DNA of 61,939 bases, filler included. It is 2 parts of 2 records of this genome, joined end to end, with 100 filler letters (N's around TTAATTAATTAA, not from the genome) between each part and the next. Parts side by side here need not be neighbours in the genome. Positions count along the whole stretch, not along the records: positions 1 to 29,958 come from SRR20825006_2640; 1 more part is not named here. One strand, written 5' to 3'. Position 1 is the first letter of the stretch; each line of letters starts with the position of its first letter. Shown here one piece after another: positions 1-61,939 of this stretch. A program made the translations under genes and the position numbers. The notes beneath the pieces are model-generated. The model worked only from the letters and a program-made list of their open reading frames with translations. It did not search any database and was not told the DNA's origin.

Positions 1-396
<396 letters not shown>

Positions 397-523
397 TTAT
401 TTGGCACAAATATTGTGTCTTTATAAATGATTTTTAAAGTTTTGCAACATCTTTGTTAAATGCACAAAATTGACGGCAAAACTAGTTAAATTTACAATGT
501 TCAACAATAAAATAACTGATGAT

Positions 524-1696
524 ATGCGCGGCTTGATAAATACTCCAAATACATTTCTAAAACCTTTTTTAGGTTTATTGGCGCTAGCAGGATTAGTATC
601 TTGCGGCCCCTCTCAATATACAATGAATGACAGCATCTACGGTGGAAGATCTACCGTATATGAAGAACCCACCCAAGAAGTGGCCAGTACCACCGTTAAT
701 GGTGGTGTCTATGCCAACTACTTTTCTCAAGGTGCAGCTGATTTAGATGCGGCTCAACAGTCTGGCGATATATTTACCGATATTGATTCCTACAGCTCTA
801 ATGCTGAATATACTACAGAACAAGCTATTCTAGATGAAGATTTAGCCTACCAAGCTCAACCGGGTTGGGGTGATGTTGTTGACGATATCACTGTTAATAT
901 TTATCCTGATTTCTATAATCGTATTGGTTTCGGCGGGTATTACAGACCTTTCTGGAACTACGGTTGGGGTAATTTTGGTTTTGGCTTTGGACCAGGCTGG
1001 GCTACACCATATGGCGGCTGGGGAGGCTGGGGCAACCCATACTTTGGCTACGCTTACAACGGCTGGGGCTATGGTGCTTGGGGATATCCTTATAACGGAT
1101 GGGGATTTGGATATGGCTACCCATATTATGGATACTACGGTTACAACACTTACTATGGCAATGTATTCTACAGAAACAACTACTATTCCAGATATAATAA
1201 CAACAGATTAGCGTATTCAAACTCTAGAAGATCTAGCAATGTGTACGGAACGAACAGATCAGCTAATTCAAGAATCTCTTCGGCTCGCTCTGCTTCTCGA
1301 CGTTCTTCAGAAGTAAATTATGCTCGTACTAGTAGAACATACAGCAGAAATAATGTAGGCGTGAATACCGATCGCATCAGCAGAAGTAGCTCTAATAATT
1401 CAGCTAGAGTTTCTAGTAGAAATCGAAGCGCTTCAAGCAATAGCATTTATAGAAGCAACTCTAGAAGAAGCTCTAGTAATACGATTACCAGAAGTAATTC
1501 TAGCAGTCCTGTAAGAGCAACACGCTCTAGTACATACTCACGCAATTCTGTAAGTACACCTACGCGCTCAACTTCGCGTACGATGACAAGATCTTCAGTT
1601 CCTACGCGTAGTGCTTCACCTGCTCGTTCGAGTGGCGGAAGCCGTAGCAGCGGTGGAAGTTCATCTCGTGGCGGAGGCCGCGGTGGTCGCGGATAA
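524..1696 (+). CDS. Putative lipoprotein with Gly/Tyr/Trp-rich middle and Ser/Arg/Gly-rich low-complexity tail
   Basis: ORF 470..1696; ATG 524 gives a signal peptide ending LAGLVS-C (lipobox); GWGYG-type repeats, then an SR-rich tail. Confidence 0.75.
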   Translation: MRGLINTPNTFLKPFLGLLALAGLVSCGPSQYTMNDSIYGGRSTVYEEPTQEVASTTVNGGVYANYFSQGAADLDAAQQSGDIFTDIDSYSSNAEYTTEQAILDEDLAYQAQPGWGDVVDDITVNIYPDFYNRIGFGGYYRPFWNYGWGNFGFGFGPGWATPYGGWGGWGNPYFGYAYNGWGYGAWGYPYNGWGFGYGYPYYGYYGYNTYYGNVFYRNNYYSRYNNNRLAYSNSRRSSNVYGTNRSANSRISSARSASRRSSEVNYARTSRTYSRNNVGVNTDRISRSSSNNSARVSSRNRSASSNSIYRSNSRRSSSNTITRSNSSSPVRATRSSTYSRNSVSTPTRSTSRTMTRSSVPTRSASPARSSGGSRSSGGSSSRGGGRGGRG

Positions 1697-1720
1697 TAAT
1701 CAGTTTCATTTTAAATTGTT

Positions 1721-3220
1721 ATGATGAAAAAAATTCTAACACTCCTATTCTTGGCAATAGGTGCACAATATTCTTTTGCTCAAAATGTAGCAGACGCAGT
1801 ACGTTATAGTACGCAAAACATCACCGGAACTGCCCGATACATCGGCGTTGGTGGCGCGTTTGGCGCATTGGGTGGTGATCTTTCTGCAATAAATGTGAAC
1901 CCTGCTGGTTCCGCTATTTTTGATCGTAGCTTTGTGTCGCTCAGTTTATCTTCGGGGAATTATGACAACCAGACCTATTATAATGATGGAATCACTGTAA
2001 ACGATGAATCTGATTTAGATTTGAATCAATTTGGTGGCGTTTTTGTCTCTCAGGGTGCTGCAGGTCTTCGCAAACTAACTTTCGGATTCAATTACGATCG
2101 CACCAATGATTTTGACAATGGATATATTGCTTCGGGAATCTCCTCTAACTCTATAAGTGATTATTTTTTAGGCTATGCGCAAGGAACACCACTTGATCTA
2201 TTAGAATTTCAAGAAGGTGAAACCACAGATGACTTGTACCAGTATTTAGGTGAAAGTGAAAATTTTGGTACTCAGCAAGCCTTTCTAGGATATCAGGGAT
2301 ATCTTATTGATCCTGTTTCCTCTGAATTAGACAACACCGAATACACCAATGCACAGAATGGAAATTCTTTTGATCAAGAATATCAATATACCAGCTTTGG
2401 GAACAGCAGCAAATTCACCTTTAATGCTGCCGCTCAAGTTAGTGAAGCCCTGTTTTTAGGGATAAACCTTAACGCGCACACCTTTAATTTCACAAGGCAA
2501 ACCACATTATTTGAAGACAACAGTAGCGCAAATAACGCTGTAAACAGCCTGAGGTTTGATAATGAATATAGAGCTTATGGTTCTGGAATTTCGGCACAGA
2601 TAGGTGGAATTTACCATCTTTCGCCCAGCCTACGTGTTGGCGCCACGTACGACACCCCTACGCTTTATACTATTTCTGAAGAAACAGAGCAGTTTTTATC
2701 TACTTCTGGAACTAATGGAGAGATTGTTATCGCGCCTAATGTGATCAATATTTACGAGGATTACGATTTAGTCACTCCCGGAAAAGCTACAGGAAGTATT
2801 GCTTACATTTTTGGTAAGCGCGGATTTTTAAGTTTTGATTATTCGTATCAAGATTATAGCTCAATTAAATTTAAGCCGGATAATGATGCCTTTTTTCAGC
2901 AATTGAACACTCAAATTGACAATCAACTGAAAGGTGTTTCTTCTTATAGATTAGGAGGAGAGTTTTTAGTAAATAGCTGGAGTTTCAGAGGCGGTTATCG
3001 TTTTATTGAAAGTCCGTATGAAAATGAAACAACCCTTGGTGACACTACCGGTTATTCTGTAGGTTTAGGATATTCTTTCGGTAACACGCGTATTGACCTT
3101 GCTTACGATTGGATGAAACAAGATCAAAACCCTAGATTGTATGACGGCGCGTTTACCAATACCGCATTTATTGACACTATCAACACCAACATCGTAGCAA
3201 CCTTGTCGTTTCAGCTTTAA
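1721..3220 (+). CDS. OmpP1/FadL-family outer-membrane transporter
   Basis: Signal peptide, GTARYIGVGGAFGALGGDLSAINVNPAG N-terminal motif, beta-strand pattern, aromatic-ending C-terminal strand. Confidence 0.85.
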   Translation: MMKKILTLLFLAIGAQYSFAQNVADAVRYSTQNITGTARYIGVGGAFGALGGDLSAINVNPAGSAIFDRSFVSLSLSSGNYDNQTYYNDGITVNDESDLDLNQFGGVFVSQGAAGLRKLTFGFNYDRTNDFDNGYIASGISSNSISDYFLGYAQGTPLDLLEFQEGETTDDLYQYLGESENFGTQQAFLGYQGYLIDPVSSELDNTEYTNAQNGNSFDQEYQYTSFGNSSKFTFNAAAQVSEALFLGINLNAHTFNFTRQTTLFEDNSSANNAVNSLRFDNEYRAYGSGISAQIGGIYHLSPSLRVGATYDTPTLYTISEETEQFLSTSGTNGEIVIAPNVINIYEDYDLVTPGKATGSIAYIFGKRGFLSFDYSYQDYSSIKFKPDNDAFFQQLNTQIDNQLKGVSSYRLGGEFLVNSWSFRGGYRFIESPYENETTLGDTTGYSVGLGYSFGNTRIDLAYDWMKQDQNPRLYDGAFTNTAFIDTINTNIVATLSFQL

Positions 3221-3277
3221 GTAATCTAGCCAAAGAATACTTTTTTTTCGCTACGATAGATGATCAGCATACTTTAT

Positions 3278-3313
3278 AAATGCCTCTTGTAAAATTCAAG
3301 AGGCATTTTTTTT
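3278..3313 (+). terminator. Rho-independent terminator
   Basis: AAATGCCTCTTG-loop-CAAGAGGCATTT followed by a T tract. Confidence 0.85.
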
Positions 3314-3382
3314 ATTGACAACCCCTATAAACTCATTATTAAATCAGATAGCAACAGAAGTTTTTCAAGTTGTTAAATTAAC

Positions 3383-3390
3383 TATCTTTG
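3383..3390 (+). promoter_or_regulatory. Bacteroidota sigma70 -7 element upstream of folE
   Basis: TATCTTTG matches the TAnnTTTG consensus. Confidence 0.6.
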
Positions 3391-3424
3391 CAAGCCTTTA
3401 GCCCAAGTGGCGACTAATAGCTCT

Positions 3425-4111
3425 ATGAAAATGAATTTTGAGAACGAAGAATTGAAAGAAATAGATGAATTAGGTGATAATCACCACAGTACATCTGCAA
3501 TTACTCCCTTAAGAGATGATGCTTTTGAGTTAAGTGATTTAGAAAAAATCGAACTCATTAAAGAAGATGTTACCCGCATCATGCAAACTTTAGGTTTAGA
3601 CCTTAAAGATGACAGCCTCAAAGGCACTCCTAATCGAGTGGCTAAAATGTTTGTTAACGAAATTTTTGGCGGACTTAACCCGCAGCGCAAACCTAAAGCC
3701 TCTACCTTTCAGAATAATTATAAGTACGGCGAGATGTTAGTCGAAAAGAACATCACCGTGTATTCTACTTGCGAACATCACCTGCTTCCTATTGTAGGTA
3801 GAGCGCACGTTGCTTATATTTCAAACGGCACGGTAGTGGGCCTTTCTAAAATGAATCGTGTGGTAGATTACTACGCAAAAAGACCTCAGGTTCAAGAGCG
3901 TCTTACTATGCAAGTCGTTCAAGAATTACAAAAAGTTTTAGGCACAGAAGATGTTGCCTGCGTTATAGATGCAAAACACCTATGTGTTAACAGCCGCGGA
4001 ATACGTGATATTGAAAGCAGCACAGTTACCAGTGAATTTGGCGGAAAGTTTAAAGAAGAAGCTGTTAAGCGCGAATTCTTAGACTATATCAAACTAGAAA
4101 CTCCATTTTAA
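3425..4111 (+). CDS. folE: GTP cyclohydrolase I
   Basis: TPNRVAKM, STCEHHLLP, GLSKMNRVVDYYAKRPQVQERLT, HLCVNSRG motifs; ATG start preferred over GTG 3407. Confidence 0.97.
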   Translation: MKMNFENEELKEIDELGDNHHSTSAITPLRDDAFELSDLEKIELIKEDVTRIMQTLGLDLKDDSLKGTPNRVAKMFVNEIFGGLNPQRKPKASTFQNNYKYGEMLVEKNITVYSTCEHHLLPIVGRAHVAYISNGTVVGLSKMNRVVDYYAKRPQVQERLTMQVVQELQKVLGTEDVACVIDAKHLCVNSRGIRDIESSTVTSEFGGKFKEEAVKREFLDYIKLETPF

Positions 4112-4184
4112 GAAGTACTTTAATTTAACAACAACCGAAGCACTATACTTAAATAAGCGATAACGCATTTTCAACCCAGAATTT

Positions 4185-5672
4185 ATGGCGCCCTTATACC
4201 AGAAGCAAGAAATTAAAGTTTACAATTCAATAAACGGAAGTAAAGAAACGTTTACACCTATTCTGGAAGGTAATGTAGGGATGTATGTGTGTGGCCCCAC
4301 CGTTTACAGCAATGTGCACTTGGGTAATGTACGCACCTTTATGTCTTTTGATATGATTTTTAGATATCTCAAGCATTTAGGCTACAAAGTGCGCTACGTA
4401 CGCAATATTACCGATGCAGGTCACTTGACCGATGACGCTGATGAAGGCGAAGATAAAATTGCAAAAAAAGCTCGGTTAGAGCAAATAGAACCTATGGAAG
4501 TCGTGCAGCAATACACCATAGACTTTCATAATATTTTACAGAAATTTAATTGCTTACCTCCAAGTATTGAACCCACCGCTACGGGACACATTATTGAGCA
4601 AATAGAGATCATTAAAGAGATCATTGAAAACGGATTTGCTTACGAGAAAAATGGTTCGGTGTATTTTGATGTTCTAAAGTTTAATGAAAGTCATCACTAT
4701 GGAAAGTTGAGTGGTCGCAATCTTGAGGATATGATCGCTAACACGCGTGAATTAACTGCGCAAAGCGAAAAGAAAAATGCTCAAGATTTTGCCTTGTGGA
4801 AAAAAGCAGAGCCGCAACACATTATGCGCTGGCCTTCCCCTTGGGGTGACGGTTTTCCCGGATGGCACCTGGAGTGTACTGCAATGAGTACAAAATACCT
4901 TGGAAAACAATTTGACATTCACGGTGGCGGAATGGATTTAAAATTCCCGCATCACGAATGTGAAATTGCGCAATCTGAAGCTTCTCATGGCCACAACCCT
5001 GTGAATTACTGGTTGCACGCCAATATGCTTACGCTTAACGGCAAAAAAATGTCTAAAAGCGATGGAAATAACATATTCCCGGCCCAGATTTTTACCGGAG
5101 ATAGCCCGTTCCTGACTAAAGGCTTTTCTCCCAGTGTAGCACGTTTTTTTGTGATGCAAGCTCATTATCGCAGCGTTCTAGATTTTAGCAACGAAGCATT
5201 ACTTGCCAGTGAGAAAGGGTTCAACCGCCTTATGGAAGCTGTAAATCTCCTTGACTCCCTACCAACTTCAGCCAAGAGCAGTATTGATATCGAAGCTTGG
5301 AAACAATCGTGCTACGACGCAATGAATGATGATTTTAATTCGCCAATTCTTATCGCGCAGCTTTTTGAAGCGGCCAAGTACATTCATCAACTTAAAGATG
5401 GTAAGGCCACCATTTCTTCAAGCGATCTAGATGCCTTTAAAACATCTGTTCATGCGTTTGTTTTTGATGTTTTAGGACTTGAAGACATCAACGCCGCAGC
5501 CGAAGCCAATACAGACAAACTAAATGGCGCCATTGAATTGCTTATTCAACTTAGAAAAGAGGCGCGCGCAAATAAGGATTTTGCTACAAGCGACCAGATC
5601 AGAGACCAACTTTTAGAATTAGGCATACAGCTTAAAGATGGTCGCGAAGGAACCACGTATACATTTGCTTAA
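4185..5672 (+). CDS. cysS: Cysteinyl-tRNA synthetase
   Basis: [35 protein letters not shown] and KMSKS motifs. Confidence 0.98.
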
Positions 5673-5683
5673 AAGCCCTTCTG

Positions 5684-5947
5684 ATGAAAGATTTTGCTAA
5701 AAAAGCCCTCATCTTTCCTATCAGGCTGTATCAGCGTTTCATATCACCTCTTTTGCCACCCTCGTGCAGATACGAGCCTACATGCTCCCACTACAGTGTT
5801 GAAGCCATTCAACGTCACGGTATTTTTAAGGGAAGTTGGCTTGCTATAAAACGTATCGCCAGTTGCAATCCTTGGGGCGGCTCGGGCTATGATCCTGTTC
5901 CTCCCGCTAAAAAGCAGTCGGCATATAAAAAATCTAAAAACAGTTAA
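5684..5947 (+). CDS. yidD: Membrane protein insertion efficiency factor
   Basis: [34 protein letters not shown]. Confidence 0.95.
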
Positions 5948-5995
5948 GAAGCCTCTGGGCTTTGCTATATTTACAACACAAAATTTTCAAAGCTT

Positions 5996-6934
5996 ATGCT
6001 CCCTTTAAAAATGACCTGGAATCCTTCAACCGGATTAGATTTAGGATTTTTCACCATTCACTACTACAGTTTAATGTTTGTGATCGCTTTTTCGTTAGGA
6101 TGGTATCTGATGAAAAAAGTGTACAAAAATGAAGGTGTTGAAGAAGAAAAATTAGACCCATTATTTATCTATTCGGTTTTAGCCATTTTAATTGGCGCGC
6201 GACTGGGGCACGTTTTCTTTTATCAGACCGAATTGCTTTGGGAAGATCCACTTTCGGTAATTCTACCTTTTAGATTTGTTCCGGAAATTGAATACACCGG
6301 TTTTCAAGGTTTAGCGAGTCACGGTGCGGCAATAGGGATGATTTTCGCAATGTATCTGTACAACAAAAAAATCCTTAAAAAAAGCGTGCTTTGGCTGTTG
6401 GACCGGGTAATTCTTCCTGTGGCTTTGGGTGCCATATTTGTGCGTATAGGTAACTTTTTTAATTCTGAAATGGTTGGAAAAATCACCGATTCAAACCTCG
6501 GAATTAAGTTCGTTCAAGATCAGTACAATAAATATGAAGTACAGCGCTTAACCGGCATTCCTAATGAGCATAAAGCTTATCAAGCCTTAACAGACGATCC
6601 TCAATTTGCAAATTATATCGCAGAGATTCCTTATCGTTTTCCGGGTCAGCTGATGGAGTCTTTTGGTTATGTATTTGTCTTTCTAATTTTAATGTTCGTG
6701 TATTGGAAAACCAATTTGCGCAAAAAAGAAGGTTTTCTTTTTGGGCTCTTCCTAGTGCTTTTATGGACGGTACGTTTTATTGTAGAATACTTTAAACGCG
6801 CACAAGTAGAAGGCCGTGAAGACTGGATCTTTGGTTTCAACACCGGGCAGATTTTAAGCATTCCTTTTATTCTTATCGGAATCTTTTTAATTCTTAGAGC
6901 GCTTCAGCAAAAACAAACTCCGCAATATCATTAA
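5996..6934 (+). CDS. lgt: Prolipoprotein diacylglyceryl transferase
   Basis: GARLGHVFFY, GLASHG, RIGNFFNSE, RFIVEYF motifs. Confidence 0.96.
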   Translation: MLPLKMTWNPSTGLDLGFFTIHYYSLMFVIAFSLGWYLMKKVYKNEGVEEEKLDPLFIYSVLAILIGARLGHVFFYQTELLWEDPLSVILPFRFVPEIEYTGFQGLASHGAAIGMIFAMYLYNKKILKKSVLWLLDRVILPVALGAIFVRIGNFFNSEMVGKITDSNLGIKFVQDQYNKYEVQRLTGIPNEHKAYQALTDDPQFANYIAEIPYRFPGQLMESFGYVFVFLILMFVYWKTNLRKKEGFLFGLFLVLLWTVRFIVEYFKRAQVEGREDWIFGFNTGQILSIPFILIGIFLILRALQQKQTPQYH

Positions 6935-6936
6935 TT

Positions 6937-7422
6937 ATGTATCAGAAGTTTTTATTCATCGGGATTTTAGGCTTTACGCTTCTAGCGTGTAAAAACAAGG
7001 AAGCCGAAGAAACACAGATCACTCAGGAGCAGATTACTTTTCAGCAAGAAGGAAAACTTCAGATACAAACAGAAGACGGCAGCAAAGCGTATTTTAATAT
7101 TGAGATCGCCGAAACCAACTATGAAACCGAAACCGGACTGATGTACCGGGAATCGATGGAGCAAAATCAGGCGATGCTTTTTGTATTTGAGGATGTAAGA
7201 CCGCACAATTTTTACATGAAAAATACCTATATTCCACTAGACTTGTTTTTCCTCAAAGAGGACAAAACCATTGCAACGATTATAGAAAATGCAAAACCCA
7301 TGGATGAAACCAGCCTCCCCTCTGAAGTTCCTGTGCAGTACGTTTTAGAAACTAATGCAGGCATCGCAAAACTCTGGAATATAAAAGTGGGAGACACCGT
7401 AAACTGGAAACGTTTAAAATAA
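6937..7422 (+). CDS. DUF192-family lipoprotein
   Basis: Lipobox LLAC; GLMYR, MLFVF, FYMKNTYIPLD, YVLETNAG. Confidence 0.9.
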   Translation: MYQKFLFIGILGFTLLACKNKEAEETQITQEQITFQQEGKLQIQTEDGSKAYFNIEIAETNYETETGLMYRESMEQNQAMLFVFEDVRPHNFYMKNTYIPLDLFFLKEDKTIATIIENAKPMDETSLPSEVPVQYVLETNAGIAKLWNIKVGDTVNWKRLK

Positions 7423-7427
7423 TAAAT

Positions 7428-8105
7428 ATGCCTTCTAGAATTCTCTTTTTATTTTTTGTTTTGTTCAGCATTACCTCCAATGCCCAGCGGGTAAAATATC
7501 ATTTTGACCTAGAGGGAAAAGAAATAAAAAGGAAAGAATTTGGCAAGCTTTGGCGCAATCGCGATTCTGCATATTCTAGGTGGGATTATGAAACAAAAGA
7601 TAGCAGCCGTGTTGCTCGACTCATACCTCAATATCAACAAGGCGTTATAAACCGCAATGACCTCAAGGAGTATTTAGAAAAGGTGACTAACAAAAAGTTT
7701 GCTGATAGCACGATTTTTTTCATCTCCTATACTTTTACCAATGATCTATGCAGTCCGCAATACTCTACAAACAACTACACTAAAGAGGTTATAGACCATT
7801 GGAAAAATCTTACTGACGCTCGCAAAGCAAGTATTGAAGAAAACTACCCAGACATAGTTAGATTAGATTTTTTTGAGCAAGGCATAAAGCTCCAAAACAC
7901 CCCTAGCGCTGGTACAGAGTACTACTATTCTGATAAAGAGAATCTTTTAAGAGAAATTATTTTTAGAAACCCGGCATTTTGCGGCTCTCGCGCTTTGATT
8001 AAACCGAATGGGCAAACTGTCGTGTACAATGGCGAATCTATCTCTACCCAAGTAGTTCAGCTTATAGAAAATAAAAACTGGAATTTATTTTTCCCCGAAG
8101 AATGA
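7428..8105 (+). CDS. Secreted hypothetical protein
   Basis: 225-aa ORF with signal peptide (SNA-Q); overlaps glsA by 4 nt. Confidence 0.75.
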   Translation: MPSRILFLFFVLFSITSNAQRVKYHFDLEGKEIKRKEFGKLWRNRDSAYSRWDYETKDSSRVARLIPQYQQGVINRNDLKEYLEKVTNKKFADSTIFFISYTFTNDLCSPQYSTNNYTKEVIDHWKNLTDARKASIEENYPDIVRLDFFEQGIKLQNTPSAGTEYYYSDKENLLREIIFRNPAFCGSRALIKPNGQTVVYNGESISTQVVQLIENKNWNLFFPEE

Positions 8106-9019
8106 ATTATCAAGCGATTCTCGAAAGCATACAATCTGAACTAAAGGATTACAAAAACTCCGGTAAAGTAGCGACATATATCCCGGAGTTAGGAAAGGTA
8201 GACGCTTCAAAATTCGGACTTCATTTAAACTGCATAAATGGCAATCACTATCATTTAGGAGCTTCACAAGAACGTTTCTCGATTCAAAGTATATCTAAAG
8301 TGTTGAGCCTGGCTTTTGCGCTTAAACTTGAAAGAAACAAACTATGGAATCGGGTTGACGTAGAACCTTCGGGAGATCCTTTCAATTCGCTGGTTCAGTT
8401 GGAATATGAAAAAGGTATTCCCCGCAATCCATTTATTAATGCGGGAGCCCTTGTGGTCTCTGATATTTTAATGAGCCATCTCAAAAATCCAAAAGAAGAT
8501 TTTCTACAATACGTGCGCGATATTGCCGGTGATCAGTCTATCGATTACGACACGAGTGTGGCAGCTTCAGAAATGAAACATAAATATCGTAATGCCGCTC
8601 TCGCTCATTTGATGAAAGACTTTAAAAATATTAATAACGATGTTGATGCGTTATTAGACTTTTACTTTCATCAATGCGCAATAGCAATGAGTTGCCAGCA
8701 GCTCGCGCAAGCCTTCAGCATATTTTTAAACTACAGCAAACAAGATCAAAGTGAGCAAGCTCTTGCGGTGCCACCTATGATCGCCAAACGCATCAATGCT
8801 TTAATGCTTACGTGCGGTTTTTATGACGAATCAGGCGAGTTTGCATTCAGGGTAGGGCTACCGGGAAAAAGCGGCGTAGGCGGCGGTATTGTAGCGCTAC
8901 ACCCTAAACATTACAGCATCGCGGTATGGAGCCCGCCTTTGAACGAAAAAGGCAATTCAGAATTAGGTATGAAAGTTCTAGAGCTGTTTACCTCAAAAAC
9001 TGAAATCTCTGTTTTTTAA
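8102..9019 (+). CDS. glsA: Glutaminase
   Basis: YIPEL, FSIQSISK, EPSGDPFNS, NPFINAGA, GLPGKSGVGGG. Confidence 0.96.
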   Translation: MNYQAILESIQSELKDYKNSGKVATYIPELGKVDASKFGLHLNCINGNHYHLGASQERFSIQSISKVLSLAFALKLERNKLWNRVDVEPSGDPFNSLVQLEYEKGIPRNPFINAGALVVSDILMSHLKNPKEDFLQYVRDIAGDQSIDYDTSVAASEMKHKYRNAALAHLMKDFKNINNDVDALLDFYFHQCAIAMSCQQLAQAFSIFLNYSKQDQSEQALAVPPMIAKRINALMLTCGFYDESGEFAFRVGLPGKSGVGGGIVALHPKHYSIAVWSPPLNEKGNSELGMKVLELFTSKTEISVF

Positions 9020-9084
9020 GCAATCTATTTCTGGGAGTTATTTCCTTTAAGGTGACCCATAAAAACTTCAAATTACTACTAAAC

Positions 9085-9120
9085 AAAAAGCTCGATTTAC
9101 TTTCGTAAACCGAGCTTTTT
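9085..9120. terminator. Bidirectional terminator between glsA and secDF
   Basis: AAAAAGCTCG...CGAGCTTTTT hairpin flanked by A and T tracts. Confidence 0.85.
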
Positions 9121-9141
9121 GCGTCTTGTGCTTTAATCGAA

Positions 9142-12100
9142 TTAAGCTACAGGCTCCTCTTCTTCTTTTTGTTTTTCCGGTTTTAAAGCTTTCTTCTGAA
9201 TGGTATCAAACATTACAGGAGTAGCGATAAAGATCGAAGAATACGTACCCACAAGCACACCTACAATCAAGGCAAACATGAAGCCCATTATACTCGCACC
9301 ACCAAAGATAAATATAGCCAATAATACGATTAAGGTGGTCATAGACGTATTTAACGTACGACTTATAGTGCTGTTGATAGCTTGATTGATAATAATTCCC
9401 ATTTTGCGGCTAGTACCGTATTCTTTCATATACTCTCTAATACGGTCAAAAACAACCACCGTATCATTAAGCGAGTAACCAATTACTGTTAAGATCGCAG
9501 CAATGAAAGACTGATCGATCTCCATATTGAATGGCATGAATTGATAGGTCAAAGAGAAAATTCCCAATACGATCAACACATCGTGGAATACAGCAGCAAC
9601 TGCACCCAAAGAGAATTGCCATCTTCTAAAACGTAACAAGATGTATAAGAACACTACAACCAGCGAACCTAACACTGCCCAGAATGAATCTTTTTTAATA
9701 TCATCAGCAATAGTTGGTCCTACCTTGTTATACTCTAAAATACCTACTTTGTCATCAGAAGAACCTCCTTTTACAAATTGCGCTAACGTCAAATCAGCAG
9801 GAAGATACTCCTGTAAAGCAGTATATAAACGCTGCTGGATGTCTTCATCTACTTCAGAAGCTTCTTCTTCTATACGATACTTCGTAGTAACCTTTAATTG
9901 GTTTGCTTCACCATAAGTTTTTGCTTGCGCACTTTCTAATTCAGCGATCAATTTTTGTTCTACTTCAGTAGCGTTTACAGGGTTTTCAAAACGAATGGTA
10001 TAATTACGCCCTCCAACAAAGTCAACACCTTGGTCTAGACCGTTAGTAAATAAAGAGACTAAACTCACTATAATCAGTACACCACTGATAATGTAAGCAA
10101 CTTTACGCTTAGCAAGAAAATCTTTATTGAAATTAGTAAACAGGTTACGCGTAGCTCCGGTACAGAAATCTAAAGATTTACCATTTTTACCGTATCCATC
10201 AATAAACAGACGGGTTACAAAAATTGCGGTAAATAAAGAAGTACCAATACCTATCATTAACGTAGTTGCAAAACCTTGAATTGGCCCTGTACCAAATAAG
10301 AATAAGATTAACGCGGTTAAGAAGGTAGTAATGTTCGCATCAAGAATTGAAGATAGTGCATTGCTGAAACCATCTTTTATAGCGTCTTTTTGTGATTTAC
10401 CTCTTGCGATCTCTTCTTTGATTCGCTCAAAGATCAGAACGTTAGCATCAACAGACATACCTATCGTCAATACAATACCGGCAATACCAGGTAAAGTAAG
10501 AACAGCTCCAAGACCTGCAAGTATTCCAAAAATGAATAAAATGTTCACTGCTAGAGCAACGTCTGCAAAAAGACCTGCTTTACCATAATAGAACACCATC
10601 CACACCAATACAAGTACTAATGCGATCACAAACGACATTAAACCACTATTGATCGCTTCTTGACCTAGTGATGGCCCAACAACATCATAAGAAATAATCT
10701 TAGCCGAAGCAGGCAGCTTACCCGCTTTAAGTACGTTAGCTAAATCTTGCGCTTCTGTTACTGTGAAACTTCCCGAGATTTCAGTAGCACCACCAGAAAT
10801 TTCTGCTTTAGCTGTCGCTGCAGAATACACAGTACCGTCAAGAACAATTGCAATTGCATTACCTTCTGTTGCAACTTCTCCTGTTAATTTTGCCCACTGT
10901 CCAGGACCTTGACCTTCAAAATCAATACCTACAGAAGGTTGACCGGCTTGAGTATATTGTTGACGTGAATCTTGAACCACATCACCATCCATTGCCGGAG
11001 CACCGCTTCGGTCTGACTGCAATGCATAAAGTGGAACCACATCAGTTTCTGCTTCAGTAATTCCCCATCTGAATTTTGCAAAACGCAATTCTTGTGGACG
11101 TAAACGCACGATTTCAGGCATTGAGAAATAGCGATTAATCGTTGCGGTATCTTTTACCTGAGCATAACCTATGATCGGCGCTTGAGCATATTGCTGAATA
11201 GCCGGGTTAAAACTGAACACTTCAAAAAGTGGATTGTTAGCTTGTGCAGGACTAATAGAGTCTTCTTCACTTGCTAAAAGGTCTTCGATAGAATCGTCTG
11301 TACTTTCGGTAGAATCTACTTCCGCAACAGCCTCTTCTTCCTCTGCAGGAGCTACAAGCTCTTTTAATTCTGCATTTACTTGCAATAAGTAAGGAGCAAC
11401 ATTAGAGGCATAGTGTGTTTTGTAAAACTCTAATTGCGCTGTACTTTCTAATTGAAACTTAACACGCTCGATATCGGTGGCTCCGGGAAGTTCAATCAAT
11501 ATGCGTGATTGATTGTCTAAACGCTGAATGTTAGGTTGAGTAACACCAAATTTATCGATACGATTACGCAATACTTCAAACGCAGAATTGATAGACTCTT
11601 CTACTTCTTGAGCAAGAATAGGTTCTACCTCATCATTAGTCATATTGAAGTTTACCTTCTCTCCTAATGTAGTGTTTGCAAAAATATCTGGAGAAGCTAA
11701 TTTATTATCTCCCGGAATTGCTTCAAAAGCATCAAAGAAATCTTCTAAAAAGCTATTCTGGCTATTTTTTTGAGTTTCTGCAGCTTGATCTAAGGCTTGG
11801 TTAAAAGCAGGATCTGTACTGTTATTGCTTAATCCTCTTAAAATATCTGCAACAGAAATTTCAAGGATCGCATTCATACCTCCTTTAAGATCCAGACCTT
11901 TATTAAGTTCTTTTTCTTTTGCGTCATTATAGGTGATACCTAAAGCGATAGGATCATTCCCTATAGAATCTAAATAGCGACGCTCAACTTCGCCTCTTTT
12001 ATCTACATAATCTTCAACGGTAGTATCAACTTGTTCTGCCGCGTAGGCCGAAGCTTTTTCTTCTGTCTGATTAGTGAAATACGTAAACGAAAGCTGGTAT

Positions 12101-12156
12101 AAACACACCAACCCAAATAAAATCGCAAATACTCTAATGAGTCCTTTATTTTGCAT
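9142..12156 (-). CDS. secDF: Protein translocase subunit SecDF (fused)
   Basis: GLDLKGG, RIDKFGV, LTLPGIAG, DANVLIFERI, GYSLNDTVVVFDRIRE. Confidence 0.97.
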   Translation of the reverse strand: MQNKGLIRVFAILFGLVCLYQLSFTYFTNQTEEKASAYAAEQVDTTVEDYVDKRGEVERRYLDSIGNDPIALGITYNDAKEKELNKGLDLKGGMNAILEISVADILRGLSNNSTDPAFNQALDQAAETQKNSQNSFLEDFFDAFEAIPGDNKLASPDIFANTTLGEKVNFNMTNDEVEPILAQEVEESINSAFEVLRNRIDKFGVTQPNIQRLDNQSRILIELPGATDIERVKFQLESTAQLEFYKTHYASNVAPYLLQVNAELKELVAPAEEEEAVAEVDSTESTDDSIEDLLASEEDSISPAQANNPLFEVFSFNPAIQQYAQAPIIGYAQVKDTATINRYFSMPEIVRLRPQELRFAKFRWGITEAETDVVPLYALQSDRSGAPAMDGDVVQDSRQQYTQAGQPSVGIDFEGQGPGQWAKLTGEVATEGNAIAIVLDGTVYSAATAKAEISGGATEISGSFTVTEAQDLANVLKAGKLPASAKIISYDVVGPSLGQEAINSGLMSFVIALVLVLVWMVFYYGKAGLFADVALAVNILFIFGILAGLGAVLTLPGIAGIVLTIGMSVDANVLIFERIKEEIARGKSQKDAIKDGFSNALSSILDANITTFLTALILFLFGTGPIQGFATTLMIGIGTSLFTAIFVTRLFIDGYGKNGKSLDFCTGATRNLFTNFNKDFLAKRKVAYIISGVLIIVSLVSLFTNGLDQGVDFVGGRNYTIRFENPVNATEVEQKLIAELESAQAKTYGEANQLKVTTKYRIEEEASEVDEDIQQRLYTALQEYLPADLTLAQFVKGGSSDDKVGILEYNKVGPTIADDIKKDSFWAVLGSLVVVFLYILLRFRRWQFSLGAVAAVFHDVLIVLGIFSLTYQFMPFNMEIDQSFIAAILTVIGYSLNDTVVVFDRIREYMKEYGTSRKMGIIINQAINSTISRTLNTSMTTLIVLLAIFIFGGASIMGFMFALIVGVLVGTYSSIFIATPVMFDTIQKKALKPEKQKEEEEPVA

Positions 12157-12216
12157 TACTCTTTAATATTTATTTAATTCTTCCCAAACCTTTTTCAGGC
12201 GATTTTGTAAAACGTG

Positions 12217-12224
12217 CAAATATA
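12217..12224 (-). promoter_or_regulatory. Bacteroidota -7 element upstream of secDF
   Basis: TATATTTG on the minus strand. Confidence 0.6.
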
Positions 12225-12546
12225 GGGTTTCAACATAGAAATGCCAATAAATATCTTTTTGATTTCTTTAACCTTTTAAAACACTGCCTTTTAGTGCATT
12301 AAGTGTAAAATTCATCCTAAACTAAGCTGCTTTAACAAACTGAAATTAAACAGAATAACCGTTATAACAGATTAGCTCTACTAACGCACCAAAGCCTTTT
12401 TTAAAGCTTTCTTCGGAATGATAAAATGCTACTACTTAAACCCTATTGATCTAATACAGAATAGCGTAGGAATTTACACGGTCGATCCTAAAATATAACC
12501 CATCCCACAGAAAGACTCAGAGATTAAAACTTTCGGTGGTGTCAAT

Positions 12547-12579
12547 AAAAAAGCGCCATCCTAGTGAATGGCGCTTTTT
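12547..12579 (-). terminator. Terminator after mdh
   Basis: AAAAAAGCGCCAT...ATGGCGCTTTTT. Confidence 0.85.
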
Positions 12580-12602
12580 AAATTATAAAACAGCTATTCG
12601 AA

Positions 12603-13529
12603 TTATAGCTCTAACAATCCGTTTGTTTTCTTAACTGCAGCTGCACTTTCTTGAAGTTTCGCTTTTTCAGCATCAGAAAGATCTACAGGAACAATTTTTT
12701 CGATTCCGTCTTTACCAAGAATTACCGGTACTCCGATGCAGATATCGTCAAGATCATATTCACCTTCTAATAAAGCCGAACATGGGAACATTTTTTTCTG
12801 ATCACAAGCAATAGCTTGAACAAGTCCGGAAACCGCAGCACCCGGCGCATACCAAGCAGAAGTACCTAATAATTTAGTAAGCGTCGCGCCACCTACTTTA
12901 GTATCTTCCATTACTTGATTTAGGCGATCTTCTGCTAAAAATTCAGAAGCTAAAACGCTATTACGAGTAGCCAAACGCGTTAACGGAATCATTCCGGTAT
13001 CACTATGACCGCCAATTACCATACCGTCAACATCAGAGATAGGACACTCTAGAGCTTCAGCTAAACGATACTTAAAACGTGCACTATCAAGCGCTCCACC
13101 CATTCCTATAATTTTATTTTTAGGAAGTCCGGTAGTTTTGTGTACCAAATACGTCATTGTATCCATTGGGTTACTCACTACGATAATGGTCACATCTGGA
13201 GAATACTTGATCAAGTTTGAAGAAACATCTTTTACGATCCCGGCGTTGATACCTATCAATTCTTCACGTGTCATACCCGGCTTACGAGGGATACCACTAG
13301 TGATTACAGCAATATCACTTCCTGCTGTTTTAGAATAATCTCCGGTAGTACCGGTTATGCGTGTATCAAAAGCGTTTAAAGAAGCAGTCTGCATCAAATC
13401 CATCGCTTTTCCTTCAGCAAAACCTTCTTTGATATCGAGAAGTATTACATCAGACGCAAAATTTTTCATCGCAATATACTCGGCACAACTTGCACCAACA
13501 GCTCCTGCTCCTACTACGGTAACTTTCAT
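12603..13529 (-). CDS. mdh: Malate dehydrogenase (LDH-like type)
   Basis: GAGAVG, GIPRKPGMTREEL, VSNPMD, LDSARF, GGHSD. Confidence 0.96.
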   Translation of the reverse strand: MKVTVVGAGAVGASCAEYIAMKNFASDVILLDIKEGFAEGKAMDLMQTASLNAFDTRITGTTGDYSKTAGSDIAVITSGIPRKPGMTREELIGINAGIVKDVSSNLIKYSPDVTIIVVSNPMDTMTYLVHKTTGLPKNKIIGMGGALDSARFKYRLAEALECPISDVDGMVIGGHSDTGMIPLTRLATRNSVLASEFLAEDRLNQVMEDTKVGGATLTKLLGTSAWYAPGAAVSGLVQAIACDQKKMFPCSALLEGEYDLDDICIGVPVILGKDGIEKIVPVDLSDAEKAKLQESAAAVKKTNGLLEL

Positions 13530-13775
13530 GGGTATGTATTTAAAAATGTTATTAATTAAGTTTAAAAAAATAGCGATAACCTGCGTTATCGATTGCGGCT
13601 TTAAAATTACGACTTCATTTAGTCTTTTAAGACTCTTAAAGCTTAAAATTAGGTTATGATTTTTATATACGACGCCTTCCTCATGTTTTTAAGACTTTAG
13701 ACCACAAAAGAGCCACTTTTAAGCAAAAAGCATTAAAAGTGGCTTAGGCAACATTTGAAAAAGCGGTAAACTATC

Positions 13776-14780
13776 TTATCTAAAACTAAATGCGATCCCC
13801 GCACTTAGATTACTATATTCTTGAACCGTATAATCTGCATAAATTTTAAAGAACGCCAGATTTAATCGAGCACCCAAAGAAGCTCGTACACTTGACGGAC
13901 TGTAAGATAGTGCTATAGGATCAACCAAAGTAGTCGTTTCGGTACCTGCATTGTATTCTACAGTATACGTACCCAACACGTTTAATTCAGATTTTCCGCC
14001 GGTATAACCTAAACCTCCATAGATTGAAATAAACGGAAAATCTAACGAGGCTATTCCCTGTACTGTATAAGAGTTAAGTTTAAATTCTGCTGCTTGCCCG
14101 GTACCGTCTATAGAAGAACCGTCCTCAATATCATAATCCACATTCATTGTGGTAAAGGCACCTAATAGAGAAACATTTAGCGGCAGCTTATCTAGAGGCC
14201 CTAGATATTGCATCAAATTATGCTTAAGTCCAACCCCAAACAAACTTCCTTTTACATCGTCACTACCAACTTTAGGAGTCGCCCTGACCATTAAATCAGT
14301 ATCATAAACTAATCCTACACTAGCCTGCAGCGTTGGCGCAGGCATTGCATTTAAAGGCAAATCGTCTTTTACACCTTCGGGCATGGTAAAAGTCCCGGTG
14401 TCACCATCTTGAGTAACCACTGTAACTTCAGCAGGTGTCCCATTGCCGGCAACAGTAGGAGTAACTCCCGGTGAGGCTGTGATCGTATTTTCAAAATTCA
14501 AATCAGCAAAAGCAAACATTTCTTTTTCTGATGGAACCATTGCTGCATTCACACCTATTGTAATGTCAAAACCTAGTTTTTTATGCGTTTTTGCGGTATG
14601 ATACCACCCGCCAGACATACTGTAAACAAGACCTTCCATTGCAGGCGCGATATAGGCCCCCATTAATGTATTGGCATCTGCTGCTCCAGCAGTGATCACA
14701 GCTTCAAAGCCGTCATCATCTTGCGCAAACAGATTTATTGATGCTAAAACGGAAAAACAAATGAGTATTCTTTTTTTCAT
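13776..14780 (-). CDS. Secreted, probable outer-membrane beta-barrel protein (DUF6588-like)
   Basis: Signal peptide, GWYHTAKTHKKLGFD motif, beta-strand C-terminus ending AFSFR. Confidence 0.7.
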   Translation of the reverse strand: MKKRILICFSVLASINLFAQDDDGFEAVITAGAADANTLMGAYIAPAMEGLVYSMSGGWYHTAKTHKKLGFDITIGVNAAMVPSEKEMFAFADLNFENTITASPGVTPTVAGNGTPAEVTVVTQDGDTGTFTMPEGVKDDLPLNAMPAPTLQASVGLVYDTDLMVRATPKVGSDDVKGSLFGVGLKHNLMQYLGPLDKLPLNVSLLGAFTTMNVDYDIEDGSSIDGTGQAAEFKLNSYTVQGIASLDFPFISIYGGLGYTGGKSELNVLGTYTVEYNAGTETTTLVDPIALSYSPSSVRASLGARLNLAFFKIYADYTVQEYSNLSAGIAFSFR

Positions 14781-14854
14781 AATTGAATTGATTTGGTTTA
14801 CTCAAAAATAACAAAACCCTGATAACCAATAGCCTTATGCTTTAAAAATGACAC

Positions 14855-14886
14855 AAAAAAAGCCTACTCCAAAAGAAGCAGGCTTT
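14855..14886 (-). terminator. Terminator after gyrB
   Basis: AAAAAAAGCCT...AGGCTTT hairpin. Confidence 0.7.
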
Positions 14887-14913
14887 ATAAACAAGTAATT
14901 AACCGATTACTTT

Positions 14914-16860
<1,947 letters not shown>

Positions 16861-16945
16861 TTATTAAGTTAATCTCAAATCTAAAAAAGCAGCAACTTTT
16901 TAGCCGCTTTAAGAACACTTTTAAGCAGTGTTTATAGATAGCTAA

Positions 16946-16953
16946 CAAATATA
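16946..16953 (-). promoter_or_regulatory. Bacteroidota -7 element upstream of gyrB
   Basis: TATATTTG on the minus strand. Confidence 0.55.
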
Positions 16954-17079
16954 AAAAAAGGCGCTGCAATACGCTTGTAAATGACCAACCAAAGATTTGA
17001 AGTTATCAACAAATTGTGAAAAAATCACAGCTAAAATCAAGGATTCTAAATGAAGTAGAATTTAAACTAGATAAACCAT

Positions 17080-17112
17080 AAAAAAAGCGCTTTCTTCAAT
17101 AAAGAAAGCGCT
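17080..17112 (-). terminator. Terminator after asnB
   Basis: AAAAAAAGCGCTTTCTT...AAGAAAGCGCT. Confidence 0.85.
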
Positions 17113-17137
17113 CTAAACTTACGTGGTATGTGGCTAG

Positions 17138-18820
17138 TTAAGCAAGTTCAGTCTTTTTGTAAGCATCACTGTGTACGTTTGCCACCGCTCTTCCTGATGG
17201 ATCATTCATATTTTTGAATGCTTCATCCCATTCTAAAGCGATTTTTGTACTACACGCTACAGAAGCTTCTTGAGGTACACTCAATGCCGCAGCATCACTT
17301 GGGAAGTGCTCTGCAAAAATGCTTCTATAGTAATACTCTTCTTTATTTGTTGGAGTCTGAATTGGGAATTTAAACTTCGCGTTAGCCAATTGCTCATCGC
17401 TAATTTTTTCGTTCACCAATTCTTTTAAGGTATCAATCCAGCTGTATCCTACACCGTCTGAAAACTGCTCTTTTTGTCTCCAAGCAACACTTTCTGGCAA
17501 GTATGATTCAAAGGCTTTACGAAGCACCCATTTTTCCATGCGCTCACCGTTGATCATTTTGTCCTGTGGGTTGATGCTCATCGCAACATCCATAAACTCT
17601 TTATCTAAGAACGGCACACGACCTTCGATTCCCCAAGCAGCTAAAGATTTGTTTGCACGTAAACAGTCGTACATATGCAGCTTGCTTAGTTTACGCACGG
17701 TTTCTTCATGAAATTCCTGAGCATTTGGCGCTTTGTGGAAGTATAGATACCCTCCAAAAACCTCATCTGCTCCTTCTCCTGAAAGCACCATTTTCACCCC
17801 CATAGATTTGATGACACGCGCCATTAAGTACATTGGCGTCGAAGCTCTAATCGTGGTAATATCATAGGTTTCTAAGTTATAGATCACGTCTTTTATAGCA
17901 TCAAGACCTTCTTGAATGGTAAACTTGATCTCGTGGTGCACCGTACCAATATGATCTGCAACTTTTTGAGCCGCTGCTAAATCAGGCGAGCCTTCAAGAC
18001 CTACAGAAAACGAGTGTAATCTAGGCCACCAAGCGCCGTCTGTATCACCGGACTCAATACGCTTTTCTGCATATTTTTTTGCTACTGCTGAAGTAATAGA
18101 AGAATCTAAACCTCCTGAAAGCAATACTCCGTAAGGAACATCAGACATTAGTTGGCGATGAACTGCAGCCTCTAAAGCTTCTCTCAACTTTTCGATACTG
18201 GTCTCGTTTTCTTTTACTGCATCATATTCCATCCATTCTCGAGAATACCATCTTTTTAACTCCCCATCTGAGCTGTGTAAATAATGTCCCGGAGGGAATA
18301 ATTCAATTTTTGTACAGGTTCCTTCTAACGCTTTTAATTCTGAAGCTACGTAGAAGGTTCCGTGCTGATCCCATCCCATATAAAGCGGAATAACCCCCAT
18401 ATGATCACGGGCTACGAAATACTCATCTTTTTCAGCGTCATAAAGTGAAAAAGCAAAAATTCCGTTGAGCTTATCTACAAAGCCAGGTCCTTCTTCTTGG
18501 TAAAGCGCTAAAATAACCTCACAATCAGACTGTGTTTTAAAATCATACTGACCTTTAAGTTGTTTGCGCAACTCTTGATGGTTATAGATCTCACCATTAG
18601 CGGCAAGAATTAATTTTCCATCAGGGCTCAATAAAGGTTGTTTTCCTGATGCAGGGTCAACTATAGATAAACGCTCGTGTGCCAGAATAGCTTTTTCATC
18701 ACTATACACTCCATTCCAATCCGGTCCACGATGACGTATTTTTTTAGACATTTCTAAAAGCTGTGGTCTTAAAACCTCAGCCGGTTGTTTCAATTCATAG
18801 GCACATACTATCCCACACAT
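17138..18820 (-). CDS. asnB: Asparagine synthase B (glutamine-hydrolysing)
   Basis: N-terminal MCGI, HRGPD, NGEIYNH, LSGGLDSS, GEGADE. Confidence 0.98.
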   Translation of the reverse strand: MCGIVCAYELKQPAEVLRPQLLEMSKKIRHRGPDWNGVYSDEKAILAHERLSIVDPASGKQPLLSPDGKLILAANGEIYNHQELRKQLKGQYDFKTQSDCEVILALYQEEGPGFVDKLNGIFAFSLYDAEKDEYFVARDHMGVIPLYMGWDQHGTFYVASELKALEGTCTKIELFPPGHYLHSSDGELKRWYSREWMEYDAVKENETSIEKLREALEAAVHRQLMSDVPYGVLLSGGLDSSITSAVAKKYAEKRIESGDTDGAWWPRLHSFSVGLEGSPDLAAAQKVADHIGTVHHEIKFTIQEGLDAIKDVIYNLETYDITTIRASTPMYLMARVIKSMGVKMVLSGEGADEVFGGYLYFHKAPNAQEFHEETVRKLSKLHMYDCLRANKSLAAWGIEGRVPFLDKEFMDVAMSINPQDKMINGERMEKWVLRKAFESYLPESVAWRQKEQFSDGVGYSWIDTLKELVNEKISDEQLANAKFKFPIQTPTNKEEYYYRSIFAEHFPSDAAALSVPQEASVACSTKIALEWDEAFKNMNDPSGRAVANVHSDAYKKTELA

Positions 18821-19177
18821 AATCGTATTGTTTTAATTTGATGGTTCAAAGATGTAATTTACATTTTGATTCGCAAACAAAAAACAAGCATATGCTTACA
18901 TATGTAAACTTTAAAAATGCTATTTATTACAAAAGAAAACTTTCAGCATAAAATATATAGTCAAATTTTATAAAGTGATAAGAACAGGAAATCACTCGCA
19001 ACAATCGTAGTTGATTTGAGTAATTACTGGGGTTTGAAGATTTGGAATACTTCTTGAACGCTATTAAATACAAAATTACTTGTGGTACATTCTTTTAAGA
19101 TTCGCTTAACATTTACAGGTTTTACCGCATTGTACATTTGTATAAAATTTTGACTTTCAACATTAAAAACAACATTT

Positions 19178-19732
19178 ATGAAATCCCTAATAATAGGTAG
19201 TTTTCTACTTAGCTTCTTAATTTTTGGCAATGACGTAAACGCACAAAAATTTAGCGAACTCGACAAAAGTCCGCTTGATATTGCAATGTTTCGCGCCCAA
19301 GACAAAACTCCTCGTGTACGCGTGATCTACAGCCGTCCTCAGAAAAAAGGACGTGACGTTTTTGCTACTAAAGACGGGCTAGAAAAATATGGTGAGGTAT
19401 GGAGAACCGGCGCCAATGAATCTACCGAAATTAAATTCTACAAGGAAATGATGGTTGGTGATACTAAAGTTCCTGCAGGAACTTACACATTGTTTACGAT
19501 CCCAACTGAAGATGAGTGGACGGTGATTTTAAACAAAGACTTGGACACTTGGGGCGCTTATGGATATAAAGAAGAACGCGACCTAGTGCGTTTTACGACT
19601 CCGGCTCATAAAACTGCTGCTCCTATTGAATCTTTCTCAATCTCTTTTCAACCTACTGAAAATGGATCAGATATGTTTTTAGGTTGGGATGATATGTACA
19701 TCCAAGTACCTATTGAAGAAGTAGAAATGTAA
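19178..19732 (+). CDS. DUF2911-family secreted protein
   Basis: YSRPQKKGR, YGEVWRTGANE, GTYTLFTIP. Confidence 0.9.
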   Translation: MKSLIIGSFLLSFLIFGNDVNAQKFSELDKSPLDIAMFRAQDKTPRVRVIYSRPQKKGRDVFATKDGLEKYGEVWRTGANESTEIKFYKEMMVGDTKVPAGTYTLFTIPTEDEWTVILNKDLDTWGAYGYKEERDLVRFTTPAHKTAAPIESFSISFQPTENGSDMFLGWDDMYIQVPIEEVEM

Positions 19733-19750
19733 TTTTCAAAATACAGTATT

Positions 19751-19781
19751 AAAAAAGGCTTCCAAATTGGAAGCCTTTTTT
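19751..19781. terminator. Bidirectional terminator
   Basis: AAAAAAGGCTTCCAA-TTGGAAGCCTTTTTT. Confidence 0.9.
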
Positions 19782-19863
19782 ATGGGTTCTACTCAAATTT
19801 GCAAGACCTTAAAGCAAGTATTGAAGAAATAAAACCTCCGTCTACCGATGCTTAAAAAATCTA

Positions 19864-20496
19864 CTAAGGTATATTTAAATATTTATGTGTCTGTAAACTC
19901 ACTCTCCATTTAGTGTTAGCCATTACATAATCTACAATTAAGGGTGTCATTTTTTCGCGAACGCTCCATTCTGGTTGTAAAAAAAGTTTGCAATTACCAT
20001 TTACCTTGGCGGCATGTTCTTCCGCGAATGCGAAATCGCTTTTATTGTAAATGATCACTTTTAGTTCGTGAGCTTCCTCATAAATACGAGGTTTAGGCAA
20101 CATACGCTTCTTAGGAGAAAGGCAAATCCAATCCCAATGTCCTGTAAGTTCGTACGCTCCTGAGGTTTCTATGTGCACCTGCAAACCTTCATCTTTCAAC
20201 ATACCAGTAAGGTGATTCATATCCCACATAAGAGGTTCGCCTCCCGTAATCACAATTGTCTTGCTGTATTTTTTTGCATTTGCTACGATCGCGGCAGCTT
20301 CAGTAGGCGGGTGTATCGCCGCATCCCAACTTTCTTTCACATCACACCAATGGCAACCTACATCACAACCACCTACACGTATAAAATATGCAGGAGTACC
20401 GGTATGGTAACCCTCACCTTGAATGGTATAAAACTCTTCCATTAACGGAAGTAACTCTCCCAGCTCTACCCGGGTTGCTGTCGCCTCTTTTGTCAT
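19864..20496 (-). CDS. queE: 7-carboxy-7-deazaguanine synthase (radical SAM)
   Basis: EEFYTIQGEG, CDVGCHWCD, TGGEP, SLQTHK; ATG 20496 lies just downstream of a TATCTTTG element at 20503-20510. Confidence 0.92.
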   Translation of the reverse strand: MTKEATATRVELGELLPLMEEFYTIQGEGYHTGTPAYFIRVGGCDVGCHWCDVKESWDAAIHPPTEAAAIVANAKKYSKTIVITGGEPLMWDMNHLTGMLKDEGLQVHIETSGAYELTGHWDWICLSPKKRMLPKPRIYEEAHELKVIIYNKSDFAFAEEHAAKVNGNCKLFLQPEWSVREKMTPLIVDYVMANTKWRVSLQTHKYLNIP

Positions 20497-20650
20497 AGGG
20501 CGCAAAGATACGCCGCATTAAAATCGTTACCAAAGCCTAACAACCTTATTTTAAAGAGGACCGAAACACGCCACAAACTGTTAAAAATTAACTATTGCAA
20601 GTCGGTTTGATTTTGGCATTAATCCTTATTTTTAGTCCAAATTTTTAGCG

Positions 20651-22174
20651 ATGAGCCAGACCGAAACCTTTAAAGAACACATTATACAAGGAAACCTTTG
20701 CAAGGGAGCGTACATCACCGTGGGTGCTGCGATGCTTGACGGGCAGACGATAACCGGAGCTCACGTAAACCTTCCTTTAAAGACCCTAAACAGACACGGC
20801 TTAATTGCTGGTGCCACCGGAACCGGAAAGACCAAAACACTTCAGGTTTTAGCCGAAAATCTTTCAGAAAAAGGTGTTCCCGTGTTATTGATGGATATGA
20901 AAGGTGACCTTAGTGGTATCGCAAAAGCAAGTGAAGGTCATCCTAAAATTGATGAGCGCCACGCAAAAATTGGCCTACCCTTTGAACCAAAAGATTTTCC
21001 GGTAGAGCTACTCACCTTGTCTGAACAAAATGGAGTACGACTGCGCGCCACTGTGAGTGAATTTGGCCCGGTTCTATTCTCTAGAATTATCGATGCAACA
21101 GATGCCCAAGCCGGTATCATCGCCATCTTATTTAAATATTGTGACGACAAGAGCCTGCCTTTATTAGACCTGAAAGACTTTAAAAAAGTATTGCAGTACG
21201 CGACAGATGAAGGCAAAGAAGAAATTCAAGATCTATACGGCAGAATTTCTACTGCTTCTGCAGGCGCTATCTTAAGAAAAGTTGTTCAACTGGAGCAGCA
21301 AGGTGCAGATATCTTTTTTGGCGAAAAATCTTTTGATGTTGATGATTTGCTTCGACTGGATGACAATGGGCGAGGTAAAATAAATATCATTCGGCTTACT
21401 GATATTCAAGACAGGCCCCAACTTTTCTCAACGTTTATGCTCAGTTTGCTTGCGGAAATTTACAGCACTTTTCCTGAGCAAGGCGACAGCGATCAACCGG
21501 AACTCGTCATCTTTATAGATGAAGCGCATCTTATCTTTAAAGAAGCTTCAAAAGCTCTCCACAGCCAGATCGAAAGCATTGTAAAACTTATACGATCTAA
21601 AGGTGTTGGCTTATACTTTGTTACGCAGAACCCAACTGATGTTCCCGATGGTGTATTGAGTCAGTTAGGCTTAAAAATTCAGCATGCGCTCAGGGCTTTC
21701 ACCGCAAAGGACCGCAAGGCCATTAAGCTCACTGCCGAAAACTATCCAGATTCTGAATATTATGATACTAAAGAAGTGCTCACCGCTTTAGGTACTGGTG
21801 AAGCGCTGGTTTCGGCTCTTGATGAAAAAGGTAGACCCACACCACTTGCAGCCACAATGATGCGTGCACCAATGTCTCGAATGGATATTCTTACCGATGC
21901 TGAGATTGAAGAAATAAATCGTAAATCTGCACTCGCTCCTAAGTACAATGATACTGTAGATCGAGAAAGCGCTTATGAATTGCTAAATGCTAAAATCAAA
22001 AGGGCAGAAAGCGAAGAAGCCAAAGAAAAAGCTAAAGAAGAACGTGCAACGGTCTCTAAAAGCAGTCGTACTTCTTCCCGAAGTAACACTACTGAAAAAG
22101 CGATAATTAAAGTGCTTACCAGCGCCACAGTAATACGCGGTGTTCTGGGCATTTTAGGAAAACTTATAAAATAA
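20651..22174 (+). CDS. DUF853/YjgR-type HerA-like P-loop ATPase
   Basis: NRHGLIAGATGTGKT, DMKGDLSG, FIDEAH, LIRSKGVG, TQNPTD, QHALRAFT. Confidence 0.92.
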   Translation: MSQTETFKEHIIQGNLCKGAYITVGAAMLDGQTITGAHVNLPLKTLNRHGLIAGATGTGKTKTLQVLAENLSEKGVPVLLMDMKGDLSGIAKASEGHPKIDERHAKIGLPFEPKDFPVELLTLSEQNGVRLRATVSEFGPVLFSRIIDATDAQAGIIAILFKYCDDKSLPLLDLKDFKKVLQYATDEGKEEIQDLYGRISTASAGAILRKVVQLEQQGADIFFGEKSFDVDDLLRLDDNGRGKINIIRLTDIQDRPQLFSTFMLSLLAEIYSTFPEQGDSDQPELVIFIDEAHLIFKEASKALHSQIESIVKLIRSKGVGLYFVTQNPTDVPDGVLSQLGLKIQHALRAFTAKDRKAIKLTAENYPDSEYYDTKEVLTALGTGEALVSALDEKGRPTPLAATMMRAPMSRMDILTDAEIEEINRKSALAPKYNDTVDRESAYELLNAKIKRAESEEAKEKAKEERATVSKSSRTSSRSNTTEKAIIKVLTSATVIRGVLGILGKLIK

Positions 22175-22199
22175 ACCCTAACAGAAACAAACCCTTATA

Positions 22200-22745
22200 A
22201 TGAAAAGAATATTTTTTGCAGCCATAATTACCAGTTTACTATTCACCTCTTGCGACTCAGACAGCTCTTTTAAAGTTACTGCTGATCGTGTAGGCGAACT
22301 CACTAAAGAAACGCAAGTAAGTGAACTCAAAACCATTTTTAGCAATGATAGTGTTGTGGATCAAAATTCTGGTCTAAGTGAAGAGCTAAATGTAAACGCT
22401 ATTGAGATTTATGAAAAAGGTGGAAAGCAATTATTAAGTCTAATGCCTACTAAAGATGGTAATCCAAAAACAATTAAAACTGTTCAGGTTTTTGATGAAC
22501 GCTACACTACCGAAGAAGGCATTAACCTCAACAGTACCTATAAAGACATCACCGAAGCTTATGAGATCTCAAGAATTGAGACCCTAATAAGTAGTATCGT
22601 GATTTTTGTTGATGACATCAATGCGTATTTTACTATTGATCGTGATGAGCTTCCGGGAGAGTTGCGTTTTAATATGGATGCTAAAGTTACCGGTGCTGAA
22701 ATTCCAAATGACGCCAAGATCAAATACTTTATGATCGGCTGGTAA
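22200..22745 (+). CDS. Hypothetical lipoprotein
   Basis: Lipobox LFTSC; 181-aa ORF in an operon. Confidence 0.8.
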   Translation: MKRIFFAAIITSLLFTSCDSDSSFKVTADRVGELTKETQVSELKTIFSNDSVVDQNSGLSEELNVNAIEIYEKGGKQLLSLMPTKDGNPKTIKTVQVFDERYTTEEGINLNSTYKDITEAYEISRIETLISSIVIFVDDINAYFTIDRDELPGELRFNMDAKVTGAEIPNDAKIKYFMIGW

Positions 22746-22755
22746 ATTCTAGATA

Positions 22756-23127
22756 ATGTCTGACGCTAAATACCATATTCAGAAAACTCCTTTTGTCGTA
22801 CCTACTGATGACGGTAAATACATCGGGGAACATTTTGGCAAAGCTAGTGACGGAAACACTGCTTTAAGTATCGCTCATATGATAGCACCGCCCCATTGGA
22901 GCGAACCGTTTCAAACCCCGGAATTTGATGAGTACACCTTCATCATTGAAGGAAAAAAGCAATTTTTAATTGATGATGAACCCATCATTTTAGAGGCTGG
23001 TCAATCGATAAAAATTAAAGCCGGTACGCGGGTGCAGTACAGCAATCCTTTTGACCAAAAATGTGTTTACCTATCGGTTTGTCAACCGGCATTTGATTTT
23101 ACTAAGGTGCATCGAGAAGAAGAATAA
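22756..23127 (+). CDS. Cupin-domain protein
   Basis: WSEPFQTPEFDEYT, LEAGQS, YSNPF. Confidence 0.85.
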   Translation: MSDAKYHIQKTPFVVPTDDGKYIGEHFGKASDGNTALSIAHMIAPPHWSEPFQTPEFDEYTFIIEGKKQFLIDDEPIILEAGQSIKIKAGTRVQYSNPFDQKCVYLSVCQPAFDFTKVHREEE

Positions 23128-23271
23128 TACTTTTCAACCTTTTGAAAATCAGATTAAAAATTCCAAAAATTATAAATAAGTATTAATTCTTACCTAAAGC
23201 CACGTTAATCTCAAAGCTGCCAAACGGCATTTCGACTACTTTTAAAATCTAACCTAATAAGTACAAATATT

Positions 23272-23475
23272 ATGATTAAGATTTTAGCACTAGTAATGGT
23301 AATTGGCGGCGCCATAGCATTGGTATTAGGTATTATGGGAATTTTTGGAAGTATGAGTACCGGTGTTAGTCCGTGGGCATTAGCAATTTTAGGCGGTATA
23401 TTTTTCCTTTCAGGAATTTCGCTTTTAAAGTACAGAAAAGACACTGATGTTATAGATGCCGAAAACAGACATTAA
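23272..23475 (+). CDS. Small two-TM membrane protein
   Basis: 67 aa with two hydrophobic segments. Confidence 0.7.
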   Translation: MIKILALVMVIGGAIALVLGIMGIFGSMSTGVSPWALAILGGIFFLSGISLLKYRKDTDVIDAENRH

Positions 23476-23525
23476 ATTTTACATAACCCGTATATTTGAA
23501 CCCTCTTTTAAAAGAGGGTTTTTTT

Positions 23526-24365
23526 ATGAATAAACTGGTCAAAAAAATACTACCTAAAGCAATAGGATTTTATATAAATGCCTTAGAATTGGTAAACCCA
23601 AAAGCTTCAGCAAGAAAAGCCTTCAAGGTTTTTAGTAAACCGCGCCGGGGACGCATTGGAGCGCATCACGAAGAATTTTTAAACCCTAATCTAGAGCCTG
23701 TTGTTGCAGTTGAAGATTTAAAAATTCAACCCTATAAATGGTCTGGTAGTGGCAAAACCGTTCTATTAGTACACGGTTGGGAAAGTCACAGTCACCGCTG
23801 GAAAGAAATGATTTTTAGGCTACAAAAAGAAGACTATACCATCATTGCTTTTGACGCGCCTGCTCACGGTTACAGTAGCGGAAAATACTTTTATGTTCCG
23901 CTATATCACCAAACCCTAGACAAAATGCTTGAGATCTATCGTCCTGATTATCTTATTGGTCATTCAATGGGCGGCATGACCGTGTTGTATAATCAATCAC
24001 AAGAATCCAGCATAAAAACAGAAAAACTGGTGATTCTGGGAGCTCCTGATAAACTAGAAAGCATATTGAAAGACTATCAGAAAATCCTAGGCCTCAACGC
24101 CAGAGCACTACAAGCTTTAGACAGGTTTTTTCAAAAGACCTTTGATTTTAAAACGCGTGACTTTTCATCTTCGGTGTTTGCGACAAAAATAAAAGTGCCT
24201 ACTTTGGTAATCCACGACAAAGAAGATCCTATCACTCCTTTTTCGGGTTCTCAAGCCATTCACAAAGCACTACAAAAATCTCAATTTATAGAAACCGAAG
24301 GTCTCAACCACTCGCTCTACGACACTGATGTCAATGAAAAAATCATCACCTTCTTGAAGGATTAA
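23526..24365 (+). CDS. Alpha/beta hydrolase
   Basis: VHGWES, DAPAHG, GHSMGG, HDKED, GLNH; ATG 23526 follows a hairpin at 23499-23525. Confidence 0.9.
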   Translation: MNKLVKKILPKAIGFYINALELVNPKASARKAFKVFSKPRRGRIGAHHEEFLNPNLEPVVAVEDLKIQPYKWSGSGKTVLLVHGWESHSHRWKEMIFRLQKEDYTIIAFDAPAHGYSSGKYFYVPLYHQTLDKMLEIYRPDYLIGHSMGGMTVLYNQSQESSIKTEKLVILGAPDKLESILKDYQKILGLNARALQALDRFFQKTFDFKTRDFSSSVFATKIKVPTLVIHDKEDPITPFSGSQAIHKALQKSQFIETEGLNHSLYDTDVNEKIITFLKD

Positions 24366-24392
24366 TTCGGTTTTAATTTTACCTTAAACACT

Positions 24393-25190
24393 ATGTCAGA
24401 CGCTAATGTTACTCGTATAAATAAATTCCTCAGCGAAGTAGGTTTTTGTTCGCGCCGCGAGGCAGACAAACTTATTGATGCCGGTCGCATTACCGTAAAC
24501 GGAAGCGTTCCTGAAATGGGAACTAAAGTAAGCAGCGCTGATGAGATCAAGGTTGATGGCAAAGTCGTAGGTGAGAAAAAAGATGCCCCGGTGTATCTTA
24601 TCTTCCACAAACCTGTAGGTATTGTTTGCACTACAGATACTCGTGTGGAAAAGGACAACATCATTGATTACATCAATTACCCCACTCGAATATTTCCGAT
24701 AGGGAGATTAGATAAAGCCAGTGAAGGTCTTATATTTCTGACAAATGACGGGGACATCGTTAATAAAATTCTTCGTGCTCGTAACAACCACGACAAAGAA
24801 TATATCGTGGATGTTGATAAGCCTATAGATGCTTCTTTTGTAAAACGAATGTCTGACGGCATCCCAATTTTGGACACGATCACCCGCAAATGCGAGGTAG
24901 AACAACTGTCGAAAAAGCGCTTTAAAATTATCTTGACACAAGGCCTTAATAGGCAAATACGTCGCATGTGCGAATATTTGGGGTATAATGTTACGCGTCT
25001 AAAACGGGTGCGCATTATGAATATTAGTTTAGATATCCCGGTAGGAAAATACAGAGCTTTTAAACCTTCGGAATTGAGAGAGCTCAACAATCTTTTAGCA
25101 GACAGCAGTAAAGTCTTTGAGCCGGAACAAGAGACCGGTAAAAAACCGGCAATCAAACCTTCTGAACCTCGACGCCGACGCCGTAATTAA
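24393..25190 (+). CDS. rluF: 23S rRNA pseudouridine synthase (RluF-type)
   Basis: S4 domain CSRREAD, GRLDKASEG, QGLNRQIRRM. Confidence 0.88.
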   Translation: MSDANVTRINKFLSEVGFCSRREADKLIDAGRITVNGSVPEMGTKVSSADEIKVDGKVVGEKKDAPVYLIFHKPVGIVCTTDTRVEKDNIIDYINYPTRIFPIGRLDKASEGLIFLTNDGDIVNKILRARNNHDKEYIVDVDKPIDASFVKRMSDGIPILDTITRKCEVEQLSKKRFKIILTQGLNRQIRRMCEYLGYNVTRLKRVRIMNISLDIPVGKYRAFKPSELRELNNLLADSSKVFEPEQETGKKPAIKPSEPRRRRRN

Positions 25191-25307
25191 GCCTCAACGG
25201 CTCCCCATCATTTTAGCACAATTCCTGTAAACATTTAAACCTGTGTTAATGACACGGGCTAAGTGTATTAATCGCCTTACTTTTAGGTTACAACCAAAAA
25301 TGATAGT

Positions 25308-25553
25308 ATGGCAGCCCAAATTCCTTCAGTAAAAAACGAAGAACAATATGAAGCCTTGCGCGACAAAGGCTATAGCAAAGAAAAATCTGCACGTATTGCT
25401 AATACTCCAGACTCCGGTAAAAAAGGAGGAAAAGCTGAAAAGTATGAAGACCGCACCAAACAAGACCTCTATAAGCAAGCGCAAAAAGTAGGTATTGAAG
25501 GTAGGTCAAAAATGACTAAACAAGAACTGATCAAAGCTTTACGTAATAATTAA
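25308..25553 (+). CDS. Small basic protein with a Rho-N-like C-terminal motif
   Basis: [19 protein letters not shown] and [16 protein letters not shown]. Confidence 0.8.
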
Positions 25554-25563
25554 AACAAACCTT

Positions 25564-25983
25564 ATGCCTGCTCCTTTTCATCTGGCCATTCCTGTAGACG
25601 ATGTCGAAAAAGCCCGAAGATTTTATCGTGATGTACTCGAACTTGAAGAAGGGAGAAGCGACACCCATTGGGTCGACTTTGACTTCTTTGGGCATCAATT
25701 GGTAATTCACTATAAACCGAAAGAAGAAAAAGCTGCTGCGCATCATAATGCCGTAGATGGTAAGGCGGTTCCTGTACCGCACTTTGGAGTAGTTTTAGAC
25801 TGGGATGCTTTTGAACAGTTCGCCGATACCCTAAGAGCTAAAAAGGTTGAATTTGTAATTGAGCCTTACATCAGGTTTGAAGGACTACCCGGTGAACAAG
25901 CTACTATGTTTTTTTACGATCCTTGCGGCAATGCGCTTGAATTTAAAAGCTTTAAAGACCTCTCACAGTTATTTGCTAAATAA
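25564..25983 (+). CDS. VOC/glyoxalase-family protein
   Basis: [23 protein letters not shown]. Confidence 0.92.
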
Positions 25984-27047
25984 TGAATAAACTTAAACCA
26001 GAACTCGTACGCCAACTTTTTTTAATTGTTCTCATCCTCTTTTTATTCATATTGATCGTAGAAGAGATGACTCCGTATTTATCCGGGGTTTTAGGTGCCA
26101 TCACACTTTATGTATTGCTGCGTAAGTTCTACAACTTTTTAGTCGTAAAACGCAAATGGAAAGAAGGCCTTGCGGCCGCTGTTGCGATGCTAGCTTCGTT
26201 TGTGGTGATACTGGTCCCCATTGGATTGACCGTGATGATGCTTACCAATAAAATTGGGAAAGCCGTGCGCAATTCTGAACGTGTGGTTGAAGTTGTTAAG
26301 CAACAAGTAGGCGTTTGGGAGGCAGACCTTGGCTTTAAAGTCAGTGAATCTATAGACACCAACTCCATTACAAGTTGGGTTTCTACTAACCTTCAAAACC
26401 TTGCCGGCGGCACCTTCAATGTATTTATCGCCATTGGTATTATGTATTTTATCTTGTACTACATGCTTATTAATAATGATAAAATGCACCAGTCGCTTTA
26501 TGCATTTATTCCGCTTAATAAAGAAAACATAGCCCGTATAGGTCACGAAAGTGTTGCCATGGTAAAAAGCAACGCATTAGGAATTCCGTTAGTCGCTTTG
26601 GCACAGGGTATTGTTGCGCTCATAGGATTTTTCATTTTCGGGGTTCCCGATCCCTTTTTCTGGTTTGTTATTACCGCTATTGGAAGTATGATTCCCTTTG
26701 TAGGCACTTTATTAGGTATCGTACCTGTTACCATTTTACTCATAGCCAGTGGCAACAACCTACAAGCTGTAGGGATTGCAATATATGGTCTTGTCGTTGT
26801 GGGCTCTACAGACAATTTGATTCGGCTTTATGTGTTGGAACGCTTAGCCAATGTACATCCGCTAGTAACGCTAATTGGTGTTATCGTCGGGGTACCTTTA
26901 TTTGGTTTTATAGGATTGATCTTTGGCCCCTTGCTAATAAGTTTATTTCTTTTAGTAGTAAAAATCTACAAACACGAATACGGCGATCCTGAACCTGAAA
27001 TCATCAATCAAATCATTCCGGATGTTTCAGAAAATCAAGAAGACTAA
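25983..27047 (+). CDS. AI-2E-family transporter
   Basis: Multi-TM; IPFVG, DNLIR, HPLVTLIGVIVG, GLIFGP. Confidence 0.9.
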   Translation: MNKLKPELVRQLFLIVLILFLFILIVEEMTPYLSGVLGAITLYVLLRKFYNFLVVKRKWKEGLAAAVAMLASFVVILVPIGLTVMMLTNKIGKAVRNSERVVEVVKQQVGVWEADLGFKVSESIDTNSITSWVSTNLQNLAGGTFNVFIAIGIMYFILYYMLINNDKMHQSLYAFIPLNKENIARIGHESVAMVKSNALGIPLVALAQGIVALIGFFIFGVPDPFFWFVITAIGSMIPFVGTLLGIVPVTILLIASGNNLQAVGIAIYGLVVVGSTDNLIRLYVLERLANVHPLVTLIGVIVGVPLFGFIGLIFGPLLISLFLLVVKIYKHEYGDPEPEIINQIIPDVSENQED

Positions 27048-27501
27048 TTTTCCACCAAAAGAAAAGCCGGTCCTGATCTGGGACGGAACGTGTGGTTTTT
27101 GTAAATATTGGGTCACCCGATGGAAAATGAAAACCAAAGACGCCATCGTCTATAAAACCTACCAAGACGCGCACAAAGACTTTCCTGATATTCCGTTGAA
27201 AGAATTTAAAAAAGCGAGTAGATTAATCGAGCTTGACGGAAGCATTTACAGTGGTCCAGATTCTGCTTATCGATGTTATACTTATAGTGATTCCATAAAA
27301 TGGAATGCGCACCGCTGGTATGTCAACAACCGAAGCTTTCAACGATTAAGTGATCAAGGGTATAACTTTATCGCCAAGCATCGCCCAGAGATGTTTAAAC
27401 TCACTAAACTGCTTTTTGGACCCAACCCCACAGACTTCAAACCCTATTGGGTATTTTATATTCTTGCAATTATTTTGCTGGTTTTTGCCGTTTTTCAATA
27501 A
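27022..27501 (+). CDS. DCC1/DUF393 thiol-disulfide oxidoreductase-like protein
   Basis: WDGTCGFC motif, YNFIAKHR. Confidence 0.85.
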   Translation: MFQKIKKTNFPPKEKPVLIWDGTCGFCKYWVTRWKMKTKDAIVYKTYQDAHKDFPDIPLKEFKKASRLIELDGSIYSGPDSAYRCYTYSDSIKWNAHRWYVNNRSFQRLSDQGYNFIAKHRPEMFKLTKLLFGPNPTDFKPYWVFYILAIILLVFAVFQ

Positions 27502-27581
27502 ATTGCCACTCAAGATTATAAGCTGCTTAAAATTTACGATTGAATTTTAAGTACTTTTTATTGAAGACCAAAAAACTATTT

Positions 27582-28322
27582 ATGCAAATACTGGGAGTAG
27601 ACGTAGGAGGAACCGGAATAAAAGGCGTTCCTGTAAATCTCGAAAAAGAAGAATATTTAGGCGAACGTTTTAGATTAGACACTCCCGTTCCTCGTGAACC
27701 CAAAGCCATGGTCAACACTATTGCCGAAGTTGTAAAACATTGGGACTGGAAAGGTCCGGTAGGTGTAGGTTTTCCAACGGTAATACATAAGGGTAAAGCG
27801 CTTGAACATGGTAATCTTGATAAATCCTGGTTAGGTGTTCAGGTAGATGATATGATTTCGCAGAAAATAGGCTTACCTGTAAATGTGATGAATGATGCTG
27901 ATGCTGCCGGCCTTGCAGAAATGGAGTTTGGTGTAGGCAAAGGCGTTGAAGGTCTCGTTATCGTAGTGACGGTGGGCACAGGTATAGGCAGTGGCGTTTT
28001 TTATAACGGCGAACTTATACCAAATTTTGAGTTGGGCCAGATGCGCTACAAAAAGAAGAAAATCATTGAAAAATACGCATCGCGCCGTGTGCGCCTTGAT
28101 AATAATATGAGTTTTAAAAAGTGGGGAAAACGCTTTAATAAATTCATACAACTTACCATGCAAGTTTCACAACCAGAAATGATCATCATAGGTGGTGGTG
28201 CCAGTAAAAACCTGGACGAATACATCAAATATTTAAAAACAGATGTACCTATCGTGGCGGCACACACCCGTAATCATGCGGGTATTATCGGAGCAGCATT
28301 AGGCGCAAGACATTTGCTTTAA
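27582..28322 (+). CDS. ppgK: ROK-family sugar kinase, polyphosphate glucokinase-like
   Basis: GVDVGGTGIKG, NDADAAGLAE, GTGIGSG, PNFELG, NHAGIIGAA. Confidence 0.8.
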   Translation: MQILGVDVGGTGIKGVPVNLEKEEYLGERFRLDTPVPREPKAMVNTIAEVVKHWDWKGPVGVGFPTVIHKGKALEHGNLDKSWLGVQVDDMISQKIGLPVNVMNDADAAGLAEMEFGVGKGVEGLVIVVTVGTGIGSGVFYNGELIPNFELGQMRYKKKKIIEKYASRRVRLDNNMSFKKWGKRFNKFIQLTMQVSQPEMIIIGGGASKNLDEYIKYLKTDVPIVAAHTRNHAGIIGAALGARHLL

Positions 28323-28436
28323 TTCCAAATTTCTCTAACAAAACTGCCTTAAGGCAATCGTTAAAGCATTGGTTGAAAAACGAATTTTCAATTTCAAGTC
28401 AAGCTTCAAAATATTTAACCCTTAGGCGGCGCCAAT

Positions 28437-28467
28437 AAAAAAAGAGGTCTTATAGACCTCTTTTTTT
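28437..28467. terminator. Bidirectional terminator between ppgK and folD
   Basis: AAAAAAAGAGGTCT-TAT-AGACCTCTTTTTTT. Confidence 0.9.
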
Positions 28468-28485
28468 ATTTTAGTACACCTACAA

Positions 28486-29373
28486 TTAAGATTGAAGATC
28501 GTTATGTCTTGCTCTAGCGAGCAAAGTATTCTTTAATAACATCGCGATCGTCATAGGTCCTACTCCACCCGGTACTGGCGTAATGAAATCTGCTTTTTTA
28601 CTTACCTCTGCAAAATCTACATCACCTGCGATTCGGTAACCGCGCTCTTTAGTTTCGTCTGGTACACGGGTAATTCCCACGTCGATAACCGTTACATTTT
28701 CCTTAACCATATCAGCCTTTAAAAACTCAGGAACTCCTAAGGCTGTAATAATGATATCTGCTTGCTTGGTAAGTTCTTCAAGATTTTTGGTGCGACTGTG
28801 CGTCAAGGTTACAGTGCTATCTCCAGGCCTTCCTTTCTGAGACATCAAAATACTCATAGGACGACCTACAATGTGACTACGACCAATTACAACAGTATGC
28901 TTTCCTGAAGTCTCTACGTTATAGCGTTTGAGTAATTCCATAATTCCAAACGGAGTTGCAGGTATAAAAACCGGCATATCTTGCGCCATTTTACCAAAGT
29001 TCGTTGGGTGAAACCCATCTACATCTTTGTCAGGATCTACAGCCAATAACACTTTTTGTTCGTCAATATGCTTTGGTAGCGGCAACTGAACAATATAACC
29101 ATCAATCTCGGGATTATTATTCAGTTTATTGATGTGATCCAAAAGTTCTTCTTCTGTGGTTTCTTCCGGCAATTGAATTAAGGTAGACTCAAAACCAATA
29201 CGCTCACAAGCACGCACTTTGCTCCCTACATAGGTCAAACTTGCGCCATCGTTACCTACCAAAACAGCAGCCAAATGAGGCACTTTCTCACCTCGTTCTT
29301 TCATCGCCTTTACTTCTTCGGCGATCTCGTTTTTTAAATCGTTACTGGTTTTCTTTCCGTCTAAGATTGTCAT
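28486..29373 (-). CDS. folD: Methylenetetrahydrofolate dehydrogenase/cyclohydrolase
   Basis: [34 protein letters not shown]. Confidence 0.98.
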
Positions 29374-29380
29374 TTTATAT

Positions 29381-29413
29381 CAGTTGGCAGGAACAGTTGG
29401 CAGTAATCAGTTT
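29381..29413. repeat. CAGT-core microrepeat array (7,6,7,7 spacing) downstream of the four-helix-bundle gene
   Basis: CAGTTGG CAGGAA CAGTTGG CAGTAAT CAGTTT. Confidence 0.85.
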
Positions 29414-29772
29414 GAACCAAATTTTCCCGGATTATTGATCATATAGTTTATTAATTTACCTACTTCCTGACTTTTCTCAAGAGTAGCCAAATACATTTCC
29501 TTTGAAATATAATTACAAGCTGCTGCAAACTTTAACCACGTTTGCGTCTCTCCATTTTCAGCATCTCAATCAGTCAACTTACTTACAAAATGTTTCTGAT
29601 ACCTTCGTTTCCGGTAGGCTTCAGACATATTTGCACAGACAGCTCTGGATGATCTTCTTATTTGATCAGTAAGTGAATATTGCTCTTCTTTAGGAAAAGC
29701 TTTAGAGGTTTCGAAAATATTCATAGCTAAATCAAAAGCTTTCTGATATGCTAACAAATCTTCTACCCCCAT
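29407..29772 (-). pseudogene. Four-helix-bundle protein (23S rRNA IVS protein/Avd-like family) with one in-frame TGA
   Basis: LLAYQKAF, FPKEEQYSLTDQIRRSSRAVCANMSEAYRKR; the frame continues past TGA (29566-29568) as DAENGETQTWLKFAAACNYI...EVGKLINYMINNPGKFGSN to TGA at 29407-29409; 121 codons before the final stop. Confidence 0.85.
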
Positions 29773-29810
29773 AACTTCTATTTTTCATCAACAAATAAAG
29801 ACAGTCACAA

Positions 29811-29882
29811 ACTGCTTACTGAGACTGGCTACTGTAAACTGCAACTACCTACTGTAAACTGAGACTGCTCGCTGCAAGCTGC
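29811..29882. repeat. ACTG-core microrepeat array with a 20-nt higher-order period (6+7+7)
   Basis: ACTGAG ACTGGCT ACTGTAA / ACTGCA ACTACCT ACTGTAA / ACTGAG ACTGCTC GCTGCAA starting at 29818, 29838 and 29858. Confidence 0.9.
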
Positions 29883-29958
29883 TTAGCGCATTTGATTCAT
29901 CATCTGCATCATTTTGGCTCCGCCGCCACCTTGCATCATCTTCATCATTTTGCTCATT
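29883..29958 (-). CDS. ffh: Signal recognition particle protein, C-terminal fragment
   Basis: Translates MSKMMKMMQGGGGAKMMQMMNQMR*, the Met-rich M-domain tail; upstream of folD, the order I recall for Flavobacteriaceae. Confidence 0.8.
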
Positions 29959-30058
29959 NNNNNNNNNNNNNNNNNNNNNNNNNNNNNNNNNNNNNNNNNN
30001 NNTTAATTAATTAANNNNNNNNNNNNNNNNNNNNNNNNNNNNNNNNNNNNNNNNNNNN
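29959..30058. other. Artificial contig-joining spacer
   Basis: 44 N + TTAATTAATTAA (stops in all six frames) + 44 N; composition changes abruptly across it. Confidence 0.97.
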
Positions 30059-31309
30059 CATGGCCAGACACATGGAACAGCCCGGTTCACGCCATTCAAA
30101 ACCGGCCTCAACAAAGACCTTGTCCAGGCCTTCTTTCTCCGCCTGCTGCTTGACCAAGCCGGAGCCCGGCACCACCAATACCTGCTTGACGCTACCGGCC
30201 TTCTGACGGCCCTTGGCCACTTCCGCCGCGGCGCGCAAATCTTCGATGCGCGAATTCGTGCAAGACCCGATAAAGACCCGGTCCACCTTGATATCCGTCA
30301 CCGGCATGCCTGGCGTCAGGCCCATGTACTCATAAGCACGGGTCATGCCGGAGCGTTTGACTTCATCGCTCTCCGCCGCCGGGTCCGGCAAGTTGGCATC
30401 CACCGGCACCACCATTTCCGGGCTGGTGCCCCAGGACACTTGGGGCTTGATGTCCGCCGCATCAATGTTGACCTCCTCATCGAAGCGGGCATCGGCATCA
30501 GAGACCAGCGTACGCCAGTACGCTTCCGCCTTGTCCCAATCTGCACCCTGGGGTGCAAACGGGCGGCCTTTCACATAATCGATGGTCACATCATCCACCG
30601 CCACCATGCCCGCACGGGCGCCGGCTTCGATGGCCATGTTGCAGACCGTCATGCGCCCTTCCATGCTCAAGCTGCGCATGGCACTGCCCGCAAACTCAAG
30701 CGCATACCCGGTGCCGCCAGCGGTACCAATGACGCCAATGATGTGCAGCACCACGTCTTTCGCTGTCACGCCCGCGCCAAGCTCACCCTCAACCGAGACG
30801 CGCATGTTGTTCATTTTCTTGGCCACCAAGGTCTGGGTCGCCAATACATGCTCTACCTCACTGGTACCAATACCGTGAGCCAGGCAGGCCAAGGCACCGT
30901 TGGTAGAGGTGTGGGAGTCACCACAGACGACGGTCATGCCGGGCACGACGGCCCCCTGTTCCGGCGCCATCACGTGCACGATCCCCTGGCGCACATCACC
31001 AATTCCGAATTCAGTAATACCGAATTCACGGGTGTTGTCTTGCAGTGTCTGCACCTGAATCCGCGAGGTATCGTCAGCAATATCGGCGGCACTCTTGAAC
31101 GGCGTGGTCGGCACGTTGTGATCAATGGTGGCCACACTGGCACTGGTCCGCCACGGCTGACGGCCCGCCAGACGCAGGCCCTCAAACGCCTGCGGCGAGG
31201 TCACCTCATGGATGATCTGGCGATCAATATAGATCAGCGCAGAGCCATCTTCGCGCTGGGTAACGAGGTGGGCTTCCCACAATTTGTCATAGAGGGTCTT
31301 GCCTGCCAT
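30059..31309 (-). CDS. leuC: 3-isopropylmalate dehydratase large subunit (3' end lost in gap)
   Basis: [38 protein letters not shown]. Confidence 0.98.
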
Positions 31310-31364
31310 GCCTTTCTCCTGAACCGTAGCGTAGTGCCGCAGCGTATTGTCACAACTACAGGCG

Positions 31365-31394
31365 GGTTTCTCACTGGGGCTGGTTTCTCACTGG
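31365..31394. repeat. 13-bp direct repeat upstream of leuC
   Basis: GGTTTCTCACTGG at 31365 and 31382. Confidence 0.8.
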
Positions 31395-31496
31395 TAATTA
31401 ATGTAGAACTACGCCATCAATAAATCCAATTCATATTTTTCATTTTTAAGATAACCAATTATTATCCCCCGTACCGACACTGTGGATGCCCCGGGA

Positions 31497-32372
31497 ATGA
31501 TCGATACCCCAACGCTAACCGCCTTTATGGCCGTTGCCGAAACCGGCTCATTTTCTGCCGCGGCTGAGCGCCTCTACATCACTCAGCCCGCCATCAGCAA
31601 GCGGATTGCCCTGCTGGAACAACAGCTTGAGGCCCGCCTGTTTGACCGCGTAGGTCGCCAGATCCAGTTGACCGAAGCCGGCCGCTCACTGCTGCCACGG
31701 GCACGCCAGGTACTGATGGACGTGGAAGACATGGCCCGCGCCATCCACGATCTGTCCGGGGAAGTGGGCGGTAAATTGCGAATCGGCACCAGCCACCATA
31801 TTGGACTGCACAGATTGCCGCCGGTTCTACGCCAGTTTTCCCGGGATTACCCGCTGGTGAAACTGGATATCCATTTCATTGATTCCGAAGAAGCCTGGGA
31901 AGGCGTATTGCACGGGGAGCTGGAAATGGGGGTGGTCACCCTGCCACCACAACCGGATGAGCGCCTGCACAGCGAGGTGATCTGGAACGATCCACTGGTG
32001 TTCATGTGCGCCCCGGAGCACCCACTAGCCAAGCAGGAAAACCTGACCCTGGAAGCCTTCACCGATCACAGTGCCATCCTGCCTTCACCAGTCACCTTTA
32101 CCCGCGGTATCGTGGAGCGGCTGTTTGATGAGCACAACCTGAAGCTGGATATCGCCATGTCCACCAACTACCTGGAGACCATTCACATGATGGTGTCCAT
32201 CGGTCTGGGCTGGAGCGTATTGCCCGCCACCATGGTAGATCGAGGCATGGTGCAGCTACCCGTGGACGCTCCGCTTCCACAGCGCCAACTCGGCGTCGTC
32301 ACGCATCCGGCCCGCAGCCAGTCCAACGCGGCAAAAGCCTTCCTGCGCGCCCTGCGCAGCCAGATTGTCTGA
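31497..32372 (+). CDS. LysR-family transcriptional regulator divergent from leuC
   Basis: HTH SFSAAAERLYITQPAISKRIALLE, LFDR, LTEAG. Confidence 0.95.
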   Translation: MIDTPTLTAFMAVAETGSFSAAAERLYITQPAISKRIALLEQQLEARLFDRVGRQIQLTEAGRSLLPRARQVLMDVEDMARAIHDLSGEVGGKLRIGTSHHIGLHRLPPVLRQFSRDYPLVKLDIHFIDSEEAWEGVLHGELEMGVVTLPPQPDERLHSEVIWNDPLVFMCAPEHPLAKQENLTLEAFTDHSAILPSPVTFTRGIVERLFDEHNLKLDIAMSTNYLETIHMMVSIGLGWSVLPATMVDRGMVQLPVDAPLPQRQLGVVTHPARSQSNAAKAFLRALRSQIV

Positions 32373-32401
32373 ACAAAAGGCAGGCGGCTGACCCCAGCCG
32401 C

Positions 32402-33547
32402 CTACCGTGGCGACCGGGTAGCACCGCCGGCAATCAAAAGCGAAGCCGCCACCGCTGCCACCGCCGACGCCACAAAAAACAGCAGCACGCCCCATTGCTC
32501 CCACAGCAACCCCGACAAGCCAGCTCCGGCAGCCCAACCGGCCCCAAAGCCCAGGCTGGAGTACAACGCCTGCCCCTGACCCGCCAGCGCTTCCCCAAAC
32601 TGACGGTGCACCCAGGCAATACTAGCCGCATGGAAACTGCCAAAGCTGGCCGCATGCAGCAGCTGGGCCAGTGCCAGCAGCCACAGGGAATCGCCAGCGA
32701 CACCAATCATCAGCCAGCGCAGCGATGCCAACAGCAAACTGGCGACCAGAAGCCAGGGAATATGAAAGCGTGCCAGCAGGCGATGCATGACCAGGAACAA
32801 CCCTACTTCCGCCACGACGCCCAGGGACCACAACAAACCGACAATAAATTTGCTGAAGCCCAGAGCCTCCAGATAGATGCTGTAAAAGGTGTAATACGGC
32901 CCGTGGGACAGCTGCATCAGGAAAGCCGCCACCAGAAACAGACTGACCGCCGGGTGACACAGAATCTGCCACACCGATTCCCCCTGCTCCCCGGCTTGCG
33001 CTCGCGGGGCATTGCCCGCGGGCAGGGTCAGCGTTCCCAGCCAGAGTAGCCACAACAGGCCGCTGAGCACCCAGGGCAGCACTCCCGTGCCCACCCGGTC
33101 GAGGACTTCGCCGAGCACCAGCACCGCCACGATAAAGCCCACCGAGCCCCACAGCCGCACATGGCTGTAGCGGTGTGACTGGCGCCCCAGAGATTGCAGT
33201 GTGAGCACTTCGAACTGCGCCAACACCGCATTCCAGAAGAAGCTGAAAGACACCAGTAACGCGGCCATGGACCAGAATGTGTCCACCCAGAACACGGGCA
33301 GAAATACGATGGCCGCCAGCAGGTTACCGGCACGAATGATACGCAGGCGCTGACCGCTACGATCAGCAAGCCAGCCCCACAGATTCGGAGCGCCGATTTT
33401 GGTGAGCTGGGGAATGGCCATCAAACCGCCGATGGCGGCCGCACTGAAGCCCAGGTCTTTCAGGTACAGAGACCAATACGGCACCAGGGTGCCGAGCAGG
33501 CCGAAGTAAAAAAAGTAGAAGCCGGAAAGGCGCCAGTAATAGGGCAT
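32402..33547 (-). CDS. MFS transporter (HcaT-like)
   Basis: Multi-TM; GWLADRSG, VRLWGSVGF, SHGPYYTF, LHAASFG. Confidence 0.9.
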   Translation of the reverse strand: MPYYWRLSGFYFFYFGLLGTLVPYWSLYLKDLGFSAAAIGGLMAIPQLTKIGAPNLWGWLADRSGQRLRIIRAGNLLAAIVFLPVFWVDTFWSMAALLVSFSFFWNAVLAQFEVLTLQSLGRQSHRYSHVRLWGSVGFIVAVLVLGEVLDRVGTGVLPWVLSGLLWLLWLGTLTLPAGNAPRAQAGEQGESVWQILCHPAVSLFLVAAFLMQLSHGPYYTFYSIYLEALGFSKFIVGLLWSLGVVAEVGLFLVMHRLLARFHIPWLLVASLLLASLRWLMIGVAGDSLWLLALAQLLHAASFGSFHAASIAWVHRQFGEALAGQGQALYSSLGFGAGWAAGAGLSGLLWEQWGVLLFFVASAVAAVAASLLIAGGATRSPR

Positions 33548-33568
33548 GAAAGAGGAACCTTGCTCTTG

Positions 33569-33669
33569 GCTGAAAGCCTGACGCCTGACTCCAATCAGTG
33601 TAAGTGCGCAGCTAAGTCACCAGGCACGAAGCTTTATCTTTGTCAGGCATCCAGCATCTGGCGTCAGGC
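33569..33669. repeat. Inverted heptamer microrepeat arrays in the aroC-MFS spacer
   Basis: GCTGAAA GCCTGAC GCCTGAC ... GTCAGGC ATCCAGC ATCTGGC GTCAGGC. Confidence 0.75.
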
Positions 33670-33674
33670 GTTAC

Positions 33675-34766
33675 TTACCCCGGAATCGGTGCAAACGGCG
33701 GCACCACGTCCCCATTCTGACCACGGTGGCGCAGATAATGATCCATCAGCACGATAGCCAGCATGGCTTCAGCAATGGGCGTGGCGCGAACCCCGACACA
33801 AGGATCGTGGCGCCCCTTGGTCACTACCTCGGCGGGCTCACCGTCCAGCCCGATGCTCTTGCCGGGAATCAGAATACTGGAAGTGGGCTTGAGCGCCATG
33901 GCCACACGCACCGTCTGCCCGGAACTGATGCCACCCAGCACGCCGCCAGCGTGGTTACTCAAAAAACCGTCCGGGGTCATTTCATCACGATGCTGTTCGC
34001 CGCGTTGATTCACCACCGCAAAGCCGTCACCGACTTCCACCCCCTTCACCGCATTGATGGACATCATTGCCTTGGCCAGATCCGCGTCAATGCGATCAAA
34101 AACCGGCTCGCCCCAGCCGGGCGGCACGCCATCGGCAAACACTTCCACGCGGGCGCCGATGGAAGAGCCGTCTTTGCGCAGTGCATTGATCAGGTCTTCC
34201 AGGGCCGGCACCTTGCTTTCATCCGGGAAGAAGAACGGGTTCTTGTTCACCACCGACCAGTCACAGGACTCGGCCTTCACATCACCAATCTGGGTACAGC
34301 CACCATAGATACGGATGCCCAGGCGCTGCTCCAGGAATTTGCGGGCAATGGCGCCGCCGGCCACGCGCATGGCCGTTTCCCGGGCAGAGGAACGTCCGCC
34401 GCCGCGGTAATCGCGGAAACCGTACTTCTGGGTGTAGGTGTAATCCGCATGGCCAGGACGGAAAGTGCCAGCGATGTTGGAGTAATCCTTGGATTTCTGG
34501 TCGGTATTCTCGATTAGCAAGCCAATGGACGTGCCGGTGGTCTTACCTTCGAACACCCCGGAGAGAATCTTCACCTGGTCCGGTTCACGCCGTTGGGTGG
34601 TGTAGCGGCTGGTGCCCGGCTTACGGCGGTCCAGTTCAACCTGCAGGTCCGCTTCACTGATTTCCAGGCCCGGGGGGCAGCCGTCCACGATAGCGCCCAG
34701 GGCGGGACCATGACTTTCACCGAAAGTGGTAATGCGAAAACGCTCACCGAAACTGTTACCGGACAT
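33675..34766 (-). CDS. aroC: Chorismate synthase
   Basis: [30 protein letters not shown]. Confidence 0.98.
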
Positions 34767-34860
34767 GCTGCCCCTCTTGAAAAATTAATAAAATCAATCT
34801 ATTACCAAAAAAACCGTCAAAGCGCTTCAGGCTGACAAAGGTTCTTGCCGCATCGCTGAC

Positions 34861-35790
34861 TCAATCAGCCAGAAGATCGTCCCGGTATTCTAGCAGCTGC
34901 GCACGGGTAAGCATGAACACCCCGTGCCCGCCTCGCTCGAATTCAAACCAGAAGAACGGCACCTGGGGCCAGGTCTGCAACATGGCTTCCCAACTGTTGC
35001 CCACTTCCACGATCAGCACACCCTCTTCAGTCAGCTGATCCGGTGCATCCAGTAACAGTTTGCGCGTGAAATCGAGACCGTCATCACCAGATGCCAACGC
35101 CAGCTCTGGCTCATGACGGTACTCGTCCGGCAAACTTGCCATATCCCGGGCATCCACATAGGGCGGATTGGAGACGATCAGGTCATAGGGGCCATCCACC
35201 GCGGCCAGCCCATCGGATTGTAGCGCCCGTACCTGCTCCGCAAGCCCGTGGCGCTGGATGTTTTCCTCGCATACCGCCAATGCCTCAGCACTGATATCAC
35301 TGCCATCCACCCGCGCATGCTCAAACGCGTAGGCACAGGCGATCGCGATACAACCACTGCCGGTACACAGATCCAGCACCCGATGCACTCGGTCAGGATC
35401 GACCCAGGGCGTAAAAGATTGCTCAATCAGCTCAGCCAACGGCGAGCGCGGTATCAGCACCCGCTCATCTACATAGAAAGGCAGGCCGCAGAACCAGGCT
35501 TCATGGGTCAGATAAGGAACCGGCACGCGGTCATTCACCCGCTTGACCAACTGACTCACATAGCCACTGATTTCAGAAGGCAGTAAACGGGCATCGAGAA
35601 TCCGCGGATCACTCTGCAGCGGCAACGCCAGCTGGTGCATCAACAGGGCCAGGGCTTCGTCCCACGGGTCGTCATTACCGTGACCATAGAACACCCCGCC
35701 ACTGCGCAACATGCTTTCCCCAAAACGCAGACAGTCACGGACTGTTTGCAGGGTGGCCATGGCCTCATTCTGTTGTTGCGAACTGATCAC
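34861..35790 (-). CDS. prmB: Ribosomal protein L3 N5-glutamine methyltransferase
   Basis: YGHG, VDERVLIPRSP, LDLCTGSGCI, SNPPY; GTG start after GGAGG; upstream of aroC. Confidence 0.95.
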   Translation of the reverse strand: MISSQQQNEAMATLQTVRDCLRFGESMLRSGGVFYGHGNDDPWDEALALLMHQLALPLQSDPRILDARLLPSEISGYVSQLVKRVNDRVPVPYLTHEAWFCGLPFYVDERVLIPRSPLAELIEQSFTPWVDPDRVHRVLDLCTGSGCIAIACAYAFEHARVDGSDISAEALAVCEENIQRHGLAEQVRALQSDGLAAVDGPYDLIVSNPPYVDARDMASLPDEYRHEPELALASGDDGLDFTRKLLLDAPDQLTEEGVLIVEVGNSWEAMLQTWPQVPFFWFEFERGGHGVFMLTRAQLLEYRDDLLAD

Positions 35791-35950
35791 GCATCCACCT
35801 CCACCGGCACTCCGCCGACAACACGCTGCTGACAACTGCGCCGATCACCCTTGATCCTGCACCGTTGACGCACACCCGTAAAAAGAAGCGCTGAAGATTA
35901 GCACAGAATCGGTTATAAAAGCCTGTCACGCTTGCAGTAAAAGGACAGTA

Positions 35951-36325
35951 ATGAGTGCGGTTACGGTAACGCAGGACGGCCCCTTCGCCCTGGTCGAGCT
36001 AAAGAAAGGCACCCAGGTGGACATGCGCGTTCAATTGTCCATTTACCGCCAACGGCTACGTTTGTTCAATCAGCACCAGCAACGTAAACAGCTCACCATT
36101 TACGTCGGCCATATCAAAGGACTGGATTACACCGCCGCCCGCTACTCCTGTGGCGAGGATTTTGCGCAAATTACCGAAGCCAAGGCCATGGTGCTGGAAA
36201 GCGTACTCAACCGAACCTTTGCCAATATGATGCTGAAGCTTAACAAACCGGCCTTTCCCGTTTACATTTGTGGCAGCATCAGCCAGGCCAAGGAGTGCCT
36301 TCTCAAACATCACCCACAGGAGTGA
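35951..36325 (+). CDS. Hypothetical protein, SpoIIAA/STAS-SEC14-like
   Basis: AARY...AMVLESVLNRTFANMMLKLNKPAFPV...AKECL pattern resembles SpoIIAA-like proteins. Confidence 0.55.
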   Translation: MSAVTVTQDGPFALVELKKGTQVDMRVQLSIYRQRLRLFNQHQQRKQLTIYVGHIKGLDYTAARYSCGEDFAQITEAKAMVLESVLNRTFANMMLKLNKPAFPVYICGSISQAKECLLKHHPQE

Positions 36326-36801
36326 GCACTATCTGGTTATTAAAGACAGAACCGGATGCCTTTAGCATCGATGATCTACGCAACAGCAAGAATGCCACCA
36401 GCGGCTGGGATGGCGTGCGCAATTACCAGGCTCGCAACCGCCTGCGTGACGAGATGAAAGCCGGCGATACCGTACTGATTTATCATTCCAGCTGTGCGGT
36501 TCCCGCCATTGTTGGCGAAGCCCGCGTCACCAGCGCCCCCTACCCCGACCCGACCCAGTTCGACCCCGATGCGGATGGCTATGATCCACGCAGCACTCGC
36601 GAAATGCCCCGCTGGTATCAGGCCGATATACAGTTCGTCTGCCACTACCCGCAGCCCTTGACGCTAAAACAGATCAAACACCATCCCGAATTTGCCGACA
36701 TGGAGCTTGTGGTGCGGCCTCGCCTGTCTGTACAGAAAGTGTCCGAGCGGCAGCTCCAGCTCATCCGGCAGATGGGCCAGCCCGTGGATGCCACCGCATA
36801 G
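36322..36801 (+). CDS. EVE-domain protein
   Basis: WLLKTEP, WDGVRNYQARN, YHSSC, YPDPTQFD, RLSVQ; GTG start overlaps the upstream stop. Confidence 0.93.
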   Translation: MSTIWLLKTEPDAFSIDDLRNSKNATSGWDGVRNYQARNRLRDEMKAGDTVLIYHSSCAVPAIVGEARVTSAPYPDPTQFDPDADGYDPRSTREMPRWYQADIQFVCHYPQPLTLKQIKHHPEFADMELVVRPRLSVQKVSERQLQLIRQMGQPVDATA

Positions 36802-36829
36802 GGCACATTGCGCACCACAAAAAACCTCA

Positions 36830-36844
36830 GCACCACAACAGGGC
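36830..36844. promoter_or_regulatory. Putative NtrC enhancer site
   Basis: GCAC-N7-GGGC (consensus GCAC-N7-GTGC), plus a second GCACCA half-site at 36812. Confidence 0.5.
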
Positions 36845-36897
36845 ACTCGTTAAGACAAAAGAACTACAAAACCCCTGATTCCGTCGGCCTTACGCAC

Positions 36898-36913
36898 TGG
36901 CACAGCGGTTGCA
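36898..36913 (+). promoter_or_regulatory. Sigma54 (-24/-12) promoter of amtB
   Basis: TGGCAC-AGCGG-TTGCA matches TGGCAC-N5-TTGCW exactly. Confidence 0.85.
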
Positions 36914-36937
36914 ATCCCCTCTCATAATCAATAACGA

Positions 36938-38263
36938 ATGGGATTCACCGCTATGCTGTTGCGACGCTATCACTGGCTTTCTCTGCTGATTCTTCCCGGG
37001 TTCGCTCACGCCGATACCCTGACTGCCACCGATACCGTCTGGATTGCCATCGCCGCGGCGCTGGTGTTTTTCATGCAGGCGGGCTTTGCACTGCTTGAGA
37101 GCGGCCTTAGCCGGGCAAAGAACTCGCTGAACGTGGTCATGAAGAACTACATGGACCTGTGTGTTGGCACCCTGGTGTTCTGGGCCGTGGGCTTCGGGCT
37201 GATGTTCGGCACAAGCACCAATGGCTGGTTCGGGCAGGATCAATTCATGCTCAACCAGGCCGATGACAGCACCTGGGTCATACTCCTGTTCCAGATCATG
37301 TTCGCGGCTACTGCCGCCACCATTGCCTCCGGCGCCATGGCGGAACGCACCCGCTACGTGGGGTATTTGTGCGGCGCAGTGGTGATTACCGGCCTTATCT
37401 ACCCGCTATTCGGCAACTGGGCCTGGAACAGCAATGGCTGGCTGGCCCGGATGGGCTTTATCGATTTCGCCGGCTCCACGGTGGTCCACAGCATCGGTGG
37501 CTGGTGCGCACTGGCCGGTATTATGGTGGTAGGCCCGCGCTTGGGTCGTTTCGATAGCCAGGGCAACCCGCGCACTATTCCCGGCCATAACCTTTCCTAT
37601 GTGGCATTGGGCGGCTTCATACTCTGGTTCGGCTGGTTTGGCTTCAACGGGGGCTCCACCCTCTCTGCCAGCGTGGATATCGCCAAGGTGAATCTGAATA
37701 CCCAGCTGGCCGCCGCGGCCGGTGCCGTAGGCAGCGTCATCTATCGGATGGTAAGTCGTCGCCCGGTACTGCTGACAGAAACCGTGAATGGCAGCCTGGC
37801 GGGGCTGGTGGCGGTGACCGCCGGCTGCGCCGTCATGGCACCCGGTTTTGCCGTCATCACCGGCCTGGTGGCCGGCGCGCTGGCGGCCTTCGGCGCCCGC
37901 ATTCTGCTCGCCTTCCGCCTTGATGACGTGGTCGGTGCCGTTCCTGTGCATGCCTTCGCTGGTGCCTGGGGCACCCTGGCTGCCGGTCTGTTCTACGACG
38001 GCGACCTGTTCAACGGCCAGCGCGTGATGGTGCAACTGCTGGGCATAATAGTGGCATTCGGCTGGGCATTCTTCACCGCACTGATCATGTACATGCTGGT
38101 ATCCATTCTGGCAGGACTGCGGGCGCCGGCGCTGCACGAACAACGGGGTCTGGACCTCAGCGAGCACGCGGAAACCGGCTACCCGGAATTCCCTCAGAAC
38201 ACGCTCTACAACAGTGATACCTACAACGCAGACAAAGCCCGCGGGCAGGAGCTGCGTCCATGA
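36938..38263 (+). CDS. amtB: Ammonium transporter
   Basis: FFMQAGF, GAMAER, DFAGSTVVH, WFGWFGFNGGS, DDVVGAVPVH (both conserved His); the start may be ATG 36953. Confidence 0.96.
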   Translation: MGFTAMLLRRYHWLSLLILPGFAHADTLTATDTVWIAIAAALVFFMQAGFALLESGLSRAKNSLNVVMKNYMDLCVGTLVFWAVGFGLMFGTSTNGWFGQDQFMLNQADDSTWVILLFQIMFAATAATIASGAMAERTRYVGYLCGAVVITGLIYPLFGNWAWNSNGWLARMGFIDFAGSTVVHSIGGWCALAGIMVVGPRLGRFDSQGNPRTIPGHNLSYVALGGFILWFGWFGFNGGSTLSASVDIAKVNLNTQLAAAAGAVGSVIYRMVSRRPVLLTETVNGSLAGLVAVTAGCAVMAPGFAVITGLVAGALAAFGARILLAFRLDDVVGAVPVHAFAGAWGTLAAGLFYDGDLFNGQRVMVQLLGIIVAFGWAFFTALIMYMLVSILAGLRAPALHEQRGLDLSEHAETGYPEFPQNTLYNSDTYNADKARGQELRP

Positions 38264-38892
38264 GCCCGGCAGCTATTAGCCAAAACCTCCAACGTCGGCG
38301 ACGCGCTATCGTCACCGGCCTGGCGCCCTACATGAATGAGCCGGTACTGCTGGAGGCGATCAGCCACTGGCAGCTGCATTACGCGGAACGACCGAGCTTT
38401 TCCCTGCAAGGCTTTGTCAGCGATCTATGCCGGCTGTTCGACATGGGCGAACGGCGCCACCATATTCACATGAGTTTGGTACAAGCGATGACGCTGTCCG
38501 ACAGCGAACTTGCCGCCGATCCATTGGCCAACAGCAATGACAACCACACCGAAGCGCACCCGTGCACCCATGCGTTTCAGTGCCTGCTGCAGGCCCTGTG
38601 GCAGAGACTTGGCAAACGGGCAGCCACCCAGTTACAGCTTGATCTGGGGGCACAACTGCGCCAGGCCAGTGTTAGTGCCGAAACCCGACTGACCATGGAA
38701 TACTGGCTGCAATCACCGGACAAATCACTAAGCCCCCTGCCCCTGGCCAGCTTGCGTGACCAACTGAACCGCACCTATGTCCTGTTATGCGAACAGCTGG
38801 GGCCTGTCGAAGCGGATCAGCAACTCAAGGCTGCTTACCAGGCAACTCTGGCCCTGCTGGATGACAAGGAGGCCCTGCAATCCCTGATGTAG
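38260..38892 (+). CDS. Hypothetical helical protein translationally coupled to amtB
   Basis: ATGA overlap; 210 aa; no recognised motif. Confidence 0.8.
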   Translation: MSPAAISQNLQRRRRAIVTGLAPYMNEPVLLEAISHWQLHYAERPSFSLQGFVSDLCRLFDMGERRHHIHMSLVQAMTLSDSELAADPLANSNDNHTEAHPCTHAFQCLLQALWQRLGKRAATQLQLDLGAQLRQASVSAETRLTMEYWLQSPDKSLSPLPLASLRDQLNRTYVLLCEQLGPVEADQQLKAAYQATLALLDDKEALQSLM

Positions 38893-38986
38893 CACTGCCC
38901 CGCTGTGCACAGAGACAGGATCAGGTACCCTCAGGAATGGAATGAGTAAAGGCACGGGTAACCATGATGGTCACCAGGGGGAGACA

Positions 38987-40321
38987 GTGAAATTACACCA
39001 CCAGATATTCATTGCCATGCTCGCCGGCGCATTGGCAGGCAGTTTCACCGCCGAATCCAGCACGCTGTTCGGGTTGCCTGTGCTCGGTGGCTACGATCTG
39101 GTGGGAACCCTGTTTATCAATGCCCTGAAAATGGTCGTCATCCCGCTGATTGTGACGGCCATTATCAACGGCATGGTGGGCGTCGGTGATGGGCAGAATC
39201 TGGGCCGGATGGGCCTGAAAACCGTTGCCCTGTACATGACCACCACCCTGGTAGCCGTGCTGATCGGCCTCACTGTGGTCAATCTGTTCAGCCCCGGCAT
39301 TATCAATGATCAGCCCGCCCGGGAGTTACTCGGCCTGGCCACGGAAACCGAGGATGCGCTGGCTAAAATTGAAGGCCGCGGGGCCGGTGATTTCACCGAC
39401 ATCCTCCGCCAGATGCTGCCGCCCAACCTGATAGCGGCGGCAGCCAACGGCCAAATGCTGGGATTGATCGTCTTTTCGCTACTGTTCGGCTTTTTCCTGC
39501 GTACCGAGCGCTCGCCCTCCGGCCAAAGCCTGCGCAATATTATCGACGGCATTTACCAGGTAGTGATGAAAATCACCATGCTGGTCATCCGCTTCACCCC
39601 GCTGGGCGTCTTTGCCCTGATCGCCGCGACCGTAACCCGCACCGGCATGGATGCCATCGAGCCACTCGCCTGGTTCTTCCTCACCGTACTGGTAGCACTG
39701 GGCCTACATGCTTTTGTTTTCATGCCGATCCTGATTGCCCTGGCAACCAAGCGCTCACCACTTCGCCATATCCAGGCCATGATGCCCGCGCTACTCACCG
39801 CATTCTCCTCTGCCAGTTCGGCCGCAACGCTGCCTCTGACCATGGAATGTGTGCAGAAACGCTCCGGGGTATCGACACGCACCAGCAGCTTCGTGCTGCC
39901 GTTGGGCGCCACCGTCAACATGGATGGAACCGCCCTGTATGAGTGTGTAGCGGCCATGTTCATCGCTCAGGCCTACGGCATGGACCTGTCGCTGACCACC
40001 CAGTTCATGATCGTGATCACCGCTCTGCTCACCTCCATCGGCGTGGCCAGCATTCCCGCTGCGTCACTGGTGGCGATTACGGTGATTCTTGGCGCCATCG
40101 GCCTGCCGGCGGAAGCCATCGGGCTGATTCTTGTCACCGACCGCGTACTGGATATGTGCCGCACGGCGGTCAACGTCTGGGGCGATAGCGTGGTCACCGT
40201 GGTGCTGGCACGGAGTGAAGGGGAAGAACAGGTGTTGTCGCTACCGGTCTCCGAGATGGAAACGGTAACGACAACAGCCGGACATACGGACCGAGATGCA
40301 ACCGTCAGTGAACAGCCTTAG
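38987..40321 (+). CDS. Dicarboxylate/amino acid:cation symporter (GltP family)
   Basis: AFSSASSAATLP, PLGATVNMDGT, DRVLDMCRTAVNVWGD. Confidence 0.95.
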   Translation: MKLHHQIFIAMLAGALAGSFTAESSTLFGLPVLGGYDLVGTLFINALKMVVIPLIVTAIINGMVGVGDGQNLGRMGLKTVALYMTTTLVAVLIGLTVVNLFSPGIINDQPARELLGLATETEDALAKIEGRGAGDFTDILRQMLPPNLIAAAANGQMLGLIVFSLLFGFFLRTERSPSGQSLRNIIDGIYQVVMKITMLVIRFTPLGVFALIAATVTRTGMDAIEPLAWFFLTVLVALGLHAFVFMPILIALATKRSPLRHIQAMMPALLTAFSSASSAATLPLTMECVQKRSGVSTRTSSFVLPLGATVNMDGTALYECVAAMFIAQAYGMDLSLTTQFMIVITALLTSIGVASIPAASLVAITVILGAIGLPAEAIGLILVTDRVLDMCRTAVNVWGDSVVTVVLARSEGEEQVLSLPVSEMETVTTTAGHTDRDATVSEQP

Positions 40322-40527
40322 AATGCGTGTGCAGACCCGCTATTATCCCAGTCGCGCTTGATGGCAACAGCAGCACTGCCAATAACAGGCACCATGCAGG
40401 CAAACGCCAGCATTGCGGAAAACAGGTTTTCACCGTTGTTTTCAAGGCCTGAAACGAGCAAAACCGTTACGGCAACCGCAATCATCAGGGCCAGGGTATC
40501 TTTGAACAAACGTGAGAATAAAGTCAT
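40318..40527 (-). CDS. Small two-TM membrane protein
   Basis: AAGGGAG RBS before ATG 40527; two hydrophobic segments. Confidence 0.6.
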   Translation of the reverse strand: MTLFSRLFKDTLALMIAVAVTVLLVSGLENNGENLFSAMLAFACMVPVIGSAAVAIKRDWDNSGSAHAF

Positions 40528-40639
40528 AACAATTGCTCCCTTTAATGCTTCATGTGAACACATGTTAACTTTATAATTCACCAAGTCAACACCTGTTCAC
40601 AACATTACTTTTGCTTCGCTTCTCGCCTATGGAGGCACG

Positions 40640-41461
40640 TTGAAACAATCGCCCACCCTCCTTATTACCCACGGCTGCAGTCCACTCGGCCAGGCCTTGG
40701 CCCGTGCTGCCGCCGGCCACTACCGGGTTGCCATCGCCAGTGACGACACACGCACCGGCAGTGCGCTGTGCCGCAGCCTGCATGAAGACGGCCATGAAGC
40801 CCTCTTCATCGAGACAACCACGGGGAATGCTCAGGATATTCAACGGGGTATAAATCGGGTTCTGCGCCGCTGGCAGCAGTTGGATGTGATCATTAACCTG
40901 CCTGGAAACCTGCTGGTAGGGCCTTTTGAAGCCACCCAGGAACAACAGTGGCAAACGCTGGCCAGCGAGCAGAACATGCACGTCGTGCACAACTGCCAAA
41001 GTGCCCTGACGGCCATGAAGAAGCAGGGAAACGGAAGAATTATTAATGTGGTGCCCGATTGCGGTTTACTGGCCGGACCGCTGACATCCGCAAGCAGCAG
41101 CACCTACGCAGGTATTGTCGCCCTCACCGAAAGCCTGAACAGCGAACTGGCCAGCGGCCCGGTCAACGCCACCCTCATCGCACTGCCCCTTTACCGGGAG
41201 CTGTCTGAACAGCTGGATGCCACGGACCCGCTCAGCCAGGCCCGCTTTGAACGCAAGATCCGTGACAGCCTGGATACTGCGCAGTCCCTGAGTGCCGATA
41301 TCATGGCCATGCTGGACAAAGCCGAGAGCGCAGCAACCCTGCACCTTCCCTCAGCGCCTACCCGGGCGCACTGGCGCCTTAAACGCTGGTTCAGAAAACG
41401 CTGGGATAACAAAATGCAGCAACGCGGACAGCGCTATCGCCGCAGGGATCCCGAACCGTAA
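40640..41461 (+). CDS. SDR-family protein with degenerate motifs
   Basis: Rossmann layout (LDVIIN, GRIINV, LTESLNSEL), but THGCSPLG replaces TGxxxGxG and there is no YxxxK. Confidence 0.8.
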   Translation: MKQSPTLLITHGCSPLGQALARAAAGHYRVAIASDDTRTGSALCRSLHEDGHEALFIETTTGNAQDIQRGINRVLRRWQQLDVIINLPGNLLVGPFEATQEQQWQTLASEQNMHVVHNCQSALTAMKKQGNGRIINVVPDCGLLAGPLTSASSSTYAGIVALTESLNSELASGPVNATLIALPLYRELSEQLDATDPLSQARFERKIRDSLDTAQSLSADIMAMLDKAESAATLHLPSAPTRAHWRLKRWFRKRWDNKMQQRGQRYRRRDPEP

Positions 41462-41512
41462 ACCGGGGCTGGCGCAGGCTGCTCGAGAAAGCATTGGCAC
41501 CGCGATAACAGA

Positions 41513-42019
41513 CTAGGCAAAGGTCTCCACATAGCGCAGCGTATGCCGGTAATCCCCCGCCAGGGCATCATCAATTTTCGGTGCGACCAGCGATACCAGT
41601 TTTTTGCCCACCAGTGGCACCGAACTGCTTATTTCCACTTCGGTATGCTGAACCGCTTCCTTGTCGTCCCCGGTGAGTACCATGACACCACTGATTTTCA
41701 TGGGAACATTGCCCAACTCAAACCGGTACTCGGCCTGATAGCGGCCGGCCTGTGTGGTGGGCGTCCAGAGAAATTCTGTCAGCAAATCCGCGCTTTCCGG
41801 CAAGAAACGACGTGCCATGGACGGCACCTTGTCTGTGCGTATTTCGATGGGCTGGATCAGCTGAATCAACCTTCCCCGCGACGTATCCTCAAAGGCGCCA
41901 AAACGGTAATTGTCCACCTTGCTCCATTCATAGCGTGTCTCATAAAACGCTTTGCTCGTCAGGATTTCGTAAAGCCGGTCCACACCGATGGGGTACTGGC
42001 GGTCAACCATTACTTTCAT
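41513..42019 (-). CDS. DUF2505-family (START/SRPBCC-like) protein
   Basis: VPSMARRFL and SSVPLVGKKL motifs; typical size. Confidence 0.7.
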   Translation of the reverse strand: MKVMVDRQYPIGVDRLYEILTSKAFYETRYEWSKVDNYRFGAFEDTSRGRLIQLIQPIEIRTDKVPSMARRFLPESADLLTEFLWTPTTQAGRYQAEYRFELGNVPMKISGVMVLTGDDKEAVQHTEVEISSSVPLVGKKLVSLVAPKIDDALAGDYRHTLRYVETFA

Positions 42020-43104
42020 ACTGTCTCCTGCCCTGAGGCCACCCGCTTCATTAACTGTAACAGCGGTGTCAGCTGGCGTTTCAAATCCGGCAAGGCACTG
42101 ACAACGGGACGGGATTTCCCCGCACGCAACAGCGCCAATGCCTGTTCAATCGTTAATATGGGGGCCGCGTCATCCACCGACAAGGTGGTGTCAGCATCAT
42201 CACTGAGTACCGCACCCGGCCCCAGGTTGCGGGCCTGTTTCAACTGTTCATCCAGCGTCAGCTGTACCTGACGCGGCGTCAATCCCGCATGAGCAGCCGG
42301 GGTCTGAATAATCACAGTCAGAGGCAAACGCTGCACCTTGCCCCGAAACTGAAAGGCCAGCTTTTCGCTGACTTTCAACGCTCGTTCCACAAACCGTTTG
42401 GCGCCCGCCGGCCCGGCACTGGGCAGAAGCACAGTAAATTGCGCCACGCTGCTACGCGCCAGGGAATCTTCCTTGCGGATCACTCCCCGCAGTGATTGCG
42501 CCAACTTCAACAACACCATATCCGTTCGCTTTTTACCAAGCTGTACGAAAAGTTGATTGAATTGGTAAATCTCCAGTTGCACGACTGATAGCTTGTACTG
42601 CTGGCGCGCGGCCAATGCCAGCTCCTGGCGCAAGCGGTGCTCCAGGTAACGGCGGTTGCCAAGCCGGGTCAGCGGGTCAATCATTGCCTGCTTGGCCAGC
42701 TCCTTGCGCTCGTTCTGGTAATTGGCATGGGCTCTGGCCCGGGCCAGCAAATCCGTGGAATTAAACGGCTTGCTGATAAAATCCGTTCCTCCCAGGCGCA
42801 GCGCTTCTGCCCGGGCCTCTTCATCATTTTCCGCACCGGTAACAATGATGACCGGCAACCCAGCGATACCTTCATCCTCACTTGTGCGAATTTTTTTCAG
42901 CAATGCAAAGCCATCCATCTCCGGCATGGCCAGGTCAGAAAACACCACACTGATGGACGGGTTGTTCGTAATCATGGTCCAGGCCTGGAGGCCATTTTCA
43001 GCCACTTCGACACGAAACTCGCCACCGAGCATCTTGTCTGCCGCCAGGCGCATTACCTTGGAGTCATCCACAAACAGCAGTAAGGGTTTAGGCGCCTTAT
43101 CCAT
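42016..43104 (-). CDS. Response regulator with degenerate GGDEF domain
   Basis: REC motifs DD, D(LAMP), T and KP intact; DPLTRLGNRR present, but the active site reads RSSVAQF. Confidence 0.88.
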   Translation of the reverse strand: MDKAPKPLLLFVDDSKVMRLAADKMLGGEFRVEVAENGLQAWTMITNNPSISVVFSDLAMPEMDGFALLKKIRTSEDEGIAGLPVIIVTGAENDEEARAEALRLGGTDFISKPFNSTDLLARARAHANYQNERKELAKQAMIDPLTRLGNRRYLEHRLRQELALAARQQYKLSVVQLEIYQFNQLFVQLGKKRTDMVLLKLAQSLRGVIRKEDSLARSSVAQFTVLLPSAGPAGAKRFVERALKVSEKLAFQFRGKVQRLPLTVIIQTPAAHAGLTPRQVQLTLDEQLKQARNLGPGAVLSDDADTTLSVDDAAPILTIEQALALLRAGKSRPVVSALPDLKRQLTPLLQLMKRVASGQETV

Positions 43105-44050
43105 GATTGCCGGTTTCCTTTTTCAAAAGCGCCAGCGCCCCCTGCGGCCCGGGCTCACGCCCGCGCACATAACCATAAAGCCGTGACCGGCGCTGACAGA
43201 AGTCCCCCCGCGCAATAGCAGGCAAATAGTGTTCGTTGAGAAGATGTCCAGGCCGGGCTGCCATGCAGTAAACCGTACCTGCGGTGCTATCAAGATGGGA
43301 AAGAATGCCCAATTGGGCGAGGTAATCGCGTCCGTTGGCAAAGTGCTCCACATACGGCACCGGGTGCCCTGCTGCCAGAGTCAGTTGCGGATCGATATCC
43401 AGGCTGTCGGCCACGCCGCCGATGCAATACAGCTCCAGTTTCTTGACCAGAGGGCGGGTACTGGGGTGGCGTAACAGTTTACGCACGATGTAGCTGGCAA
43501 CAATGGAGCCTTGAGAGTGGCACACCAGCACAACGCGATCATTGTTTTCCAGTGCATCCACCAGAATGTGCATTGCTGGCCGTGACAGCTTGCCATCCTT
43601 GCGCAAGGTTCTGGCCGTAATCGATTCCGCCACATCGCGCAGCAATCCCCAGGTTGGGGTATGAATCAGATGCACCGGACGCCCAAACAAGCGGGCAATT
43701 TCTGACGCATTCAGTAACGCCACCGGCCCCGCTGTGCCCATGCCATTAATGAAGAACCAGCGGCTGCGCGTGTTCTCACGTATTGCACGGGGCGGGTGAC
43801 ACACCAGCGTGCCCTGGCTGATGGATTCCCGGGTAGCGGGAACCAGCAGTTGCAGCAAGGAAAGCAGGGCTTCTCCGCGACTGGAATAGGACGACCAGGA
43901 AAGTTCGGAACGAATACCAGGCTCATCCCCTGCCGGCATGACCATGCGGGGAATGTCGGTGAGGTGATTCAGGCTAAGGCGCAGATCCCGACGGATGGCG
44001 GAACGGTTATCTACGATGTGGCGTAACCACTGCCGGGGACGGTGCAACAT
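43097..44050 (-). CDS. Putative serine hydrolase (alpha/beta fold)
   Basis: FINGM, VCHSQGS nucleophile elbow, D in ANGRD, GHLL. Confidence 0.7.
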   Translation of the reverse strand: MLHRPRQWLRHIVDNRSAIRRDLRLSLNHLTDIPRMVMPAGDEPGIRSELSWSSYSSRGEALLSLLQLLVPATRESISQGTLVCHPPRAIRENTRSRWFFINGMGTAGPVALLNASEIARLFGRPVHLIHTPTWGLLRDVAESITARTLRKDGKLSRPAMHILVDALENNDRVVLVCHSQGSIVASYIVRKLLRHPSTRPLVKKLELYCIGGVADSLDIDPQLTLAAGHPVPYVEHFANGRDYLAQLGILSHLDSTAGTVYCMAARPGHLLNEHYLPAIARGDFCQRRSRLYGYVRGREPGPQGALALLKKETGNHG

Positions 44051-44335
44051 CTTCCTGCCCTGCCTTTCTATTCTGTTTTTCTTATGTACCGAGCGTGTGT
44101 GCTTGCGCTCATGTCGGAGAATGCGCCTGGGGAGGCACTAACGCCGTCGACACACCACAATACGACACAGTACGACGAAATCAGCAGATCAAGAATAACA
44201 GGAAATCACCAAAGAGAGATCACAGAAGTGCAAAGCCGGGAAAAAATCCGGTGAACCGTCAATGCTTTTGCTTCACCGCCCCCTGCGTAAAACTGCCCGC
44301 GGCCTGTCGTTTACACATACCGCAGGCAAAGCCGG

Positions 44336-44797
44336 TCAAACGAAATACATCAGCAACCATTCAGCGGCCAGCGCAGGTTTGTCTTCACCTTCAATATCGA
44401 CCGTAAAGGCAAACTTGAGTAACCACTGCCCTTCCCGTTTCTCGGCAGTTTCCAGCAAAGTGGCACGTGCACGAATACGCTTGCCTTCTTTCACCGGGGC
44501 CATGAATCTCAGCTTGTCGAAGCCATAATTCATCGCCATTTTCATGCCTTTGGGCATCAGGAAATCGTCGATGGAGGCCTGCAGATACGGTAGCAAAGAC
44601 AAGGTCAGGTAACCGTGGGCGATGGTGGTGCCAAACGGTGTACTGCGGGCTTGCTCCGGGTCCACGTGGATGAACTGGTGATCCAGAGTGGCATCAGCAA
44701 AGGCATTGATGCGCTCCTGATCGATCTGAAACCAGTCTGAAGCACCCAATTCCTTGCCAACATAATCAGCCAATCCTGCCGCTTCAACCACTTTCAT
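44336..44797 (-). CDS. MaoC-family dehydratase
   Basis: FADATLDHQFIHVD, IAHG, NYGFDKLRF. Confidence 0.93.
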   Translation of the reverse strand: MKVVEAAGLADYVGKELGASDWFQIDQERINAFADATLDHQFIHVDPEQARSTPFGTTIAHGYLTLSLLPYLQASIDDFLMPKGMKMAMNYGFDKLRFMAPVKEGKRIRARATLLETAEKREGQWLLKFAFTVDIEGEDKPALAAEWLLMYFV

Positions 44798-44908
44798 TAT
44801 ACTGCTCTCCTGACGGAATCTGTCTCGATTTCTTCCGAGGATAACCGCACAGCTTCACAGCACCATGACCGATTAAAACCGGATCAATGCATACCCTGGT
44901 GGTTTTGG

Positions 44909-45784
44909 TCAGTCTTCAATGATTGTATCCGTGGCGCAAAGAAAATCGTTAATGCTGGCGGCTACGCTTTCCGGTGCTTCCATGTGCAAATGATGGCGCC
45001 CTGGCAATCGCACAATCGAAGCTCCCTCCAGCCAGCCCAACCGGTGATCGAACATGCCATTCCCACCCATGCCCTGCTCGCCAATGATCAGGCAGGTAGG
45101 CGCCTTGATGGCTCGTATAAAGCCTTCGACCTGTTCTTCAGTCAGGCGCAAAAAGGAGGTGAGCCGCAGGCGGCTATCCGCCCGCCAGGTCCACCCCCCT
45201 TCCACCGGCATCAAGCCTCGCTCGCTGAGGAGCGCAGACGCTTCATGGTTCAATCCACCAAACCCTTTGGTACGCGCCTCAATCGCATCCTCTACACGGG
45301 CATACACCGGCTTGCGCTTTCCGGCCAGGGAAGCAGAATCATCCAGCGCTTTACGCAGGTTGGTAGCCACATCTTTGCCATCCGTACTCGGCGGCCCCAA
45401 CCCTTCGATCAGCACTAGTCGGGATACCCGTTCCGGGCAGGCCGCCGCGAACAGGCAGGCAATCCCCGCCCCCATGGAGTGACCCATCAGGGTAAAACGC
45501 TCCCAGCCCAACTGATCCACCACGGCCAGCACATCACGAACGTGATCCACCAAATGGGTGACCACACCATCAGGACGGTGGTCGGAATGGCCATGGCCGG
45601 ATACGTCCAACGCCAGCAATGGCCGTTTCATATACGCCGATAGAGGCGAAAATGAAGCCGCGTTATCCAGCCAGCCATGCAAGGCCAGAACGGGCTCAGT
45701 GGTGCCACCGTCGTCATGGCCCGGCCATTCGAGCGCGCTTAGCGTCTGGCCGTAGACACTGAATTTTCGTTCGATGGCGTCCAT
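44909..45784 (-). CDS. Alpha/beta hydrolase
   Basis: LHGWLDNAASF, GHGHS, GHSMG, GRHHLHME. Confidence 0.93.
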   Translation of the reverse strand: MDAIERKFSVYGQTLSALEWPGHDDGGTTEPVLALHGWLDNAASFSPLSAYMKRPLLALDVSGHGHSDHRPDGVVTHLVDHVRDVLAVVDQLGWERFTLMGHSMGAGIACLFAAACPERVSRLVLIEGLGPPSTDGKDVATNLRKALDDSASLAGKRKPVYARVEDAIEARTKGFGGLNHEASALLSERGLMPVEGGWTWRADSRLRLTSFLRLTEEQVEGFIRAIKAPTCLIIGEQGMGGNGMFDHRLGWLEGASIVRLPGRHHLHMEAPESVAASINDFLCATDTIIED

Positions 45785-45787
45785 CCT

Positions 45788-46597
45788 TCAGACTCCCTTC
45801 GGTTGCAATTCATCCAGCAATTCCCGAAACAGCACCAGGGTCTGCTCAGGTTTTTCCAGCGGATACATGTGCGAGCCCTCCGCAATGCGATGCAGCATGC
45901 GATGGCGTTTCACGTGGCGCTTGGCACTGTCATGAAAGGGTGACGGCGAATCCTTGCCGGTTACGATAGCGCCCGGCACTTTTAGCCGCGGTAACCGGGT
46001 TGCGTTTGTCGGGGTATGGCGGAAAATTTCCACTTCCACTTCCGGTCGAAAACGTAGCCGCCAGCCGTCTTGCCAGGGTTCCAAACCGGCTTTCAGGTAA
46101 TCGGACAAACAACGGGGATCGAACGCCTTGAACAGCCCGCGGGAAGAAAAATAGCTGACCACGGAATCCCAGTCTGGCCAGTAATCCAGGCGCCCACGGC
46201 TTTTACCTGCCGGGGTCACTTTATCGATTTGCCCCGTCAGTTTTGCTGCGTGCATCAAGGCCCCATGCAAACCATTCATCATCGGTGGGTCGAGCATGAT
46301 CAGGCAGGAAAACCAGTCCGGATGGCGCTGGGCCACCAGGTACATCAATACCGACCCCAGCGAATGCCCCGCCCCCACGATGGGTTTGGGCAGCGGCGCC
46401 AGCTGAGCCTCCAGTTCCAGACTAAGGCTGTGCCAGCCATCATCCACCGGGAAGGCAGGATCATGGCCGACTCGATCCAGCACCAGCAACTCGTAGTCAT
46501 CAGCAAGCGGCTCAAGAAAAGTGTCGTAACTGTGGCCAGGTATGCCATTGGCGTGTGCAAAGGCAAGCACCTGCCGCTGGCCTGATTGTTCAGGCAT
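45788..46597 (-). CDS. Alpha/beta hydrolase
   Basis: HANG, GHSLG, GSHMYPLE. Confidence 0.9.
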   Translation of the reverse strand: MPEQSGQRQVLAFAHANGIPGHSYDTFLEPLADDYELLVLDRVGHDPAFPVDDGWHSLSLELEAQLAPLPKPIVGAGHSLGSVLMYLVAQRHPDWFSCLIMLDPPMMNGLHGALMHAAKLTGQIDKVTPAGKSRGRLDYWPDWDSVVSYFSSRGLFKAFDPRCLSDYLKAGLEPWQDGWRLRFRPEVEVEIFRHTPTNATRLPRLKVPGAIVTGKDSPSPFHDSAKRHVKRHRMLHRIAEGSHMYPLEKPEQTLVLFRELLDELQPKGV

Positions 46598-46756
46598 GAA
46601 CTCTCCCTGGGGCCAGGGTGTCCGGCCCAAACAAAAGGCACATCATAGCGGTACTGGCAACAGCGACACCATGGCCGATAACGCCATACATCCTGGCGAG
46701 GCATATGCGGCCGGTGCTTTTCAGGTAGTGTACAATGCCGGCACGAAGGAGGCGCT

Positions 46757-47572
46757 ATGACCCTGATTTCATTCAACATCAACGGTATCCGTGCTCGTCT
46801 GCATCAGCTCCAGGCGGTGATCGACAAGTACCAGCCCGCACTGATCGGCCTGCAGGAAACCAAAGTCCACGACCCGGAATTCCCGGAGCAGGCGGTTCGT
46901 GATATGGGCTATCACCCCTATTTTTTTGGCCAGAAAGGCCACTACGGGGTGGCATTGATTACTCGTGAACCACTGGAATCCGTGCAGTACGGTTTTCCCA
47001 CTGACGAGGAAGATGCCCAGCGACGCATGATCATCGGCACCCTGAAACATAGCGACGGCAGCCTGATCACCGTACTCAATGGTTATTTCCCGCAAGGGGA
47101 AAACCGCGAACACCCGACAAAATTTCCGGCCAAGAAAAAATTCTACGAAGATCTGCAGCATTATTTGATCAATCATCACCAGCCCAGCGATCAGGTCGCG
47201 GTGATGGGTGATTTCAATATTTCCTCCACCGATCTGGATATCGGGATCGGCGAAGCCAACCGCAAGCGCTGGCTGCGCGAAGGCAAAACCAGCTTCCTGC
47301 CGGAAGAGAGGGAATGGTGGGAGCGACTAGTGGGCTGGGGGCTGACCGACACTTACCGTCATCAGAACCCCTCCATCGATGATGTGTTCTCCTGGTTCGA
47401 CTACCGTTCCAAAGGCTTTGACCGCGAACCCCGTCGTGGGCTGCGTATCGACACCGTGCTGGCCACCCAGCCGCTCATGGCCAAGCTGGATACCACCGGT
47501 GTGGATTACGATATGCGTGGCATGGAAAAACCATCGGACCATTGCCCGGTATGGGCACGTTTCAACGGCTGA
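46757..47572 (+). CDS. xthA: Exodeoxyribonuclease III
   Basis: [32 protein letters not shown]. Confidence 0.97.
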
Positions 47573-47585
47573 ACAGGGGCTTCCC

Positions 47586-48611
47586 ATGAAGATCAGGCTG
47601 CACCCGGAGAAGCTGAAAGCCAACCTGGATACCGTTGGCTTTATCATCGACCTGGGCATGATTGTGTTGGTCATCGCCAATCTGGGCCTGATCCTGTTCG
47701 ACTGGTTGTTTCAGGTGCCTCCCGTTCAGGAACTGCTGGCGTCACTGACGCCGGCATTCCATGACTTTTACCGGGACACCATTCACAACGATTTCCTGTT
47801 CTACGACCTCTGCTTCGTGGCGGTCTACCTCACCGAGTTCACTATTCGCTGGATCGTCGCCATCGCCCGTCGCACGTACCATCGCTGGTTCTTCTACCCC
47901 TTTGCGCACTGGTACGACCTACTTGGCTGCATCCCCGTGGGCAGCTTCCGCTGGTTGCGTATTCTGCGCGTCATCAGCCTGCTGTTCCGGCTGCAGCGCA
48001 TGGGTATCGTCGACCTGTCGCAAACCTGGCTGGGGCAAACGATCCTCAAGTACTACGGCATCGTTGTGGAAGAAATCTCCGACCGAGTGGTGGTCAATGT
48101 GCTCAGTGGCGCTCAGCGGGAAATTGGTAGTGGCAGCCCCCTGCTCCATCGTATCGAATCCCAGGTCCTGGCTCCGCGCAAGGAGCAACTGGTGAGCTTT
48201 GCCGCCGCCCGCATCGCCAACGCCACCCAGAAAAGCCATGGCCAGTATCGCGATCAACTGGCCGAGTACTTTTCTCACCTGACCGACGAATCCCTGGTGC
48301 GCACCCAGGCAGGCCGGCGCCTGGCCGCCATCCCTGTTGCTGGTCCCCGAGCCATCGCCCTGCTGGGCGATGCCGTGCGTGAAACCGGCAGCGCCTTCGT
48401 GGACCAACTGGTGGATGACCTGGCCTCCCCCGCCAATCGCCCGCAACTGGAACAGCTGCTACACGACCTGATCAACGCCGCCGGCGGTGAAGGGGAGCAA
48501 CTGGATGCGTTGGTTCGCGACACCCTGCTGGACGTTCTTGAGCAGGTAAAAAGCCAGGTTGCCGTTCAGCAGTGGAAGCTTGAAGAAGGAGACGAATCAG
48601 TAAAAAGTTGA
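47586..48611 (+). CDS. Membrane protein with an ion-transport-type voltage-sensor-like domain and no pore
   Basis: TM segments with EFTIR, WYDLLGCIP and FRWLRILRVISLLFRLQR, followed by a soluble helical tail. Confidence 0.75.
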   Translation: MKIRLHPEKLKANLDTVGFIIDLGMIVLVIANLGLILFDWLFQVPPVQELLASLTPAFHDFYRDTIHNDFLFYDLCFVAVYLTEFTIRWIVAIARRTYHRWFFYPFAHWYDLLGCIPVGSFRWLRILRVISLLFRLQRMGIVDLSQTWLGQTILKYYGIVVEEISDRVVVNVLSGAQREIGSGSPLLHRIESQVLAPRKEQLVSFAAARIANATQKSHGQYRDQLAEYFSHLTDESLVRTQAGRRLAAIPVAGPRAIALLGDAVRETGSAFVDQLVDDLASPANRPQLEQLLHDLINAAGGEGEQLDALVRDTLLDVLEQVKSQVAVQQWKLEEGDESVKS

Positions 48612-48662
48612 TACGCTCGTGTCAGCTTAAAGTATCAACTCAGGCACGGTACGGACCACAGC

Positions 48663-49166
48663 ATGAACAGCATCTCCCCCACTAGTGACGACGACCTCCA
48701 GCTCCCCGCTTCCCGGGTGCTTCTGGTGGACGACACCCCACAGAACCTGGTCGCCCTGGAAGTGGTGCTCGAGGACCTGGATTGCCAGGTGGATAGCGTT
48801 AGCAGTGGCAACGAAGCCTTGTCCAAACTGCTCAAGGAAGACTACGCCCTGGTCCTGCTGGATGTGCAGATGCCCGAAATGGATGGCTTTGAAGTCGCGG
48901 GTATCATGCGCTCTCACAAGCGCACCCAGAACGTGCCCATCATCTTTGTTACCGCGATCTCCAAGGAAACCCGCTTTGTGCAACAGGGCTACCGCAGTGG
49001 CGCGGTGGATTATCTGTTCAAGCCCATCGATCCCCAGCTACTACAAAGCAAGGTGTCGTTTTTCCTTGGTCTTGATCAGCAGAAAAAACGGCTGGAAGCC
49101 AAATTAGCGCGCGCACGCCGATCAGAGGCAGAAATGAATGCCCTGTACGGTGAGCAACCGGAATAG
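48663..49166 (+). CDS. Single-domain response regulator (REC plus short coiled coil)
   Basis: LLVDD, LLDVQMPEMDG, FVTA, FKP. Confidence 0.92.
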   Translation: MNSISPTSDDDLQLPASRVLLVDDTPQNLVALEVVLEDLDCQVDSVSSGNEALSKLLKEDYALVLLDVQMPEMDGFEVAGIMRSHKRTQNVPIIFVTAISKETRFVQQGYRSGAVDYLFKPIDPQLLQSKVSFFLGLDQQKKRLEAKLARARRSEAEMNALYGEQPE

Positions 49167-49211
49167 CCCCCGGCTATACTGCGACGGTCAGGACGACCTA
49201 TAAAAAATATC

Positions 49212-50450
49212 ATGGCCATTTCAATTCCCGGATACAGATTGACCAGCCGGCTGGGCAAAGGCGGCATGTCCCATGTGTTCCTTGCCACCCAGCACTCCTT
49301 TGAACGGCAGGTTGCCATCAAGATTTTGACGCCGACGTTGGCGCTGGAACCCCGTTTCGCCGAGCGCTTCATGCAGGAAGCGCGCACCGTAGCCAGCCTC
49401 AACCATCCCCATATCGTGCCGGTTTACGACGTGGGGGAACATCAGGGCTACTATTACCTCACCATGGAATACGTGACCGGTGGCAGCCTCAAACAGCGCC
49501 TCGCCGACGACGCACTTGATGAGGGGCATGCCGTGAGCATACTGCGCCAGCTGGCCGGCGCGCTGAACTATGCCGGCGAACACGGTTTTATCCATCGCGA
49601 TGTCAAACCCGATAATGTGCTGTTCCGCGCCGATGGTTCCGCTCTGCTGGTGGATTTCGGTATCGCCTCCAACGTGCTGCGCGATACCAGCGTGACCCAG
49701 TCCAATGCCATCATGGGCACGCCCAAGTACATGAGCCCCGAGCAACATCGCTCCCAGCCGCTCACGCTACAATCGGATCTCTATTCCCTGGGCTGCGTGT
49801 TCTACGAAATGCTGGCGGGCAAGCCCCCGTTTAGCGCCCCCGACGCACGCAGCATGAGCCTGGCCCACCTGCGCGACCCAATCCCCCTGCTGCCAGTGGC
49901 ATTACGCCGCTATCAGCCATTGATCCGTCAGCTACTGGCCAAAGACGCGGCAGACCGCCCGGAAAGCGGCAATGCGCTGATTGCCCAACTGGATAATCTG
50001 GAGCCCGGCCCGGGGCACTATACCGTAGACCGCTCCCGCTACCGGCCCCAGGAACAGGGCACAGCAACGCCACTGGCCCCACGGTTGCGCCTGAAAGAAT
50101 CCAAGCTGGGCCTGAGCTGGCGAGGCAACCTGTACCAATACGACATCTACCTGGTAGCTGATGATTTTGAGCAGTTCCAGGCTCACTTTCCGGTCATGCG
50201 GTCCGCATTGATGGACTGGTTCCAGCAACGGGGCGCGCGGGGCAAGGCCGTCACCATCAAGGCGACACTGCACCCCTGGATCAGCGGCCGGGTTAAGCAA
50301 TATCTGAAAGAATTAAGAAAAACAGAAGGGCTGGAATTTCTGGCCCGTATTCCCATGACCATCAACCTGGTGGGTTCCGATGGCGACCCCATCGAAAAAC
50401 TGGCCTGGGGCCCTATAGAAAACAGCGCCGCGAATACGCAGCAGCCCTGA
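49212..50450 (+). CDS. Hanks-type Ser/Thr protein kinase with unknown C-terminal domain
   Basis: LGKGGMS, VAIK, HRDVKPDN, DFG, GTPKYMSPE, DLYSLG. Confidence 0.95.
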   Translation: MAISIPGYRLTSRLGKGGMSHVFLATQHSFERQVAIKILTPTLALEPRFAERFMQEARTVASLNHPHIVPVYDVGEHQGYYYLTMEYVTGGSLKQRLADDALDEGHAVSILRQLAGALNYAGEHGFIHRDVKPDNVLFRADGSALLVDFGIASNVLRDTSVTQSNAIMGTPKYMSPEQHRSQPLTLQSDLYSLGCVFYEMLAGKPPFSAPDARSMSLAHLRDPIPLLPVALRRYQPLIRQLLAKDAADRPESGNALIAQLDNLEPGPGHYTVDRSRYRPQEQGTATPLAPRLRLKESKLGLSWRGNLYQYDIYLVADDFEQFQAHFPVMRSALMDWFQQRGARGKAVTIKATLHPWISGRVKQYLKELRKTEGLEFLARIPMTINLVGSDGDPIEKLAWGPIENSAANTQQP

Positions 50451-50506
50451 ACCACCCCGTAGAAAACAGACAGTAACGATTCAGATCCCGGACCGCTGAA
50501 CGGCAT

Positions 50507-50536
50507 AAAAAAAGCACCAACCGATAGTTGGTGCTT
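50507..50536 (-). terminator. Rho-independent terminator (minus strand)
   Basis: AAGCACCAAC-TATCG-GTTGGTGCTT then a T tract on the minus strand. Confidence 0.85.
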
Positions 50537-50670
50537 AATTCGACCTAAGCCTCACGGTGCAAGGAGACACCATGATTTCCCCCCTCAGGTGTGGTTCCGG
50601 TGACACGGTTCAGGAGTCTGCCATGCGTTCGTTGTGTCACCAGATTCAGGCTACGACGCCAATCTCTCGT
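50507..50670 (-). ncRNA. Candidate small RNA or structured 3' UTR (unclassified; 5' end uncertain)
   Basis: 10-bp hairpin, two CUCCU motifs and a terminator lying ~200 nt beyond the sixA stop. Confidence 0.3.
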
Positions 50671-50729
50671 TGCAAAGACCGGATCGGTGAACGGTGCACA
50701 GGGGGCTATCAAGGGTGGTGAATCACCGA

Positions 50730-51206
50730 TTAACGGCTGGTGAGCTCCTCGCCAGGACTGCATAACCATAGCAATTGCGCCCCGTCGGCGGCGGTTACAT
50801 CCACATCGAAACAGGCAACCGTCCCCACATTGAAGCCCACCCGCTCTGGCACTCCGGTCCATTTGGCGGTCAATTGCGACACCAGCGGCATATGGCTGAC
50901 CAGCACCGTATTCGGCGCTGGCGGGTTAGCCAGCAGCCAGTCAAACAGGGCCTGGGGATGGCTATCCGGCGTCAGGTAGGGGCACTCCTGCCGGGATAAA
51001 CCGCTATATACCTGGGCAATACAATCTGCGGTCTGCTGGGCACGCAGGTACGGGCTCACGATCAGGCCATTGATCTGGACACCACGGCCTTGCAAGGATT
51101 GCCAATGCGATAGCAGTGCCGCCCGCCCGGCTTCCGTTAACGGCCGCAGGGCATCCGTGGCCGCCTGTGAGACGGCTTGCCCGTGGCGGCTAAGGTAGAG
51201 TTTCAT
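50730..51206 (-). CDS. sixA: Phosphohistidine phosphatase
   Basis: RHG, RPLT, SPYLRAQQTA, VSHMP. Confidence 0.9.
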   Translation of the reverse strand: MKLYLSRHGQAVSQAATDALRPLTEAGRAALLSHWQSLQGRGVQINGLIVSPYLRAQQTADCIAQVYSGLSRQECPYLTPDSHPQALFDWLLANPPAPNTVLVSHMPLVSQLTAKWTGVPERVGFNVGTVACFDVDVTAADGAQLLWLCSPGEELTSR

Positions 51207-52234
51207 GAGCTGAATGCACCCAGCTGAAATTCCACATCGTGTTTATACTCACCACTCATCAGATTCTGGATGACCAGTTCCAGCGGCTTGCCGTGATAGA
51301 CAACCTTGTACAACGCGGTGGCCAGAGGCATGTAAACATCCAGCTCTGCTGCCTTGTCAGCCACCAGTTTGATGGTATTGATCCCTTCGGCGGTCTGCCC
51401 AAGGTGCGCAATCGCTTCCTCCAGGCTTTTGCCTTCGCCGAGTTGGAAACCCACCTGGTAGTTGCGTGACAGCGACGAGGTACAGGTAGCAATCAGATCC
51501 CCCACTCCGGACAGGCCCAGGAAGGTCATGGGATTAGCGCCAAGCTCCACCGCGAAGCGGCTCATTTCTGCCAGCGCACGGGTAATCAGGAAACTGCGAC
51601 TGTTCTCGCCCACCCCGATAGCAGCGGCCATGCCTGATGCCACCGCATAAATATTCTTTAGTGCCCCGCCAAGTTCGACACCATAAATATCCGGGTTGTC
51701 ATATACGCGGAAATAGTCGCAGCTCAGCGCGTCCTGCACGGTCTGTCGCAGCTGCTCATCGGGGCTGGCGATCACCGTACCGGTGAATTTCTGCTCCACC
51801 ACTTCCTTGGCCAGATTGGGGCCACTGAGCACACCAATACGGGTATGCGGCCAATATTGATGCAGCAGCTCGCTCATCAGCAGGAAACCCTCCGCATAGA
51901 TCCCCTTGGTACAACTGATCACCAGGGTATCGTCCGGCACCCACTGACGGGCCTGCTCCAGCACCTCGGCAAACGCCTTGCTGGGAATCGCCACGAAGAC
52001 CATGGAGGCGTGCGTTAAGGCTTCTTCCAGGTTGTCAGTGGCCGTCACCCCTTCCGGTAATTCGGCACCGGGAAGGTAGCGGCTGTTCTCGCGGTCAATA
52101 TTGATTGCCGCCGCGGTTTCCGGATCGCGCACCCACAGGTTCACGCTGTGGCCGTTGGCGGCAAGGATGCTGGCCATGGCAGTACCGAAACTGCCCCCGC
52201 CGAGAATGGCGGCATTATGTTTGTTCTGCGTCAT
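51203..52234 (-). CDS. gpsA: NAD(P)H-dependent glycerol-3-phosphate dehydrogenase
   Basis: GGGSFGTA, SGPNLA, GGALKNIYA, GVGDLIATC, SRNY. Confidence 0.97.
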   Translation of the reverse strand: MTQNKHNAAILGGGSFGTAMASILAANGHSVNLWVRDPETAAAINIDRENSRYLPGAELPEGVTATDNLEEALTHASMVFVAIPSKAFAEVLEQARQWVPDDTLVISCTKGIYAEGFLLMSELLHQYWPHTRIGVLSGPNLAKEVVEQKFTGTVIASPDEQLRQTVQDALSCDYFRVYDNPDIYGVELGGALKNIYAVASGMAAAIGVGENSRSFLITRALAEMSRFAVELGANPMTFLGLSGVGDLIATCTSSLSRNYQVGFQLGEGKSLEEAIAHLGQTAEGINTIKLVADKAAELDVYMPLATALYKVVYHGKPLELVIQNLMSGEYKHDVEFQLGAFSS

Positions 52235-52295
52235 AGGAACGCCTTGTTTACGCTTTCGGGCATCATAATTGAAGCCGTGGACAGTTGACAGTTAA

Positions 52296-52433
52296 GGAGC
52301 CGCTGAAAGATTAATCAAGGCACCAGCCAGCCACTTTGCAGGCTTTCGCGTCAGGCGCCCTGCTTCCGGCCCTCACTGCGAGAGATCGGTCAGGCAAGCC
52401 CGCTCAAGGCCTTGTCACTTTCAGCGTCGCTCC
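52296..52433. mobile_element. MITE-like 138-bp element with imperfect terminal inverted repeats
   Basis: GGAGCCGCTGAAAG...CAAGG at the left end and CCTTG...CTTTCAGCGTCGCTCC at the right end. Confidence 0.4.
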
Positions 52434-52454
52434 ATGAACAAAAGCGCCATGAAT

Positions 52455-52491
52455 GAAAACGGCCCCGCTTTTCGAGAAAAAAGGGGGCCGT
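52455..52491 (-). terminator. Terminator after htpG
   Basis: ACGGCCCC...GGGGCCGT hairpin with TTTT on the minus strand. Confidence 0.65.
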
Positions 52492-52519
52492 CCAGCTTTG
52501 CGCGTTCAGATGTCTGCCA

Positions 52520-54370
52520 TCAATTGCTCACTGTCTTCACCAGCATCTCATGCATTCTGCGCGCGGTTGCCGCCGGGTCCTTTGGCAGCTGGCCTTCCGC
52601 CAACATAGCCTGATCCAGCAACAGTGCAGCCAGATCATCAAAGCGCTCCCCCGCATCGATGCTGCTCAGTTTGGCCAACAGATCGTGGCTCAGGTTTACC
52701 TCCAGTACCGGCTTGTTCTCCGGGACAGGCTGGCCGGCAGCTTCCAGCATACGGCGCATCTGCGGGCCAAGCTGGTCTTCTGCCAGAACCAGGCAGGCCG
52801 GGGAATCCACCAGACGCGTCGTCGCACGCACCGCTTCCACATGCTCGCTCAAGCTGCCAGACAGACGTTGAATCAGCGGATCATCGTTATTCGCCTGTTC
52901 ATCATCGCCCAGGTCTAGCTCACCACGGGCAGCATTGACCAACTTCACATCCTTGTAGCTTTCCAGATAGCCCACCATCCACTCATCAACCGGATCACTG
53001 AGCAGCAAGACTTCAATGCCTTTTTTGCGGAACACTTCCAGGTGCGGGCTTTGTCGCGCGGCTGACGGGGTGTCCGCCAGCAGGTAGTAGATGCTGTCCT
53101 GCTCTGCAGGTTTGTTATCCAGATATTGATCCAGTGAGGTAGTCACCGAATCCGGGCTACTACTTGTGGCAAAGCGCAGCAAGGCAGCAATGGCCTGCTG
53201 GTTGTCACGATCTTCGGCCACCCCTTCCTTGATCACCTGGCCAAACTGCGCCCAGAAGGTGGCGTACTGTTCATCATCATTGCTGAGTTTCTTCAACATC
53301 TGCAGCACACGCTTGGTCAGCGCGGCTCGAATCTTCTGTACCGGGCCATAATCCTGCAGCAACTCGCGGCTCACATTCAGGGGCAGATCCGGGGCATCAA
53401 TCACCCCCTTGATGAAGCGCAGGTACTGGGGCAGGAATTGTTCCGCATCATCCATGATGAAAACGCGCTGGACGTACAATTTCAGGCCCCGATTGGCTTC
53501 ACGCTGGTACAGATCAAACGGCGCCCGGGCCGGAATATAAAGCAGGCTGGTGTACTCCAGCTTGCCTTCCACCTTGTTATGACTCCAGGTCAGTGCGTCC
53601 TGAAAGTCATGGCTGATGTGCTTGTAAAAGTTCTGGTATTCCTCATCCGTGACTTCGCTTCGCGGCCGCTGCCAAAGCGCGGTGGCGGAATTCAGCGTTT
53701 CCTCCTTGGCCTCGTCGTCACCGTCCGGGGCTGTCACCAACACAATCGGGAAAGCCACGTGGTCTGAATACTGGCCAATCACCTGGCGAATTTTAAAATC
53801 ATCAAGAAAATCACGGGCGTCGTCACGCAGATGCAGAATCACCGCTGTGCCGGATTCATCACGGGTTAGCGGCTCCACGGAAAACTCACCTTTCCCGTCA
53901 CTTTCCCAACGCACCCCGTCGGCCGCCGCTTCTCCGGCCTTGCGGGTTTCCACGGTGACGGTGTCAGCCACGATAAACGCCGAATAAAACCCCACACCGA
54001 ATTGACCGATCAGCTGAGCGTCTTTCTTCTGATCACCGCTCAAGTTGGCGAGGAATTTTTCCGTCCCGGAGCGGGCAATCGTGCCCAGGTTATCCACTAC
54101 CTCATCCTGGCCCATGCCAATACCGTTGTCGGTAATGGTCAGCGTGCCCGCATCCTTGTCCACTTGCAGGGTAATACGGGGTTCATCACCCTGCTCCAGC
54201 AGCGCAGGATTATCCAGCGCCTGGAAACGTAACTTGTCGCACGCATCCGACGCATTGGATATCAACTCCCGCAAAAAGATTTCACGGTTGCTGTAAAGGG
54301 AATGAATCATCAAGTGAAGAAGGCGGGAGACTTCCGCCTGAAACCCATGGGTCTGTTTTTCTGCTGACAC
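52520..54370 (-). CDS. htpG: Molecular chaperone HtpG (Hsp90)
   Basis: YSNREIFLRELISNASDA, NLGTIARSG, IGQFGVGFYS; GTG start after CAGGAG. Confidence 0.98.
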   Translation of the reverse strand: MSAEKQTHGFQAEVSRLLHLMIHSLYSNREIFLRELISNASDACDKLRFQALDNPALLEQGDEPRITLQVDKDAGTLTITDNGIGMGQDEVVDNLGTIARSGTEKFLANLSGDQKKDAQLIGQFGVGFYSAFIVADTVTVETRKAGEAAADGVRWESDGKGEFSVEPLTRDESGTAVILHLRDDARDFLDDFKIRQVIGQYSDHVAFPIVLVTAPDGDDEAKEETLNSATALWQRPRSEVTDEEYQNFYKHISHDFQDALTWSHNKVEGKLEYTSLLYIPARAPFDLYQREANRGLKLYVQRVFIMDDAEQFLPQYLRFIKGVIDAPDLPLNVSRELLQDYGPVQKIRAALTKRVLQMLKKLSNDDEQYATFWAQFGQVIKEGVAEDRDNQQAIAALLRFATSSSPDSVTTSLDQYLDNKPAEQDSIYYLLADTPSAARQSPHLEVFRKKGIEVLLLSDPVDEWMVGYLESYKDVKLVNAARGELDLGDDEQANNDDPLIQRLSGSLSEHVEAVRATTRLVDSPACLVLAEDQLGPQMRRMLEAAGQPVPENKPVLEVNLSHDLLAKLSSIDAGERFDDLAALLLDQAMLAEGQLPKDPAATARRMHEMLVKTVSN

Positions 54371-54406
54371 GATTAACTCCTGAACCTTCGGGTAATGTTG
54401 AGGTAC

Positions 54407-54435
54407 AGATAGGGGCAAACCGTTTTTTTTTCAAG
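54407..54435 (-). promoter_or_regulatory. Sigma32 heat-shock promoter of htpG
   Basis: CTTGAAA-N13-CCCCTATCT on the minus strand. Confidence 0.75.
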
Positions 54436-54511
54436 GGGGGCATGTCCGGGCTATCTGCCCGGTTACCTGCCTGAAACTATACAGATAACCGGCGGGCCGG
54501 CTTGCGTCAGA

Positions 54512-55414
54512 TCAGCGCCTGACTAGATGAGACAGGGCGGAGTCCAGGTCCGGAAATCGGAAAATGAAGCCCTGCTGCTCCAGACGGCGGGGATAAACCC
54601 GCTGCCCGCCGATCAGCATGGCAGATTGCTCGCCTAAGCCCGCCTTGAGGGCAGCGGATGGCACACGCAGCAGTGCCGGGCGCTTCACTTTTCGGGCAAG
54701 GCTGTGGTGGAACTCGCGCTGAGTCACCGGCGCCGGCGCACAGGCGTTAAACACACCGTCCACGCCCGGGGTTTCCAGCGCCCGCACCAGCACCGCCACC
54801 ATGTCGTCAATATGCACCCAGCTCAGCCACTGGTTACCATCACCGAGCATGGCGCCAAGCCCAAGCCGATACACCGGGAGCAACTTGCTCAACATGCCGC
54901 CATCGCTACCCAGCACGATACCCGTGCGCACCAGGCATAACCTTACTCCCTGGCGCGATACCGGCCTGGCGGCCTGCTCCCAGGCGTCACAAAGCAAATA
55001 ACCGAAATCACGCCTGCGCGCCGGGCTTTCTTCAGACAGTTCAGCGTTGTCCGCGTTGCCATAAAACCCAACCGCTGATCCGGAAACCAGCACCGCCGGT
55101 TTACGATCCAGCCGGGACACCAGCCCCACCACGCTTTCAGTGACGCCGACCCGCGAGGCAAACAGCGTTTTCTTGCGCCGTTCAGTCCAGCGGCCGGCAA
55201 ACAGGCTTTCGCCAGCCAGGTTCACGATACCGTCAATCGCTGCATCGTTCTCTATGTCATCCAGAGAGGTAACCAGGCGCGCCCCTTCCGGCAGCACGCG
55301 CGCGGCTTTGCGGGGTTTTCGGGTGAGAACGGTCAGCTCGTGGCCGTGGGCAGCCAGTCGCCGGCAAAGATGCTGGCCAATGAACCCACTGCCACCGGTT
55401 ATCAGTACCTTCAA
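54512..55414 (-). CDS. TIGR01777-family NAD-dependent epimerase-like protein
   Basis: TGGSGFIG, NLAGE, SGSAVGFYG, RTGIVL, SWVHIDD. Confidence 0.93.
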   Translation of the reverse strand: MKVLITGGSGFIGQHLCRRLAAHGHELTVLTRKPRKAARVLPEGARLVTSLDDIENDAAIDGIVNLAGESLFAGRWTERRKKTLFASRVGVTESVVGLVSRLDRKPAVLVSGSAVGFYGNADNAELSEESPARRRDFGYLLCDAWEQAARPVSRQGVRLCLVRTGIVLGSDGGMLSKLLPVYRLGLGAMLGDGNQWLSWVHIDDMVAVLVRALETPGVDGVFNACAPAPVTQREFHHSLARKVKRPALLRVPSAALKAGLGEQSAMLIGGQRVYPRRLEQQGFIFRFPDLDSALSHLVRR

Positions 55415-57027
55415 CGGGCAGCCTCTATGTGGCGAATACTGTCGATATCGTAGAAGTACTCCATATTGCCCGCGCCCAACGGGACACTCAAGGTCAGGTG
55501 ATCGTCGGCCACTGCCTGCAAAATTCCGGTGCGCCGAGGCCCCTCATTGGCCTCAATCGTCACGTTTTTCCCTACCAGAGCCTTGAGTTCACTGCTCGCA
55601 GCCGGAGTTTGTTCAGCGGGCACGGTCTCTGCGGTATGACTCGGGGCAGGCGCTGGCTCTGCCGGCTCAATCTCAGCGGCCTCCGGCTGATCACCCTCAG
55701 GCGCCGTCAGCACCACTTTCTGACCGGAGGACAGAATCAGGGACTGTAATTCATCCGCCCCCACGCTGCGCTCCACATTGCCACTACCCACATTCATTAC
55801 CAGCCACAGGCGATCGCCACCCACCTTGCGCAAGACGCCCTCCAGAGTCCGCCCTCCGATGGTTTCCAGCACCACCGACTGGTTTTCGTACGCCACCAGT
55901 TCCGGGAACGTCTGCGTAATCGGTTCTGGCCCAGCCCGTTCTGGTTCAGCCGGCTTCTCGGCGCTCGGCGTCACCAGCTCCAGCCCACCCTCTTTTGCTG
56001 CGCTGGTAACACGGGTTTCCATGGAACCAGCAACCACAGCCCAGCCCACATCACTCTTTTCCAGGCGTACCGTGCGTTCCTGCACGGCACCATTACTCAA
56101 TTCCACCACAGCCATGACCTGGCCGCTGTTTTCCGTTCGGCGCAGGGTCACATGTCGGGCCTCAATCGTGCTTACGGCGCCTTCTGGAAACTGGGTTCGC
56201 AGAAATTCCTCCGCCACATGGGCCAGGGTATCTTCGTGATCAAAGTACAGGTCGACCTGGCCGTTACGGTAACGCAGATGATTGGTATGGGCGGTGAAGT
56301 CCCCGGTCAAATAACTTTTGAAACTGTCCGGCATGACCAACACAAGGGAACCGGAAAGCTGCCCGGTATCCAGCGGTGCCAGCGCCAGCTCCATACGATA
56401 ACCGCCGTCGAAAATACGGGTCTCAGGGTAATCCTGGCTCTCCGGCTTCCAGGACAGATGCACCACAGGGCCATCCTCATCAGACGGGCCCACAATCAAC
56501 GTTCTGCGCTCGCTAATGTCTTCCGGGTTCCAGCCCAGCAGAACGCGCACTTCCAGATCGGCCAGAAAGCCTTCGCCCTGGCTCAGGGTTAATACCCCAT
56601 CAATGAGAGCAACACGGTCGTAGCGGAATGTCTCACCGTGCAAACGCCCGGTCAGGCGCTTACCCTGCCCTGCGACGACCAGCAGAGCGGACTCTTCCGA
56701 AGAAACAAAAGCCGTGCTGCTGGCTTTTTTCTCACCACGCAGTACCTGACCGCTCTGGCTGGAGACCGGCTGCGCAGAAACGTCGCCTGCCAGGCTCCCG
56801 CCTGTAACCACGAACAGGCCTATGCCCACCGCAGTGGTCAGCACCGCTGCCACACGGCCCAGCGCCCACCAGCGATAATATTCCCAATGGCTTTGCACCT
56901 GCCCCAGGCTTACCAGCGGCACCAGAAAAAAAAGCGAGCTGTGGCCCCGGCTACCGGCTTCATGCATCAGCCCCAGCGTGGTGATGATGAGTGCGCTTAC
57001 CCCAACAATAATTAGCAGTTCTGCCAT
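55411..57027 (-). CDS. Membrane-anchored hypothetical protein with two C-terminal Sm/LSm-like repeats
   Basis: N-terminal hydrophobic segments; two similar ~55-aa units separated by Pro/Glu/Ala linkers. Confidence 0.75.
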   Translation of the reverse strand: MAELLIIVGVSALIITTLGLMHEAGSRGHSSLFFLVPLVSLGQVQSHWEYYRWWALGRVAAVLTTAVGIGLFVVTGGSLAGDVSAQPVSSQSGQVLRGEKKASSTAFVSSEESALLVVAGQGKRLTGRLHGETFRYDRVALIDGVLTLSQGEGFLADLEVRVLLGWNPEDISERRTLIVGPSDEDGPVVHLSWKPESQDYPETRIFDGGYRMELALAPLDTGQLSGSLVLVMPDSFKSYLTGDFTAHTNHLRYRNGQVDLYFDHEDTLAHVAEEFLRTQFPEGAVSTIEARHVTLRRTENSGQVMAVVELSNGAVQERTVRLEKSDVGWAVVAGSMETRVTSAAKEGGLELVTPSAEKPAEPERAGPEPITQTFPELVAYENQSVVLETIGGRTLEGVLRKVGGDRLWLVMNVGSGNVERSVGADELQSLILSSGQKVVLTAPEGDQPEAAEIEPAEPAPAPSHTAETVPAEQTPAASSELKALVGKNVTIEANEGPRRTGILQAVADDHLTLSVPLGAGNMEYFYDIDSIRHIEAAR

Positions 57028-57379
57028 ATTCTTATTCTCTCCATGGGTCGTCGCCCTACCGATAACCGGCGAACATCCCCCACTTTACAAAGCCTTTTAC
57101 GGGCATTCCAGCACTTAAGTTACTGATTTTTCTATTAGAGTGAAGGGCATGATATGCATCACATTTAGCCTTCCTCAACCGCCCGCTGCAAGCGGTTATT
57201 CATCATTACGCAGACCTTCTACCTGGACATTCAGCGCCACTCATCATTGAAAATAAAAAAAAACTTGTAAGGCTGAAAGTCAGAGGATATACAGGCGCTG
57301 AGGACATCGGGAAACTGGGAATCCGGACCTGATGGGCCCTTGTAACAGGTTGTTTAAGGAGGTCAGAAAGGAGGCCACC

Positions 57380-57616
57380 ATGAGTAACCATCGTAATGAG
57401 CAAGACCTTGATTCGGAAGATCTGCTGATGAACGAAGATTTCGATATCCTGGATGACAATGTGGATGAGGAAGAGCAGGAAGAGCGTAGTGCTCGCAGCC
57501 GCTCCTTCAATATGGACATGCGCCATCGCATCGAAGATCGGCTGGAAGAGCGCCGCCTGAAAAAGGAACTCAATGAATACGAGTCCTTTGACCTGGACGA
57601 CGACCTCCTCCACTAA
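57380..57616 (+). CDS. Small acidic protein, PA3496-family-like
   Basis: AGGAGG RBS; acidic N-terminus, then RHRIEDRLEERRLKKEL. Confidence 0.75.
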   Translation: MSNHRNEQDLDSEDLLMNEDFDILDDNVDEEEQEERSARSRSFNMDMRHRIEDRLEERRLKKELNEYESFDLDDDLLH

Positions 57617-57622
57617 GCCCAC

Positions 57623-57652
57623 AAAAAAGGCCGGCAAATGCCGGCCTTTTTT
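57623..57652. terminator. Bidirectional terminator
   Basis: AAAAAAGGCCGGCA-AA-TGCCGGCCTTTTTT. Confidence 0.92.
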
Positions 57653-57670
57653 GTATCGCTAACGGCGGTT

Positions 57671-58546
57671 TTACCAGCCAGTCGCTTCTTTCACGGCTTT
57701 GCCGATTTCTGCCGGGTTGCGCACGGTCTTCACACCCGCCGCTTCCAGAACCGCAAACTTTTCATCTGCTGTCCCTTTACCGCCGGCAATGATGGCGCCA
57801 GCGTGCCCCATGCGTTTGCCCGCCGGAGCCGTTACGCCCGCGATGTAGCTCACCACCGGCTTGGTGACGTTCTCCTTGATATAAGCCGCGGCTTCATCTT
57901 CTGCGGTACCGCCGATCTCACCCACCATCACGATGGCTTCGGTCTGCGGGTCATTCTGGAACAATTCCAGCGCATCAATGAATGTCATGCCCGGAATCGG
58001 GTCTCCACCGATACCAATACAGGAAGACTGCCCAAAGCCCAACTTGGTGGTTTGGTTAACCGCTTCATAGGTCAGGGTACCGGAACGAGACACGATGCCT
58101 ACCTTGCCAGGCTTGTGGATATGGCCCGGCATGATGCCGATCTTGCACTCACCCGGAGTAATTACCCCCGGGCAGTTCGGACCGATCAGACGAACACCGT
58201 CCATGCGGGAGATATACTCTTTGACGAAAAGCATATCCAGTGCAGGAACGCCTTCGGTAATGCAGACGATCAGCTCAATGCCGGCGTCTGCGGCTTCCAG
58301 AATGGAATCCTTGCAGAACGGTGCGGGTACATAAATCACGCTGGCGGTGGCGCCGGTTTCAGCCACGGCTTCTGCCACGGTGTTGAATACCGGCAGGCCC
58401 AGGTGCGTCTGGCCGCCTTTACCCGGAGTGACACCGCCCACCATCTGAGTACCGTACTCAATGGCCTGTTCAGAGTGGAGTGTGCCCTGGCTGCCGGTGA
58501 AGCCCTGGCAGATAACCTTGGTGTTTTTGTCGATCAATACGCTCAT
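57671..58546 (-). CDS. sucD: Succinyl-CoA synthetase alpha subunit
   Basis: [27 protein letters not shown]. Confidence 0.98.
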
Positions 58547-59712
58547 GCGGCACCTCCCACTGCTTTCACTACCTGTTCGGCAGCATCATCAAAACTTTGT
58601 GCGGCAATGATGTTCATGCCGCTTTCTGCCAGCTTCTGGGAACCCAGCTCCGCATTGTTACCTTCCAGACGAACCACAACCGGGACGGTCACGCCTACTT
58701 CTTCCACGGCACCAATAATGCCTTCGGCAATCAGGTCGCAACGGACAATACCGCCGAAGATGTTCACCAGAACGCCCTTCACCTGATCATCAGAAAGGAT
58801 GATCTTGAACGCTTCAGTAACGCGCTCTTTGGTAGCACCACCGCCCACGTCGAGGAAGTTGGCTGGCGCACCGCCTTTCAGCTTCACCAGGTCCATGGTG
58901 CCCATGGCCAGGCCCGCACCGTTCACCATGCAACCGATGTTGCCATCCAGCGCCACGTAGTTCAGGTCCCACTCGGCAGCACGGCGTTCACGCTCATCTT
59001 CCTGACTGGGATCGTCCAGAGCCTTGATGTCCGGATGACGATACAGGGCGGAGCCATCCACGTTGATCTTGGCATCCAGGCAGTGCAGATCCCCCTCATC
59101 GGTAATCACCAGCGGGTTCACTTCAATCAGCGCCAGATCCTTGTCGATGAACAGCTTGGCCAAGCCCACAAAGATCTTGGCAAACTGATTGACCTGCTTG
59201 CCTTCCAGGCCCAACTGGAACGCAATCTCACGAGCCTGATAGGGCTGTGCGCCCACCAGTGGGTCGATTTCCGCCTTGAGAATTTTTTCCGGGGTTTCTT
59301 CTGCGACCGTTTCGATGTCCACGCCACCTTCGGTGGAGGCCATGAAGACAACACGGCGGCTGGCACGATCCAGTACCGCACTCAGATACAGCTCTTTGGC
59401 AATATCGGTGCAGGTTTCCACCAGGATTTTTGATACCGGCTGGCCGTGCTCATCGGTCTGGAACGTCACCAGGTTCTTGCCCAGCCACTGCTTTGCAAAC
59501 GCCGCCGCGTCTTCCGGGCTATCCACCAGCTTCACACCACCGGCTTTACCGCGACCGCCAGCGTGCACCTGGGCCTTCACGACCCACTTGTCACCACCGA
59601 TCTCTTTCGCCTTTGCTGCTACCTCTTCCGGGGTATCACAGGCAAAGCCGGTAGAGACTGGCAACCCATAATCAGCAAAAAGCTGTTTTGACTGATACTC
59701 ATGGAGATTCAT
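58543..59712 (-). CDS. sucC: Succinyl-CoA synthetase beta subunit
   Basis: [36 protein letters not shown]. Confidence 0.98.
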
Positions 59713-59784
59713 GCCAATACTTCCATCATCAATGAATTAGTGGCGCCCTGTTCAAGCGCCGTTATCGCTGCCGTTCAAATGTCG

Positions 59785-61236
<1,452 letters not shown>

Positions 61237-61240
61237 CTAT

Positions 61241-61313
61241 CGCTGGCACGCTTCACGCAACACGCTGGCACGCCATGTCGCGTGCGCGTGCCAGCATGAA
61301 GCGTGCAGGCGTA
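61241..61313. repeat. Inverted CACGC/GCGTG microrepeat arrays in the sucB-lpdA spacer
   Basis: CACGC at 61247, 61254, 61261, 61269; GCGTG-like at 61280, 61286, 61294, 61301, 61309. Confidence 0.8.
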
Positions 61314-61316
61314 CAT

Positions 61317-61939
61317 TCAGATATCCAGCAACAGGCGCGCCGGATCCTCGATAAAGTTCTTCACTGCAACCAGGAACTGCACCGCTTCCTTGCCATCGAT
61401 AAGCCGATGGTCATAGGACAGAGCCAGATACATCATTGGCAGGATTTCCACTTTGCCATCCACTGCCATGGGCCGTTCCTGGATCTTGTGCATACCCAGA
61501 ATCGCCGTTTGCGGCGGGTTCAGAATCGGCGTGGAAATCAGCGAACCGAACACCCCGCCGTTGGAAATGGTGAAGGTACCGCCGGTCATCTCTTCAATGG
61601 ACAGCTTGCCCTTCTGGGCTTTCTGGCCGTACTCGATAATCTGCGATTCCACTTCCGCCAGGCCTTTCTGGTCCGCATCGCGAAGCACAGGCACAACCAG
61701 TCCCCGCTCGGTGGAGACAGCCACACCGACGTCGTAATAACCGTGATATACGATGTCTTCACCGTCGATGGAGGCATTCACCGCCGGGAAGCGTTTCAGG
61801 GCTTCCACACAGGCACGGGTAAAGAACCCCATAAAGCCGAGACGCACGTTATGGGCTTTCTCGAATTCTGGCTGGTAGTGCTTGCGCATATCCATGATCG
61901 GTTTCATGTTGACCTCGTTGAAGGTGGTCAACATGGCCG
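61317..61939 (-). CDS. sucB: 2-oxoglutarate dehydrogenase E2 (C-terminal part)
   Basis: [32 protein letters not shown]. Confidence 0.97.

Follow-up and report, generated by a model that had tools for sequence, protein, structure and literature searches.

Gene order from ffh to folD is kept in the Flavobacteriaceae folD loci that we sampled, and in the DNA described here the spacer between the two genes is taken up by a third gene, for a small four-helix-bundle (4HB) protein, which is bracketed by two arrays of 7-nt repeats in opposite orientation. The question that this locus raises is why a gene should be enclosed in this way between two co-directional host genes, and whether the arrays work with its protein, within the transcript or as DNA.

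The stretch of DNA analysed (the window, 61,939 nt in full) is made up of two contigs, with a GC content of about 0.39 in the left and about 0.58 in the right, and the cassette is placed at the extreme end of the low-GC contig (1-29958). The FolD protein encoded there is 99% identical to that of Leeuwenhoekiella blandensis MED217. The low-GC contig comes from a Leeuwenhoekiella near L. blandensis. At the DNA level the window and MED217 share just 84% identity over 4.4 kb, with a folD dS of 0.51, which makes the source probably a sister species. Genome G001 matches the high-GC half only, without a match to the cassette region; as the two contigs differ in GC and G001 matches the right one alone, the assembly is mixed (a co-culture or a bin), the right half being from another organism than the left. 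That right half (30059-61939) carries a leuC-like ORF (30011-31309) and a LysR-like ORF (31482-32372). On the left contig's minus strand the order is ffh end, 72-nt array, 38-nt leader, 4HB gene, 33-nt array, 7 nt and folD, with the following features:

29959-30058, no strand: N run with a stop-codon linker, the artificial joint of two contigs that differ in GC.
29883-29958, minus strand: final 25 codons of ffh with the TAA stop (29883-29885), cut short by the contig end (full-length ffh in MED217, L003).
29811-29882, minus strand: 5′ arm in the mRNA sense, about 10 CAGU-core units with 6/7/7 spacing, running from the base after the ffh stop.
29773-29810, minus strand: A/U-rich leader of 38 nt between the 5′ arm and the 4HB ATG, diverging from MED217 at an approximately neutral rate (alignment counted by eye).
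29405-29772, minus strand: 4HB gene of the PF05635/TIGR02436 family, 121 codons plus stop, with an in-frame TGA at 29566-29568 (codon 69).
29381-29413, minus strand: 3′ arm in the mRNA sense, ACUG-core units, overlapping the 4HB stop codon (29405-29407) and ending 7 nt before the folD ATG.
28486-29373, minus strand: folD (bifunctional methylene-THF dehydrogenase/cyclohydrolase), the co-directional downstream host gene, with its ATG at 29371-29373.

The ffh stop lies at 29883-29885 and the 5′ array therefore begins at the adjoining base. An earlier note on this DNA had described two arrays, ACTG at 29811-29882 and CAGT at 29381-29413, of the same 6/7/7 spacing and opposite orientation, filling the interval between ffh and folD together with the gene. 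The positions of the units bear out the coordinates, the spacing and the orientation; the interval is also as described, with an array directly after the ffh stop and 7 nt to the folD ATG, except that ffh is here only a 25-codon stub at the contig joint (full-length ffh lies in the same place at MED217 and at 76 other folD loci). Read on the plus strand, ACTG or near-ACTG units stand at 29811, 29818, 29824, 29831, 29838, 29851, 29858 and 29864, and GCTG units at 29871 and 29878 complete this array (spacing 7/6/7/7 and so on; TRF period 20, score 74), while the other array has CAGT units at 29381, 29394, 29401 and 29408 and a CAGG at 29388 (TRF period 13, score 54). These two scores are the highest among the eight TRF rows for positions 1-29957, and the two arms are the only strong tandem arrays in the same 30-kb contig. 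Matches to ACTG-N(2,3)-ACTG-N(2,3)-ACTG number five in the 61.9-kb window, all of them within the two arms, against an expected 0.02, and 0 of 100 shuffles reached five. The arms are imperfectly complementary to each other (71% over 34 nt), and the two 13-mers for which the note had claimed 12 paired positions do pair at 12 of 13. Array length differs by a 13-nt indel between the window and MED217. Within the 3′ arm, we counted by eye about one difference from MED217 in 44 nt, compared with 37% at folD synonymous sites; this degree of conservation indicates that the 3′ arm, which is also the folD leader, is under purifying selection.

The enclosed gene belongs to PF05635 (E 3.9e-30, 104.6 bits with a cut-off of 33.8, profile positions 1-105 of 106) and to TIGR02436 (E 6e-28, 97.2 bits with a cut-off of 24), in both cases above the curated cut-off and over the full domain; PF05635 and PF22296 were its sole matches, and its nearest solved relatives, 2rld and 2gsc, have five chains each. 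It had been described as a four-helix-bundle gene of about 120 codons, which is right as to the family and the length (121 codons) and overlooked that the frame is broken by the TGA at codon 69, where the MED217 ortholog reads TGT (Cys). Contigs of runs X18 and X19 match the cassette without a differing letter (X19 at a depth near 5000), so the TGA is a property of the strain, although the two runs belong to a single study and are perhaps not independent of the assembly. For the 4HB gene, comparison with MED217 gives an omega of 0.09 overall and still 0.13 downstream of the TGA, so the break is a recent nonsense mutation of this strain, in a gene that purifying selection had kept until then. 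Recoding of the TGA was considered and rejected: all three stop codons interrupt other copies, the MED217 codon is Cys and the contig's other genes are normal in table 11.

Folding of the ffh-folD interval as minus-strand RNA was expected, from the earlier note, to join arm to arm, possibly in several registers. Both expectations hold for the predicted structure (MFE -138.8, z -2.7), in which 30 arm-to-arm pairs join 29865-29824 to 29411-29369, are kept in the centroid and use a register other than the one first quoted. Within the predicted closing helix lie the 4HB stop, the folD leader and the margin of the folD AUG. RNA-library contigs from two studies bridge both arms (X1, a marine metatranscriptome, record 5; X5, records 22 and 23), and one X18 contig spans ffh, the cassette and folD, although RNA libraries may include DNA and a contig is no proof of one continuous transcript. 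The terminal letters of this X18 contig we take to be a cDNA template-switch primer, and parts of the 4HB gene are uncovered in the RNA-library contigs. An X19 joint of 29211 to 29904 (about 2% of the depth, 29-letter side) falls outside the arms and was taken as a chimera or a foreign read. A search of 28300-29957 with Rfam at a permissive threshold gave no rRNA, and no hit inside the cassette. Just 3′ of folD (28373-28542), several unrelated Rfam sRNA/miRNA families overlap, all sub-threshold (best E 0.0042); such overlap is the usual mark of a generic hairpin, here perhaps the terminator of the unit.

Our preferred reading, to which we give a probability of roughly 0.5, is that of a co-transcribed, hairpin-closed cassette, which would behave in mRNA as an intervening sequence (IVS) does in rRNA. 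We propose that the ffh-folD spacer is filled by a promoterless 4HB gene, which has an A/U-rich leader of its own and is enclosed by the inverted 7-nt arrays, and that ffh, cassette and folD share one transcript. In this RNA the arms would zip into an imperfect long-range helix with the ORF looped out, setting the ffh stop beside the folD start and masking both the 4HB stop codon and the folD leader. By analogy with the 23S rRNA IVSs, the helix is likely to be a substrate of RNase III, so that the insert could sit in the operon without breaking it; expression of the cassette and of folD may then vary with the state of the helix, be it formed, melted by ribosomes or cut. The periodicity of the heptamers would probably come from repeat-unit turnover by slippage, and possibly from binding of a pentameric protein.

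The arrangement is not confined to ffh-folD. MED217 has seven PF05635 genes, all between co-directional genes, and all seven have period-7 arrays on both flanks, each copy with a core word of its own that is inverted between the flanks (AGAC/GTCT, TTATT/AATAA, TTCAA/TTGAA, GTTT/AAAC, TAG/CTA, CAGT/ACTG and GGTTAG/CTAACC). The earlier note had asked whether other family members are flanked in the same manner, and they are: in these 7/7 copies, in 2/2 copies of the high-GC genome G001, of another phylum, which have inverted heptamer arms, and statistically in 83 copies for which flanks were available. These comprise 35 from 16 Leeuwenhoekiella-genus genomes, 19 from folD loci and 29 from 61 Flavobacteriaceae genomes, being the best-scoring matches listed with DNA, among which intact copies are over-represented. 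Most of the 83 have their own repeat word, inverted between the flanks. One of the MED217 copies (L087) is atypical, with about 14 nnnnTAG units upstream and, downstream, more direct units followed by inverted CTA units; at another atypical locus (L146), CAGT arrays lie in direct orientation on both sides within 80 nt.

Arm complementarity in these copies exceeds that of the controls. When each 5′ flank was aligned locally with its own 3′ flank in reverse complement, the median score was 25 (54 genes, 13 sites), compared with 15 for flanks of different sites (95th percentile 21) and 16 for ordinary genes of the same loci; 9/13 sites lie above the non-cognate 95th percentile and 6/13 above that of the ordinary genes. 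Self-matches in the two arms of the 54 genes peak at lag 7 (0.53 and 0.54 versus 0.43 in controls). Median duplex energy over the 83 genes was -26.9 kcal/mol for cognate and -17.6 for non-cognate arms (MWU 3e-19), and a closing stem of at least 10 flank-to-flank pairs was present in 67/83 folded cassettes versus 37/83 with a swapped 3′ flank (Wilcoxon 9e-9); eight of the 83 folded without any long-range flank pair. Co-orientation is strict: a co-directional ORF lies on both sides in 81/83, with median gaps of 48 and 42 nt, and the two exceptions are truncated loci. The flanks are also polar, with G in excess of C in 68/83 5′ flanks and C in excess of G in 53/83 3′ flanks, both stronger than in ordinary genes.

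This co-orientation and flank polarity, together with the predicted closing helix and the RNA-library contigs that bridge the arms, count for a role in RNA. Against it count the strand symmetry of the pairing and the behaviour of the units. Among mismatches in cognate arm alignments, sense G.U (42) was not enriched over A.C (55), the non-cognate figures being 78 to 88, and sense and antisense duplex energies did not differ (sense better in 37/83); if selection acted on the stem as sense RNA alone, G.U should be favoured, and the wobble result counts against an RNA helix. At one orthologous site, four 5′ units have changed from AGAT to AGAC and the 3′ arm is still ATCT, giving C.A mismatches; therefore unit turnover within an arm outpaces compensation between arms. 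The 7-nt periodicity is unneeded for a simple stem, which also speaks against our preferred reading, as do the imperfect complementarity of the arms (71% over 34 nt) and the eight cassettes that lack a long-range pair.

Its main rival, or complement, is a protein-repeat partnership like that of REP/RAYT, in which a pentameric 4HB protein binds to the heptamer arrays, whether in DNA or in RNA. Each gene would sit between its cognate repeats, and ORF-less arrays or hairpins of the same word would be regulated, protected or homogenised by the protein; arm complementarity would be a by-product of the same word being read on both sides, so that this account is compatible with a hairpin-closed cassette. 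We regard it as possible, if rather unlikely. The 7-nt periodicity of both arms, the copy-specific words and the purifying selection on the ORF all agree with it, and the absence of an RNA-specific wobble signal fits strand-symmetric recognition. The five-chain structures 2rld and 2gsc also point to pentamers, as does the Xanthomonas S23p protein, which is a homopentameric toroid according to work cited in the available part of PMC4990558. Moreover the CAGT word is dispersed in MED217, where the three-unit pattern has 79 matches (45 forward and 34 reverse) at about 25 loci, solo hairpins included, against 0 and 0 for the reversed-pattern control. Six of these CAGT-array regions were inspected: two of them are hairpins without an ORF, located in one case between two genes and in the other between tRNA genes, and the remaining four adjoin a dispersed repeat of another kind, about 100 nt long. 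Because ORF-less arrays and hairpins of the same word occur in MED217, the arms are not merely an accessory of the gene. The 4HB gene is found at only 1 of the approximately 25 CAGT-array loci, which counts against a partnership. So does the fact that words differ between fairly close proteins at one site: the 86%-identical L083 and L094 have AGAC versus AGAT 5′ units, and the 57%-identical L084 and L101 have very unlike words. The gene is, in addition, often lost or broken (internal stops in 13/75 matches in the genus and in 18 among 150 matches listed in the family), and arrays persist in some empty sites.

Two of the elements met in this survey of MED217 deserve description for themselves. 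Near 765.8 kb (L155), a solo CAGT/ACTG heptamer hairpin with a 7-nt loop stands between two tRNA genes. The repeat of about 100 nt (L147, L148, L151 and L152, near contig positions 302.7, 308.3, 320.2 and 321.6 kb) has a small internal hairpin and adjoins heptamer arrays of differing words (CAGT, AGAC/AGAT and AAGAG); it looks like a MITE-like element embedded in heptamer arrays.

A further alternative is a mobile element at the DNA level, with the arms as terminal inverted repeats or recombination sites of a small cassette that moves among intergenic spacers and rRNA helices via a host or trans-acting enzyme. We consider this quite unlikely. The case for it begins with the number of sites, at least 13 in one genus and its relatives, the cassette always exactly filling the stop/start spacer; strand-symmetric pairing would suit it too, and rRNA IVSs have been proposed to be transposition remnants or mobile elements by authors cited in the available part of PMC4990558. 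The comparison of relatives that the earlier note had called for revealed empty, filled and decayed ffh-folD sites alike: a host tree could be built with 76 loci, of which 50 are empty, 18 carry the 4HB gene at full length and eight give a match that is fragmentary or divergent (L017, among these eight, is perhaps an intact but divergent gene). On this 76-taxon tree, filled-or-remnant versus empty requires at least 20 changes, 15 of them forced by well-supported branches, which counts for mobility; the mean for shuffled labels is 21.9, so that presence and absence are about as scattered as these.

The protein tree stands against mobility. Its 13 site groups need the minimum of 12 changes of site, compared with a shuffled mean of 30.4, and 0/200 shuffles were as low; no near-identical copies are common to two sites. 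Among the ffh-folD proteins, the Leeuwenhoekiella copies separate from the Algibacter/Tamlana-side ones just as the hosts do, and dS between the window and MED217 is 0.48 for the 4HB gene and 0.51 for folD. Since the proteins cluster by site and follow their hosts, and 4HB dS equals folD dS, the ffh-folD cassette is old and vertically inherited, descends with its flanks and has been lost many times. The remains of these losses are irregular: in L. marinoflava nothing but the final 22 codons and the 3′ arm is left, other loci retain pieces of the ORF, several 'empty' spacers retain CAGT units, and at one locus (L070) both arms are present without the gene. They look like irregular deletions that left one arm or part of the ORF, not clean excisions. 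Short X1 contigs of low depth, which join the folD start via 29 unrelated letters to part of the CAGT array, hint that a close relative has an ORF-less allele. Co-direction with both neighbours, as seen in 81/83, is nothing that a DNA transposon would need, and no transposase, integrase or RT was found among the 10 neighbouring ORFs within 13 kb of the cassette, in agreement with the earlier note. The possibility, raised in that note, that the arms serve as mobility sites is not supported: strict clustering by site, co-descent with folD and irregular deletions give no sign of recent transposition on the time scale sampled.

Several spacers in which the 4HB cassette is absent hold something else. 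In six empty ones (L040, L045, L049, L050, L053 and L068, from Tamlana, Seonamhaeicola, Jejuia, Algibacter and Hyunsoonleella), a different repeat element fills the spacer: arrays of GTTAGAA or GTTAAAA and, after them, a conserved motif about 25 nt long (GTCATGCTGAGCGCAGTCGAAGCAT-like). Empty Leeuwenhoekiella spacers (L005, L010 and L012) have ORF-less hairpins of GTTAA.. / ..TTAAC period-7 units, which may be arm relics after loss of the gene or an independent hairpin element. Apart from these, an uncultured flavobacterium has a long period-7 array, (ACAACCA)n, immediately upstream of folD and at the end of a contig (L041, 1-92).

Least likely of all is that the arrays are a neutral by-product, slippage-prone microsatellites or terminator-like hairpins of AT-rich spacers that the gene tolerates without any functional link: variation of array length and units between close relatives (such as the 13-nt indel), heptamer arrays of other words in empty ffh-folD spacers and the absent wobble signal would all suit this, yet the controls already disfavour it, as nearly every copy shows the association and it is specific to the arms, the 3′ arm has changed far less than synonymous sites, the flanks are polar, ordinary genes of the same loci are without complementary flanks, and the two arms are the only strong tandem arrays in 30 kb of contig.

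PF05635/TIGR02436 is a very large family for which, to our knowledge, no function has been established outside diversity-generating retroelements (DGRs), and we know of no explanation for the excess of intergenic heptanucleotide repeats in bacteria. Our observations bring the two together: the design is fixed, oriented and embedded in operons, and it matches that of the rRNA IVS. A wider and, in our estimate, unlikely generalisation would be that heptamer-array hairpins are a general bacterial operon-internal element with PF05635 pentamers as the cognate partner, the gene-carrying cassettes, rRNA IVSs included, being its 'autonomous' form. If so, the protein would read or maintain the arrays, ORF-less arrays and hairpins being spread through the genome, and the arms would be an orientation-dependent RNA or single-strand DNA device that keeps the element silent between cistrons. 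The function of the family and the excess of the repeats can both be tested in a cultivable marine flavobacterium, L. blandensis MED217, with its seven cassettes of seven different words, for which sister species offer natural controls in the form of filled, empty, decayed and nonsense-mutant sites. There is also a consequence for annotation, as cassettes inside housekeeping operons may affect the expression of downstream genes.

Turning to known systems, REP/REPIN elements and their RAYT are a case of a single vertically inherited gene with its own short repeat inverted on its flanks and dispersed through the genome. The 4HB cassette is like this in that its gene is flanked in inverted orientation by its own repeat, and the CAGT word of the arrays is dispersed in MED217; it is unlike it in that the protein is a small helical bundle and not an HUH (Y1) transposase (PF05635 and PF22296 being its sole matches), and the repeats are tandem heptamer arrays, not single palindromes. 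A transposon or MITE with terminal inverted repeats was rejected, given the site-locked protein tree, the irregular remnants and the lack of a transposase within 13 kb. The DGR accessory protein Avd is a related four-helix bundle (PF22296 bAvd, E 3.4e-12; NF033474, E 3.9e-9). However, NF033474 scores 36.8 bits where the NCBIfam cut-off is 80, and no reverse transcriptase or template/variable repeat lies within 13 kb; identity with Avd is ruled out by the sub-cut-off score and the absence of an RT in that interval.

Intergenic heptanucleotide repeats of Xanthomonas, Nostoc and Beggiatoaceae are of period 7, often form convergent pairs and vary in length between relatives, as described in the available parts of PMC4692102 and PMC4679880. 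Unlike these, the ffh-folD arrays enclose a PF05635 gene, and a term search of the available text of both papers gave 0 occurrences each of 23S, S23 and four-helix. In the literature outside subscription journals, we found no description of PF05635 genes between inverted heptamer arrays outside rRNA.

The closest likeness is to the ORF-bearing IVSs of 23S rRNA (Coxiella burnetii, Leptospira). The available part of PMC4990558 describes the Coxiella IVS as closed by a 28-bp terminal stem, whose loop holds an S23p ORF, with three or two GACAGAT heptamers upstream of the ORF according to the strain and an RNase III cut at the first repeat; decay of the ORF is described there as well. The cassette resembles these in its PF05635 membership, in an ORF placed in the loop of a stem of complementary ends (here from fold prediction) and in a decay-prone ORF; it also has, like them, tandem heptamers of variable number upstream of the ORF, as seen in the 13-nt indel relative to MED217 (PMC4990558, available part). 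It differs in its host, which is the mRNA spacer between the ffh stop and the folD start instead of helix 45 of 23S rRNA, and in its ends, both arms being long period-7 arrays of about 70% complementarity whereas the IVS has a near-perfect stem of 28 bp. Excision by RNase III has been shown for the IVS, whereas the cassette is known from its sequence and a predicted fold, and the cassette ORF, in contrast to that of the IVS, was under purifying selection until recently, judged from its omega. For the IVS-like cassette of the earlier note, recent mobility thus finds no support, and what holds is the anatomy and a kinship of design with the rRNA IVS: an S23p-family ORF, heptamers and complementary ends.
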